From positions 24,430,001 to 24,494,000 of the forward strand of contig NC_058368.1 in the NCBI RefSeq assembly GCF_018350175.1: a stretch of 64,000 nucleotides of DNA, in the 5' to 3' direction. The number at the start of each line of letters is the position of its first letter. The first letter of the stretch is position 1. The translations under genes and the position numbers were made by a program. Under the pieces are notes generated by a model. That model saw only the letters and a list, made by a program, of their open reading frames with translations. It searched no databases and was not told the origin of the DNA. Shown here piece by piece: positions 1 through 64,000 of the stretch. This DNA comes from Felis catus (taxonomy: Eukaryota).

Positions 1-485
1 ATTTCCACAAACTCCACCTTATAATGAACGTGTGTCAGTAGCCTGCAGAGGAGATGGCCAGAGTGTGGTAGAAATGGAGCTACTGGGTGGGGGAAGCCTG
101 GCTCTGCTATTAAATAGCTCACACAAAGTCTCAATGCCCACGGGCCTGTATCTGCTCCTCTAGAAAATCAAGGCGATGTGCTCTGTGGGTGGTTCCCTCG
201 CTGTGCTTTCCTGAGCCCTGGGGGGATGCCCTGATGCAGCAGGCCTACAATACTTTTGCCTCTTCCAACTCCAGTGCTACCAGTGTGGCTTGCTTGGTTT
301 TACTGCTTTCATACAATATGGGATTTTGCTGTGGGACAGTGGTTCTCACTCAGTGCAGGCTCTTCGGGCAGCAAAATCATCTGTGGCACTTGAACAAAAG
401 GCCAAGCCAGAGACTGGGGCTCCACAGGCAGGGTTGAGAACGATTAGATAAAAGATTTAGAATGGGGCTTCCAAAGCCTTATACA

Positions 486-859
486 CAGTTGACCCTTGAA
501 CAACGCAGGTTTGAACTGCATGGGTCCGTTTATACACGGGCTTTTTTTTTTTCCCAAAATATATTGGAAAATTTTTTAGAGATTTGCAGCGATTTGAAAA
601 AATTCACAGATGAAATGCATAGCCCAGGAATACTGAGAAAGTTCAGACAAAGTTAGGTATGTTTTTAAGAATACATCATATAATACATATACAAAATATA
701 GGCAAATCAACTGTTTATGTTATTGGTGAGTCTTCTGGTCAACAGTAGGTTTTTAGTAGTAAAATTTGGCAGGTGGGGGGGGGAGTTGAAAGTAATATAC
801 AGGTTTTAACTGTGCTGGGGTTGGTGCCCCCAATTCCTGCATTGTTCCAGAGTCCACTG
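486..859 (+). mobile_element. Tigger2-like (Tc1/mariner) DNA transposon fossil
   Basis: Terminal inverted repeats cagttgacccttgaacaa ... ttgttccagagtccactg; internal sequence typical of Tigger2a. Confidence 0.8.
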
Positions 860-1091
860 TGGTTTAAAAGAACACCCTCCCTATAAAATCTCTTCCCTAT
901 AATTCTTTGATTCTATAATCAAGCTAGTCCTCCTTACTATTACAGAAATATATTCAATGAATAGATAATACAGGACAGTGATGTGAAAGGTACCCAGCAA
1001 TGTTTTTAAAGGTCAAGAGATATTTGATCATGGTTCCTGCTCTCCACTACAGAATATAGGTCAACGTGTTTCTCTAGGTGGAAAAACTTTG

Positions 1092-1314
1092 TTTTTAATT
1101 TTCTTTCAGTGTTTATTTATTTTTGAGACAGAGAGAGAGAGACAGAGCATGAGCAGGGGAGGGGCAGAGAGAGAGGGAGACACAGAACCTGAAGCAGGAT
1201 CCAGGCTCTGAGCTGTCAGCACAGAACCCGACATGGGGCTCAAACCCACGAACCGTGACATCATGACCTGAGCTGAAATCAGATGCTTAACCGACTGAGC
1301 CACCTAGGCGCCCC
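1092..1314 (-). mobile_element. CAN-SINE
   Basis: tRNA-derived head, (CT)n and A-tail in reverse. Confidence 0.92.
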
Positions 1315-1599
1315 TAAGTGGAAACACCTTTTAATATAATAAAGACTCACTAAGGGGGAGTCTCCTACAAGATATGAAGGAAGGTCCAGGCCCACATGCC
1401 AGATCATGGAAAACGAAATCCTGGGAACCAAAAATCTACTGCATGCCACATGGTCCATATTCAATTCCCCTGGAAATGGTTCATCATATAATAGATGACT
1501 CAGGCCCTCCCCTGTAAAGCTGGCCAAGTAAATCTTTATGTGCAATAGAGTTAAAGGGATATCCATGTGATGTGAGATTCCTTGGGTTCAATGCCAGCC

Positions 1600-1775
1600 T
1601 TTTGTAACCCTGGGGCAAGATCATCGATCTCTGTGCCTCAGTTTTGTCATATGTGAAATGGGGGATAATAATAGAACTTACCGTACAGACTTGGTGTGAA
1701 TATGAAATCAGTTACTACCTATGGAATACTTAGAACACTGCCGAGCATGGAGTGTTTAATAAATGTTAGCTATTA
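1600..1775 (+). mobile_element. MIR fragment
   Basis: ctctgtgcctcagttttgtcatatgtgaaatgggggataataata ... ttaataaatgttagctatta. Confidence 0.7.
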
Positions 1776-2243
1776 CAATTTTAGACATAGGACCAAGACA
1801 TGAGAGGTATACGGTTTTCTCAGATCTTGAACCTGAAGGCTAGGTAAAGAGTGACTGGGACTACGTATTGCTCTGGGTCCAGTTGTTGGTTTCTTCAGAC
1901 AAATGGCAGTAAGCTAGAATCACCAGTGTAGAAACTTCATATAATCTCCTGAATCACGTTCTATCCACAGCCTCCAATCAGATGAAACTCAAGGCCAAGG
2001 AAGAGGTGTGACCTTGCACCGTAACACCCCAATACCATAACAATAAGCATCGGACAGAGAAAAAGCTATTGATAGGAATGATAGGAAAAACTTATCAATG
2101 ATAAGAAAAACTTACCAATATCACTGGGTGAGAATATAGGCTTACCCCAAGTAAAGCAGACCAAAATTCTATCACGACAGGGCTGCCTTCTGCTTGAACC
2201 ATGAACTTTACAGGTAGCTCATAACCAGGCCCTGGATACTCAC

Positions 2244-2311
2244 ATTCCCTCAGGTTGCCAGTGCGTGTCCTCTTCTATCCGTAACAGTTCTTCACAGTCC
2301 TCAGCCCTATC
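2244..2311 (-). CDS. LRCH1: LRCH1 coding exon 10
   Basis: ccatag|GAT AGG GCT GAG ... GAG GGA AT|gtgagt; 68 nt; DRAEDCEELLRIEEDTHWQPEG. Confidence 0.93.
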
Positions 2312-2384
2312 CTATGGACAGAACATATGGGAATTCTGAGAGCCACTGGCTATCAACAGTCAACAGTCAAACCCTGCCCTCGTC

Positions 2385-2875
2385 CATGTTCACAGGACCC
2401 TTAGTCACAACAGCCAAAACGTGGAAACAATCCAAGTGTCCATCTACACATAAATGGATAAACAAAATATGGTCTATACATACAATGGAACGTCATCGAG
2501 CCTTCGAAAGGAAGTTCCGACACGTGCTACAACACGGTGAACCTTCAAGACATTATGCTCAGTGAAATAAGTCAGTAACAAGAAGCCAAATACTGTATGA
2601 TTCCACTTATATGAGGTCCCTGGAGTCATCACCCATAGAGACAGAAAGCAGAATGGTGGCTCCCAAGGGAGGTGGGGGGGGGGGGGCAGGGAATGGGAAA
2701 TTACAGTTTAATGGGTTTGAAGTCTCAGTTTTACCAGATAAAAAAGGTTCTGGGGATGGATGGTGGTGATGGCTGCAAAACAATGAGAATATTCCACTGA
2801 ACTGTACACTTAAAAATGGCTAAAATGGTAAGTTTTATGTTATAGATATTTTCCACAATTAAAAATTAAATTAAA
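2385..2875 (+). mobile_element. Old L1 (L1MB-like) 3' end
   Basis: ORF2 tail (TAKTWKQSKCPSTHKWINKIW) plus typical L1M 3' UTR; sits about 70 nt from the exon 10 acceptor. Confidence 0.8.
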
Positions 2876-3041
2876 GAGATCTGACCCAGGACCACAATAC
2901 CGGTTAACTTAGAGTCAGAAATGTAAAGCTTAATTCTATTTCTTACTACCCTCTTAGCACCTCTTGCTGTTGACAGATTCCTCCATTATTAGTTGGGTTT
3001 GTCAGTCACATGAGAATACGCATTGTACTGTTTGTGAGACG

Positions 3042-3044
<3 letters not shown>

Positions 3045-3094
<50 letters not shown>
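3045..3094. repeat. (GT)n microsatellite
   Basis: direct reading. Confidence 0.95.
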
Positions 3095-3095
<1 letters not shown>

Positions 3096-3601
3096 CTTGG
3101 GAAAAAAAGTATAAAACAGTTAACAGAAAATGCCTCAGAGTGACCTTTCCAGAAAGAGAAGACATTCATTTCCAGATTTTAAAAATTTCCACTTTTCTCT
3201 TTTTACAATGGACATACTTCTAAGAAAAGTATTCACCTAGAATGCATTGAAAAGAATGTGAATCTCTTTCCATGTTAACTTTTACTAGATGGTAACGGCA
3301 ATTCTATTACATTTGCAAACTTATCCTGATGCACTGAGTGGTGGAAAGCCAAGCAATTACTGAATATAAAAGAAAATCAGACACATTTACAGACAAACGG
3401 AGAGGTTATGTCTGACAGGGACCGGCTCCTAATGTCAGAAAATACACACCCCAAACTTTGAGAAGATGTTCCATGTTATAAAAATCTGAGGACACTGGCA
3501 GTACGTTGGCATTTAAGGTGACAGATTGGTAACCTTGAACTTAAATGTTAAGGTGCCAAACAAAAGAAGATTTAAAAAAAATTATTTGATCCTCAACTTG
3601 C

Positions 3602-3729
3602 CTTAATATATGTTATAAATTCTGAACGGAGAACATCTCTTCCATCAGTAAATTGGTCTCTTTCTTCTCCTGAGTTGTCATTGTCCCCCAGAAGGGAAGG
3701 CTCTGGTTGAAATTCCTGATGAAAGTCCC
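3602..3729 (-). CDS. LRCH1: LRCH1 coding exon 9 (GC donor)
   Basis: ctgatag|GG GAC TTT CAT ... ATT AAG|gcaagt; 128 nt; (G)DFHQEFQPEPSLLGDNDNSGEERDQFTDGRDVLRSEFITYIK; the phase-0 end fits exon 10 with the GC donor. Confidence 0.92.
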
Positions 3730-4859
3730 CTATCAGGAAAATACAGAGAAAGACAAAAAGACGGTCTCATGAAGAGACGAGCAAAGCACAGATGAACCTC
3801 AAAACCAGCTAACTATTTCAGTCTCCTCTCTTACCTCTTATAGAGGTGTATGAGTGACCCCACTTCTCTCTTCCCTGAGGGTGTCAGGAAAAGATGAATA
3901 AAGGAGGAAAAGGAGGGAGAGAAGTAAAAGAAATGGAAAGCCCCCCAAAATGAACTGGCAAGTCAACTCCTCTTCGTGGCTTAGTCCCTTATGAAAGCAA
4001 TGAGATCTCCTGTAACTTTCTCAAGAAACAGAGGAAAGAAAGTATAAAGAGGCAAATGGAACAGCAAACAGATCTCTTCTCCCCGATCTGGAAACTAAAA
4101 AGAATCAAGGAGGGCTACCTTTAAGGACGCCCCCCTAGCAGAATACCCACTTCTAGAACAAAGAGGAAAAAACTCACTGGTAACAAATCACAGAATTCTT
4201 TTATTTTAAGTTTGCCTAAAACACTACCTCCTATACTGTATAATGTTATAAAGATTATCTACTAAAAAGGCAGTTATATTCTTGCATGAAGTATACAGTG
4301 ATATTTTTTGGAGAGTGTGTGGTTCCAATCATAACCTCAGATAAACATAAATGCTAAACTTATGTGCTAAACTAAAAAAAACCTGAAGGTATGAAGTGAA
4401 AGCAAACGCTAGTTGGTTCACACAGCTCCCCTATCACTAATGAGGGCATATTCAAACTGTTAGGGAGATGATCTGCATATTAATCTAGTTCTGTATTATT
4501 CACATATCATGAAATCATGTGCTAAAAATCAGCAAACACTAAATTTTAGGATTTTCTTTAACAGTCACTGAACAAATAAGAGTAGTAAAAAAAAAAAAAA
4601 AATCAAAACCCTACCCTAATGTAATCAACTGAGGGCTTCCACCAACTTATGAAATACGTTGCTAGGATTTTCAAGGTAGGCAGGACATAAAGTGCTTAGC
4701 GATCATTTGATGATTATTAGAGAACCACAGAACTTTAGAGCTACAGAAGACCATGGGTAATTAGGTAATTAGATATTTCCTAATCTAACCATCTCACTTA
4801 TAGGTGAGAGAATTAAGGTCAACTATCGTGTCCAAAGTCAAGTGGACTCCTAGGCACAC

Positions 4860-5185
4860 ATCTCAACTATATTTCCTCCCTTCACATGTGGTTAGAAGTG
4901 GCCATATGTCCGAGCCTAGCTTGTAAGAGATGGGCACTCCTAGGCACAGCCCATTAAAAACCTCTTGTGAGCAAACCTCCACGTTCGGCCCTCTTCTGCC
5001 CTAAAATAGGACCTTGGAAGTCTTGTGTTAAAGGTGGTGGAATCTCAGAATGAAAGCAGCGTGGGTCTTTGGAGGGGAGCTGCCTGCCAATCACTAACTC
5101 TCGTGTAGACTTGATTTGGATTGTGTTAAGCCAGTGAGATTTGGGGATTTCATGTGCTACCACGGCTGTTGTTGCCTAATAGGTC
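4860..5185 (+). mobile_element. Degenerate MLT1-type (MaLR) LTR fragment
   Basis: MLT1-like motifs gttagaagtggccatatg and tgtgttaagccagtgagatttgggg. Confidence 0.5.
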
Positions 5186-5503
5186 TACATAGTAATGGTT
5201 TCTTTCCAAGAGTGGATTTAAAGACTGTTATATAAATCTTCAAAATGAGAACAACTCTACTACTGGCTAGCTGTGTGATCACTGGCATGTTACTTAAACT
5301 GTCTCACCTGTAGGATGGAGATGATTAAAATTTCGGAGTTTTGGACTTTAAATGGGATCACTTTCACAGATGAGCAAAGAGCCTGGTGCTCAGGAAATGC
5401 TCAATAAGCGTTAGCTATCATCAAGGCCCTATCGGGACAGATTGCAAACATAGCATTTGAAACTTAAAAACAAGCACTTTCTCCCCGTCATTCATTGTCA
5501 GAC

Positions 5504-5609
5504 CTTTAACTGGGCTAAGGCGATGGCACGGGTCCTCCTTGATGATCTGTTCTTCTTCCATGATATTTGACATTGGCACGTTGAGGCTAACCGTGTCTTC
5601 ATCAGAAGG
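5504..5609 (-). CDS. LRCH1: LRCH1 coding exon 8
   Basis: ttttag|CCT TCT GAT ... GTT AAA G|gtctga; 106 nt; PSDEDTVSLNVPMSNIMEEEQIIKEDPCHRLSPVK(G). Confidence 0.95.
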
Positions 5610-5734
5610 CTAAAAAGGAATAGTGCACTACTTTATTCCAGGGACAAGAGTTCTCTATGTAGATTAAAAGAATGCTATGTGATAAAAAAAAAAAAAAACA
5701 AAAAAAAAAAACAACAAAAAAAAAACAAAACTGT

Positions 5735-6000
5735 GATTCTCAAACACATAATATCGAGTAAAAGATGCCAGATACAAAGCATGGTTCCACTTACGTAAGT
5801 TCAAAAACCAGCAAAACTAATCCATGGTGTCTGAAGTCCGGATAACGGCTACTCTTGGCTTGGAAGGTGGGCGCATGAGTGGGCTTTCTGGGGTACTGGT
5901 AAAGCTCTGTTTCTTGAACTGGCAGCTGGTAATATGGGTGTGTTCGCTTTGTCAAAACTCACTGAATTAACACTCAAGTGTCTCTCTGTACATGTTTTGA
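5735..6000 (+). mobile_element. Ancient L1ME-like 3' UTR fragment
   Basis: aagttcaaaaaccagcaaaactaatccatggtg ... ctttctggggtactggtaaagctctgtttcttg. Confidence 0.6.
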
Positions 6001-6267
6001 CCTAAAATTTTGTCAGGTACCTGATGGCATTTTCCAACCTAAGAGCAATGGTCAGGGCACTAAGAAGGACTATGTAATACCTGACAGAACAAAGGAATAA
6101 TTGTAAATATATATAGTGTGATGTTATAAATATGGTCAATATCACAGTGGCCCAAAGGCCAACCAATCGTTGTAATAGCAATGGTACTCTGAGATCTGAC
6201 GACAACACCAATTTCCCAAACTACATTAGGGTTTCATGCAGCTCGTCACAAAAAGCAGGCAATATCT

Positions 6268-6429
6268 GGGGGCACCTGGGTGGCTTAGTGTGTTAAGTGT
6301 CTGGCTTCAGCTCAGGTCATAATCTCCAGGTTCGTGGGTTTGAGCCCCATATTGGGGCTTGGAGCCTGGAGCCTGCTTCGGATTCTGTGTCTCTGTCTCT
6401 TTCTTCCCCCCCCCCCCCCCACACTTGTG

Positions 6430-6471
<42 letters not shown>

Positions 6472-6500
6472 AATAAATAAACATTAAAAAATTTTTTTTA
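6268..6500 (+). mobile_element. CAN-SINE
   Basis: TSD aaaaaagcag(g/a)caatatct. Confidence 0.93.
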
Positions 6501-6803
6501 AAAAAGCAGACAATATCTGTGACAATACCTCATTTATTTACAGTGCATCTTATGTGCAACATTAAGCTTCGGTTTATTTCCCTGTTTTAGGTTGAAGAAT
6601 ATAGGAATTTAGGCTGCGTCAAATATATGAAAGTGTTGAATGGCTGTAGTACTTAAAAGGAAATGTGTTCCGTGCAATTTTCAGAGAAAGGCTTCAATTC
6701 AGTAATCAAAGTAAGTTGTCTCTGGGGTGCTAGTTTCTCACAGTAGCTGATGAAGTTTATTCAGATAATCTAGGATTCCGTCACAAATGAAATACAGAGC
6801 CTC

Positions 6804-7042
6804 GGGGCACCTGGGTGGCGCAGTCGGTTAAGCATCCGACTTCAGCCAGGTCACGATCTCGCGGTCCGGGAGTTCGAGCCCCGCGTCGGGCTCTAGGCTG
6901 ATGGCTCAGAGCCTGGAGCCTGTTTCCGATTCTGTGTCTCCCTCTCTCTCTGCCCCTCCCCCGTTCATGCTCTGTCTCTCTCTGTCCCAAAAATAAATAA
7001 ACGTTGAAAAAAAAAATTAAAAAAAAATTAAAAAAAAAAAAA
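6804..7042 (+). mobile_element. Young SINEC_Fc
   Basis: CpG-rich diagnostic body; TSD gaaat(a/c)cagagcctc. Confidence 0.95.
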
Positions 7043-8845
7043 GAAATCCAGAGCCTCGGTGACTTTCGTATGTCTCCATTTCAGTGTTCCTATTTAGTAA
7101 AAAGCTTTCCAGATCACAGGGATCATGAACCTCCACAGAACACATTTCAGGGAGTTGTGGGCTGTTCCTCAATTTTTGGAGCCATGACTTTCAGGATAGT
7201 GTTTGTTTACATTTGGACGCGTGCACAAATCGTTTAGAAACCGGTGCAAAACAAGCGTGCATTTCATCCAGTAAACAGATATTCATTCAGCCGCCAGTTT
7301 TTTGTTGCATGTTTATCTTCAGAAAAACACGTTTTAAACTTCTTAGAGACAAACGCTAAATGTACTCAGACAATGGCAACAGCCAAAGGGGTGAGATGTG
7401 CTTTGCAAACGCCACAGGGAGACAGAAGTGGGGAGCCAGATAAACTCTAGTAAGCGGTGAGAGGACAACATAATTGCCAAACAAAGTGAAAAGAGAAAGC
7501 TACACTGGAGGAGGAGTCAGAATGCTATTCCTTCTACAAATTTCTTGGAGGTGTTCTCAGGTAACGAGGCGGCCGTGTGAGACCAGATGAAAAGGCCGAG
7601 GGAAGATTCAGGCACTCAATACTGTCAAATATAAAATCCTTTCTGTGGTCCTTCCTTCCACCCTCCTCCTCTCTTGAAAGCTTAGCAAAATTCCAAAGAT
7701 ACGCATCTAGTTAAAAGGGACAGAATAAACCCTTGGCCTCGTTTTAGAACGATTTTAGCCTCCTACTTATATTAAGTGAGAACAAAAGGATAATGAGGTT
7801 CTTTGTGTGATGTTTTATTAATGAACTTAATTATCCTTAAAAAACAGATAAAGGATAAAGCAGAGTCTGTTTTAACTTCGTAGAAAATAAGCTGAGGGTG
7901 AGTAATTTCTGAAACAATGGGACATTTCAGGGGACTTATGAGTTTTAATAAAGCTAAGGGAGTTGAATTAAATACAACTTATAAAGTAATGTGTTGAGTA
8001 TTTCCTCCCCCAGGGAACCACAGTAAACTATTCATGTGGCTTCATGAGAGTAATTTTCTTTTATTGAAATTGGCCTTCTTTTTCTCCCTACAAACTCCTT
8101 TCGAAATGTTCCATATTAGAAAGACTTTAAGGTATCCTAATTTTTTAATACATTGCTTTATAAAGCATGTTGTAGGAAGTAAAATGCAATATCTTAGCTA
8201 CACATTAATCCTCAAACACCTGAAGAGAACAGGCAAAAGGCAGTTTCTTGGAGTCACACAGAGTACAAAAGAGAACTCCTTAAATGGGGTAACTGACCTA
8301 TTAATTACATCTTCAAAGAGTAGAATTATATTTCAAAACTCAGTAACCACAAAATCTCAATAGATTTCCTCAAAAGGGAAGACTGATGATACATCCAATC
8401 CCTCCACCAGCTGTCCCTTCTAGCTCCCCTGCTCAAGAAACCCCACTTAATGGTATATTAGTGAAAGGTTTCGGGGAATCTAACTATAAATGAGATAAAT
8501 GTGCTAACTGAGCTATTTATAACCACTTTAGGAAGCTCTCGTGTGGCTTCTTGGCTTACAAGTAACCAAACTTTTATCCAACCGTCTGAAAAAAACACAA
8601 TCGAAGACTTTCAGGAAAACAAATATTGCTATAAAAACTCTGGCTATTCAAAATCACACTTCCTGTGGGTACACTGCTAAAATGCAATGCACATTTGACT
8701 CCTTAACATCTATCCATGCAAATAATTTTTTTCCCAAATTATTCTGTCAATGAGAAACAAACATATTTATAAAAATGCCTCATGGGTACTTGCAGACCAC
8801 TCTTAGTCATTTCATAATATTTATGAAGCATTTGAGAATATTCTA

Positions 8846-9080
8846 GGGGCACCCAGGTTGCTCTGTCAGTTAAGTGTCTGACTCTTGATTTCGGCTCAGG
8901 TCATGATCTCACGGTTCATGGGATTGAGCCCTATGTCGGGCTCCCAGCTGAGAGGGTAGAGCCTGCACAGGATTCTGGATCTCCCTCGCCGTCTGCCCCT
9001 CCCTGGCTCGTGTGCGCACACATGTATGTGTGTTCTCTCTCCCTCCCTCAATATAAAGAAATCAACTTTAAGGAAAAAAC
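8846..9080 (+). mobile_element. CAN-SINE (older)
   Basis: TSD gaatattcta. Confidence 0.9.
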
Positions 9081-9345
9081 GAATATTCTAGATAATGTCA
9101 GGAGTGTGGTGGGAGGGGAAGAAGATAGGGACTCTACCCTTGAGACATTTACAAAATATTAAAGATGCAGAAAAAACTAACAGCGGCTCATATTTCTATA
9201 ACACTTGGATTTCAAATTGCTTTCACAAACATAATCACACCTTCTCACATAGATGCATTAATACCCTTTACCACAGAGGAGTTCAGGAATGCAGGCAAAT
9301 CCAGCTAGAAGCACAGAAGGAAAAATATCTAATCACGAACTTTAC

Positions 9346-9409
9346 CTCTGTGGCAGATAAACGCTTGTCTCCATTATCACTTCCAACGCCCGAATCAGAA
9401 TCCTTCTTG
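9346..9409 (-). CDS. LRCH1: LRCH1 coding exon 7
   Basis: cccag|C AAG AAG GAT ... ACA GAG|gtaaag; 64 nt; (S)KKDSDSGVGSDNGDKRLSATE. Confidence 0.95.
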
Positions 9410-10519
9410 CTGGGATAGATGCCATCGGTATGGAATCCATTTAGAAAAAAACGAAATCGCAAAGTTCACAACAAGATACATCAATTTATATTCAAGTAAT
9501 GACTCTGCTATACAAATTTTATTACTACCATAAGGCAACGAATCAGCCCAATATTAAAGGAGGTTAAGACAAGGGCCTCATGAAAATCAGATACTCTGTC
9601 TAAGCAGAGTAGAAGATAAACTCTTTGCGTTCAAGGTTTCATAAATTCATACTCTAACCAAGGGGCCTGGTCTTTGAAACAGTTAACAATGTTCTCATTT
9701 TAGTGATTCCAGTGTACGAAAAGCAAAAACTACCTAATTGCTTTTACCTTTTACGTTACAAGAGGCTTTTAACTTTTCTATAGTTACTTTCAATAATTCT
9801 GTAAGCCTTTTACCCAGTGACTAAATAAATTTGATGTTTATAAAAGTAAAATAATGAATACATATTTTAAGCATTAAGTAAAGCGATCATTAGGGTAGCC
9901 TGAGATTTTAAGCCACCATGTTTACTCTTTTAGTAAAAAGTTAAGGAAAGGTCTCTGCAATGAAGACCTCTCAAAACGGCCTGTGTTTCTATACATGTGT
10001 TCAGCGTGGGAACTTTGTTCTCTGAAAATTCAAGGCCCAATTTATGCCACAAAAAGGCCAAGGGCATGTGAAAGGATTCCAACACATCGGTTCCAAACAG
10101 GAAATGGCAAAAACTACGCACACCGCATTTTTAAAAAGACAGTTACAACACAAAACCTGTAGTGTTTCTTAACAATGTTCTGGTGGCATATTAAAAATTA
10201 ATCATTAAAAAAAAGCATACCTGAGCCTTTATGGGTGTTTTAACTGATAAGTAAAAAATACCCATATTTATATTATGGATTGCATGTACAAAGATACATA
10301 TATATGCGTTATAACATACACAAACGGTCCTCAAGAAAGACCGATTATTGATTAGATTAGGGAAGGTAAGATTTGCAAGATGCCGAAAGGTTATCCGCAC
10401 CATAAATCTGCGCTGGTTAAGAGAGACCAAGGGATTTTTTGGACTTACCCACCCAACCGGTGCACTCTGGCCGAAACAAATCCTAAACAGGGGCTTTCAG
10501 CCACTGCAGTCACACCCAC

Positions 10520-10647
10520 CTGTCCTCCACGTGCTGGTGTAAATGTGGCCTCTCCATCGTGTGGAGATAGAGGGAGTCGGTTGTCTTCATCTGACATGCT
10601 TGTATGCTCAGATACTTGAATATGTGCACTTTGCCCTTTGTGCAAAT
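10520..10647 (-). CDS. LRCH1: LRCH1 coding exon 6 (LRR C-terminal cap)
   Basis: ccatag|ATT TGC ACA ... GAG GAC AG|gtgggt; 128 nt; ICTKGKVHIFKYLSIQACQMKTTDSLYLHTMERPHLHQHVED(S). Confidence 0.95.
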
Positions 10648-11377
10648 CTATGGAGAAATTAATAACACATAGTTTTAACGTTTTTTAACGGCAAAACAAA
10701 ATGTAAACCCTAGACATTTGACTGTGTATTTTCATTTAAAATAACACTTTAACAATACGCACCCAATTTGGCCTCTCCAAAACATACGAGAATTTAGGCA
10801 ACCGTTTCTTCCAGATTCTACTTTGAATAGAAAACCATTCTAACAGAAGTGTGTTTAAGTCTAAATAGTGTAAAAAAATATAGAAGTCAGGTAACCGACA
10901 TGGTTTAACATCCCACTTCTGGAAGCATTCACTTTGTTCCCACATGGTTTAACAGCTGAATTCGAAACTTATCTCTGAAAAACCAACAATCATATTTGAA
11001 AATGTCTGAACTCCATTTCGCAGCTCACAGTAACGTAAGGCATGTATTCCTCCTTGAGTCTAAGCCACACGCTCCATGAAGGAGTTTCCAACGACCGTAC
11101 AAATGCCACCATAATCACACCTGTAATTCTGGGACTGCAGCGATCAGAACAGTGAGCTAAACCCTAGTAAACGGACTCTATGTAGCAGAAGACAACGTAC
11201 TGTAGTCAGATTCACCCAAGGTTTCATCTTTCAGAGACTGTGATCAAGTCTAAAACAGTGTGAATTCAGCAGACGATCAGAGGTCCGGCTCTGCCCAGAG
11301 TTGCCGCCCCCGCGCCCCTCCCTCCCCACACCACTGACAGCATTTCTCCCTGAAACCGCTTTGCTGCGGGCCCTCAC

Positions 11378-11514
11378 CTGTGCTGGAGGAGACTGCAAAG
11401 GGTTGTTCTCAAGTAGTAATACCTGCAGCCGTTTCATCTCTCTAAAACAAATGGGAATCACGAGCACTTTATTGCAGGAAAAGTCAAACTTTACCAAGGG
11501 AAGTTCTACTAGTT
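11378..11514 (-). CDS. LRCH1: LRCH1 coding exon 5 (LRR region)
   Basis: ctttag|AA CTA GTA ... GCA CAG|gtgagg; 137 nt; (E)LVELPLVKFDFSCNKVLVIPICFREMKRLQVLLLENNPLQSPPAQ. Confidence 0.97.
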
Positions 11515-13907
11515 CTAAAGAACAGGGGAGGGAAAAAAAAAAAGAAAGAAAGAAAAAGAACAATTTCAGAAAGCAACAAGATTAAACGGCTTAACATTCA
11601 AAACTTAATTTTCTGCTTACAAGGAAAACTATCATTTAGCATAGTCAAAGCAAGTGAGGCATCAGGAATATGAAGTATGTGTGTCACATGTTTTACTAAA
11701 GGGGAGGGAAAATCTTTCACTGGGAGCCCAATAATTTTAAATTGTTGTTAGTTCCGAGAGAAGCCGGACACACTTGACATTTACAATATCTATTGTTCAG
11801 AAAGCCCTCTCTTCCAGCAAAACAATCACGTAAGCCACACCACATCGGTCATGTTTATATTTTAACTTCAGCTGCTAGCATACGAACAATGTGCTAATTA
11901 CAAAATATTCTTATCCAGTGAATGTATCTGGGCTGGCATAACCTCAGAACTAGTTACAAGAAATATGTTCATGGTCTTTTTACTTCCACTTTAAAAACTA
12001 AATTTTATCGAATTCGGAATTTTGCAATGGACCCTGTAATCCTGATTTGATGAGGCTCCATTCTGCTGCTTTTTAAAAGTCTTCTGTAGCTCCACAAACA
12101 AGACAGAACATTATATTTAGCTTAAAATCCCCACCCAGTGGCACAGTAAACACGCAGTAATTTCAAGCATTCCAACCGACATTGGCAGCTGCAAGGAACG
12201 AAGTCAAATATATTCCGCAGAGCAAAGAGGCTGAGCCACGCCAGAGAAGTAGAGTGACACGGGGCAAACCACTAAGGTCTCTCTGTGTGGGACACTCCAG
12301 CGGGTTCCGGTCCGCAGGGGCCTCGCCACGTTTGTTATGGGACCTGGTAAGGGGTGAAATACGGTGCTTTGGAAGACACAGGGAGTTCCAAAATGGAGGA
12401 TGAGTGGGCCTTAGACGAAGTGACCTTCAGTGAGCATGAACACAATTCCTCTTCTCCTCCCAGTAAGCCCTAGGGTTTTCACTTTACTCAGCTATGCCAC
12501 TTCAAGCTCCACAAACAAAGATGCTCTTAGCAACCGGTTATCTCCTCTCCTATTCACTGCAATCTGGGTGTGTAAGGGACTTTCCTTGTTTCGTGCCTTA
12601 GCGAATGTGAATTACTCCACAAGGAGTCACGAGGCTAGTGACTAGAACAGAGGGACTAGTGCTAGAACAGAGGGAGCAGAGCACCCCACGTGGCAGGTCC
12701 CCAGCTCGGCTCCTGACAGGCGGCCGTGCAAGAGAAACTCAGGAAGTGTAGTTTGCAAACTGCCCCGAATAATTCGCCGCCCAAACCCAGTCCGCACCCC
12801 CTACCCTCAAGAGCAGGGTAAGTGATTTGCCTCACCCCCTACTAGTCCTGGAGGTTGCCTTGAAGGCTCCGTGAGCAACGGAAGGTGGAGGAGAGAGGGA
12901 GGAGGGGAACGTGGAAAACAGCATGGAATCAAAAAAGTCAAAGGAAAAGGGAAAGTAAGGTCTCTTTCGCTTCATAGTTTAGTTCTAAAACCCGGGTAAG
13001 AATTAGAGAGATTTATATACAAAAGGAATATCCCCTTGCTGTATCCGTAGTGATATCAATCCATCTCTAAGACAGTTAATTTTACTCAGTAAACTTAGGT
13101 TGACAAATTAGTAGCAAAATGGAACTGGACTCTTGTTTCTTCAACTCTTTGCCACTGGAAATGAAGACTTTTAAGTAAGACTGAGGGCTAAGATCCTGGA
13201 AGTCATAGCAGGAGAGGGAGGAGAGGCAACTTAAATAAATAAGGTAAAGTAAGAATGGCTTTTACAACGACTATTCCCTTTAATTGTAGTTTGGGACACA
13301 ATTACCATCTCAGTTTAGGAACACGAGAGCCTGGCAGTTTCACAACAAGAAAATGGCGGGGAGAAAGTGCTAACACCAGCCCAGACATGGTCAAAAGAAG
13401 AAACAGGGCAGAAAAAGGGGGTAAGAAAAAAAAATCCCAGGGAACCCTTTGTTGCAAAGAAGGTCAATGAGTGACTCCTTTAATCTTACCTCTGTCCATT
13501 CATGTCCTAGAAAAAACAAAGTATGGTCTCCTGGTTGTAGTATTTGTAGTAAAACCACCACAAAATTGATTGGGTAATTAAGGCTACAGACTAGTTTTCC
13601 CTCCTCAGATTGAAAGCATATGGGGAGGGGTACTCAAAGAGGAAAAACAAGTAAATATGGGAAGTCCTTAAATTCACTGCCTGCAAGCACCATCAATGCT
13701 CTTTTGTTAATGGAGTTCTCCCCAGTGAAGCAAAAAAGAAATTTGATATTCAGGAAGTTACTTAAAAAAAAGTTTCCAGTAAACGAAAGCCTTAGCTTTG
13801 AGTAGATTTTAAAATATTAAACCTGAGAAAACATAATTATGAAAAGGATAGAAATTTGTAACTGATCTTTTCCAGGGAAAGGAATGCTTTCAAGGTAGGA
13901 GCATAGG

Positions 13908-14130
13908 GGGGCACCTGGGTGGCTCAGTGTGTGAAGCGTCCGACTTCAGCCCAGGTCGTGATCTCCCGGTTTGTGGGTTCAAGCCCCGCATCAGATTCTG
14001 TGCTGACAGCTCAGAGCCTGGAGCCTGCTTCGAATTCTGTGTCTCCCTCCCTTTGCCCTTCCCCCACTCACATTCTGTCTCTTGCTCTCGAGAATAAAAT
14101 TACAAAAAAAAAAGACATTAAAAAAAAAAA
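13908..14130 (+). mobile_element. CAN-SINE
   Basis: TSD aaggtaggagca(t/c)agg. Confidence 0.93.
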
Positions 14131-14529
14131 GGTAGGAGCACAGGAAGTGGGGAGAACAAGTTGTGTGGACACACTTTTCACATGCTTCTCAACTACAATA
14201 GGCAACCATTCCATGGCTCCATTACATTTTTCTTTTGAAAATGAGAGTTTGGGGATTTGTAATGATTTGTAATGATTTGGCAGTGATTAGCATGAGAGCT
14301 TAAATGTAAAGAAAAGTTTCCGTTAATGCTATGAAAGGTTAAATGCTTACAAATGTGTTGTTAGTAAGAGTTTCTCCCCTTGGTACTTGCTCAAACCAAG
14401 AAAAACAATGTCATCCAATCAAAATGCATTGGACAATGACAGAATGAAAAAACAATGTTTTTATACCAAGTCATCTCAAATATTGAAGTAATACATCTTT
14501 GTGCTGAGATCGTTTCTAACTTTGTTTCT

Positions 14530-14566
14530 TTAAAATTTTTTTAAATTTTTATTTACTTTTTTTTTT

Positions 14567-14611
<45 letters not shown>

Positions 14612-14792
14612 CACACACTCGGGCACGCGCAAGTGGGGTAGGGGCAGACAGAGGGAGACACAGAATCCCAAGCAGGCTTCAGGCACTGAGCTATCAGTAC
14701 AGAGCCTGAGGCAGGGCTCGAACTCACAAACTATGACATCATGACCTGAGCCGAAGTGTGACGCTTAACTGACTGAGCCACCCAGGCGCCCC
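14530..14792 (-). mobile_element. CAN-SINE
   Basis: ends ...gagccacccaggcgcccc; (GA)n. Confidence 0.92.
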
Positions 14793-15049
14793 ATAACATT
14801 CCTTCTTTAAAAATGCACAAGCAAGGTGACGGTGGCAGGCAGGCACTCAAATGTCCCATCCATAAAAGCACAGTGCATTTTATAAAGTTCTTTCCCTTCC
14901 ATGAGCTTCACTGGCTTGCCTTCAAGCCAAAGATCGAAATGCAGAAAAAATCAGGTAGCTCTCAACTTGCTGCAATAGTGTCAGATTAACCAAATGTTTT
15001 AGCTTTTCTTTCCAAATATATGCTTTTGCTTTGCGGTATATTTAAAAAA

Positions 15050-15263
15050 GATTTTTTTAACGTTTACTTATTTTTGAGACAGAGAGAGAGAGACAGAGCA
15101 TGAGCGGGGGAGGGACAGAGAGAGGGAGACACAGATTCCTAAGCAGGCTCCAGGCTCCCAGCTGTCAGCACAGAGCTCGACGCGGGGCTCGAACCCACGA
15201 ACCATGAAATCACGACCTGAGCTGAAGTTGGACGCTTAACCAACTGAGCCACCCAGGGGCCCC
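15050..15263 (-). mobile_element. CAN-SINE
   Basis: full SINE body in reverse. Confidence 0.92.
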
Positions 15264-15902
15264 TGATGTGTATTTTTAAATATATGTTTGAAACTGGGTA
15301 TGCCCAGGGGCCTTAAATGGAACTGATGGAAATGAATGCGATCTTTGAAAACCAGAGCATGTTTCTGGGAAAGCATTCAGTGTTCCTTCCACTGCTCCTC
15401 AACTCCTTCTGATTCAAGTCTGAACAAGAAGCCCAAAATCTGAAATTCAGGTCCACCACCATCTACAGAGCTGCTTGTCAAAGTTCTTAATGGTGCACCA
15501 TTTCTGAACAACTGTATCTTTTTATTTGAACTCAAAGACAATATGTCAGAGGGACATCCTGGACAGGCCCACAGCCACAGGGAAGGGCTCGCCTGAGTCT
15601 GGCTCCCGAGTAGGGACGTCTGAGCAGGCAACCAGTCTCGGTGCTGACACTCTGGAGGATCCCTGCTTCTGGCCTCTGAGAAATTCACTAAAACTGCCAG
15701 TGACATTAGTCCGACTACCATTTCATCAGGGGCAGTGCCCTCACCTGAAGCATAGATTCCGTACACAGTGGGTGGTGCCTAACCAGGTCTACCAAATAGG
15801 CAAAGCCAGAAATCCTAATAGCTGGGTCTACAAGACCAAGTATATGACCTAAAGTGTTCTGATTGTTCCAGAACATCACACATCCATACCAAAAACAACT
15901 CC

Positions 15903-16493
15903 TGTTATGAATTGTGTGTCCTCAAATTTCCTATGTTGGAGTCCTAACCCCCAGTACCTCAGAATGTGACTGATTTTGGAGGTAAGGACTTTCAAGGGGT
16001 AATAAAGTTAAAATGAGGTCATTTGAGTGGGCCACAACCCAACATGACTGGTATCCTTATACAAAGAGGAGATTCGGGGCACTCAGGTGGCTCACTGGGT
16101 TAGGTATCTGACTTTGGCTCAGGTCACGATCTCACAGTTCATGAGTCCTAGCTCAGCGTCAGGCTCTGTCCTGACAGCTCAGGGCCTGGAACCTGCTTCA
16201 GATTCTGCGTCTCCCTCTCTCTCTGCCCCTCCCCTGCTCGTGCTCTGTCTCTCTCTGTCTCTCAAAAATAAACAGTTAAAAAAATTTAAGAAGAGGAGAT
16301 TAGAACAGAGACACAGAGGAAGGATGATGTGAACCCATGGGGAGAAGACAGCCATCTGCAAGCCAAGGAGAGAGCTCTCAGGAGACACCTTGATCTCGGA
16401 CTTCCAGCCTGCAGATCTGTGAGAAAGTACATTTCTGTTGTGTAAACCACTCAGCCTGTGGTACTTTGTTATGTGAGCCCGAGCAAACTAACA
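15903..16493 (+). mobile_element. MLT1B-like MaLR solo LTR interrupted by a SINE
   Basis: tgttatg ... cccccagtacctcagaatgtgact ... ggacttccagcct ... gcaaactaaca; SINE at 16076-16288 with TSD aagaggagatt. Confidence 0.8.
16076..16288 (+). mobile_element. CAN-SINE inside MLT1B
   Basis: TSD aagaggagatt. Confidence 0.92.
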
Positions 16494-16727
16494 CACACAC
16501 ACACACAGTCTCATACAGGGGAATGATAGTGTTGCTGTACCCCTTGACTCAAATGAAAAGTTGGATATTAACTTTTCTGTCATCTGCATGTGAAATTCAC
16601 AGAATTCATGTTAATATAATAAGTAATATTATTAGGCATACACAAACATGACCAGACAAACTGCCTTCTTCACAAAAGTAAACCAAAAAATGATAATAAT
16701 GAACATCTCCTATTTTCTTCTTTTTAC

Positions 16728-16833
16728 CTTGTGGTAAGACTTTAAGGTAATTTCTTCTGACATTCAGTTCCCGTAGAGCTTTCAACTGACCTATCTGCTG
16801 GGGCAGGGCTGTGATCTCGTTGCAACTGACGTC
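16728..16833 (-). CDS. LRCH1: LRCH1 coding exon 4 (LRR region)
   Basis: ctgcag|GAC GTC ... CCA CAA G|gtaaaa; 106 nt; DVSCNEITALPQQIGQLKALRELNVRRNYLKVLPQ(E). Confidence 0.97.
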
Positions 16834-16917
16834 CTGCAGCAAAAGCAAAGGCAGAAATGATAAGCATCTTCTTCCAGGAAATCAAGCATCCCGTGTGAAA
16901 TCTCCTTCAGGAATTTA

Positions 16918-17048
16918 TGTATTTATTTTAGTAGCCTTCACGCCCAGCACACAGCCCAGCTCGCGACTTGAGCTCACGACCCTGAGCTCAAGACCTGGGC
17001 TGAGATCAAGGGTCGGACGCTTAACCGACCGAGACACCCAGGTGCCTC
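16918..17048 (-). mobile_element. Short CAN-SINE lacking the (CT)n tract
   Basis: tRNA head only; TSD tt(c/a)aggaattta; about 85 nt from the exon 4 acceptor. Confidence 0.8.
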
Positions 17049-18039
17049 CTTAAGGAATTTAAATATGAGGGCAACTACTCGGGTACATTTCTCTCCTGGT
17101 CTGTAGGTCAGGCTTAGCACAGAGAAGAAAAGGAAAGTGCAGCATTTTGAACACTGAGGACAAAAAGAGAAAAGGAAGGATATTCGGAGCACTCAGGAGC
17201 TCCTTTGGCGGCCTCGCACCTGCTGCGTTCATGTGCTTCAGTCTCATTTAATTCTCACCACGAACCCCTGAGGCGGTATTAGCAGCTTAATATTTACAGT
17301 CAGAAAAATGAGGCTCAGGGAGGTTAAGTCAGGCGTCCAAGGCAGTTACCACTCGGAACAAATGCCCGCCCCCTGTGAAGACACCATCCCACAGTACCTC
17401 TGAATAGAACGTCACACATCCTATTTACCAAACACTCACATCTGACAGTGAAAAACTGTGACTATGAATGCATCTTTTGGATGCGTTATTTATTTAAAAT
17501 GGATTTGCGACTGGAAGGCTGGCAAGTTTGTGGACCTGAACACCTTTCAGTACATTTTCCAAGACTGTGGGGCATGCGGATGATGTCTTTTTTGCACTGA
17601 AAGACTAATATCCTATCAACAGTTGACTGGAACCGCGTCTTGACGAGTGCAGAATGAAAACTATGAGATTTACAATCTTATTCTCCCCTAATCCCACTCT
17701 TCCACTTTCTCTGGAAGCTCTGCTCGGCTCTCCACCCCCCACCCCAGCTACTCTATTGTCCAGACCAACACTCCATTTCACTGGGCACTATAATGGTCTC
17801 TTTGATCTGCCCCTCAGATCCACCTTTCGCAGAGCTGCCGGAGCTTGCGCATTTCACTGCATCATTTACCAGCTTAGACATCTGCAACAGCAATGTCTCA
17901 GAAACCCATGGGGTAAAGTCCCCGACTCCACAGCAAGGGCCAGCAGCTACGGTTCAGATGGGATTTCTCCAGCGCCACCTCTCTGAAAGCCCTTGCTTGC
18001 ATCCCCAGGCCACGTGATTACCGACTGCAGCCGCCAGTG

Positions 18040-18370
18040 TGTGCCAAGGGTTTCTCAGTCCCAAACCTGTTCCGGCTCTTCCCCTGCCTGGTGTGCCCCT
18101 CCCCAATATCGTCCTCTTGTCCCACCTGCATCCTTCAAGATTTAATTCAAGGCTCTCTCTTCTCTGAAACCTTTGTGGAGGTTTCCCCCACTGTCCCCCT
18201 CTGAACGAACACCCACGGAGAATGCCCTTTTTCCTTGGTGGTCCTGTGGATAATCTATTACCGTATTCACGTGTGCACACATTTGCCTTCTCTTAGAAGC
18301 CTGTGAACTCCTAGATGGGAGGCTCTCATTCACTCCATCCTTCTGGTGCCAAGCAGAGTGCCGGGACTAA
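18040..18370 (+). mobile_element. L2 3' fragment
   Basis: ttagaagcctgtgaactcctagatgggagg ... agcagagtgccggga; pyrimidine-rich L2-like tail. Confidence 0.45.
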
Positions 18371-19411
18371 AGTAAGGGATCAGGAAGTGCTGGATGAAAT
18401 TTCTGAAGCCCATTTATGTTGACACTCCACATGCCGTGGCTCTCTCTGCCTCATGGCTGGAACCCCAGAATGCTCCCACAAACATACCAATCCCGGCAGG
18501 TCCCTCCTGGAAAGGCACAACCACAGATATACTTGGGCTAGGAACGATCCCAGTGGGATCAACTCTTCAGATACCCCACATCTCTTCTCAACCTGCAAAA
18601 ACTTCCCCTTTCACTCCCCCTTTTAGAAGGCAGCAAAGCCTCGTTGCAGAAATCGGTTTCACATTCACTCAGATGAGAATTCACCATTAACCAGTCCCCT
18701 CACACCCCAGGGCTCCCGTAAGAACAGAACTATGCAGAACACAGGGCATCACTGCCCTCTAATCTCTTCTCATCTAAAAATCCTCCGGTGACCTGGTAAT
18801 CTGCCAAGGTCACGAGGCTGCTAAACAAGTATCACTTGCTGAAGAGGAATAAAATCACTCCTGATAAAAGGGAATGAAGCAGGCCTCTGCAGAGGCTGAG
18901 TGCACAATGCAATGAGCCCTCGGGACTGCTCGGCTGTCTGGCCGAGGGGAGGTGGCATGACAGGCTAACATGAGGTGTTCAAAGGCGTCACCCCCAGGCT
19001 GGCTGTTGATGCATCACTCCTGGCCCAGAAAGTCACATAAAATTCCTTGAGAAACATCCTTAGTGTTTAAAAACAAAACAAAACAAATAACCCACAACGC
19101 ACATCTGCAGAGAAATACAAGTCTAAGGAAATAATTATAGAATTAGAAAGTCCAGAGAGTTGTCCAGTCACTTTTAGCCCCTCACTGCATCAGCAAATAA
19201 TTCTGCCTTTCTGCATGCACTTCCATGTACGAGAGGTAAAAAGTGAAATGCTACCTTTTCCTAATTTCTATGGTATCTGATCAGTCACAAGTACCAACAA
19301 CCAAACCCTTTCAATGAAATCTTTATCTTTCTTTGCCTCAACTGAGTCACAAATAAGCAAGTATCCTTCCATTCCATTCTCTTTAAGATTTTTTAAAAAC
19401 GTTTATTCACT

Positions 19412-19637
19412 GGGGTGCCTGAGTGGCTTAGTCGGTTAAGTGTCCAACTTCAGCTTAGGTCATGACATTCTCACGGATCACAAGTTGGAGCCCCACGTCG
19501 GGCTCTGTGCTGACAGCTCAGAGCCTGGAGCCTGCTTTGGATTCTGTGTCTCCCTCTCTCTCTGCCCCTCCTCCACTCACACTCTGTGTGTGTGTCTCTC
19601 TCTCAAAAATAAACATTGAAAAAATTAAAAAATTTTT
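19412..19637 (+). mobile_element. CAN-SINE nested in a deleted minus-strand SINE (host about 19385-19702)
   Basis: Inner TSD aaa(c/t)gtttattca; outer TSD tccattctcttt. Confidence 0.88.
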
Positions 19638-20496
19638 AAATGTTTATTCATTTTTGAGAGAGACAGAGCGTGAGCACAGATAGAGAGACAGATAGGCGCC
19701 CCTCCATTCTCTTTTAAAAGAGCCTTCACACAAATAGTATACAGGTATATATACTATATACTAATAGTATATATTTCTAGAAATATATGAGATTAAATCA
19801 TGCTATTGGACTCACAGCCAGGCATAGTCACACGGGTGATAGGAGTGGAGGGTCCTTAGGGAAGAAATAGTGGGAATGTTCCTTCTCTGGAGAGAAGTTA
19901 TGTTATTGACATCTACAGTAGGTCTTTGTAAGTCTGTGTATGACTGCACAAGAAAAATCCTTTTGCAATTTACGGGAATCACAGATTTTTGATATAAAAC
20001 TGAAAATTTTCAGAAGCTTCAAGGGCAGAATTCTTTAAAAAATCGTTCTTTCAAGAAAAAAGGAGGGGAGAGAGGGAAGCAAAAGATAACATATATTTAG
20101 GCAGATTATTCACAGCATAAAATCTCATAAAATCTCATTCAGTCTTATCCCATTGGGGTATACTATAAAACACGCTTTGCATTTTGTCGATTACCCTCTG
20201 GTTAGCCAGAAAGGCTATGCTATTTCCCTAAATATAAGGTAATTTTTTTTTCTAACATATATTTCTCACATAATGGCTTTATCAAGGAAAATCACCTCCC
20301 CTCAGCTATATTTATATGTTTATTTAACCAGCAGGGAAAGCAGTTACCCAATTTACACTTAAAAAAAAAACAAAACATAATGATAAAGAGTTTTTCCTTT
20401 TGACTTACAGGACAGTACATCTGTAGACAATTAGAAACACCAAGTCCAATAGTCCATTCACATTTTGAAGGGTGTATAGTGAAAGTCAAAATGTTT

Positions 20497-20717
20497 CTTT
20501 TTTTTTTATTTTTTTTTTAACGTTTACTTATTTTTGAGACAGAGAGAGAGCATGAACGGGGGAGGGTCAGAGAGAGAGGGAGACACAGAATCTCAAACAG
20601 GCTCCAGGCTCTGAGCTGTCAACACGGAGCCCGACGCGGGGCTCGAACTCCCGGACCGCAAGATCGTGACCTGAGCCGAAGTCGGCCGCTCAACCGACGG
20701 AGCCACCCAGGCGCCCC
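20497..20717 (-). mobile_element. CAN-SINE (young, CpG-rich)
   Basis: TSD aa(a/g)gtcaaa(a/g)tgtttc. Confidence 0.93.
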
Positions 20718-20834
20718 AAGGTCAAAGTGTTTCAATAGTACTCTTCGGTCGGTTATTTCCTATCCTGCCAAAATAATGAGGGGGAAATGCCAGGCGGATC
20801 TAGCAAGAAAGCAAGATAAAGACTTTACACCATA

Positions 20835-21055
20835 GGCGCACCCGGGTGGCTCAGTCGGTTAAGCACCTGACTCTAGCTCAGGTCATGATCTCATGGTTCG
20901 TGAGTTCGAGCCACGTGTCCTGTCGGGCTCTGTGCTGACAGCTCAGGGCCTGGAGCCGGCGTCGGATTCTCTGTCTCCCTCTGCCTCCTCCCCTCCACTC
21001 ATGCTCTGTGTCTCTCTCTCTCTCTCTCAAAAATAAACATTAAAAAAAGTTTTAA
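20835..21055 (+). mobile_element. CAN-SINE
   Basis: TSD aaagactttacac. Confidence 0.93.
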
Positions 21056-21376
21056 AAAGACTTTACACTATTGTATAATCCATATTACAGAATTAAGCAA
21101 AAGTCTACTGCCTCCCAGTTACCGAACCTTGCTGAATTTTAAAGAGGCGATGAATTTCGTCACAAAAACAAAACCTCCCGTGTCTTAATTAGCTGGGGAA
21201 CGAGGAGGAGGAAAAAGATGAGAGAAGATAATAGTCTAAATGTTTTGGGATATTTCAGGTTAGAACATGAAAAACATCATCCTAGAACAGGCTGGTTCTC
21301 TAAAATATGTCTGTCCACATTTAGCCTAAGGTCTGGTTTTTCAAGTCTTGAGTTAATTTTAAAAAGATAACATTTA

Positions 21377-21590
21377 GGGGCGCCTGGGTGGCTCCGTTGG
21401 TTGAGCGGCCGACTTTGGCTCAGGTCACGATCTTGCTGTCCACGAGTTCTAGCCCTGCATTGGGCTCTGTGCTGACAGCTCAGAGCCTGGAGCCTGTTTC
21501 AGATTCTGTGTCTCCCTCTCTCTGACCCTCCCCCATTCATGCTCTGTCTCTCTCTGTCTCAAAAATGAATAAACGTTAAAGAAAAAAAAA
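21377..21590 (+). mobile_element. CAN-SINE
   Basis: TSD aaaagataacattta. Confidence 0.93.
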
Positions 21591-22864
21591 AAGATAACAT
21601 TTAGGAAAATGAATTTAGTAAGTAAAGAACACTAATGCCTCACACTTCTTCCGCATTTAGTTGTGAATTTACCAAGCTGTGAATTCCAGATTCAGTGGCT
21701 TCTTAGAATGGTCAAATGAATCCCTTCTGAATTGTCTATTAGCCCTTAAACTATGTCTTAGAAAATAATTATTGCACTCTTCAGTGGATCAAATTGTCAT
21801 ATGTTTACTGTTATAATACTGCAAATGTACAAGCAGGCCAAAAAGAAATCATCATAAACATGTCATAAATATTTACAAATTATATTCTTTGTTATATAGA
21901 AATGAATCTAATTATTATATAATAACATACATACTCAAACTTAAGTTAAAGGACCAGCCAGTCCAATTTAGTCATTTAGAGTAAAAAAAAAAAAAAAAAA
22001 AAAAAAAAGAAACTGGACAATTTTAACTATGACCTAAAATATACTTTTTTTCCACTGGTTTAATCAACATGTTTTTAAGTAACCAAAGGAAAAACGTTAG
22101 AGTCATTTTATGCCAGCCCTTCCAGGCAATAATGGAACTTACTAGAAGTATTAAATGCACACTGGAGACTAATGGATTTTTGTTATCAAGTACTAGTTGT
22201 TAATTTATCTTCAGTATGTAAGAAACACAAGGATTTAAAACACCAGATTCAGTTCAGACATTATTAAACTAGGTAATGTTCACTTTCAGAAAATAATACT
22301 GTAAAAAAGAAAAGCGATTTTTTAAGGAGTAACCTCTAATGAAAACCAACACAAATAATGCGTCAAGATGACCTTGGTTAGGGAAGATGTCCAGAGTAAC
22401 CAGGCCACCCTGTGGAACTGTGCACACGGTATTTTCTCATGAGCTACCTTGATCTCTCAGGTTTTCAAAAACCTCGTGTAGTTATACCATTGCTTAAGCC
22501 ATACTTTTGTAATAAATCTAGCTCTTTAGTTAACTGAAGGGAATGTGAACAGTCTGACAGGAAATTTAAGCTAGTAACTCCCATCAAGGGCTCCTACTCT
22601 TTTTTGGGGAGGAAATGTCTATTTTATGACTTTCTGTGTGACTTTAGGTCAATGTCTTAACTTCTCTGTACCTATGTAAAAGGAAGTGGCAAAATTAATT
22701 TAAATTTCCTTGTAATAGCAGGAAGATCCATTTATCACATCAGAAATAATGAAGAGACTTTGAAAGACAGATACTTAACTTAGAAGTAATGTCAATTTTG
22801 ATTTCTTAGCCATCAAAAACTTCGATGCCTGTAGTCAGAATTTCTTTCTTTTAAGAAAAATCCA

Positions 22865-23095
22865 GGGGCGCCTGGGTGGTGCAGTCGGTTAAAAGTCCGA
22901 CTTCAGCCAGGTCACGATCTCGCGGTCCGTGAGTTCGAGCCCCGCGTCGGGCTCTGGGCTGATGGCTCAGAGCCTGGAGCCTGTTTCCGATTCTGTGTCT
23001 CCCTCTCTCTCTGCCCCTCCCCCATTCATGCTCTGTCTCTCTCTGTCCCAAAAATGAATAAACGTTGAAAAAAAAAAATTCGAGAAAAAAAAAAA
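22865..23095 (+). mobile_element. Young SINEC_Fc
   Basis: TSD aagaaaaatccag. Confidence 0.95.
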
Positions 23096-23409
23096 AGAAA
23101 AATCCAGTATGTTCATTTAAACTCAAAACTTTTTCAAGCAACCTCTGGTATTGTCACCTCCCAACACTTACTGAATGTCTCCTTCTAGTATAAAACTCCG
23201 CTCCACACCCTTCCTTCCAACCCAATGCTCTTCAACAGAACAGATGGTAAACAAGCCACGGACTTCCAACTGTCCCGCAGAAACCAGAGAGGTTAGAAGG
23301 CATGTCCAAAGACTGTGAATGGAAAAAAGATTATGGCAGACACATGAATTAATGTCTCCGCTATACCTAACTCAGAGGCTGGAATGTTACGTATGAAAAT
23401 AATGAAGGA

Positions 23410-23627
23410 GGGGTGCCTGGGTGGCTCAGTCTGTTAAGCATCTGACTTCGACTCGGGTCACGATCTCGCGGTTCATGAGTTCAAGCCCCGCATCGGGCTC
23501 TGGGCTGACAGTTCACAGCCTGGAACCTGCTTCAGATTCTGTGTCTCCCACTCTCTCTGCTCCTCCCCTGCTCACGCTCTCTCTCTCTCTCTCTCAAGAG
23601 TAAAATAAAAAAAAAAAATTAAAAAAC
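23410..23627 (+). mobile_element. CAN-SINE
   Basis: head ggggtgcctgggtggctcag, (CT)n, A-tail. Confidence 0.92.
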
Positions 23628-24469
23628 AGTAATGGAGGAATTCTCCTCAGAACCAGGTCAATACATCCTGTGTCTACAATCAATCCCTGAATTCAAACTC
23701 GCTACACAAACATTTTATGAAAGGAGAGAGAGGTCTAGGCAGGGCAGGGAAATGCAACTTTCCATCAGATATTCCTTGAGTCAGGTTCTGTGAGCTTTTC
23801 AGTATAAGAGCAGGCTTCTGGAGCAGTGATACTGTGTTGTCTTACAGCTGGAAGCCACGATTTTCACACACCGCGTGAGCGGAAGAAAGACAGAACTGAA
23901 AGAAACCAAACAAGGGACAGACAGTCTCCGGCCCTCAGTATGTCAGCCCGCTCAGGGAACCGTGAGAAAACTCAAGTTCGTCGTGCTCTGCCGCAGTGCG
24001 GTTATCTTCACGGCTCTCTGGTTATTATCACAGAAGGCACACACACAGCATCTCTTCCCAGGTACTCAGCATGTCTTCCCCTTCGGGCATGATTCGACAG
24101 TACAAGAACCGTGTTTCCAAATGCTAATGTCGTTTTAATGAGTAAAATAAGGTTTAGTCAACACCAGCACCCTCTACTGACCTTCCCTGCCCGGCTGTGG
24201 CTCCTCAGCGAGGAGACCTGCACACAGACACGGCCCGAGTTTTGCAACATTCATTCTCTGATTCACTCTCAACTGTTGGTGCGCTGCCCCAACTTTAATG
24301 GGAAAACCACTGCCAAGATGAACCAGGAACTCAACAAACAAACAAGCAAACACCACGGGGTCCCTCTCCGTGAGATGCTAAACGATCCAGAAGAAGACCC
24401 AGTAAGCACAGCTGAATGGTGCTATTGAAAGGATTGGGGCTTTCATCACACAAAACTGGTTTTTACCCC

Positions 24470-24655
24470 AGCTCCACCACTCCAGGCCCCCCCCCCCCCA
24501 GCTCTGGGTAAATAATTCTGAAACTCAAATCTGTCTACAAACTGTAGATATTATATCTACCTTTCTGGGTTATTGTCAAGATTATATGAAATTGCCCATG
24601 CCATATACCTAGCAGAGTGCCTGGCATATAGTAGGTGCTCAGTAAATGCTATTGC
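24470..24655 (+). mobile_element. MIR fragment
   Basis: tagcagagtgcctggcatatagtaggtgctcagtaaatgcta. Confidence 0.6.
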
Positions 24656-25977
24656 TTTTTCTTTCTCTTACAGAAAGAACGCCCAGATACAAAGACTTAC
24701 AAAACAACATCTATATACAGCTACAGCTCTTAGAGTACCAGAGGTAAAGAAGGAAGTCAAAGAGGCCAGAAAGGTCCAAAAGTTCTAGGTCATTCCCATC
24801 ACAAATGAGCCTGGAGGGGCCAGTTCCAAAGAGCTAAGATTCCCTAAATTCTCTTGCACCTGAAACAGCACAGAACTCTATCCTGGCCTCTCCTGGATTC
24901 AAAAAAGGACGTCTCAGTAGGTGTTTCTTAATAGCTTCTTCATGGAAGGAGGAACAATTGCGCTCCTTTGTTCTCTGCACCATCTCAAATGGCTGGACAA
25001 GCCAATCGCTGAATGGCAATGCTTTTTGTTTCATTTTCACAGTTTCAGATAACTGTGATATATTTAAGACAGTAAGGTGATGTTTTCCAGTTCTAGTCCT
25101 TAAAAATTACAGAGGACAACTCCTTTCTTGCAACAGCTACGGTTCTCTTCTTTTGTTTTTCAAAGCAGCAATGACTCTGGAATACTCACACTTGGAAGAA
25201 GAGAGAGTTTACAACTCCGTTTGGGATACTCTGAGTCTAATGTGAAATTTAAAAATATTTCTTCTAAAATAGCCAAACAATGCTCAGAGACCAATAAATT
25301 GAGTGATTTTATCAGCACGTCATTGGCTTTAAAGTACCCTGAATGCTTGGGTGGGGTCTGGTGGGAGCTGTCAAACTTTTTAACAAGTTGGTTACCACGT
25401 AACCATTTAAACAAAAGCCTCCCAAGCAAGTCTGGAATTATTTCAGGCTCTCCAGGGAATTTCTTTCCAACTGATAGCTAAAAAATCATTTGACAGGGTT
25501 ACCTACAGTAGCACTGCCATTTTAAGCAAAAAAGATATGAAAGATAAATAAGAACGGATGGAAACTAATCTTTTTTTAGTCTGTGACCTTAAGCAAGGCC
25601 ACTCACCCCTTGTGGTTAAATAATGGCAACAAATGAAATATTCACCAATGTCACAAATAAATGCTTTTCACAAGGAATCATGCTGGCGCACAGAGTGAAA
25701 GACCACAGGCTACAGAGCTGCTCCGCCACAGCGACGAGCATGAGAAACGCGGCTGTTCCAACCTGTGAGATGCTCTTGGTAGACACCATGAACTTCAGAG
25801 ACATAATATGAAAAAAATATACAAAATACCTCACTGATTTTATATCGCAAACATGCTGAAATAATATTCTGGTCATCCTGCATTAAATAAAACATATCAT
25901 TAAAATTAATTTCGCTTGCTTTTTTTTTTTTTTTTTTTTTTAAATGTGGCTACCAGTGCATTTGAAGTACGTTTGTT

Positions 25978-26200
25978 TGGACGCCTGGGTGTCTCAGTCA
26001 GTTGAGCATCTGACTCTTGATTTTGGTTCAGGTCATGATCCCCAGGTCGTGGGGTTGAGCCCTGCGTTAGGCTCCACATTGAGCATGGAGCCTGCTTAAG
26101 ATTCTCCCTCTCCCAACCTCCCTCTTTTATTCTCTCCCTCTGCCCGTCTCCCCATCTGTGCTCTCTCTAAAATAATAAAACCAAATATCTAATAAAAAAG
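25978..26200 (+). mobile_element. CAN-SINE (older)
   Basis: head ...gcctgggtgtctcagtcagttgagc. Confidence 0.88.
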
Positions 26201-27844
26201 TTACATTTACTAACAGCAGTTAGACAATCAAATGAAATTAAAGGCATTCAACTTGGTAAGGAAGAAGTCTAACTTTCACTATTTGTAGATAACATGACAC
26301 CCTATATAGAAAATACTAAAGACTCCACCAAAAAACTAGTAGAACTGATCAGTTAATTCAGTAAAGTCGTAAGATATAAAATCAATGTGCAGAAAACTGT
26401 TGCATTTCTATACACTAATAATGAAGCAGCAGAAAGAAATTGAGAAAATAATCCCATTTACAACTGCACCAAAAATAATAAGATACCTAGGAATAAACCT
26501 AACTGAAGAGGTAAAAGGCCCATACTCTAAAACCTATAAAACATTGATGAAAGAGACTGAACACTACACAAAGAAACAGAAAGACATTCCATGTTTATGG
26601 ACTGGAAGAACAAATATTGTTAAAATGTCTACACTATGCAAAGCAATTTACACATTTAATGCAATCCCTATCGAACTACCAATAGCATTTTTTCACAGAG
26701 CTAGAACAAATAATCTTAAAATTTATACAGAATCACAAAAGACTCCAAATTACCAAAGCAATTTTGAAAAAAGAAAGTGAAGCTGGAGGCATCACAATTT
26801 CTGACTTCAAGTTATATTACGAAGCTGTAGTCATCGAAACAGTATGGTACTGGCACAAAAATAGACACATAGATCAATGGAACAGGATAGCAAACCCAGA
26901 AATAAACCCACAAGGATATGGTCAATTAACCTTTGGCAAAGCAGGAAAGAATATCCAATGGGCAAAAGACAATCTCTTCAACAAATGGTGTTGGAAAAAC
27001 TGGACAGCAGCATGTAACACAGCAAAACCAGACCACTTTCTTACACCACATGCAAAAATTAACAATAGATGAAAGAGTTACATGTGAGGCATGAAACCAT
27101 AAAAATTCTAGAAGAGAGCACGCTTTTCTGATATTGGCTGCAGCAACATTTTTCTAGATACGTCTCCTGAGGCAAGGGAAACAAAAGCAAAATTAAACTA
27201 TTAAGACTACATCAAAATAAAAGCTTTTGCACGGCAAAGTAAATAATCCAAAACACTAAAAGGCAACCTACTGAATGAGAATAGGTATTTGCAAATGACA
27301 TATCCAATAAAGGGTTAGCATTGGAAATATGTAAAGAAGTTATAAAAATCCACACCCCAAAACAAGCAATCCAATTTAAAAATGGGCAGAAGAAATGGAC
27401 ATTTCTCAAAGAAGACATAAAGAGAGCCCACAGACATACTAAAAGATGGCTCAACATCACTCTTCATCAGGGAAATGCAAATCAAGACTACAACGAAATA
27501 TCACCACACACCTCTCCAAATGGCTAAGATCAAAAACACAACATACAACGAGTGCTGGCAAGGTTGTGGAGAAAAAGGAACCCTCATGTACTGTTGGTGG
27601 GAATGCAGACTGGCACAGCCACTCTGGAAAACAGCATGGAGGTTCCTCAAAAAGTTAAAAATACAACTACTCTATGATCCAGCAATCGCACTACTGGGTA
27701 TTTACCCAACGAATACAAAAATAATAATTCAATGGGATACATGCATCTCTATGTTTACAGCATATTTTATTATTTACAATAGCCAAATTATGGAAGCAAC
27801 CTAAGTGTCCATCCACTGATTAGAATGGATAAAGAAGATGTGTG

Positions 27845-27847
<3 letters not shown>

Positions 27848-27892
<45 letters not shown>
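27848..27892. repeat. (CA)n microsatellite
   Basis: direct reading. Confidence 0.95.
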
Positions 27893-27897
<5 letters not shown>

Positions 27898-27930
27898 GAA
27901 TATTACCCAGCCATCAAAGAATGAACTCTT

Positions 27931-28137
27931 GGGGCACCAGTGTGGCTCAGTTGGTTGTGTCCCACTCTTGATCTCAGCTCAGGTCATGATCTCACAGTTT
28001 GTGATTCTGAGCCCCACATAGGGGCTCCACATTGGCAGCATGGAGCCTGCTTGAAAATCTCTCTTGCCCTCTGCCCTCCCCTGCTCATGCTCACTCTCCC
28101 TCTCTCTCTCAAAATAAATAAATAAACAAACTTAAAA
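27931..28137 (+). mobile_element. CAN-SINE inside L1
   Basis: TSD agaatgaa(c/a)tctt. Confidence 0.9.
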
Positions 28138-28463
28138 AGAGAATGAAATCTTGCCATTTGCAACAAGAATGGAGCTAGAGGGTATTTTGCTAAGTGAAAT
28201 TTAAGAAGCAAATGAGCAAAGGAAAAGAGAGAGAGAGAGACAAGCCAAGAAGCAGACCCTTAACTACTGAGAACAAACTAATGGTTAATAAAAAGAGGTG
28301 AGTGGGGGGATGAATGAAATAGGTGATGGGGATTAAGGAGTGCCCCTGTCATGATAAGCACCAGATGATATATGGAAGTCTTGAATCACTACATTGTGTA
28401 CCTGAAGCTAATATAATGCTATGTTAACTACAATGGAATTAAAATTAAAAATAGAACAGAACA

Positions 28464-28657
28464 GGGGCGCCTGGTGGCTCAGTCAGTTCAGCGTCCAATA
28501 TTTGACTTTGACTCAGGTCATGATCTCATGGTTCGTGAGTTAGAACCCCACTTCGGGCTCTGTGCTGACAGTGCGGAGCCTGCTTGGGATTCTCTCTCCC
28601 TCTCTCTCTGCCCCTCCCATGCTCTCTCTCAAAATAAATAAATAAACTTAAAAAAAA
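28464..28657 (+). mobile_element. CAN-SINE in L1 tail
   Basis: TSD agaacagaa. Confidence 0.9.
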
Positions 28658-29947
28658 CAGAACAGAATTAAAATTTTTTCATGAAATAAAGTAAAATAAA
28701 ATTTGCTGCTTGCGTTACCTTTCTATCAAATAGTGCTGGGTGAGGGTGTTTCAGCTTAAGTTATATTAGCTACACCAGAGTGAACTTCTGTACATCACAC
28801 ACTGCCTCTCTACCTTAGGTTTCTCTCTACCCTTGCAAGATGTCAAGAGCTTGGCCTAGATGCTTTTAAAACCCCAATGGCTCTCACATTCTAGGATTTC
28901 TAGGATTTGAGGATCCAACAGGTTATTGCTGGTGGAGAAAAGGCACCAGAGCCAGCTGAACACAATGCTAATAAGTAAGTAGTTACACTCAACCTTTAGT
29001 GTAACTAAGAGGTTACACTAACCTCTGGGCTCTGGACAGGGTGCCCAAGAAAAGCTCAAGGACTCCCTCACAGCCACCCCACAGCTTGTGTGTCCTGAGG
29101 CGGGAGACAGGAGACAGTGCTGTTCTACCACGGCCACAAGGCCAGCCCAGCGGCTGATAAGAGCATCTCAGGAAAGCCCCGCTCTGGTGTGGGACTGGCC
29201 CCAGGCTCAGCACACGGGCACCTATTCACAGATGAGCTGGTCCGCAGCTCGGCAGGAGAGCTGATACATGGCATGCTGTCGGCTTACGCCCAGGGTGCAG
29301 TGGGACAGAAACACATTCCAGCTGCCCACAGGTTCCAGAAGACCGACCTCACCTGTGTGCCGCCCATCTGTGGGAGCCCGACAAGTGGGGAAAAAAACCA
29401 ACGCGTTATATATTGTGCTTTTAAGACCTAATCCAAATGCTAGCAGATTTGGATTGTGTGTCTATCAGACTCCTAAAAGAAGAATTCTTTAAAAAGAAAA
29501 AAAAAAGCATATAACTATCAGTTTCATCCAAAGCATTATTCCGTGTTACTGTTTTGTTTTCTGGAACCGATTAAGATGCTACCTTCTGAATCAAGATGGA
29601 TTGTAAGATAGTCATCCCCCTGGCAGGCTGAGCACCTGGGAGTCTTCACAGTCTGTCCCAAGCCACAGCCCACTTTCCACCCCTTGAGAGCAGCATTCAG
29701 CAAACATGTATTGGGTCTTATGCCGAGCACCAGGTACAACAGCAAATCCCTGTCCACAGCCCTTGGTGGCTTTCCAGACATAGAGGGAGCTGGTGTGAAG
29801 AAAGCCAAGTAGGAAGAAAGTATGACTGCACAGAATTCCGTGGTAAGTATAGCGTGCTTGCATTGGGAGTGCCTAAGTCTGGCTTAGAGGATTTGGGAAG
29901 GCTTTCTGGGGGAAGTGACATCTAGCTTGGTTAAGAACTGACCAAGA

Positions 29948-30164
29948 GGGGCGCCTGGGTGGCGCAGTCGGTTAAGCGTCCGACTTCAGCCAGGTCACGA
30001 TCTCGCGGTCCGTGAGTTTGAGCCCCGCGTCAGGCTCTGGGCTGATGGCTCGGAGCCTGGAGCCTGTTTCCGATTCTGTGTCTCCCTCTCTCTCTGCCCC
30101 TCCCCCCGTTCATGCTCTGTCTCTCTCTGTCCCAAAAATAAATAAAAGTTGAAAAAAAAAAAAA
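29948..30164 (+). mobile_element. Young SINEC_Fc
   Basis: perfect TSD aagaactgaccaaga. Confidence 0.95.
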
Positions 30165-31060
30165 AAGAACTGACCAAGAGAAGACGAGAAGGAAGAAACT
30201 GTCCCCACAGAGACAGTGATGTGTGTCAAAGACTAGAAGTGGAAGTGAACAAGGAACACTCCCAGATGGCTGGAACTAAAGGGGCCAGGGACAGGAGGTG
30301 AATGACGGGTCTTGAATGCCCCATGGAGGAGCTGAAGGTGGCCTAACTCTAACTCTAAGGCAGTGGCCGTGAAAATGGAGCACCCAGTGTCATTCTACAT
30401 AGCCTCAGCCAGATTAAACTGCTTCCCACGCTCCAAGCAAGGCACCTCCTCCTGGGCTGTCTTGCCTTTGCTCACGCCGTCCCTTCTCTCTTAAATGCTT
30501 CCTCTGTGCCTGTCTTCCTTTTTCCGTTTAGAAAATCCCACACAGACTTCTGCAAGGGGCCTCTCAAACGTCTCTTCCCTTACAAATCCTTCCCAACTCC
30601 AAGGCTGAATCAATCACTCCCTAACCACATGCACATATTTCTTGTAATAGCAAACTTGGGGGTGGGTGTGCCTACCCAAATTAATATCCATCTTCTTTCA
30701 GAACTGCCCCCTTGTTGGCAGGAAAGCAGCTGTGTGTCTGGGTCATGTGACCATGTGCCTTGTGCATCACGGACTCAGTCAGGAGAGGACATCCGACCCA
30801 CATCTTGCCTTTCTCATTTAGACATCAGGGCTGAGACAGACTAGCTAGTGCTTAAGTCGGAGGACATTTAAACTTGGGATCTGTGGGCGAGACATCTCCA
30901 CTGCATGGAGAAGTACAGAGAGCTAAGTGACAAAACAAACCACTTCCATGGCTCCAGACAACTTTCCAGTGTCTTGTTCTAGACATTAATGATCCCTGAT
31001 CAAATGTCCAGATGCTGAGTGGCAGGAATACCCCTGCATCCTTTAAAAATATGCATTATT

Positions 31061-31260
31061 GAGGCACCTGGGTGGCTCAGTCAGTTAAGTGTCTGACTTT
31101 TGACGTTGGCTCAGGTCATGATCTCGTGGTTGTGAGATCAAGCCCTTGTGTTGGGCTCTGCACCCAGAGTTGGGATTCTCTCTCTGCCTCTCTCTCTGTT
31201 CCTCCCTACTCATGTGAAACACTTAAAAAATAAATAAAAAAATAATACAAAGTTAAAAAA
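31061..31260 (+). mobile_element. CAN-SINE (older)
   Basis: head gaggcacctgggtggctcag. Confidence 0.88.
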
Positions 31261-31599
31261 ATGATTATTTAGGTATAGTTGATATACAATGTTGTATTAC
31301 TTTCAGGTGCACAACATAGTCATTGAACAATTCTATTCATTGCCCAGCGCTCACCAAGGTTAAGTCTGGTCACCATCTGACACCATACAATGTTATTACA
31401 GTATCATATTGTACGGTATTTATTCCCTGTACTGTGCTTTTCATCTCTGTGACTTATTTTCTAACTGAGAGTTTGCACTTAATCCCAGTCATCGATTCCA
31501 TACATGCTCCTGGCCCCTCTGCCAATCGCCAGTTTATTCTCTGTATTTACGAGTCTATTTCTGATTTTTTTTGATTTTTTAAAAACTTGAAATTTAATT

Positions 31600-31705
31600 A
31601 ATTAATTATTTTATTTATTTATTTGATTTGAGAAAGAGATGAGATCACAACCTGAGCTGAAATTAAGAGTCCAATGCTTAACTGACTGACCATGAAGGCA
31701 CCCCT
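31600..31705 (-). mobile_element. Internally deleted CAN-SINE remnant within L1
   Basis: tail joined directly to head (gagatcacaacctgagctgaaattaagagtccaatgcttaactgactga...gcacccc). Confidence 0.7.
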
Positions 31706-31848
31706 CAATATGTTTTTATTCCAAATATAAGTGAAACCGTATGGTATTTATCTTCCTCTGTCTGACTTATTTCACACCCTCTAGGTCTATCTATATTGTC
31801 TCAAAAGACAAGATTTCATTCATTTCTTATGGCTAAATAATATTTCAT

Positions 31849-31937
31849 TGTGTGTGTGTGTGTATGTATATATGTACATATATATGTATACATATATACA
31901 CACATATACATATATACATATGTATGTATGTATATAT

Positions 31938-31978
<41 letters not shown>

Positions 31979-31985
31979 CACACAC
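31849..31985. repeat. Compound (TG)n/(TA)n/(CA)n microsatellite
   Basis: direct reading. Confidence 0.95.
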
Positions 31986-33471
31986 CCCACTTCTTTATTC
32001 ACTTATCTGTCGATGGACGCTTGGGTTTCCTCCATATCTTGGCTGTTGTAAATAATGCTGCAATGAACATAGGGATGCATGTATCTTTTCCAATCAGTGT
32101 TTGTGTCCTTTGGGGAATTACTGGATCATACGGTAATTCTAGTTTTAATTTTTTGGGGAATCTCCATACTGTTTTCCATGGTGGCTGCATGAGTTTACAT
32201 TCCCACCAACAGTGTGTGAAGGTTTCCCTTTCTCCACATCCTTGCCAATACTTGTTATTGTTTGCCTTTCTAATTACTAGCCATTCTGACTTGTATGAAG
32301 TGTTTTCTTATTGTGGTTCTGATTTGCATTTCCCTGATGATCAGTGACACTAAGCATCTTTTCATGTGTCTGTTGGCCATCATCTGTATGTCTTCTTTGG
32401 AAGAATGTCTATTTGGGTCCTCTGCCCATTTTTAATTCAGATTTTTCTTTTTTGGTGTTGACTTGCATAAGTTCTTTATATACTTTGGATATTACCTCCT
32501 TATTGAATAAATCATTTGCAAATATATTCTCCCATTCACTAGGTTGCCTTTCTCTTTTGTTGGTAGTTTCCTTTGCTGTGCAAAAGTTTTCCATTTTTGG
32601 TGTAGACTCAATAGTTTATTTTTACTTTTGTTTGCCCTTGCCTTGGAATAGGTTTCAGATACTAATATCACATGAGTCCTGAAAAAGACACTCTTTCTTT
32701 ACCTTTCAATGCCTTTATACAGCAGTAACTCACTCCTATACTAAAATTAAAGCTGATACATAGGTCACTTTCCTAACCTGTCACGTTCCTAACCAACTCC
32801 CACTGCAGACGTGATGAAGGGATGACAGCACTCTCTATCTGAGCCTCCTAAGTCATCACCATGGTGGTCCACGTGGCCTCAAGAAATTAAATGGACTTGG
32901 CACCCAATAGAAAAGGTATTGGCCATCAATGTTCTAGACTGGAATCTACTTGAAGGAAGGAACTGTGTCCTTTCCATGGTTGTAATCACAGCAGCTGTGC
33001 TTGATACAAGGTCAGTATGGAATAATGCCTGCTTGAAGGAGACATTCTGACCATTGTATTTCAGCCTGATTGCTTATTCTTGTCTCTTCATTCACCCATC
33101 TTACCTGGATGGGATTCATTCTTTCCCATTTTAGAAACAAGGTAAGTGATTCGTTTAGTAGTGAAAGACCTGAAATAGAACAGTGTTTCTTGGCCTCAGA
33201 TGCACACTTACAACCCATCTCTACCCATCTAAAACATTTGTTACACTTTTTTGTCTCTGAGGATATGGTCATATTTTAGAGTGACATCACTTTGGGGCAA
33301 TGGTTACTAAAACCCATACAGAATCAAAGCATTCTGTTCTTTCTAAATTACTTACATTCATGTAAAGTTGGCCCTACTAACTTATTTGTACATTATTTTG
33401 CCAGTGTATCCATAATTTATCACAAATTTATATGCGATCTGGAAAAAAATGATGTAACTACCACATGATCA

Positions 33472-33551
33472 CCTGTAAACTTCAGGAACTGTAAATCCCG
33501 TGGACTTCAGGAAGTGTAAACTTCAGGAAACCTGTAAATTTCAGGAACTGT
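33472..33551. repeat. Degenerate tandem repeat of TGTAAACTTCAGGAA (about 4 units)
   Basis: ttcaggaa x4 and tgtaaa x4 within 80 bp. Confidence 0.8.
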
Positions 33552-33716
33552 GTCTGCCACAGCCAAGCCAAGATCATTCCTCTCCCCACTTAATGTCTTT
33601 ATCACATACAGCCATCCAACAACCTATGCCCAACTTTACAAGAGTCTTCCTGACTACCTTGATAGATTATGATTAGTCAACAAATAAAAAGAGCATCTTA
33701 AAAATCAGTAACATAC

Positions 33717-33843
33717 CAACTCCATTAACTGTTTGAGCTGACCTATCTCTTCTGGCAGCGATCCAAGTTTGTTGTTACTTGCGATTAAGACTTTGAGAGG
33801 CAGACCACACAGGCAGGCAGGCAGGGCAGACAGCTGATTTCGA
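33717..33843 (-). CDS. LRCH1: LRCH1 coding exon 3 (LRR region)
   Basis: ttgcag|T CGA AAT CAG ... GAG TTG|gtatgt; 127 nt; (S)RNQLSALPACLCGLPLKVLIASNNKLGSLPEEIGQLKQLMEL; phase fits exon 2. Confidence 0.97.
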
Positions 33844-33955
33844 CTGCAAAGACAATACAAGAACACCGTAAACACACAAGCCACGTCATACCGTTTCCGA
33901 TTTTTTGTGAATAAGCGAGAAGAAAGGAGTGATTGGAGAAGACGTCTGACAAATA

Positions 33956-34161
33956 CAAAAGGTCCAATGAAGTTTCCGTATGTGTAATCCCTCAAGTCCC
34001 AAGTACAAAAGACAATAAAATCTATTTCTAGGAAAGAAAGGCATAGGCAGTTCTGCGGCAAAAGGTCCAGTGAAGTTTCCATATGTGTAATCCCTCAAGT
34101 CCCAAGTACAAAAGACAATAAAATCTATTTCTAGGAAAGAAAGGCATAGGCAGTTCTGCGG
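33956..34161. repeat. Tandem direct duplication, 2 x 103 bp
   Basis: Copies 33956-34058 and 34059-34161 differ at 2 positions. Confidence 0.95.
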
Positions 34162-35982
34162 GAAACAACGTTTCCCGGCACAAGGAACCCCATCAAGCCC
34201 CCTGCAGAAGCGGAGTCCTTGGCCAGCCAGGAGGCAGATGGGCATCGCGCCCTGCGTCACCAATAACAACGGGAAGCGGGTGCCAACTCTTCTCTTTCTG
34301 ACAATGTAGCAGGAAACTCAGCGAGAAACGAGCACCACAAAGGCATCCTCCCGTCCATGTTACATTGATGGAGAAGATCGTTTTGCTGCAACTTACAAAA
34401 GACCACGAGCCTGATTTCCAACGTTTTGACTCTGCTTCCTTTTGCTAACACAAGAGTCACTGCGCTTAAAGTCTATTTGGGCATCTGCAAGGGAGCTAAT
34501 TAAAATTAAAAAAAAAAGTAACGTTGGCCTTCTGGCAAAAGTGAATCTGGAACCCTGAGGGGTTCAATTTCACAGGGTACCCAGAAAAATTTGGGTACAA
34601 CTCTCATCTCCGCTTTGCATGAAGAGGTTCTCTACCCAGAAGTATCTGAACTTCCTGTTATCAATGCTCAGTTTGCTGAGAAATGGGAAAATAATGGATA
34701 AATGAAATCTGTGAACCATCTTTATGTGTGTCAGCCATTTATTTCAACCTCTTCTCCCACAAAAAGCCCTTTTCCTGCCATCAGGGAAGGAGAGGGATGG
34801 TATTCAGTTTCCTTGCCTTTCTTTCCCCACCACTCTGCTGACAGAGACAATGACCAGGCAGTGGAATATCTAAAAACACGTTTGTCTTGCTATTGCAACT
34901 ACGTAGAACTTCTTCTGTGCATACGCGCACACATGCATGAAGCGGCCGAGGCGGTGGTATTGTGTGCACGTGTGGACACACATAAATCTGTGTGTGTGAG
35001 GGGGAGGGACAGATGCACTGAAAACACACCAAGATGCTATCGGTAGTCATGGGGGTCGGAGATTAGGTACAAGGAGTGTTCTTTACATTTCTCTTTCTTA
35101 TACTTTGCTGAGTTTTCCAAAATTCCTACAAAGTGCATTTATAATTAAGAAACAGGTATCACTATAAAAAGATAAACTTCATCTGGCTACTGGCTGCATG
35201 AGTGCTTCACATTCACTGAGATGTGTCCTTATGAGCTGTGCACTTTTCTGTATGTATTAGATTTTAAAGGTTTTCCTCCCCTACTCCCCCATATGATGAG
35301 GTGCGAATCCGGCTAAACAAAGGGCATCTCTAGCTGATGGGCTGAGAAGAAAACACATGGTGCGCTCTGGAAAGAACCTTTCTCATGTGGATGATCCCCT
35401 GTAAATATCCTGACGTTTCTTCTCTTCCAGGTACCCAAGGCCTGGGTAATAAGCTTTATCAAGAAAAGACACAGCCAATCTTCCCTCCATTGCCCAGATT
35501 TGCAAAGAAAGCTATTTCCAGGAAGGAGCGGAAGGAGAGAGGTTTCTCTAAGAGGGTCCAGCAGAGGGAGGGAGAAGATCGAAACCCTACAGGGGGCAGG
35601 TGGGGGGAGGTCCCTGGCACTGGAAGGACCAGCTGGCTGTTCACCTCCCCCTGGTTAGAGTGACAGGGGAAAATAGGGTGGTGGGCCCACCCTGGCACTG
35701 TCTCCTGATCTCTGAGGGCAGTGAAAGGGGGTTACTTAGGCTGCCAGTTTCTGACATCCACCCACAGGAGCCCAGAGGGGCTATTCTGGCTGGTTGAGGG
35801 GGACTTCCTGGTGCTCTGATGGGAGACAGCTTTCTTCAAGCTCCAAAAAAATTAAAAAAAAAAAAAAAAAAAAAAACCCAAAACCTCCTTAGACACTATC
35901 TCTGGGAAGAGAACTAAGTTTATTAAAAGGTGGCACATAAATAGTCTGGAATGTAACCTGTGGTTATAAAACATTTACTTAT

Positions 35983-36439
35983 TTTTTTTTAAGTTTTATT
36001 TATTTATTTTTGAGAGAGACAGTATGCACACACGCGAGCAGGGGAGGGGCAGCAAGAGAGGGAGAGAGAGAATCCCAAGCAGGCTCTTCGCTGTCAACAT
36101 GGAGCCCAAAGTAGGGCTCGATCCCAGGAACTGTGAGATTGTGGACTGAGCAGAAATCAATAGTCTGATACTTGGGGCGCCTGGGTGGCGCAGTCGGTTA
36201 AGCGTCCGACTTCAGCCAGGTCACGATCTCGCGGTCCGTGAGTTCGAGCCCCACATCAGGCTCTGGGCTGATGGCTCAGAGCCTGGAGCCTGTTTCGGAT
36301 TCTGTGTCTCCCTCTCTCTCTGCCCCTCCCCCGTTCATGCTCTGTCTCTCTCTGTCCCAAAAATAAATAAATGTTGAAAAAAAAAATTAAAAAAAAAAAA
36401 TAGTCTGACACTTAACCAACTGAGCCACCCATGTGCCCC
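35983..36439 (-). mobile_element. CAN-SINE host interrupted by a young plus-strand SINEC_Fc
   Basis: host head resumes at 36414 (aaccaactgagccaccc...). Confidence 0.9.
36174..36400 (+). mobile_element. Young SINEC_Fc (nested)
   Basis: TSD aatagtctga(t/c)actt. Confidence 0.95.
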
Positions 36440-36766
36440 TGTGGTTGTAAAATATTTATTAACATATAATTTCATAAAGTGAGGATTAGTAAAAAAAAAA
36501 TGTTAATAAGGCTTTTTTTTTTTTATTTTGGAGACATATTTAAACTTCCTTTTGAAGAGAAGCTAAGGAAACGAAGATTAGTATTTTGAAAAACTTCTAC
36601 ATGCTTATTTTCACAAATTAACACTTACAGTTCAAGATTCTTCCCGTGTTTCTTTGCTTGGAAACTCAGATTTAAACTATTCCCAGTCTCACCTTGACAC
36701 AGGTATCTTGTCACATTGACAGACACTGAACCGAGAGAGCTACTGATAATACCATTAAGCAATGCA

Positions 36767-37002
36767 GGGGTGGCTGGGTGGCTCAGTAGGTTGACAATCT
36801 GACTCTTGATTTCAGCTCAGGTCATGATCTCATGATTTGTGAGATCGAGCCCCAAGTTGGGCTCCACACTGACAGCACAGAGCCTGCTTGAGATTCTCTC
36901 TTTCCCTCCTTCTCTCTCTCTCTCTCTCTGCTCCTCCTGCGCTAACACACACACACACACACACTCTCTCCCTCTAAATAAATGAATAAACTTAAAAAAA
37001 AA
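36767..37002 (+). mobile_element. CAN-SINE (older)
   Basis: TSD aagcaatgcag. Confidence 0.9.
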
Positions 37003-37109
37003 AGCAATGCAGTGAACGTTCTGCTCATTCAGAAGCATGAATATCTGAGAGTACATGGGATTATTTTCATGGGATTTCTAGGATGGATACTCATTTATTT
37101 TATTTTTAA

Positions 37110-37325
37110 ACGTTTTTTTTTTTTTCAACGTTTATTTTTGGGACAGAGAGAGACAGAGCATGAACGGGGGAGGGGCAGAGAGAGAGGGAGACACAGAATC
37201 GGGAACAGGCTCCAGGCTCTGAGCCATCAGCCCAGAGCCCGACGCGGGGCTCGAACTCAGGGACGGCGAGATCGTGACCTGGCTGAAGTCGGAGGCTTAA
37301 CCGACTGCGCCACCCAGGCGCCCCC
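37110..37325 (-). mobile_element. Young SINEC_Fc inserted into an L1 A-tail
   Basis: TSD catttattttatttttaa at 37092 and 37326. Confidence 0.95.
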
Positions 37326-37343
37326 CATTTATTTTATTTTTAA

Positions 37344-37500
37344 GTGTTGTAGTTTTGTTTACTTTTTATTTATTTATTTAATATGAAATATATTGTCAAA
37401 CTGGTTTCCATACAACACCCAGGGCTCATCCAGACAGGTTCCCTCCTCAATACCCCTCACCCGCTTTCCCCCTCCACCCCACCCCCAACGACCCTCAGTT
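37344..37500 (-). mobile_element. Very short felid L1 3'-end insertion
   Basis: Reverse complement resembles the 3' UTR of the L1 near 47700-47880; TSD ggatg(g/t)atactcattta at 37081 and 37501. Confidence 0.8.
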
Positions 37501-40500
37501 GGATGTATACTCATTTAAAATAAAATAACACTTACGCATTTTAAATTTACATGTTAGCATTAATTTTAAGTATTAAAATTTATTTAATATTTTATTAAAA
37601 TCTATTTTAATATTTTAATATTTAATAATACAATTTATTTAATACTTATTTGTTAAAAAATAAGTATGATTTCTTTGACGGGGATACAAGCCTTTTATAC
37701 TAAAGGTTGCTGATGGAATCGTCTGTTTATTTATGTCCCACACATACTGTATGTAGTCACCTGTAGAAAAATCCAGGTGCCAGAACTTTGGTCATAATAA
37801 GCATGCCACAGACCTGGGCACATCTTTCTCGTATTTTGTTGATCTATTCTCTCAAGCTCTAGTGCACGTACGTTACCACTGGATGCCCCTCTATTCCTTG
37901 TAATTTCCCCAAGAGATAAAGGAAATACATGTGCACACAAAAACCCATTAGCTGTCCAGCAAATATTTATAAAGGACAGGAGAAATTATGTTTCCTTTAA
38001 TCCTCTGCCCACTAAAGACCACATCGGCTGCCTGACTTTTTTGTTTTTTGTATTTTCTTTTTTTTGAAACCACTCATCTGGCAGCAATTTTTCTCAAGCA
38101 AGTAAGTGCCTCAGGCTGCAAACCACTATCCTGCCCCCCACTTGTCTCCTGGAAGCCTCTGTGCTAAAAACAGGCCTTTTGCAGAAACGATGTTTAAAAT
38201 ACGGCCAGACAGCGTCTGATAAGGTAACGGCCAACATTTGTTTTCAAATCTACCCTGTAGGCTCCATCTGAAAGCAGAATTTAAAAAAAAAAAAAAACAA
38301 TTTTTTTTAACTGGCTCATAACAGAAGATCAAATTAGCGGGGGGAAAAGGGCCACTCATTCAGAAGTAGAAATTACAGATTTGGTGGTGGCGGGATGAGC
38401 CTTCCCACCCAGCATCTCCAGTCACTCTCCCTGCCCAGTCTGGGTGGAGGATGGCACAGGGAGGGGGGAGGAGGGGCGGGAAGACCGTAGGCTTTTATCG
38501 CTAATGCTTCCTCTTCCATCTTTCTCTGTCGAACGACTCCCTACTAGATTTATTGGCCTATTTCCTCATGTCAGGATGAAACAAGGCAGCTCAACATAAT
38601 CTGAATACTTTTGACAGCTTTAGTTTACAGGATAAACTTCTCTTGGCTTCAAGGACCACGATCCCTCACTCGACATAATTCCTGAACTAAGGAATTTGCA
38701 AACCAAAGCACTACCGTATGGTTTTACTTTTAGAGAGCCTTATTTTAATGTGTTTTGACCATGGCACTTATTAATATCCATGACTTCAGACTTAATGGTG
38801 GTATTTAACATTATTTATTATCAGTTTATCAGAAAGTTATTTTCCCTAAAGTATGCAATAATAAAAATAACTATATTCTGACATGTGATTTTAGGATCAG
38901 GGGACCATATATATTTTTTTATTCTACTGGAATACAACTCTTTTCAGTATATGGGTTCACTTAATAATTGAGCTAGAACTCACTTAGTAGGAAATAATTT
39001 ATAGAAAGATTGTTATAACATATTCACCTAGTTAACTAGGGAAGAGGTCACCAACTGTGGAATTAGAAAGCCTGGGTTCAAATCTCATGTGTGTCACAAA
39101 CGTTTAGTTTAGGTAGAACATTTAACCCCTCTGGGTTTTGCCGTCTATAAAACATAAATAATAATACCTATCTAACATGAGACATGAGACTCTGGATGAA
39201 AAAGTGCTCAGCCCAACATTAAGTCTCTACAGAAAGATTAAACCATACCCAAACACTCATGTAGCAAACCAGTGGGTAGGGGACCAAAAAGAAGGTATGT
39301 TCACTTAGTTTGGTTTCAGTTATTTATTTTATTTCCTAACTGCTAAAATTGCCGCCACTTCTAAAATACGGTTACGTGTTCCACTCATTGAAAACATATG
39401 CCAATTAAACACAAAGATGGTCCCTCCGAGGCATGCTCGGAAGAACCAGGCCCGGGCTGTACAATTTCAGGCTGAAACGCAACCAAGTAACCATTACCGG
39501 TCTGGAAAACCTGGACTGGAACATACAATCACATGAATGACTTTCTCTGTGGCTGTTTAGACGCATGCTGTGACACTTTCTTCATAGGTTTGTGATGGTT
39601 GCTGATCTCACATCATTATTGCTGTTACAGCACAGAGCAACAGAGCACAGAGAAAGGAGGGCAGGTTTCGTGGTGCGGACACCCCCGGGCTCACCCTACA
39701 GGAGTCTCAGCCAGGGAGAGGAGAAAACAACGATGCAGCCGTGGCTGTTACTGTCTGAATAGTCGACCTGGGCTTGGCGTGCGACCTACTGTGAATGGCA
39801 GATATTTTAGATATTTTACTTTAGCCAACCAAGCAAGTTTCCTTTCTCACAGGATACCTCACCTCACCAAATTTTGTTTTTATGGCTTGTGGGGTTCTTT
39901 TGGTTTTTTGCATACCCTGTTTGCCTTTCATTCAAGGCAGAGTAGTGTTTTTATGATTTTTTTTTTCTAGTTTGCATACGACACTTGGCTGTTAATTGTC
40001 TTTATATGCACACTTCAGTGAACAATATCTATCGAGAACCATTTCCTTTTTCCTGCTGGCTCCATTCTGAAAAACCCACCATAGCAAAATGTCTCACCCT
40101 CCTTTCCCCTAATGACAGAGGACTTCCTCTTCCTCGCCAGCCCCTCCCCCTGCACTCCCCCCACCCCCCCCCATCACTGTATGCTTGAGACCTTGACCTC
40201 AACAACCAGAGCCTTGCTTCAGGTTGCCTGGGATATTTCGGCTGGCTTTCACTTTATAAATACAAATTACATACATACGCTTCTAGTAATATTTTACGTG
40301 AAATTGTTAAAGCAGTAATTTGATTGAGATTACGTGCGTGCACAAAATCTGGGCGCCCACGCTGAAATCGAATTTGGAAAGCAGTTACGCTGTCTACCGC
40401 TCGAGGATGGCTATCACTCAAAGACTTAACATGTTGCAAGACCAGAAACGCAGAATCATCACGTCCCTGAATCATGGACCAGCTGTTGAACTCCAAACCC

Positions 40501-41215
40501 GTCCCGTCTCACATTCCGCCCACGAGGGCTGTGTTTGGAGAAGGGAAAAGGGTCAGCTTCGGAGAGGAGACCTCACAGAAACGCAAGAAGCAAAAAGTGA
40601 GTGTCTACAGCGGCTCAGAATTCAGGCCGACTGCTGCTGCACCACTCGCGGTGCATTGCCACTGTGCGTCCCTGTACCATATTTGGCCCCTGCGACTGAA
40701 CCTGTTTCTCACAGTGACAGCCTATCAGTCTCCTCCTGAGTATAAATAAAGCCTTGCTTAAAATACTCCACTTTTTTTTTATACTCTCAATGGCCCGCAA
40801 CTACCACTCCTGATGTCTATAATTAGATTTCAAAGTGTAGTCATCAATAACTCGTCCCTTCTCAGTTATTTCCTCTCCTTTTTCCTCAGCGCTCTTCAAT
40901 TCTGAAAGGGTAAGGCTCCGAAAACCAGTGCTTTAAATTTCCTCTTTCATATTTTACCATGCCCTTCCTTCACCCTAAAATGGAGCTAAATGTTCACAAT
41001 CCAGGGAACACTGCATGTTCAAAGAGAATGCCATAAGGGATGCTACAAAGAATAGTAATTTGCTAAACACCTTCAGAGGCAAGAATGTAGATTTGGGGTT
41101 GTAAGTATGAAGAGTGTAGAAGCCTGAGCCCTATGCCCTGAAAAAACACCACTGCGTAAAACACTGTTGCTGGCATAAAGGCAAACCACCCTAAATGGCT
41201 TAAAGGATGTAGCGA

Positions 41216-41432
41216 GGGACGCCTGGGTGGCTCAGTTGGTTAAGCATCCAACCTTGACTTGGGCTCAGGTCATGATCTCGTGGTCCTGAGATAGAGCCCC
41301 GCGTTAGGTTCAGCATTGAATGTGGAGCCTGCTTGGGATTCTCTCTCTACCCCCCACCCCTCTGCCTCTCCCCTGCTCAGTCTCTGTCTCTCTCTCTCAA
41401 AATAATAAAATGAACATTAGAAGTTAAAAAAA
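41216..41432 (+). mobile_element. CAN-SINE (older)
   Basis: head gggacgcctgggtggctcag. Confidence 0.9.
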
Positions 41433-41714
41433 GCATTTGTACTGGCACTAAGTATAATTCTCCCACTTTCTAGTGCCATGTTCCAGGTAGAATGGACCCC
41501 TAGCCTCCTGTTATGCAGAAAGTGGCCTACCTCACCTGCCTTCTCCTCCTTGCAATTCTATCAAGTCAAATGTTACTTTAACATTTTTTCCCCACCTGAA
41601 AAGAAAGGGATATCCATACTGACTTCAATGAGAACAGGATGCTCAGATCAACTTCCACCCAGGGACACTGCATGAATACAAAATATTAATAATAAAATTT
41701 AAAATGCCTGAACA

Positions 41715-41926
41715 TTTTTTTTTCAACATTTATTTATTTTTGGGACAGAGAGAGACAGAGCATGAACGGGGGAGGGGCAGAGAGAGAGGGAGACACAGAA
41801 TCGGAAACAGGCTCCAGGCTCTGAACCGTCAGCCCAGAGCCTGACGCGGGGCTCGAACTCACAGACTGCGAGATCGTGACCTGGCTGAAGTCGAACGCTT
41901 AACCGACTGTGCCACCCAGGCACCCC
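41715..41926 (-). mobile_element. Young SINEC_Fc
   Basis: TSD gcctgaacattttt. Confidence 0.94.
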
Positions 41927-42436
41927 AGCCTGAACATTTTTGTTTATCATCTGAAGACATATGTCTCTCCATCTATTTCTAGGAATTTTTAAATGCAGAT
42001 GGAAATGCATGTAAGTCTATGTACATCCTCTTTTTCCTACTTATTCTTCCAAGGAAATCAGTTGTCAGAGAGCTCCTATCATGTAACTTGACGGCCAATA
42101 ATAACAAAGTTCCACTTAAGGCTCTAATACTGTTACAAATCAGTAGCATATCCACTTTGCTAATCGTACTAGAGAATCCACTTACTTTTTACGAGATCTT
42201 TTGCACTATTTTTCTTAACCCAGATTGTAATAGATATGAGACAGCATACCGCAAAACTTGATTTGACAATTCAAGAAACATTTCTTGGGTAGTTACTATG
42301 TATAAGGCACTGTGCTAGGCACTTAGACAATTATATTTTATTTATATTCACAACAGTGGTGTAACATAAGCATTTAACCTGGACCTTTCAGATGCAAAAA
42401 CTGATATTGTTCAGAGAGTTTAAAACCCTTGCTCCA

Positions 42437-42654
42437 GGGGCACCTGGGTGGCTCACTCGGTTAAGCCTCTGACTCTTGGTTTTGGCTCAGTCACGATCTC
42501 ACGGTTCGTGAGTTTGAGCCCCGCACTGGGTTCTGCACTGGCAGCATGGAACCTGCTTGGGATTCTCTCTCTCCCTCTCTCTCTGCCCCTCCCCTGCTCA
42601 TGCTGTGTCTGTCTCTCTCAAAATAAATATATAAACTTAAAAAAAAAAAAAAAA
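42437..42654 (+). mobile_element. CAN-SINE
   Basis: head, (CT)n, A-tail. Confidence 0.92.
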
Positions 42655-44232
42655 CTTGCTTCAAATTGCCTAGCTGGTGAGTTGTTCTGTGCTGTGTGGT
42701 TTGAAACCAAGTGGGTTAGGATTCATATCAATGTGTGACCTTCCTCCAATACAACCCAGCCTATTTTCACTTACTTTGGAATAAAAAGTGAAGGGAAGCC
42801 AGGAAAACAGTAGGAGGAGGACCCCAAATTTCAAGCAGGAGGCAACGAGATGCTAGACTGGTCATTCAACGATTAATGTCTATGTAAAAGTTTGAAGGGC
42901 GGGGTCAAAGATAATTTCTGAGATTCCACGCTGGGGGGCTGGAGAAAAACAGGGGCACGGACAGGAACGAGGATGCTAATTTGGGAAAGAAGAAAGTGAG
43001 CTTAGTTCAGCAGACACTGAATTTCGAGGAGTCAATAAGCATCTAAGAGGAACTGAATTTTAGGCAATCGGGAAAATGAAGACAAATGCCCAAATGACTC
43101 GAGGAGCTGGAGACTATATTTGAGACACCCGAGGCCAGGGTCTGAGAGAGAAGCGTTAAGGACCAAAGACGGAGCTGTGGGGAATTCTAGCAACAAGGTG
43201 CAAAAAGAGAAAGAACATCCAGATGGGGGATAAAGAAGAAAGAGAAAGACCCAGAGGGGCACGCAGGAAAGCCTGTGACCAAGTCAAGGGAGGACGGTGC
43301 CGTGGTGTTACATGCTGACTGGAAGCGAATTATTTTTCCACACTGACTGAGTGCCTGCTCTGCTCAAGAGCGTGTCCTAAACTCTGAGAAAACATGAAAT
43401 GTCCATGAATCCTGAGACTTAACCTTTAACAAGATTAGACACTATCTCGCTGAGCTGACATCACCTACGTCCCACTTGAAGACGGGTCACGGAGTTTTCA
43501 AACGCCGTAGCGGCACATATTTCCGACTGGGTTTCTCGAGATTTAAGGCAAGACGTTAGTGACTCTTAGCAAATGAAAGTGAGACTCCCTTTATGGATTC
43601 TCCCCGTGAAGTGGGGTGAAAGGGTCTCAGGCTCATCCTAATAACTCTTTACACAAGTGTCTGCCGACTTTGGGCACCTCTGTCGAACGACCCAAGGTTG
43701 CCTCTGCCAAAAATCCCGGGCTGTTCTCTCGGCGGTCTCTCGCTGGGACTGACGGTAGGGGAGGGACCACTATTCCTAACAGTTGGCTTCAATTCCCTCA
43801 AGATCACCTACTTGAAGAATGACTGGCCAACAAAAGTAAACGTGCTACCCTCATAGCACACACGTTGCCTCTTCAACCCTGTCCCGCCACCCGCCTGCAC
43901 ACAGCCAGCCTCTCACCATCTTTGGGACCCAGGCAACGAAGAGTTTCCCAATCCACAGTGAATACCACTGCCGATTTTTTTCTTCTACCTCTAGTCCCAT
44001 TCAAACTGCTCATAAGTGCCACGATCTAAATGAAATTATTTGGTGTACCAGGACACATCGTAAATGATTTCGAGATGGGCAGAATCACTGCTCGGGGCTT
44101 GTCTAGTACACCCTTCCCGGTTATCTCCGTTTTTCATGGTCTTTGACTTACTTTACAACCCTGTAACTTGTTCTAACACTGAAAACTGATAGTAATACAA
44201 GTAATTTTCGTGCATAGAAACACAGACAAATT

Positions 44233-44452
44233 GAGGCACGTGGGTGGCTCAATTGGTTAAGCATCTGACTTCGGCTCAGGTCATGATCTCACGGTCTGTG
44301 AGTTCAAGCCCCGCATCGGGCTTTGTACTTACAGCTCAGAGCCGGGAGCCTGCTTCAGAGTCTTGTGTCTCCCTCTCTCTCTGCCCCTCCCCCAATCATG
44401 CTCTGTCTCTGTCTCTCTCAAAAATAAATAAACATTAAAAAAAATTTTTTTA
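44233..44452 (+). mobile_element. CAN-SINE
   Basis: head, (CT)n, A-tail. Confidence 0.92.
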
Positions 44453-44713
44453 AAAGCACAAATTGTCATGAGTGCAGTGGAACTGCAACTGATTGCTGCC
44501 TTCTCACAACTATTCATAAATTCACTTCAGTAAGCCCGCTAGCGTGAATGCATGTGTGTGTTTGTGCGTGTTGAGTTCTCCTTTAAACAGGTTGTAACAT
44601 CTTACTGGTTTCTTCGTTAATTAATGAACTATATATATTTATATACTATTATACATTATATACATATAATCTTTGATGGATGTTATATTTGTATGAGAGT
44701 CATGATTTTTACC

Positions 44714-44913
44714 TTTTTTTTAATGTTTATTTTTGACAGAGAGAGAGACAGAGCGGGGAGGGGCAGAGAGAGAGGGAGACACAGAATCCGAAGCAGGCTC
44801 CAGGCTCTGAGCTGTCAGCACAGAGCCCGACGCGGGGCTTGAACCCACAGACCGCGAGATCATGACCTGAGCCGAAGTCGGACGCTCAACCGACTGAGCC
44901 ACCCAGGCGCCCC
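44714..44913 (-). mobile_element. CAN-SINE
   Basis: TSD tgatttttacctttttt. Confidence 0.94.
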
Positions 44914-46685
44914 TGATTTTTACCTTTTTAAAAGAATTACCCTTTAACGGGTGATTAGTTTCCACTATAGGGATGTGGCGTTGCAACGTTAAAATTTCAG
45001 TGCAGACAATTTAAAGACTCAGTTGCTTCAGACTTCTGGTCAAGGTCATTCTTTTTTTTCATTATGTAATATAGAGCTCTCAGAACCTCTGAAAAAATCC
45101 TCTCACCCCCTCCAAAAAAATTCCATCCTATAAAGGAGTTAGGGAAAAGAAAAAAAATCTTATGAACAAATGTCTTAAAAAATTAACAATTGTTTGAACA
45201 CCGGTGATGACATATATATTGCTTGTACTTTGCAGTAATTTTTTCTCAAAAGAGATTGCACATTTTATTTGATAGGTAATAAAAAAAGTAAAGTTTTTTT
45301 TTTTTAAGTACTAAATGAGAAAATAAGTCAGTTTGGATGGCACCTCTGTGTAACACACTTTATGCTTTAGTGTTTCCTGGGCCTTTCTGTCTTCTACTTG
45401 TATTTCATTTTTTCCTTCAATACATGGAGTCCATACAGATTACCTGGGCTCTGAATATAACAACATGAAGGGACATACTTTTTAACCTCGTCCTTTTTTA
45501 GGCATGAGGTCAGTTCTTAAAGGAGTCAGTGGGTGATAAAAATTCTTCTAAATTAGTGTTTACAAACTGGTGTTCTGGAAAGCACTGTTCTGGGAGATGC
45601 TAAACGGTAGGTCTCACAAAAAAAGAGGGAGGGGAAGAGTTCTGTGTTGCTTGGAGACATATAGTGCAGATCAGCACAATACATGGGCTTTGGGCTGTTT
45701 TGTTTGTTTGTTTAAGTATACCTATATCTGGCAGAACACTTTTCCATAGAATATACTTTGGGAAAACAATGTTTTATTTATTCCTTAATTGATCCAATGG
45801 CATCACTGAGGTTAGAAATAAGTAACTGCTTTTCAACCCCCTATGGAGTCTGGCGAGTAAGTTTCCTCCAGATGTATTATTCTCTATTCATGAACAGATG
45901 AATTAATCACTGAAAGGGGTCAATTTTCTTATGTTATTTTCACATTCCTTTCTGCTATGGCTTTCCAGCTGCCAAGAGGGGTATCAGAAAAACACTGCCT
46001 GATTTCATAAGGTTAATGTGGATATGCTTAGATTAATAGATAACAGTTCCACATGATCCAACTCTGAAAGTGACCCAGATCTTCTGGCTATTTTCTTACC
46101 ATTCACAGAGATTATCTCATTCCACCTGTCGTGACAGTCCATCTGGTCCAGAGAGTATGAAGGTGTTCCAAGAAATGGCAGGAGGTGAAAAAACAATGCC
46201 TCACAGAATAAACTCTGTCACCTAAACATTCCATCCCTTGAATGCTTCCAGATAAAGAACCACAGAATATGTGTTTATTCTTGACTTAACTTATCTTCCC
46301 TGGAGAAGTCTATTTATGATTATTACGCATGCTGAAATTCTTGGCTGCATTACTTTACCAAGATCGCCCCTCCCTGAGCTCTCACAGCACAGGTATTCTT
46401 TTCAGAAGTAGGGTAATACTTTTACATCATATTCTACAGTCTATTTTTTTTTACTTTTGAAAATGAAGCAATGCCTTTAGATTTGAATTGGGAAGCTGAG
46501 AAAACCAAGACTGTCTTTTTCCTCAAAAGCAACTCTTGTAAAAAAATTTTTTATTTGTCCTGTTACTATCATTGTTACTAACAAGCAAATAAGAACAGCA
46601 AGGAAACCAAAGCGAAGCCCTGGACTGGCCCTCACACCTCCAGACTGCAGTCAAAACCCACTCACCTTTAAAAAGCCCTAATTCC

Positions 46686-46890
46686 TTGTTTGGAGGTTCT
46701 AGCAGGGGAACACAGCTACTCACATACTCTTGACCAAAGAACAGTCCTCCTCTATCGGAGAAGGTTGTCCTCTTTGATCCAGTGTGCAGCTTTGGGAGGG
46801 ACGCACATGGAGCGGTGAGGAAGGAAGGGGACACCCGCCTAGCCAGCCAGATCAGCCGAATCAATGCTGGCGATCAACAGGGTGACAGAT
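46686..46890 (-). pseudogene. RN7SK: 7SK snRNA retrocopy fragment (about nt 27-231), inverted 5' part of a 7SK/L1 chimeric insertion
   Basis: Reverse complement reads ATCTGTCACCCTGTTGATCGCCAGCATTGATTCGGCTGATCTGGCTGGCTAGGCGGGTGTCCCC...GATAGAGGAGGAC...CTGCTAGAACCTCCAAACAA. It is colinear and ungapped with recalled human 7SK (about 22 mismatches in 205 nt by hand) and lacks both 7SK ends. Confidence 0.95.
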
Positions 46891-47892
46891 TTGCAAATGC
46901 CATAAAGGATAAAGGGTTAGTATCCAAAATCTATAAAGAACTTACCAAACTCAACACCCAAAAAACAAATAATCTAGTGAAGAAATGGGCAGAAGACATG
47001 AATAGACACTTTTCCAAAGAAGACATCCAGATGGCCAACAGACACATGACAAGATGCTCAACGTCACTCATCATCAGAGAAATACAAATCAAAGCCACAC
47101 TGAGACACCACCTCACACTGGTCAGAGTGGCTAAAATGAACAAATCAGGAAACTACAGGTGCTGGCGAGGATGCAGAGAAATGGGAACCTTCTTGCACTG
47201 TTGGTGGGAATGCAAACTGGTGCAGCCGCTCTGGAAAACATGTGGAGGTTCCTCAAAAAGTTAAAAATAGAACTATCCTATGACCCAGCAATAGCACTAC
47301 TAGGAATTTACCCAAGAGATACAGGAGTGCTGATGCATAGAGGCACATGTACCCCAATGTTTATAGTAGCACTTTCAACAATAGCTAAATTAAGGGAAGA
47401 GCCTAAATGTCCATCAATTGATGAATGGATAAAGAAGATGTGGTTTATGTATACAATGGAATACTACTTGGCGATAAGAAAGAATGAAATCCTGCCATTT
47501 GTAGCAATGTGGATGGAACTGGAAGGTATTAAGCTGAGTGAAATAAGTCAGGCAGAGAAAGAAAGACATATATTTTCACTCATATGTGGATCTTGAGAAA
47601 CTTAACAGAAGACCATGGGGAAAGGGAAGGGGAAAAATAGTTACAAACAGAGACAGAGGAAGGCAAACCATAAGAGACTCTTAAATACAGAGAACAAACT
47701 GAAGGTGGATGGGGGTGCAGTGGGGGAGAGGGGGGAAATGGGTGATGGGCATTGAGGAGAGCACTTGTTGGGATGAGCACTGGGTGTTGTATGTAAGCAA
47801 TGAATCATGGGAATCTACACCAAAAACCAAGAGCACACTTTACACACTGTATGTTAGCCAATTTGACAATAAATTATATTAAAAAAAAAAAA
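46889..47892 (+). mobile_element. 5'-truncated felid-type LINE-1 (ORF2 C-terminus, 3' UTR, poly-A)
   Basis: ORF2 C-terminal peptides ([18 protein letters not shown] ... [27 protein letters not shown]), AATAAA and A-tail; TSD aaaaagccctaattcc at 46670-46685 and 47888-47903 encloses both this L1 and the 7SK piece. Confidence 0.95.
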
Positions 47893-48399
47893 GCCCTAAT
47901 TCCATCTGACCCTCATGTTAAGACAGCAGGGAAGAAGGTATGGATGATGCTAACTGGGCAGAATCCAACAAAGAAAGGACTGAAGATTAAGAAGTCAAAT
48001 TCTCGCACACTCCAATTTAATGAGGCAAAGGCTTCAAGACTTGTTCTCATCTAATTTTATAATAAAATGACTTAACTCATAGAAATTCGGTATCAAGTCA
48101 AAGTTCGTTTTTAGCCAACCAACAAAGTATACTATTACAAGGGTAAGAGAGGGCATCACATCTCACTAAGAAGCCACAATACAGAGTTCTTTCACTACAC
48201 ATTCCAGTCACTGAGACTCTTTTCCATTAAGGATCCCACAATACTACAGTTTTTTCCTGCTTTCAAAGTAGTCCTGTCCTTCCACTCTCAATATGTTTAA
48301 ACACTTTTTTTTATTTGAAAACTACCCCAAATTTAAGAAGTGAGAAAGAATGAAAGAGCTAAGTTAACCAATAGGGAGTACCCAAAGTAGGCAGAAATA

Positions 48400-50330
48400 A
48401 TAGAAAAATGGAGGAAGGGGCAATATGCAAAAAGACAAAGACAATGATGAAATACATGAATCTTCAGGCTCAGAGAGCAAAACAAAGTTTATAGCTAGGT
48501 AAATCAAGATAGAGCTATACATAACATAGCAAAAAATAGGGAGCAACAAAGATAAAAAGAAGTTAGGGGGAGAAATCAAAAGGAAAAACATAAAAATTCT
48601 CTACAAGCCTAAATCATTTGGATTAGCGAAGGATTTCTCTATAGCAAAACAGAGGCCAGAAAACACAGCATCTCTGAAATATAACAGAAACTTAACTGTA
48701 TATATACAGAAATATAACAGAAATATAACTGTAACTTAAAACTTTACACTAATACAGCCTGAAGTTTTATCCCAAGAACTGAACCTTCCTTCAACAATGA
48801 GGTGAAAAGACATTTCAGAAAAAAGACTGAATTTACCACAAACATTATCACTAAAGAAACTTCTTAAGAACGCATGCTATAAACAAAGAGATTCACCCTA
48901 AAAAGAGTGAGATGAAAAACCAGAGAATCTGGTAAAAAATATAGGTAAGTACAAATGAGCATCAGTTCACTCAAATCAAGGTAAAAAGCAAGAGGGACCT
49001 AAAATATAGAATAAAAATAATATACGTTTGCAGAGGAGTGCTTGCCATTAAAGCTTTCTGTGAATGTTATCAATTTGGGGAGGATGAGAGAGGCATTTTT
49101 TACCTTTAGATCTTTAGGCTTTTGCAATTTATAGGTAACCTTTCAATTAAATGTATAAAGATATAATGACAAATTTCTAAACCAGAGAAAGAAAAAAACT
49201 GGAATAAACAAAACTTGGAATATTCAATAGAAGCTAGGAAAAGGCAGGGAAAAAGAAGCAAAGATAATCTTGACAAAATACAAAGTAAGAAGAAAAATAT
49301 AAATCCACATACATACGTACCTAAACCAAGGTTGAAAGGTTGAAAATGAGGAAGTGAAAACATGTATGTGAGCAAAAGACACCAAAAGAAAGCTAAGACG
49401 GAACTATTAATTTCATATACAATAGACTGTAAGTCAAAAAAAAAGCGTTTTAGGGATAAAGTGAATCACTACACAATGATAAAACTTGCAGTTTGTAAGA
49501 AAGACATACACTTTGGAACTTGGGCTCAAAATACCTGGCCTATAACTTGGTCTTAAAATACATCTATTAAGAATTGATGGAATTACAGGGGTAAAAACCA
49601 ACAGATCCACAATCATCCTATTTTGCTTAAAGCGCATCTCTCAGTAACAGATATATATTAAACAGGCAAAACGTGTTAGGGTAAAGACAAGATGAGCTTC
49701 ATACTTAATGGATTTACTGGAATCCACATACAACACTTAGAGGACATACATACTTTCAGAATACTTACAAAATTAACTACACACAGGCTACAAAGCAAAT
49801 CTCAACGAAGGTACAGAATCAACATCAGACAAAATATTTTCTAAACACGGTACGGTAACATTAAAAATCAATTATAGAAGGTAACTTGAAGAATCTACTC
49901 TATAGCAAATGCATGGGTCAAAGAAGTAATATTGAAAATTAGAAAGGTTTTAAGAGTGATTTAAAAAATACCACACATCACAACTTATAGGACTCAGCTA
50001 AAGCGCTACATATAGGGAAATTCATAACCTTAAATGCTCCTATGAGATTAATGAATGACATACCCTAAACTCTAGAAATTAGAAAAAAAATAAACATACA
50101 AGAAAATGGATGGAAATATGACAGATAAAAATCAGAAACTAATGAAACAGAAGATAAAAACCCAAAAACATTGGTCACTGAAATTAAAAGATGATCCAAC
50201 AAAAAAATACACAATCAAAATAGACAGACTTCTAAAAAAAGGGGGATAAAGGAACACAAATCCACAGTATTAGGAATTGGAAAGGCAAACCAACTACAGA
50301 TACAATAGAAATGTGTAAAATTACAAAAGT
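48400..50330 (+). mobile_element. Ancient L1 fragment (ORF1 end to ORF2 endonuclease/linker)
   Basis: A-rich decayed L1 motifs gatttctctatagcaaaacagaggccaga, agggataaagtgaatcactacacaatgataaaa, caactacagatacaatagaaat. Confidence 0.7.
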
Positions 50331-53300
50331 CCTCCTTTATTTCAATATTTATGTTGGTCTCCTGGACAATTCTCTAGCAACTATTTTTAAGACTATGAAA
50401 CTGTCCTAAAGGGCATAGTTAGCATTAGACAAGATAACAAAGGTGAAAATGTCAGGCAAACTATAACAAAAACCCACACCCTCCTCCTTGTGTATACGCT
50501 CCTTTTCTCTTTCCCTCTTCTTGATGACAGTACTTGTCACTGCAAACTGCAATATTCTTAGAAGAAACAGAATAAGCTGATTATTGATGAAATGGCAATG
50601 TTTCAGAGGGTTTTTATCTGTCTAGCTAGAAAAATAAATTAATTTGCACCTTGTTCGTTTTGACTTGCAGAAAAAAACTTTGAGAATTACTATATACAAA
50701 ACATCTAAATAATGAATTAGCTGTAGGCATTTACCCCATTTTCGCAGGGAAAATCTTCAGCCCAAAGGTCTTACAAATTTTATTAAGATCAGAAGCAGAA
50801 CTGAAAACAAAATCAACACATTCTGACAGCGCTCTAGCCATCAAAGCCATAATGTCCCTTTTGTGTCTCTCTGTTCCTGTTGAATACAAACACTGATCTA
50901 AAACAACATCTATTATCAGGTGACATGTCTAATGGAAAAATCCTCTTTGGAAGTCTTGCCAAGTATGAACTATACTAAAAGGAATGGAATCTGGTAAGAA
51001 ATATCCTACTATTAACTCACTCACCTTTAATAAAGCCTGACAGCTACCAATGCCAATGTACAGAATTTTACAGGTGTTACAATTATAAATATATTAAAAA
51101 TTTTAGAGACCACTGTCTCTAGGTTCTGCCTTGAAAACAAATGCCCAGTGGGCACACTAGAAAAGGCAAGGCTTAAGCCATACACTGTTGGTCGTGCTAT
51201 TGATGAGTCTGGTGGCCATTTCCAACTCTAGCATTCTACAAAAAATATCTTCAAATTTTAAGATAATGCTTCCAAATTCCACCATGGTTTGCTGTGTTTT
51301 GGTGTCTTCCTGCTGATCTGTCCTTTGATAAAACACAGCCTAGCTTCCAAAGGTCAGTTCCAAAATAGCTCATTTTCCCTTTGAAAATAAAGTAAGACCT
51401 TCATAAAAGGATTTGGGATACACGTTTGTCTTGAACTGAACAAATCTCCTCCCCTTTTTCAATGTAGGAAGACGCCATCAATTTTCTCAGTTTCTAGAAA
51501 GAATAAATGCTATCTTACAGTCAAGACCTTCAGAAATGTCAGTGGCAAGGCGAGGGATACAATTAAAATTCTTAGGAATAAAAAATTAATTCAGTTCACA
51601 ACCAAAATATAAAATCTGTGCTAAGGCAACCTTAGCACGCAAGATGCTTCTCCAAATCCTTCAGATAGTGAGCTATTCTTAGGATTAAAGATTATTTCTC
51701 AGAAGGACCTCCCCAAACCGCCCCCCCCACCCCACCAAAGGAATGTAGGGATACAGGTTATATGGCCATCAGGAAGTTGGCTCTTTCTGCACATTGTTTA
51801 GCAGCCAAAAAGGATGCCAGGCTTCAGAAAAAGCATCCAAAACAGATTCCTTTTATGGTATGATAACATTTTGCTCAAGAGACTGCCCTTTCCTTCACAG
51901 GCAATGCCTCAGAAACTATTCCTAAATAGACTGATAGACACAGGGGGGCTTCTAATGAAGAAGCCAGCTCCCGATGTGTGTGTTTCACCCTCGGAAAGTA
52001 AAACCACTCACCAGGAGTTCTGGAAGCAATATGATCAAATGCTGTAAAGAACTTCCATTTTTGGCAGTTTCTATTCCTGAACCTCTCTGAGATGAAACTT
52101 TTAAGCTAAAGTCCCTAGTCTTAGACTCGTAACACCCCTCTGTTGCCAAGCGTTTTGCTAGTCCGGGTTATTCCATTTTCCTAAGGTACATTTTCTCCAT
52201 GGGTCTAATCAACAACAGCCTCTCCAGCACCTTAAAATAGAGTTTAAACTTTGAAAGGCTTTCCTGTGTAGCTCAGGTTCAAAGTGTTTGTTCTCTATAG
52301 GAACAGCTCTTGCTTGATCGTTTTTATTGTTCTTGGCCACATTTCTGGGATTAAGACACTTTATAACAGGAAGAAACACAGTGGCACCTACACTAAACTA
52401 ACATAACCTTCTGTTGTGAACACCGAGACGCAGAGATTAAAAGCCCTGAGACTTCAAACACAGGCTACATAAACAGCAATAAATTAGTATTTTCCACGAG
52501 TCTGACATTTCTATCGTGTGGGAAGACGCTGAAGTGTTTTTCACTGTATTTCACAGTGAAGAGTTTTATCTTGCATGTGCTAATTACACCCATCTCTAGT
52601 CTAAGACAGGGATCGGGTTTCTGGCACTAAGCAGCCATTGACACTTAGAGATAACATCTCTGAGACATCCCTTCAGCCAAGAAGCTGTGTAGGCAATGCG
52701 GAGTACCACCACCACCACCATCAGCTCCATTGTCAATCTTACCACCATCACCATCAAATATTTCTGGCTGTTTCCTCTGCTGAAGTGCCCAGTATATCCC
52801 ACAGGGTGTGATCAATTTTGAATGTTTCCCGTCAATGCAAAGTAGCTTCATATGGCATCTCTCCTACTTTAAAACATACAGCCCTAGTGAGTCCTATACG
52901 TGATTTATTAAAAAAGAGAAAAAATTAAAAATACAGTGAGACCGTGTTTAATTTTAAGGATAGAAACATGCAATCTGTGAAAATCCGAAAAGCAACATCT
53001 CTACACTATTTTATCTAAACAGCTCTTTACTCGTAGTTCACAGAAATAAGAGGAAAAACCCCTAAGCACTATGGAAGAGAAAGCAGGTTCAGGTACTGAT
53101 TTGTAAAGTCTGATGAACGTGCCTATTTGCTAAGTTGTGTCAGAACAGGCTACAGCTGACAGAGTCCGCATTAAGTGTGTGCCTAAAAGCAATTTACAGT
53201 TGGTCTTTAATTTTCTAAAATTTATACAGATTTCCCCGATACCTCTAGACTGGTGATGAGGTCGTGATTTGATGATACACTTCTGTCTAGAGTATAAGCT

Positions 53301-54108
53301 TCTTCCTTTGGCATAATCCCCCATTTGTCACAGAAAAAAAAAAAAAAACTGCACGAAGACAACTCAGTTCTTCTACAACGCAGTATGTCTGCGGCTTCCT
53401 GAGTCCCCTGCTTCTTTTCCAAGTACACAGATTGACAGCCTCTCTTCCAAAGGCCAAAGTCAACGGGAGTCCACTATGCCCCTTCACCATACCCAAAAAG
53501 AAATAAATTTTATTTCATTGACTTGATTTTCATGAGAGGTAGAAAGGAACTGAAAAGGCCACAGTGCCCAATCCTGGATATTGTGGACGGGACATGTATC
53601 ATGATCCCACACAAGCACAATATTCTAAATGCCTTCCTGGTTAGCGGCATGACGGTGGCGAGGAGTGGAGCAGGAGTTTGAGCACGAGAAGAACTCACAC
53701 AGACTACACTATTGTGTGGATGATGCCACTCAACATCTTAGAAGAGATCATGATTTCATTAGATGCCACTGGTATTTTCCAGGCATCATTATATATTTGC
53801 AAGTAATATTATGTATTATATATTTGCAAATAAACAGATGTGACAGTCATCTACTATTTTACAAGTTACAAATAAATCTTTTAGGCAAATACAACATTGT
53901 ACCTCAAATCACTATCAAACACAAAAATAACTCAATTGCAAATGGTCCAATTCTTAGAAGACCTATTCCAACTAAACCCAATAAATTGGGAATTAAAGGC
54001 TCTATAATTGAACAAAGGGCCCATCTTCCTGGTCACTTTAAAGCTTTCCCTACGTTATTTTATGTTACACATTTATACTCGTGAAGTAAATTTAAAAAAG
54101 GGTATCAA

Positions 54109-54185
54109 AAATAATTACATATACATATCAATAATAATTACATATATATAATAATTACATATATATATATATATATATACACAAG

Positions 54186-54235
<50 letters not shown>
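54109..54235. repeat. aataattacatat x3 followed by (TA)n and (CA)n
   Basis: direct reading. Confidence 0.9.
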
Positions 54236-54237
<2 letters not shown>

Positions 54238-54775
54238 ACCTGGCTTTCAAAGACTTTAGAGGATGTACTTACGTTTTCATATACCCTGATACAACACCTA
54301 AAAAGTAAGAGACATACTTTTTTCTTAATTTTCTATATGTAGCTCTCAATTCCTTTAAAGAGTCAGGATTCAGCACTACAGAATAGGTATTAAAACATAG
54401 AGATGTGAGCAAAGAAAGACAACACAAAACAAAAGTGATCTATATAAAAGGGGAAAAGGATAGAGGCAAACGAGAAATTAAGCAGAGAGAAAACAACATT
54501 TAAAGAGTTGGGTGTTCAACAACCCCTTTCTTTCTTTCTTCTTCCTATTACCTAGCAATCCACCACAAAACTGTCTGCAATATACCCACATTGTTCCTCT
54601 TCAGCATCATCAGTCTCAATGACTCTGTTCTTGCCCTTAAAGGTTCTGAAATCCACACTTCAATACATCCTTTCTATCATCTGAAGACAACAATGTTACT
54701 CTACTCTCAACTAAGCTCGACATGAAAATCATCATACCAAAACCAATTATATTAATGCTTTTAAAACCTAACATA

Positions 54776-55000
54776 GGGGCGTCTGGGTGGCTCAGTTGGT
54801 TAAGCATCCAATATCGGCTCAGGTCATGATGATCTCGCAGTTTGTGAGTTCAAGCCCTGTATCAGGTTCTGTGCTGACAGCTTGGAGCCTGGAACCTGCT
54901 TCAGATTCTGTGTCTCCCTCTCTCTCTGCCCCTCCCCGACTCACTCTGTCTCTCTCTTTCCCTCTCAAAAAATAAACATTAAAAAAAGTTTTTAAATAAA
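54776..55000 (+). mobile_element. CAN-SINE
   Basis: head, (CT)n, A-tail. Confidence 0.92.
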
Positions 55001-56615
55001 TAAAACATAAAGGTTAAGATTATTTTAGATTTATAGAATTCTATAGTTTATATTATCCCAGAAGAGTTATGTCATCTATACGCAAAAGTTTCTCATTGTA
55101 TATGGACTTAGTGTAACAATGCAAAGGTAAATCTTACTTGTTACATGTAGCACTGCTGGATGTGAAAATGCCACAGCGGGACAGATACAGGTAAGTAAAG
55201 TGAACACACCAACTGTATATGCTCTTGGGATATTTCCTCCATGCAGATTGGAATTAGAGGGCAGATGTTTCAGGGAAACAGTGAACCAAACTCTGTAGAC
55301 ACCGCTACTTTGGCTCCATCCAGCAATTCCAAGGAAATTAACATTCTGCTGTTACGGAAATAGTTTAGACTGTCTCACTCAAGAAAACTCAAAATGGTCA
55401 GATGAACTAGAAACCTGGAGAAGTTGAAAATAAGCTACAGGAGTCTCTAGAGATTATGCTAATAGTAATTTACATCTCATTTACCAAAAAAGTAGCAAAG
55501 GCCACTTAAAAACATGAGTAGGACTTTTTTTCACTCCCAAGGAGGATATGCACATATAATGAAATGCAACAGAAACCCACTTTGACTGCAAAGAAAGCAA
55601 GTGAAGACCCCAACTCTCAGTAGCTAGCTTAAAAAAAAAGCTAAAAAATAATTGACATTATTATCTATCACAAGTTAATGCTATATCTGGTCCATTGGGA
55701 ATTTTGCACTTTAAAGTTTGGTATGTTTGTTACACAGCACAAGCCTTGCTAATCAGGTGCTGCTCTTCACACACCAAGATAATGCCACTGACATGAGTGA
55801 AGGCTTTGCTCAGGCTTGAACTTTGGAACCTTGCTTTTTTTTGCAGAGATAGATTTGATATAACAGCTTCTGTCTCCCTCCTGACGTCCAGTATGAGTCA
55901 AGGAATTAGGAGACAAAGAGCCAAAACCTAGCCAGAGCAGCTGATAGTCACAGCACAAGGTCTAAAACCAAGGCCTTGAAGTAGCTTATTTTCTTAACTT
56001 CAGAGCTACTCAGGGGCATTAATATGTGACACTGTGTAATTAGAGAATCAACACAGACCACCAGCCTGTCCTCAGCAAATGCTGACCTAACTGAATGGGG
56101 TTACAAAGACAGCAAACTTCGTATCTTACTGGAGTTGCTCAGTGCTCTTGAATTTTCTCAGGTGGCCAAAAAGGAACAGGCTCAGACAGTACTAAGTAGA
56201 AAATCCAAAGGTACAAAAACTCCCAAAGACCAGCAAGGTCCCAACGGGTCAAAACCTCTAAGTTCTTTTTTCGCTTCCTTTAGCCCTCCTCCTCCCAAAA
56301 CTACACCAATACCCAAAGACCATATACCAAGCACCAAAGAGACAAAAGGTATAAATGCTGCCATATAAATTACTGTAGAAAAACTAAACACTAGTATGTT
56401 GTAATATTGACATTCAGAGAAGTCTAGCACCAAAAACAGTATGAATGGCACTACAAATCTATTATGGAAGGTAGTTCTTTAAAAAATCCTTGTATGATTT
56501 ACTTCAAAAGATGATCAGGAATTGCCAAGACGAAAAAGCCCTGATAGAAACGGAAGCATCATTATTTGGGGTTCTTTTTCTGTGAATTTGATTACAATCT
56601 TTATAGACAACCTAC

Positions 56616-56760
56616 CTCAAGTTTAAGTAAGTCAGCATCTGCAGATTAATGATGGCCTCAGGAATGACTCTGATGCAATTATGATACAGATTAAGAATTT
56701 CCAGTGATACAAAATGGCACAATTCCATTGGGACTTCGACCAGTCGGTTTTTAGATAAAT
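56616..56760 (-). CDS. LRCH1: LRCH1 coding exon 2 (LRR region)
   Basis: ttttcatag|AT TTA TCT AAA AAC CGA ... AAC TTG AG|gtaggt; 145 nt; (D)LSKNRLVEVPMELCHFVSLEILNLYHNCIRVIPEAIINLQMLTYLNL(S) matches recalled LRCH1; not in the ORF track. Confidence 0.96.
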
Positions 56761-58300
56761 CTATGAAAAAAGGAAAGAATGTTTTGTCAATAAATCTTCA
56801 ACACAATCAAATACAATTATCAACTATCAATACTTTTTTTCCTTAACATGTTTTAAAATAAACATAATCTAAATTTTTGGTAGCTCTGTTACCCCAGGGT
56901 TGATTTCCTTTTCCTGGCATATTACCCAATTTATACGGAAAAGCCAAAATATTGCTGCAACAGTTTTAGCTTTTTATATTAATTTGGAAAAGCAGGCCAG
57001 ATAGAAGGCCTCAACTGAAAATTATTTCAAAGTCATTCTCCCCTAGGGAAGCATGAAAGCTGTATCCCTTAATATACCTGAATATTTAATATTTCATTTA
57101 TTTAATTCAATTTTGTATTCATAACATGTATTGTCTCTTGGAACATGTCTTTTATAACCTCCGCAAGCACACACACACAGACAACTAAACAAGTATTTCA
57201 TTTGGTAGCATCACTGAGTACCCACAATGTGTAAGACCAAGATAAATCAACGATGTCTCTCTTAAGGACAGGCACTGTGCCTGCCACATGTCCAGCAATA
57301 AAACTGAGCTCTCTTGGCCAAGGATACCAAAGACCTTACTAATGGTGGTCTACAGAGCAGTGTAAACACACAGCATGGTTTACAATACTACCATCTCAAC
57401 AATAAAAATATGGAATAGTCCATAAGGTCTAAGTATGGGAATGGTAGACATAACCAAATACAACAAAAGAGCTACCACTCTTGAAAACTGTAACTCGACA
57501 TCAATCATCTCAATCAGGCTGAGCTGACTGAGGAAGGACTCAATCAGTACGAACGGAAGATGTTTCTTAAATAATATACCATATATACTTAAAGAATCAC
57601 ACTCCATTGGAAAAAAAAAAGAATATTGAAACAGGTCAATACTCTAACGAAATAGAAGTCAAAGGGATATCCTCCTGACTAACCCGCCAAGATATAAAAA
57701 CATAAATAAACAAACACGGGACTCGATGGCTTCAGGGGTGAATTCTAAGCAAGTTTAAAGGGACAATTATGCTAATATTCAAACTATTCCACACAAGGTA
57801 AAAGGAGGTAAGTTTCTAAATACTTATTTGAATAGTAAGGTATAGTACTGATACCAACACCTAACAAGTACCCAAAAAAGAAACTATTTATGAATCTCCC
57901 TTCTAACTACTGATGTAAATCCTAAGTTTAAAAATTAGCAAGCAGAATTGAGCAGTACATAAAAAGATTAACATACTATAACTATGTGGGATTTATTCTA
58001 GGAATACAAGGATTTTGTATTATTTAAACAATTCACTATATAACTAGAGTAAAGGCAAAATTGCTTATGATCACCTCCATAGATACTTAACAGGTATTGA
58101 TAAAATACTGAATACATTCTTTTTCAAAAACTACTTTATTGAAGTATATCTTCTATATCATAAAACTGACCTATTTGAAGTGATCTCTAGCAACTTTACC
58201 AAGTGGAACATCATCACCATAAATCAGAACATTGTTTTAGAATATTTATATTCATTCTTAATGCAATCACTTAATAAAAGAACAGTTGGCTATTTCTTAC

Positions 58301-58304
<4 letters not shown>

Positions 58305-58358
<54 letters not shown>
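58305..58358. repeat. (CT)n(CA)n microsatellite
   Basis: direct reading. Confidence 0.9.
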
Positions 58359-58364
<6 letters not shown>

Positions 58365-59608
58365 GCATGAGAGAGAGAATTCTTTTATTTATGGCTAAAC
58401 CTTGAACTACTAGAAATATTACCAGTAAAATCAAGACAATACATCATTACCACTATCACAACTTACTATTGTTCAGGAGATACTAGCCACTGACATGGAT
58501 AAGGAAAGAAAAGAAGAACCAAAATTGGAAACAAAAAGATAGAATTATCAGTATTTACAAATAATATGATTGTTTTCCCAGAAAACCCAAAAATATCAAG
58601 AGAAAAGCTATTTCAAGTGTTAAAAAGGTACAGGGTAGAAAATGAAAATGCTGAAAAATAGCCTACTCACACATACATACACACACATACACACACACAC
58701 TCACAGCAAAATGATACAACACAAGAAATCTAATTTATTATAAGAGTAAAACATCTGGAAATCTGACGAAACATGCAAAGTTTATATGAAGAAAACTTTG
58801 AAATGCTACTAAGCAATAAAAAACAAAGGTTACAATTGAAAAGATATTCCCTGATAGTAAATAAGACAGCATCAAAAAAAAGTATCAGTTCTCCCTAAGC
58901 TACACGTGTATAATGGAATGAACCCCCAATTAAAAAAATAGACTTCTACAATACTTTTTGATTTGCTGAGGTTATTATACAAGTTGACTTTAAAGTTCAT
59001 ATGGTAAAATAACAATACAAAAAGAGCAAGGTATCTCTCAAAACAAAAGGCGCTCTGAGGGGCACCGGCTCCCCTAGGCATTAACAGACACACCATAAGG
59101 CAATGTGATGGGCAGGTGAGAAGGTCAAGGGAACAAATTACAAATAGGTCAAAGATACATATGGAAATCAAGTGTGCAGTCAAGGTTGCATTTCAATTCA
59201 ATAGGTTAAAGAGGTAGGGTCAGTAAACAGTTTGAGAAACCTGGATAGTCAGCTGAAACAAAGGATGACCTATTTCACTCCTTTTATTTCAATACATCCT
59301 AAATGAATTAAATGATTGCCTTTAAAAAGTGAAGCCATAAGAGCACTAGAACAACACATGGGAAGTTTCTGTTTATGATCTTAGAATGGAGAAAGCCTTC
59401 CTATGAATGGCATAACACAACACTGATGAATCAACACATAACAAAATTTAAGGCATTTTAAAACAAACAAAAATTCTACCAAAGACATAAATGACAGTCA
59501 AGGAATGGGGGCAGGGTGGGAAGTCCTACAATACATAAACCCAGTAAGCTAATTTTTTATACATATAAAGAGCTTCTACAGTCAATGATAGTAAGTTTGA
59601 AACTCTGG

Positions 59609-59739
59609 GGAAAAAAGGAAGGAAGGAAGAAAGGAGGGAGGGGAAAGGAAGGAAGGAGGGAGGGAAGGGGGAGGGAAGGAAGGAAGGAAGGAAGGAAGGA
59701 AGGAAGGAAGGAAGGAAGGAAAGAAAGAAGGAAAAGAAA
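59609..59739. repeat. Polypurine (GGAA)n tract
   Basis: about 130 nt made only of A and G. Confidence 0.95.
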
Positions 59740-60702
59740 TGAACAGATGGCTCACAGAAAAGGAAATATAAATGGCTCTTAAGCATATGAAAAACTGATC
59801 AACCTGACTCAAATGTGAACAATGTAAATCACAGCTACATGGGACATTTTTCACCTAGTAGACTAGTAAATATCAAATAGTTTGATAAACACATTATAAT
59901 GCTGAGGACATGATGTAAGTGAAGAACATGTCAGCAAAATCAATCAAAATTACAAATGTACATACTTCATTCAACCTAGAAATCTTTCTCATCTACAGAT
60001 AAACTCATATGACTGCAAATGACATTTTTTTAACATGGCTGGAAAGAACAAAAAATAGAGAGCAAGTTAAATATCGGTGTGTGGTTATACATTAATATGC
60101 TATTGATAAATATAAATAAAACTAAAATTAAACCAATCAATATTAACATACTGTTAATATTTCATGTGGTGTAACAGAATATTAAACATTATATTCCATA
60201 ATGAAGTGCTGATACTATGCAGTCATTGAAATGAATGAAGCAGCTTTATTTGTGCTGATCTGGTACAGTCTCTCAGACATATTATATATATTTTTTAAAG
60301 CCTGGTACAGAAACAGTATTAGTATTTGTGTTTGTAAATGAATATTTACACAGTTGTTTAAGTATAAATAGATTATCTCTGGAAGCTGCAGAAGAAACCG
60401 GCAGAAGTAGTTGTTTCTAGAGAAAGTATTTCTTGTTGAGAGGACAGGTGGGGGGGGGGGGGTTCCTGCAACTGTACATCCGGCTGTGGCTTTAGAAATG
60501 TGAGTGCATTGCTTATTTGATTTTATATATAGAAATGAATTCCATACACATATATATATATAATCTGTGTGTATATACATAGATATAGGATTATGTATAT
60601 ATACATATGTGTATATATACAGATATATGTGTGTATACATATATGGGTTTATGTATATGTATCTGTGTATGTATACACATATACAACTTCCTACCAACAT
60701 TC

Positions 60703-60982
60703 TTGTTTTTTAATTTTTTTTTAAGTTTATTTATTTATTGTGTGAGAGAGAAAAAGTACAAGCAGGGGAAGGCCAGAGAAAGAGGGGGAGAGGGAGAGAA
60801 GGGGAGAGACAGAGAGAGAGAGACAGAGAGAGAGAATCCCAAGCAGGCTCCACGCTGAGAGCACAGAGCCCGATGCAGGGTCCATCTTGCAAACTGTTGA
60901 GATCATGACGTGAGCTAAGATCATGACATGACCTGAGACCAAGAGGTGGACGCTTAGCCAAATGAGCCACCCAAGCGCCCCT
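60703..60982 (-). mobile_element. CAN-SINE with small internal duplication
   Basis: TSD taccaac(a/c)ttc; agatcatgac occurs twice. Confidence 0.9.
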
Positions 60983-61460
60983 GTACCAACCTTCCTTCTC
61001 TACATGCAGAATTTTGTTTCATTGGAAAAGAGATTTGAGAAGCCAGAGCAAACCGCGAAGTCCCATGCTCTTAATTAAGGGAAGTACAGGAGCAAGCTTC
61101 TTTTCACGAATGTTTAAAATCGCAACAGAAGAAAACTCCGAAAGTCTTGCATTCTTTCTTCCTGAAACTCTCTACTGGACACGGCAATCTTCTTGTGCTA
61201 TGGTGCTGGAAATTTGCCCAGAAAACTTTTACGTGCGTTTTTCCTTCGGATTCAACTCAAATTTCTACTGAGGCTCCAGTTTACATTCAAAACTTTACCT
61301 TTCCTGAGAACTGCTAGGATGGCACTATCAAGCTGAATGTCTCAGTAACTATTTTCAATAATAATAATGTTATTATTAGTTTCAGTGTCATGAATGCTTT
61401 AAAAAAAAAAGTTACAGGCATTTTTGTAGAAATGCTGTCATATAACTATAAACCTTTTAC

Positions 61461-61668
61461 TTTTTTATTGTTTTTAAGCGTATTTATTTATCTTTGAGAG
61501 ACAGAGAGAGCATGAGCACAGGGGGATGGGCAGAGAGAGAGAGAATCCCAAGCCGGCTCCCGACCATCAGCGTCAGCCTGACACAGGTTCCATCTCACAA
61601 ACCACGAGATCATGACCTGAGCTGAAACCAAAATCAGATGCTCAAGCAACTGGGCCACCCAGGCACCT
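61461..61668 (-). mobile_element. CAN-SINE (older)
   Basis: TSD-like aacta(t/c)aaacct. Confidence 0.88.
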
Positions 61669-62537
61669 CAACTACAAACCTGTCAAATGATCATGGGATA
61701 CCAAATCAATAATAGAAACCACCCCAACCAGAGCGCAGATCAATTCTAAATCTATAACCACGTGTTATATGTTTGAGAAAGTTACTCAATTTCCCAGGTC
61801 TATGTTTCCGGATACGTAAACTTAAGAGTATATGCAACTGAAAATGTTCTAACGCTCTTTTCAGATCTCAGATTTCTGTATATAAATAAAAAGTATTTAG
61901 AATTCAAGTATTTTCTGTCAAAAGTACTCAGAATCCAAGTGGTCTTGCTTCATCACAGTAATCAATAGCAACAGTGGAGTATCACAAAAAGTGATAAAAT
62001 GCAAACCCACATGTAACAAATACTGGCACATCTTTTTAATAAATTTGTCCTTTCGTTGTCAAATCCATATTCTTATTACATAATCTCTTTTAGGAGGGCT
62101 CTGTTTCCAAACTTGGGGAAAATGCAATGGCAGGAGAAAGAAATGATATAATAGCTTATCAATTAAGCTATGTTTAATTCTGGTCTCAACTTACTAATAG
62201 CATCATCATGAACAGTTACTGTTAGAATAATGTTCTAATTGGTGTCTGAGTCTGGTATCTTTGTTACTACTCAGAATAAAGACATGATAGGCTCTCGACC
62301 CTTTTGATAGTCTCCTCCACAATCTCCAGATTGGAAGGGAAGCTGTAGCACTTTCCTTCCGTAATTTCCTCCTGCAGCCTAACCTCACATGCCAGAAGGA
62401 GCTGCATGAAGGGCTGGTGAGAGCTTCTGAAGAGACGCTCTTAGTCCTGCCTGCTGAGAGAAGAGGAAGCATATCTGGTAAAACGGAAATTGCCCTCATT
62501 TTAAATTGTATCTGATATCTCCTCTTCAATCCTTGTT

Positions 62538-62767
62538 TTTTATTTTTTTTTTAAATTTTTTTTTCAACGTTTATTTATTTGTGGGACAGAGAGAGACAGA
62601 GCATGAACGGGGGAGGGGCAGAGAGAGAGGGAGACACAGAATCGGAAACAGGCTCCAGGCTCCAAGCCATCAGCCCAGAGCCCGACGCGGGGCTCGAACT
62701 CCCGGACCGCGAGATCGTGACCTGGCTGAAGTCGGACGCTTAACCGACTGCGCCACCCAGGCGCCCC
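62538..62767 (-). mobile_element. Young SINEC_Fc
   Basis: TSD aatccttgttttt. Confidence 0.95.
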
Positions 62768-62867
62768 TTTAATCCTTGTTTTTAATGGTGCAGTTCTGGA
62801 GGTATTTCTTCCGGAATCCTTTTTCTGAAAGGCCTCAGGCTATTCATTATAAATAAAGTTACAAGAA

Positions 62868-63078
62868 GGGCACCCAGGTGGCTCAGTCGGTTAAGTGTCC
62901 GACTTCGGCCCAGGTCATGATCTCACTATTCTTGGGTTCAAGGCCCATGTCAGGCTCTGTGCTGACAGCTCAGGGCCTGGAGCCTGCTTTGCGTTCTGTG
63001 TCTTCCTCTCTCTGCCCCTCTCCCACTTATGATGTGTCTGTCTCCCAAAGATAAATAAACATCAAAAAATTTTAAATA
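62868..63078 (+). mobile_element. CAN-SINE
   Basis: TSD aaataaagt(t/c)acaag. Confidence 0.92.
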
Positions 63079-63585
63079 AAGTCACAAGGTATAAACACTG
63101 GGCATCTGCCATGCCCTAGCCTACATTGCTAGCCACCCAAACAGACCTCCAGGTCTACTTGGTTAGTGAGAATTTACCTAGGCACTGTGCTCCCTATCAT
63201 CCTGGGTCTGTGTTCCAGTTTCTACATCAAGAGGGAAGAAATTTATTACAAACTCTGCATACAGCTCAGACTCTTTCAATGCCTATATAAAAACAGTTGC
63301 CTAGATCAGCATCGTTCAAATTAAAACAGATCTGAAAAACAGGAAAAAAAGTTTTCCTTTCTTATTTTTTTAAGTTCACTACCCATATGATTAATTATCG
63401 ACTTACTTATCAACATATACTAAGTACATGGTTTCTGGAGAAACAAAAACCACACAGACTTACTTTTATTTTTAGTGAGTTTATCATTTGAAAAGTGAGA
63501 TGAGGCAAACCTAGAATAGACTAGAAGGTAAGATGTTCTAATTGAGCTAAAAAAGGAAAAGATACATGTAAAGAGCTAAAATCCA

Positions 63586-63790
63586 GGGATGCCTGGGTAG
63601 CTCAGTCGGTTAGGTGTCTGACTTCAGCTCTTCGTAGCTTGTGAGTTTGAGCCCTGCGTGGGGCTCTGTGCTGACAGCTCAGAGACTGGAACCTGCTTCC
63701 GATTCTGTGTCTCTCTCTCTCTCTGCCCCTCCCCTGCTCACACTCTGTCTCTGTCTCTCCCAAAAATAAAATTTTTTTAATAAATAAAAT
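63586..63790 (+). mobile_element. CAN-SINE
   Basis: TSD aaagagctaaaatccag. Confidence 0.92.
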
Positions 63791-63909
63791 AAAGAGCTAA
63801 AATCCAGTTGGGTAAATCACATCACCATCCGTTGAGCACATCCATCACACACACAACACATCGTATCTGGAGTTTCGTATCTGGTACCTCGTTTAAACCA
63901 TCCCAAAGA

Positions 63910-64000
63910 GGGGCACCGGGGTGGCTCAGTCAGTTGAGCATCTGACTCCTGGTTTGGTTCACGTCATGATCTCACACTTTGTGAGTTCAAGTCTGCCATC
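63910..64000 (+). mobile_element. CAN-SINE (cut by the window edge)
   Basis: head ggggcaccggggtggctcagtcagttgagc. Confidence 0.88.

Follow-up and report, generated by a model that had tools for sequence, protein, structure and literature searches.

Composition of the insertion

The window, a 64,000-nucleotide stretch of the genome of Felis catus, contains a retro-insertion in which a fragment of the 7SK RNA lies antisense to the 3' end of a LINE-1 (L1) element, the two parts being enclosed by one target-site duplication (TSD). The duplication is a 16-nt direct repeat, AAAAAGCCCTAATTCC, whose 5' copy (46670 to 46685, plus strand) and 3' partner (47888 to 47903, plus strand) are 100% identical, and a repeated 16-mer occurred in none of 500 shuffled versions of the interval from 46400 to 48200. 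Apart from this pair, at the outer borders of the insert, no exact repeat of at least 12 nt was found at the locus; none of that length brackets the 7SK part alone or the L1 part alone. One TSD spans both parts, and neither possesses one of its own. The left edge of the 5' copy marks the site of the first-strand nick, which reads ...CCTTT/AAAAAG... on the top strand and provides a motif of the L1-endonuclease type (TTT/AAAAA) that is visible in the L1 orientation only, the 7SK orientation being without such a site. A second cut, in the top strand and 16 nt downstream of the first nick, accounts for the length of the TSD. Both the 16-bp duplication and the L1-endonuclease nick had been proposed in an initial annotation made from the letters of the sequence, and both are borne out here. 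The flanks to the left and to the right are each single-copy in the 2.43-Gb genome, and a paralogous empty site is therefore absent.

Adjoining the 5' TSD copy is the 7SK fragment (46685 to 46890, minus strand). The initial annotation had suggested searching this piece against Rfam, and the search returned a minus-strand match to the 7SK family (RF00100) that scores 138.9 bits (E = 1e-37), the gathering threshold being 35, and that was recovered by a scan of the whole window. In an ungapped alignment nt 27 to 232 of the genome's own 7SK gene pair with window positions 46890 down to 46685 (206 nt), with 20 mismatches in the 206 positions, 10 of them at CpG positions. The limits given earlier, from about nt 231 back to nt 27 (205 nt), are correct to within the shared junction bases, because the gene alignment spans nt 27 to 232. 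The 3'-most base of the fragment (nt 232) adjoins the 5' TSD and the 5'-most base (nt 27) adjoins the L1. According to the Rfam consensus the apical loop comprises nt 233 to 245, so that nt 232 is the neighbouring last paired base of the stem and formally not part of the loop. As had been remarked beforehand, the fragment carries neither a tail nor a TSD of its own; promoter, the 5' 26 nt and the 3' 99 nt are likewise missing. A 7SK gene would comprise 331 nt with stem-loops 1 to 4, preceded by a pol III promoter and closed by a terminating T-run; the fragment, although it scores above the cut-off, is no such gene, nt 27 to 232 alone aligning confidently. The intact 7SK gene resides elsewhere (locus L022, G000:C13:50327887-50328217).

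The remainder of the insert is a 5'-truncated L1 of about 1 kb in the sense orientation, which begins at about codon 1040 of ORF2 and ends in a poly(A) adjoining the 3' TSD copy. The C-terminal remnant of ORF2 (46890 to 47596, plus strand) corresponds to approximately residues 1040 to 1275 of human ORF2p, contains one frameshift near 47234 to 47241 and terminates at the natural stop (47594 to 47596). Two open reading frames lie over the L1 part (46734 to 47264 and 47135 to 47596). A Pfam scan of the two frames returned no family, and the identity of the L1 was taken from solved structures of human LINE-1 ORF2p, which the translated frames match over residues 1040 to 1156 (E 3.3e-51) and 1155 to 1274 (E 2.8e-39). 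The remnant is followed by the 3' UTR (47597 to 47880, plus strand) with an AATAAA signal at 47868 to 47873, and by a run of 12 A read from the sequence (47881 to 47892, plus strand); the tail proper amounts to 7 to 12 A, because the last five A also open the 3' TSD copy. The ORF2p matches, the AATAAA and the A-run agree with the earlier description of this part as about 1 kb of sense L1 3' end with poly(A). Positions 46891 to 47880 align end-to-end with other genomic L1 copies at 87 to 91% identity, and L1 is abundant in the genome, with 20,446 first-look candidates, the best 40 of which were scored and show 87 to 100% identity.

At the internal junction the two parts overlap by the dinucleotide AT (46889 to 46890), which could have come from either the 7SK or the L1 cDNA: for most copies the match to L1 starts at 46889, and the match to 7SK runs as far as 46890. 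In nine other L1 copies the sequence at this point reads ...AGAT followed by ATTTGCAAAT. A microhomology of four nucleotides (AGAT) was considered and rejected; since pairing through AGAT predicts one more AT than is present, the overlap of 2 nt was retained. At the left junction base 46685 is common to the TSD and to 7SK, and complementarity between the top-strand primer and 7SK is confined to one base. The AT microhomology and the single shared base on the left had both been recognised in the initial annotation. Two queries spanning the 7SK/L1 junction were run over the 2.43-Gb genome, the best 40 candidates per query being scored, a depth at which a diverged source copy could escape. For each query one of the 40 scored matches covers both sides and is the window itself; no second place spanning the junction was found among these matches.

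The two parts are about equally diverged. Outside CpG positions the 7SK part shows 10 mismatches in 174 positions (5.7%), and the divergence of the L1 on its terminal branch is 5.4%, so that the ages of the two are concordant; a similar divergence may also arise from two events close in time. At a neutral rate near 2e-9 per site per year, a non-CpG divergence of about 5.5% would make the insertion some tens of millions of years old, and it is predicted to occur in all felids and perhaps in other feliforms. Judged by its sequence, the insert is an old, decayed passenger (about 5 to 6% diverged) in single-copy DNA, and nothing seen points to a function.

7SK copies elsewhere in the genome

7SK is a frequent L1 passenger in this genome. 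A motif corresponding to 7SK nt 81 to 103 occurs with at most two mismatches at 136 places, and among the best 20 Rfam hits 19 are retrocopies of full length that carry A-rich tails, the remaining hit being the gene. There is no indication of a variant master copy behind the young retrocopies, each of which departs from the gene at a position of its own. We surveyed 84 distinct other motif-bearing copies, with 17 listed and 36 unlisted places lying outside the sample; flanking sequence extended to only about 200 nt for 20 loci, and the comparison set for L1 consisted of approximately the 3' 2.5 kb of L1 together with unrelated flank repeats. A scan for further inverted 7SK/L1 chimeras, which the initial annotation had called for, identified none among these 84 copies. 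Most of them (78 of 84) start at nt 1 to 5 of 7SK. Six copies start later by BLAST, and L054, L078 and L090 keep the 7SK 5' end in their flank. L005 is a 7SK copy nested inside an L1 and equipped with its own TSD; at L088 and L103 no abutting L1 match was found.

The 3' ends of the surveyed copies bear on the breakpoint of the chimera. Of the 84, 24 end at nt 232 to 249, 20 of these within the Rfam-consensus loop (233 to 245). An A-tail is lacking in at least 18 of the 24, and for most of these tailless copies TSDs were located at the edges. Extension to nt 1 to 3 of 7SK was found in 22 of the 24 solo copies. The nt 232 to 249 region is thus a known entry point for the reverse transcription of 7SK in this genome.

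A probable single L1 event on two RNA templates

We consider it likely, on the strength of the sequence features described above, that a single L1 retrotransposition produced the insertion by twin priming in trans, each end of the staggered target break being extended on an RNA of its own. Reverse transcription would have been primed on the poly(A) of the L1 by the T-run of the bottom strand, and the free 3' end of the top strand, having one base in common with its template, would have primed on a separate 7SK RNA in the vicinity of the L1 machinery. Synthesis on 7SK would have started where the apical loop of stem-loop 3 opens on its 5' side and extended almost to the 7SK 5' end. Finally, the 3' ends of both cDNAs would have paired via AT, their flaps would have been trimmed and the gaps filled. 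A single event with the second primer on a different RNA, either free 7SK or part of a 7SK-L1 fusion RNA, had already been suggested in the initial annotation, and the one TSD, the orientation of the nick and the tailless state of the 7SK part lend support to it, as does the contact of the 3'-most 7SK base with the 5' TSD copy, which is what priming by the top-strand 3' end on 7SK RNA would be expected to leave.

The question remains as to how far the same structure could have come about by other routes. In the first of these, 7SK cDNA or DNA made elsewhere was captured by end joining while an ordinary 5'-truncated L1 insertion was being resolved, and became linked on one side to the 5' TSD and on the other to the L1 cDNA, with no top-strand priming involved. 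Captured filler would likewise sit within a single TSD, and the minimal homology at the junctions (1 nt and 2 nt) is as in end joining; however, captured pieces should be random in their orientation and in their ends, whereas the TSD-side end of the fragment falls on the hotspot of the at least 18 tailless 7SK retrocopies, and the three antisense chimeras entered in a human catalogue end at nt 235 to 238 in the same orientation (PMC13174262). On balance we regard capture as improbable.

Alternatively, the chimera could have existed as RNA prior to insertion, either as the transcript of a source locus with antisense 7SK upstream of an L1 3' end or as a ligated 7SK-L1 fusion RNA that underwent classical twin priming. 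RNA ligation of U6 to L1 is presented in the human catalogue as an accepted route to sense chimeras (PMC13174262), and a 5'-truncated read-through retrocopy would also show a single TSD. Such an origin is nevertheless very improbable in our view: the window is the only junction-spanning place among the best 40 scored matches per query, and random 5' truncation is not expected to occur precisely at the 7SK priming hotspot. As to the second template, free 7SK is favoured over a 7SK-L1 fusion RNA, because priming at nt 232 of a fusion template ought to have left 3' sequence of 7SK, from nt 233 on and in sense orientation, at the 5' end of the L1, where none is present.

The odds are longer still for separate insertion of the two parts, a 7SK retrocopy and an L1 having come to abut by chance. 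Both types of element are abundant (136 7SK-motif places and more than 20,000 first-look L1 candidates) and the 7SK copy nested within an L1 at L005 sets a precedent, yet the second TSD that would be expected between the parts or around one of them is absent, though L005 has its own; moreover, the 7SK piece is tailless, the site in the 7SK orientation is not of the endonuclease type and both parts are equally diverged. An error of the assembly, from which the junctions are read, that joined a copy of 7SK with one of L1 can be given hardly any credence, for such an artefact would not leave unique flanking sequence duplicated exactly over 16 nt at the two outer borders, and 20 sequencing runs from 12 studies (24 runs were found, all from one organism) each hold 0.87 to 0.89 of the words sampled over the whole 4.2-kb stretch, a figure that is not specific to the junction.

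Returning to one L1 event with 7SK as the second template, a further-reaching proposition would be that the apical loop of stem-loop 3 of 7SK serves in mammals as a conserved and preferred entry site for reverse transcription by L1 ORF2p, used from the first nick in tailless retrocopies and from the second in inverted chimeras. We put this forward tentatively and think it rather doubtful. It draws on the four known antisense 7SK/L1 chimeras, in which the 7SK cDNA starts at nt 232 to 238 and is trimmed to nt 10 to 27, in contrast to the solo copies with ends at nt 232 to 249, of which 22 of 24 extend to nt 1 to 3. HEXIM1, a partner of the 7SK snRNP, binds the endonuclease domain of ORF2p in the yeast two-hybrid system. 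If loop entry were true, the 7SK snRNP would be physically present at sites of L1 integration, and second-strand synthesis could be primed on a bystander RNA, with a characteristic trimming where the cDNAs are joined.

Relation to known chimeras

By its layout the insertion fits the class of inverted small-RNA/L1 insertions attributed to twin priming, a kind already described in human. It would constitute a clean instance in which a foreign RNA served as template for L1 second-strand priming, with an exact TSD, a canonical nick, single-copy flanks and defined junctions; otherwise it is an ordinary decayed retro-insertion that adds one more data point to an existing class. The initial annotation had stopped short of calling it unprecedented, and aptly so in view of the U5, U1, U2 and U6 cases (PMC4476161) and of the three human 7SK cases entered in the catalogue (PMC13174262). 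Classical twin priming shares with it the two target-primed cDNAs, the one staggered break, the join at a microhomology and the inverted 5' part inside a single TSD; the difference is that both primers are classically extended on the same L1 RNA, whereas in the present insertion the second template would have been an unrelated RNA. Twin priming in trans has been proposed for inverted U5, U1, U2 and one U6/L1 chimeras (Doucet et al. 2015, PMC4476161). As that article describes them, these resemble the present insertion in having a 3'-truncated small RNA inverse to a 5'-truncated L1 within a single enclosing TSD, an endonuclease consensus in the L1 orientation only, internal initiation, and short complementarity between small RNA and target. 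Initiation in those cases lies in or at a single-stranded loop; in the present one it lies at nt 232, the stem base next to the loop in which most of the solo tailless copies end. The cases concerned are spliceosomal snRNAs, and 7SK is not among the seven presented in the article's account (PMC4476161).

Two further classes are similar in part. Chimeras of the U6/L1 type, which are products of template switching or of RNA ligation, also combine a small nuclear RNA with a 5'-truncated L1 in one TSD; in the catalogue's description, however, their small RNA is sense and usually full length (PMC13174262), whereas the present 7SK lies antisense and lacks both of its ends, and the U6/L1 mechanism therefore does not fit here. 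In that type the 3' end of the small RNA adjoins the L1 truncation; in the present insertion it is the 5'-proximal end of 7SK (nt 27) that does so. Tailless 7SK retropseudogenes (Noll et al. 2015, PMC5322556; Kojima 2010, PMC2912911) display, as these articles portray them, the same internal start on 7SK, in their case at a single-stranded region, and the same lack of poly(A) on the 7SK part. They are solo copies arising at the bottom-strand (first) nick, each with its own TSD (PMC5322556, PMC2912911), whereas the 7SK of the chimera would belong to the second nick, lies within the TSD of the L1 and stops at nt 27. A solo tailless retropseudogene was also considered as an identity for the fragment and rejected: no repeat flanks 46685 to 46890 alone, and the right-hand neighbour is the L1.

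The closest relatives are three antisense 7SK/L1 chimeras entered in a catalogue of the human genome (PMC13174262, Cell Genomics 2026, Table S3 '7SK'), which comprise 7SK nt 15 to 238, 10 to 235 and 12 to 238. The catalogue is confined to the human genome, and twin priming is its general explanation for antisense-oriented chimeras (PMC13174262). In its entries the geometry is that of the present insertion, with the low-numbered end of 7SK at the L1 truncation and nt 235 to 238 facing the upstream flank; the L1 pieces are 5'-truncated, about 0.5 to 2.5 kb long and belong to families L1PA7, L1MA3 and L1PA7 (PMC13174262). Host lineage and L1 family differ, and the human cases and the cat insertion are therefore independent. 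A non-primate case whose 7SK breakpoints are nearly those of the human entries suggests that they reflect 7SK structure and proximity to the L1 machinery, and not chance. Compared with the three human entries, the cat 7SK piece (27 to 232) is slightly shorter at both ends, and its TSD is longer and cleaner, at 16 nt with TTT/AAAAA; the human TSDs measure 7 to 9 nt, and one of the three entries is credited with an endonuclease motif (PMC13174262). Over the four known antisense 7SK/L1 chimeras, i.e. the three human entries as catalogued and the present one, the 7SK cDNA begins at nt 232 to 238 and is trimmed to nt 10 to 27.

Structure of the composite element

An exact 16-nt direct repeat, AAAAAGCCCTAATTCC, occupies positions 46670-46685 and again 47888-47903, and its two copies enclose an antisense fragment of 7SK RNA (46685-46890) followed by the sense 3' end of an L1 element (46889-47892). 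The pair was read directly in 46500-48100 and was the only exact repeat of at least 12 nt that a repeat scan recovered within 46400-48200; none of 500 shuffles of that interval contained a repeated 16-mer. On the top strand TTT lies directly to the left of the 5' copy, which places the first-strand nick at TTT/AAAAA, a site of the L1 endonuclease type that is visible only in the reading direction of the L1 part. The sequences flanking the insert on either side (46250-46683 and 47904-48340) are each present in a single copy in the 2.43-Gb genome. The target-site duplication (TSD) around both parts and the type of target site thus stand as the initial annotation had described them.

The 7SK part matches the Rfam 7SK family (RF00100) on the minus strand with 138.9 bits (E 1e-37; gathering score 35), and a scan of the whole window returned the identical match. 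As a reference we used the genome's own 7SK gene (locus L022, G000:C13:50327887-50328217), a 331-nt sequence preceded at about 25 nt by a TATA-like element and followed by a T-run terminator, with neither poly(A) nor TSD, which is likely to be the functional 7SK gene of this genome. The alignment to it is ungapped, gene nt 27 falling on window position 46890 and nt 232 on 46685, so that the first 26 and the last 99 nt of the gene are missing; the fragment carries no promoter, terminator or A-tail. Eighteen of the 20 mismatches over 206 nt are transitions, and they are divided between 32 CpG positions (10 mismatches) and 174 other positions (10 mismatches, 5.7%). Elsewhere in the window, a tRNA-like Rfam match at 44824-44908 on the minus strand (31.2 bits against a cut-off of 29, E 0.014) could be the head of a SINE derived from a tRNA rather than a tRNA gene.

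Similarity to other genomic L1 copies starts at 46889 and extends end to end to 47880, with 87-91% identity among the best 40 scored of 20,446 first-look candidates. Two open frames match the solved structure of human LINE-1 ORF2p, the first over residues 1040-1156 (E 3.3e-51) and the second over residues 1155-1274 (E 2.8e-39); a Pfam scan of both frames returned no families. The natural ORF2 stop (47594-47596), the AATAAA of the 3' UTR (47868-47873) and a run of 12 A's (47881-47892), the last five of which double as the start of the 3' TSD copy, follow in order on the plus strand. A single frameshift near 47234-47241 interrupts the ORF2 remnant; the last ~236 codons are otherwise open across the two frames, though ~5% diverged.

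At the left junction one base (46685) is shared, fitting the TSD and 7SK nt 232 alike. At the internal junction the AT at 46889-46890 belongs equally to 7SK (nt 28-27) or to L1, and since nine other L1 copies read ...AGAT and then ATTTGCAAAT at this point, the overlap amounts to 2 nt. Both overlaps are those noted at the outset.

A probable single retroinsertion

The repeat scan of 46400-48200 revealed no TSD belonging to the 7SK part alone or to the L1 part alone. When the genome was queried with two junction-spanning sequences, only the window itself, one of the best 40 scored matches in each case, covered both sides of the junction; the remaining matches end at the 7SK side or begin at the L1 side, and among them we therefore found no source element and no second composite copy. 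The ages of the two parts agree: the terminal branch of the L1, estimated by pairwise comparison with 11 further copies and no consensus built, is 5.4% (SD 0.9%, 55 pairs) as against 5.7% for the non-CpG positions of 7SK. One TSD, no TSD private to either part and concordant divergence support the earlier proposal of one retroinsertion in which the second primer copied another RNA. Of the 24 sequencing runs located, all from a single organism, 20 (12 studies) contain a share of 0.87-0.89 of the words sampled from the 4.2-kb stretch. This shows that the stretch is present in that species, but the share spans the whole of it and does not confirm the junctions.

A fusion RNA of 7SK and L1 primed at nt 232 would be expected to place sense 7SK, beginning at nt 233, in front of the L1, and none is present. 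The layout is what twin priming predicts, provided that a different RNA served as template for the second primer. The T-run of the bottom strand would have primed on the L1 poly(A), whilst the 3' end of the top strand, 16 nt downstream, would have primed on 7SK nt 232 and been extended toward the 7SK 5' end, leaving 7SK in antisense immediately next to the 5' TSD copy; the 3' ends of the two cDNAs would then have been joined at the AT overlap. The composite structure and its TSD are read from the sequence, and we infer from them the order of the steps and that the 7SK RNA was free.

7SK retrocopies across the genome

With at most two mismatches allowed, a motif spanning 7SK nt 81-103 was located at 136 places, and a reversed-pattern control at none on the forward and one on the reverse strand. 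The survey covers 84 distinct 7SK copies besides the one in the window; a further 17 listed and 36 unlisted places with the motif lie outside the sample. The 3' end falls at nt 321-331 in 47 of the 84, 43 of them with an A-rich tail, and at nt 232-249 in 24 (29%, among loci L057-L111). Within the latter group 20 end inside the apical loop of stem-loop 3 of the Rfam consensus (positions 233-245), 22 begin at nt 1-3 and at least 18 are without an A-tail, most of these having TSDs at the copy edges. With its start at nt 232, the chimera lies at the margin of the principal hotspot of internal priming on 7SK in this genome.

No further inverted 7SK/L1 chimera was present among these 84. One copy, locus L005 (region of G000:C18:12753899-12754103), is a tailless copy of nt 12-241 that is 99.1% identical to the gene and sits within an L1; a TSD of its own, AAAGCGCCCAA, identifies it as a nested insertion, which shows the contrast between sequential insertion and a chimera.

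The best 20 Rfam 7SK matches comprise the gene and 19 full-length copies with A-rich tails. Eight copies (L021 and L023-L029, for instance G000:C46:29826282-29826612) share at least 99.1% identity with the gene, seven with clean TSDs and all with different private mismatches, and one young full-length retrocopy bears a pure A-tail of ~50 nt. Such copies point to recent, possibly ongoing, L1-driven retroposition of 7SK in this lineage.

Comparison with known chimeras

7SK RNA, HEXIM1, MEPCE and CCNT1 have been recovered with L1 RNPs, and in yeast two-hybrid assays the endonuclease domain of ORF2p gave its strongest hit with HEXIM1 (Goodier et al. 2013, PMC3753637). Tailless 7SK retrocopies have been described (Kojima 2010, PMC2912911), and a human study counts 139 tailless 7SK retropseudogenes whose truncation points lie in single-stranded regions (Noll et al. 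2015, PMC5322556); the tailless copies ending at nt 232-249 are of this kind. Seven inverted U5, U1, U2 and U6/L1 chimeras are also on record (Doucet et al. 2015, PMC4476161). A 2026 study, 'Comparative genomics reveals LINE-1 recombination with diverse RNAs' (PMC13174262), records in its Table S3 four 7SK/L1 chimeras from human, three of them antisense and covering 7SK nt 15-238, 10-235 and 12-238; it ascribes antisense chimeras to twin priming and treats the human genome only. The three share the geometry of the window's chimera. We found no description of a 7SK/L1 twin-priming chimera in a carnivore in the open-access literature searched. The observation is confirmed, and the chimera is a non-primate addition to a class already described, so its interest is modest.

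One point worth carrying forward is the breakpoints of antisense 7SK/L1 chimeras: by the spans in that table, the four known (three human and the present one) all start at nt 232-238 and run no further than nt 10-27, whereas the solo copies ending at nt 232-249 in this genome mostly reach the 5' end.
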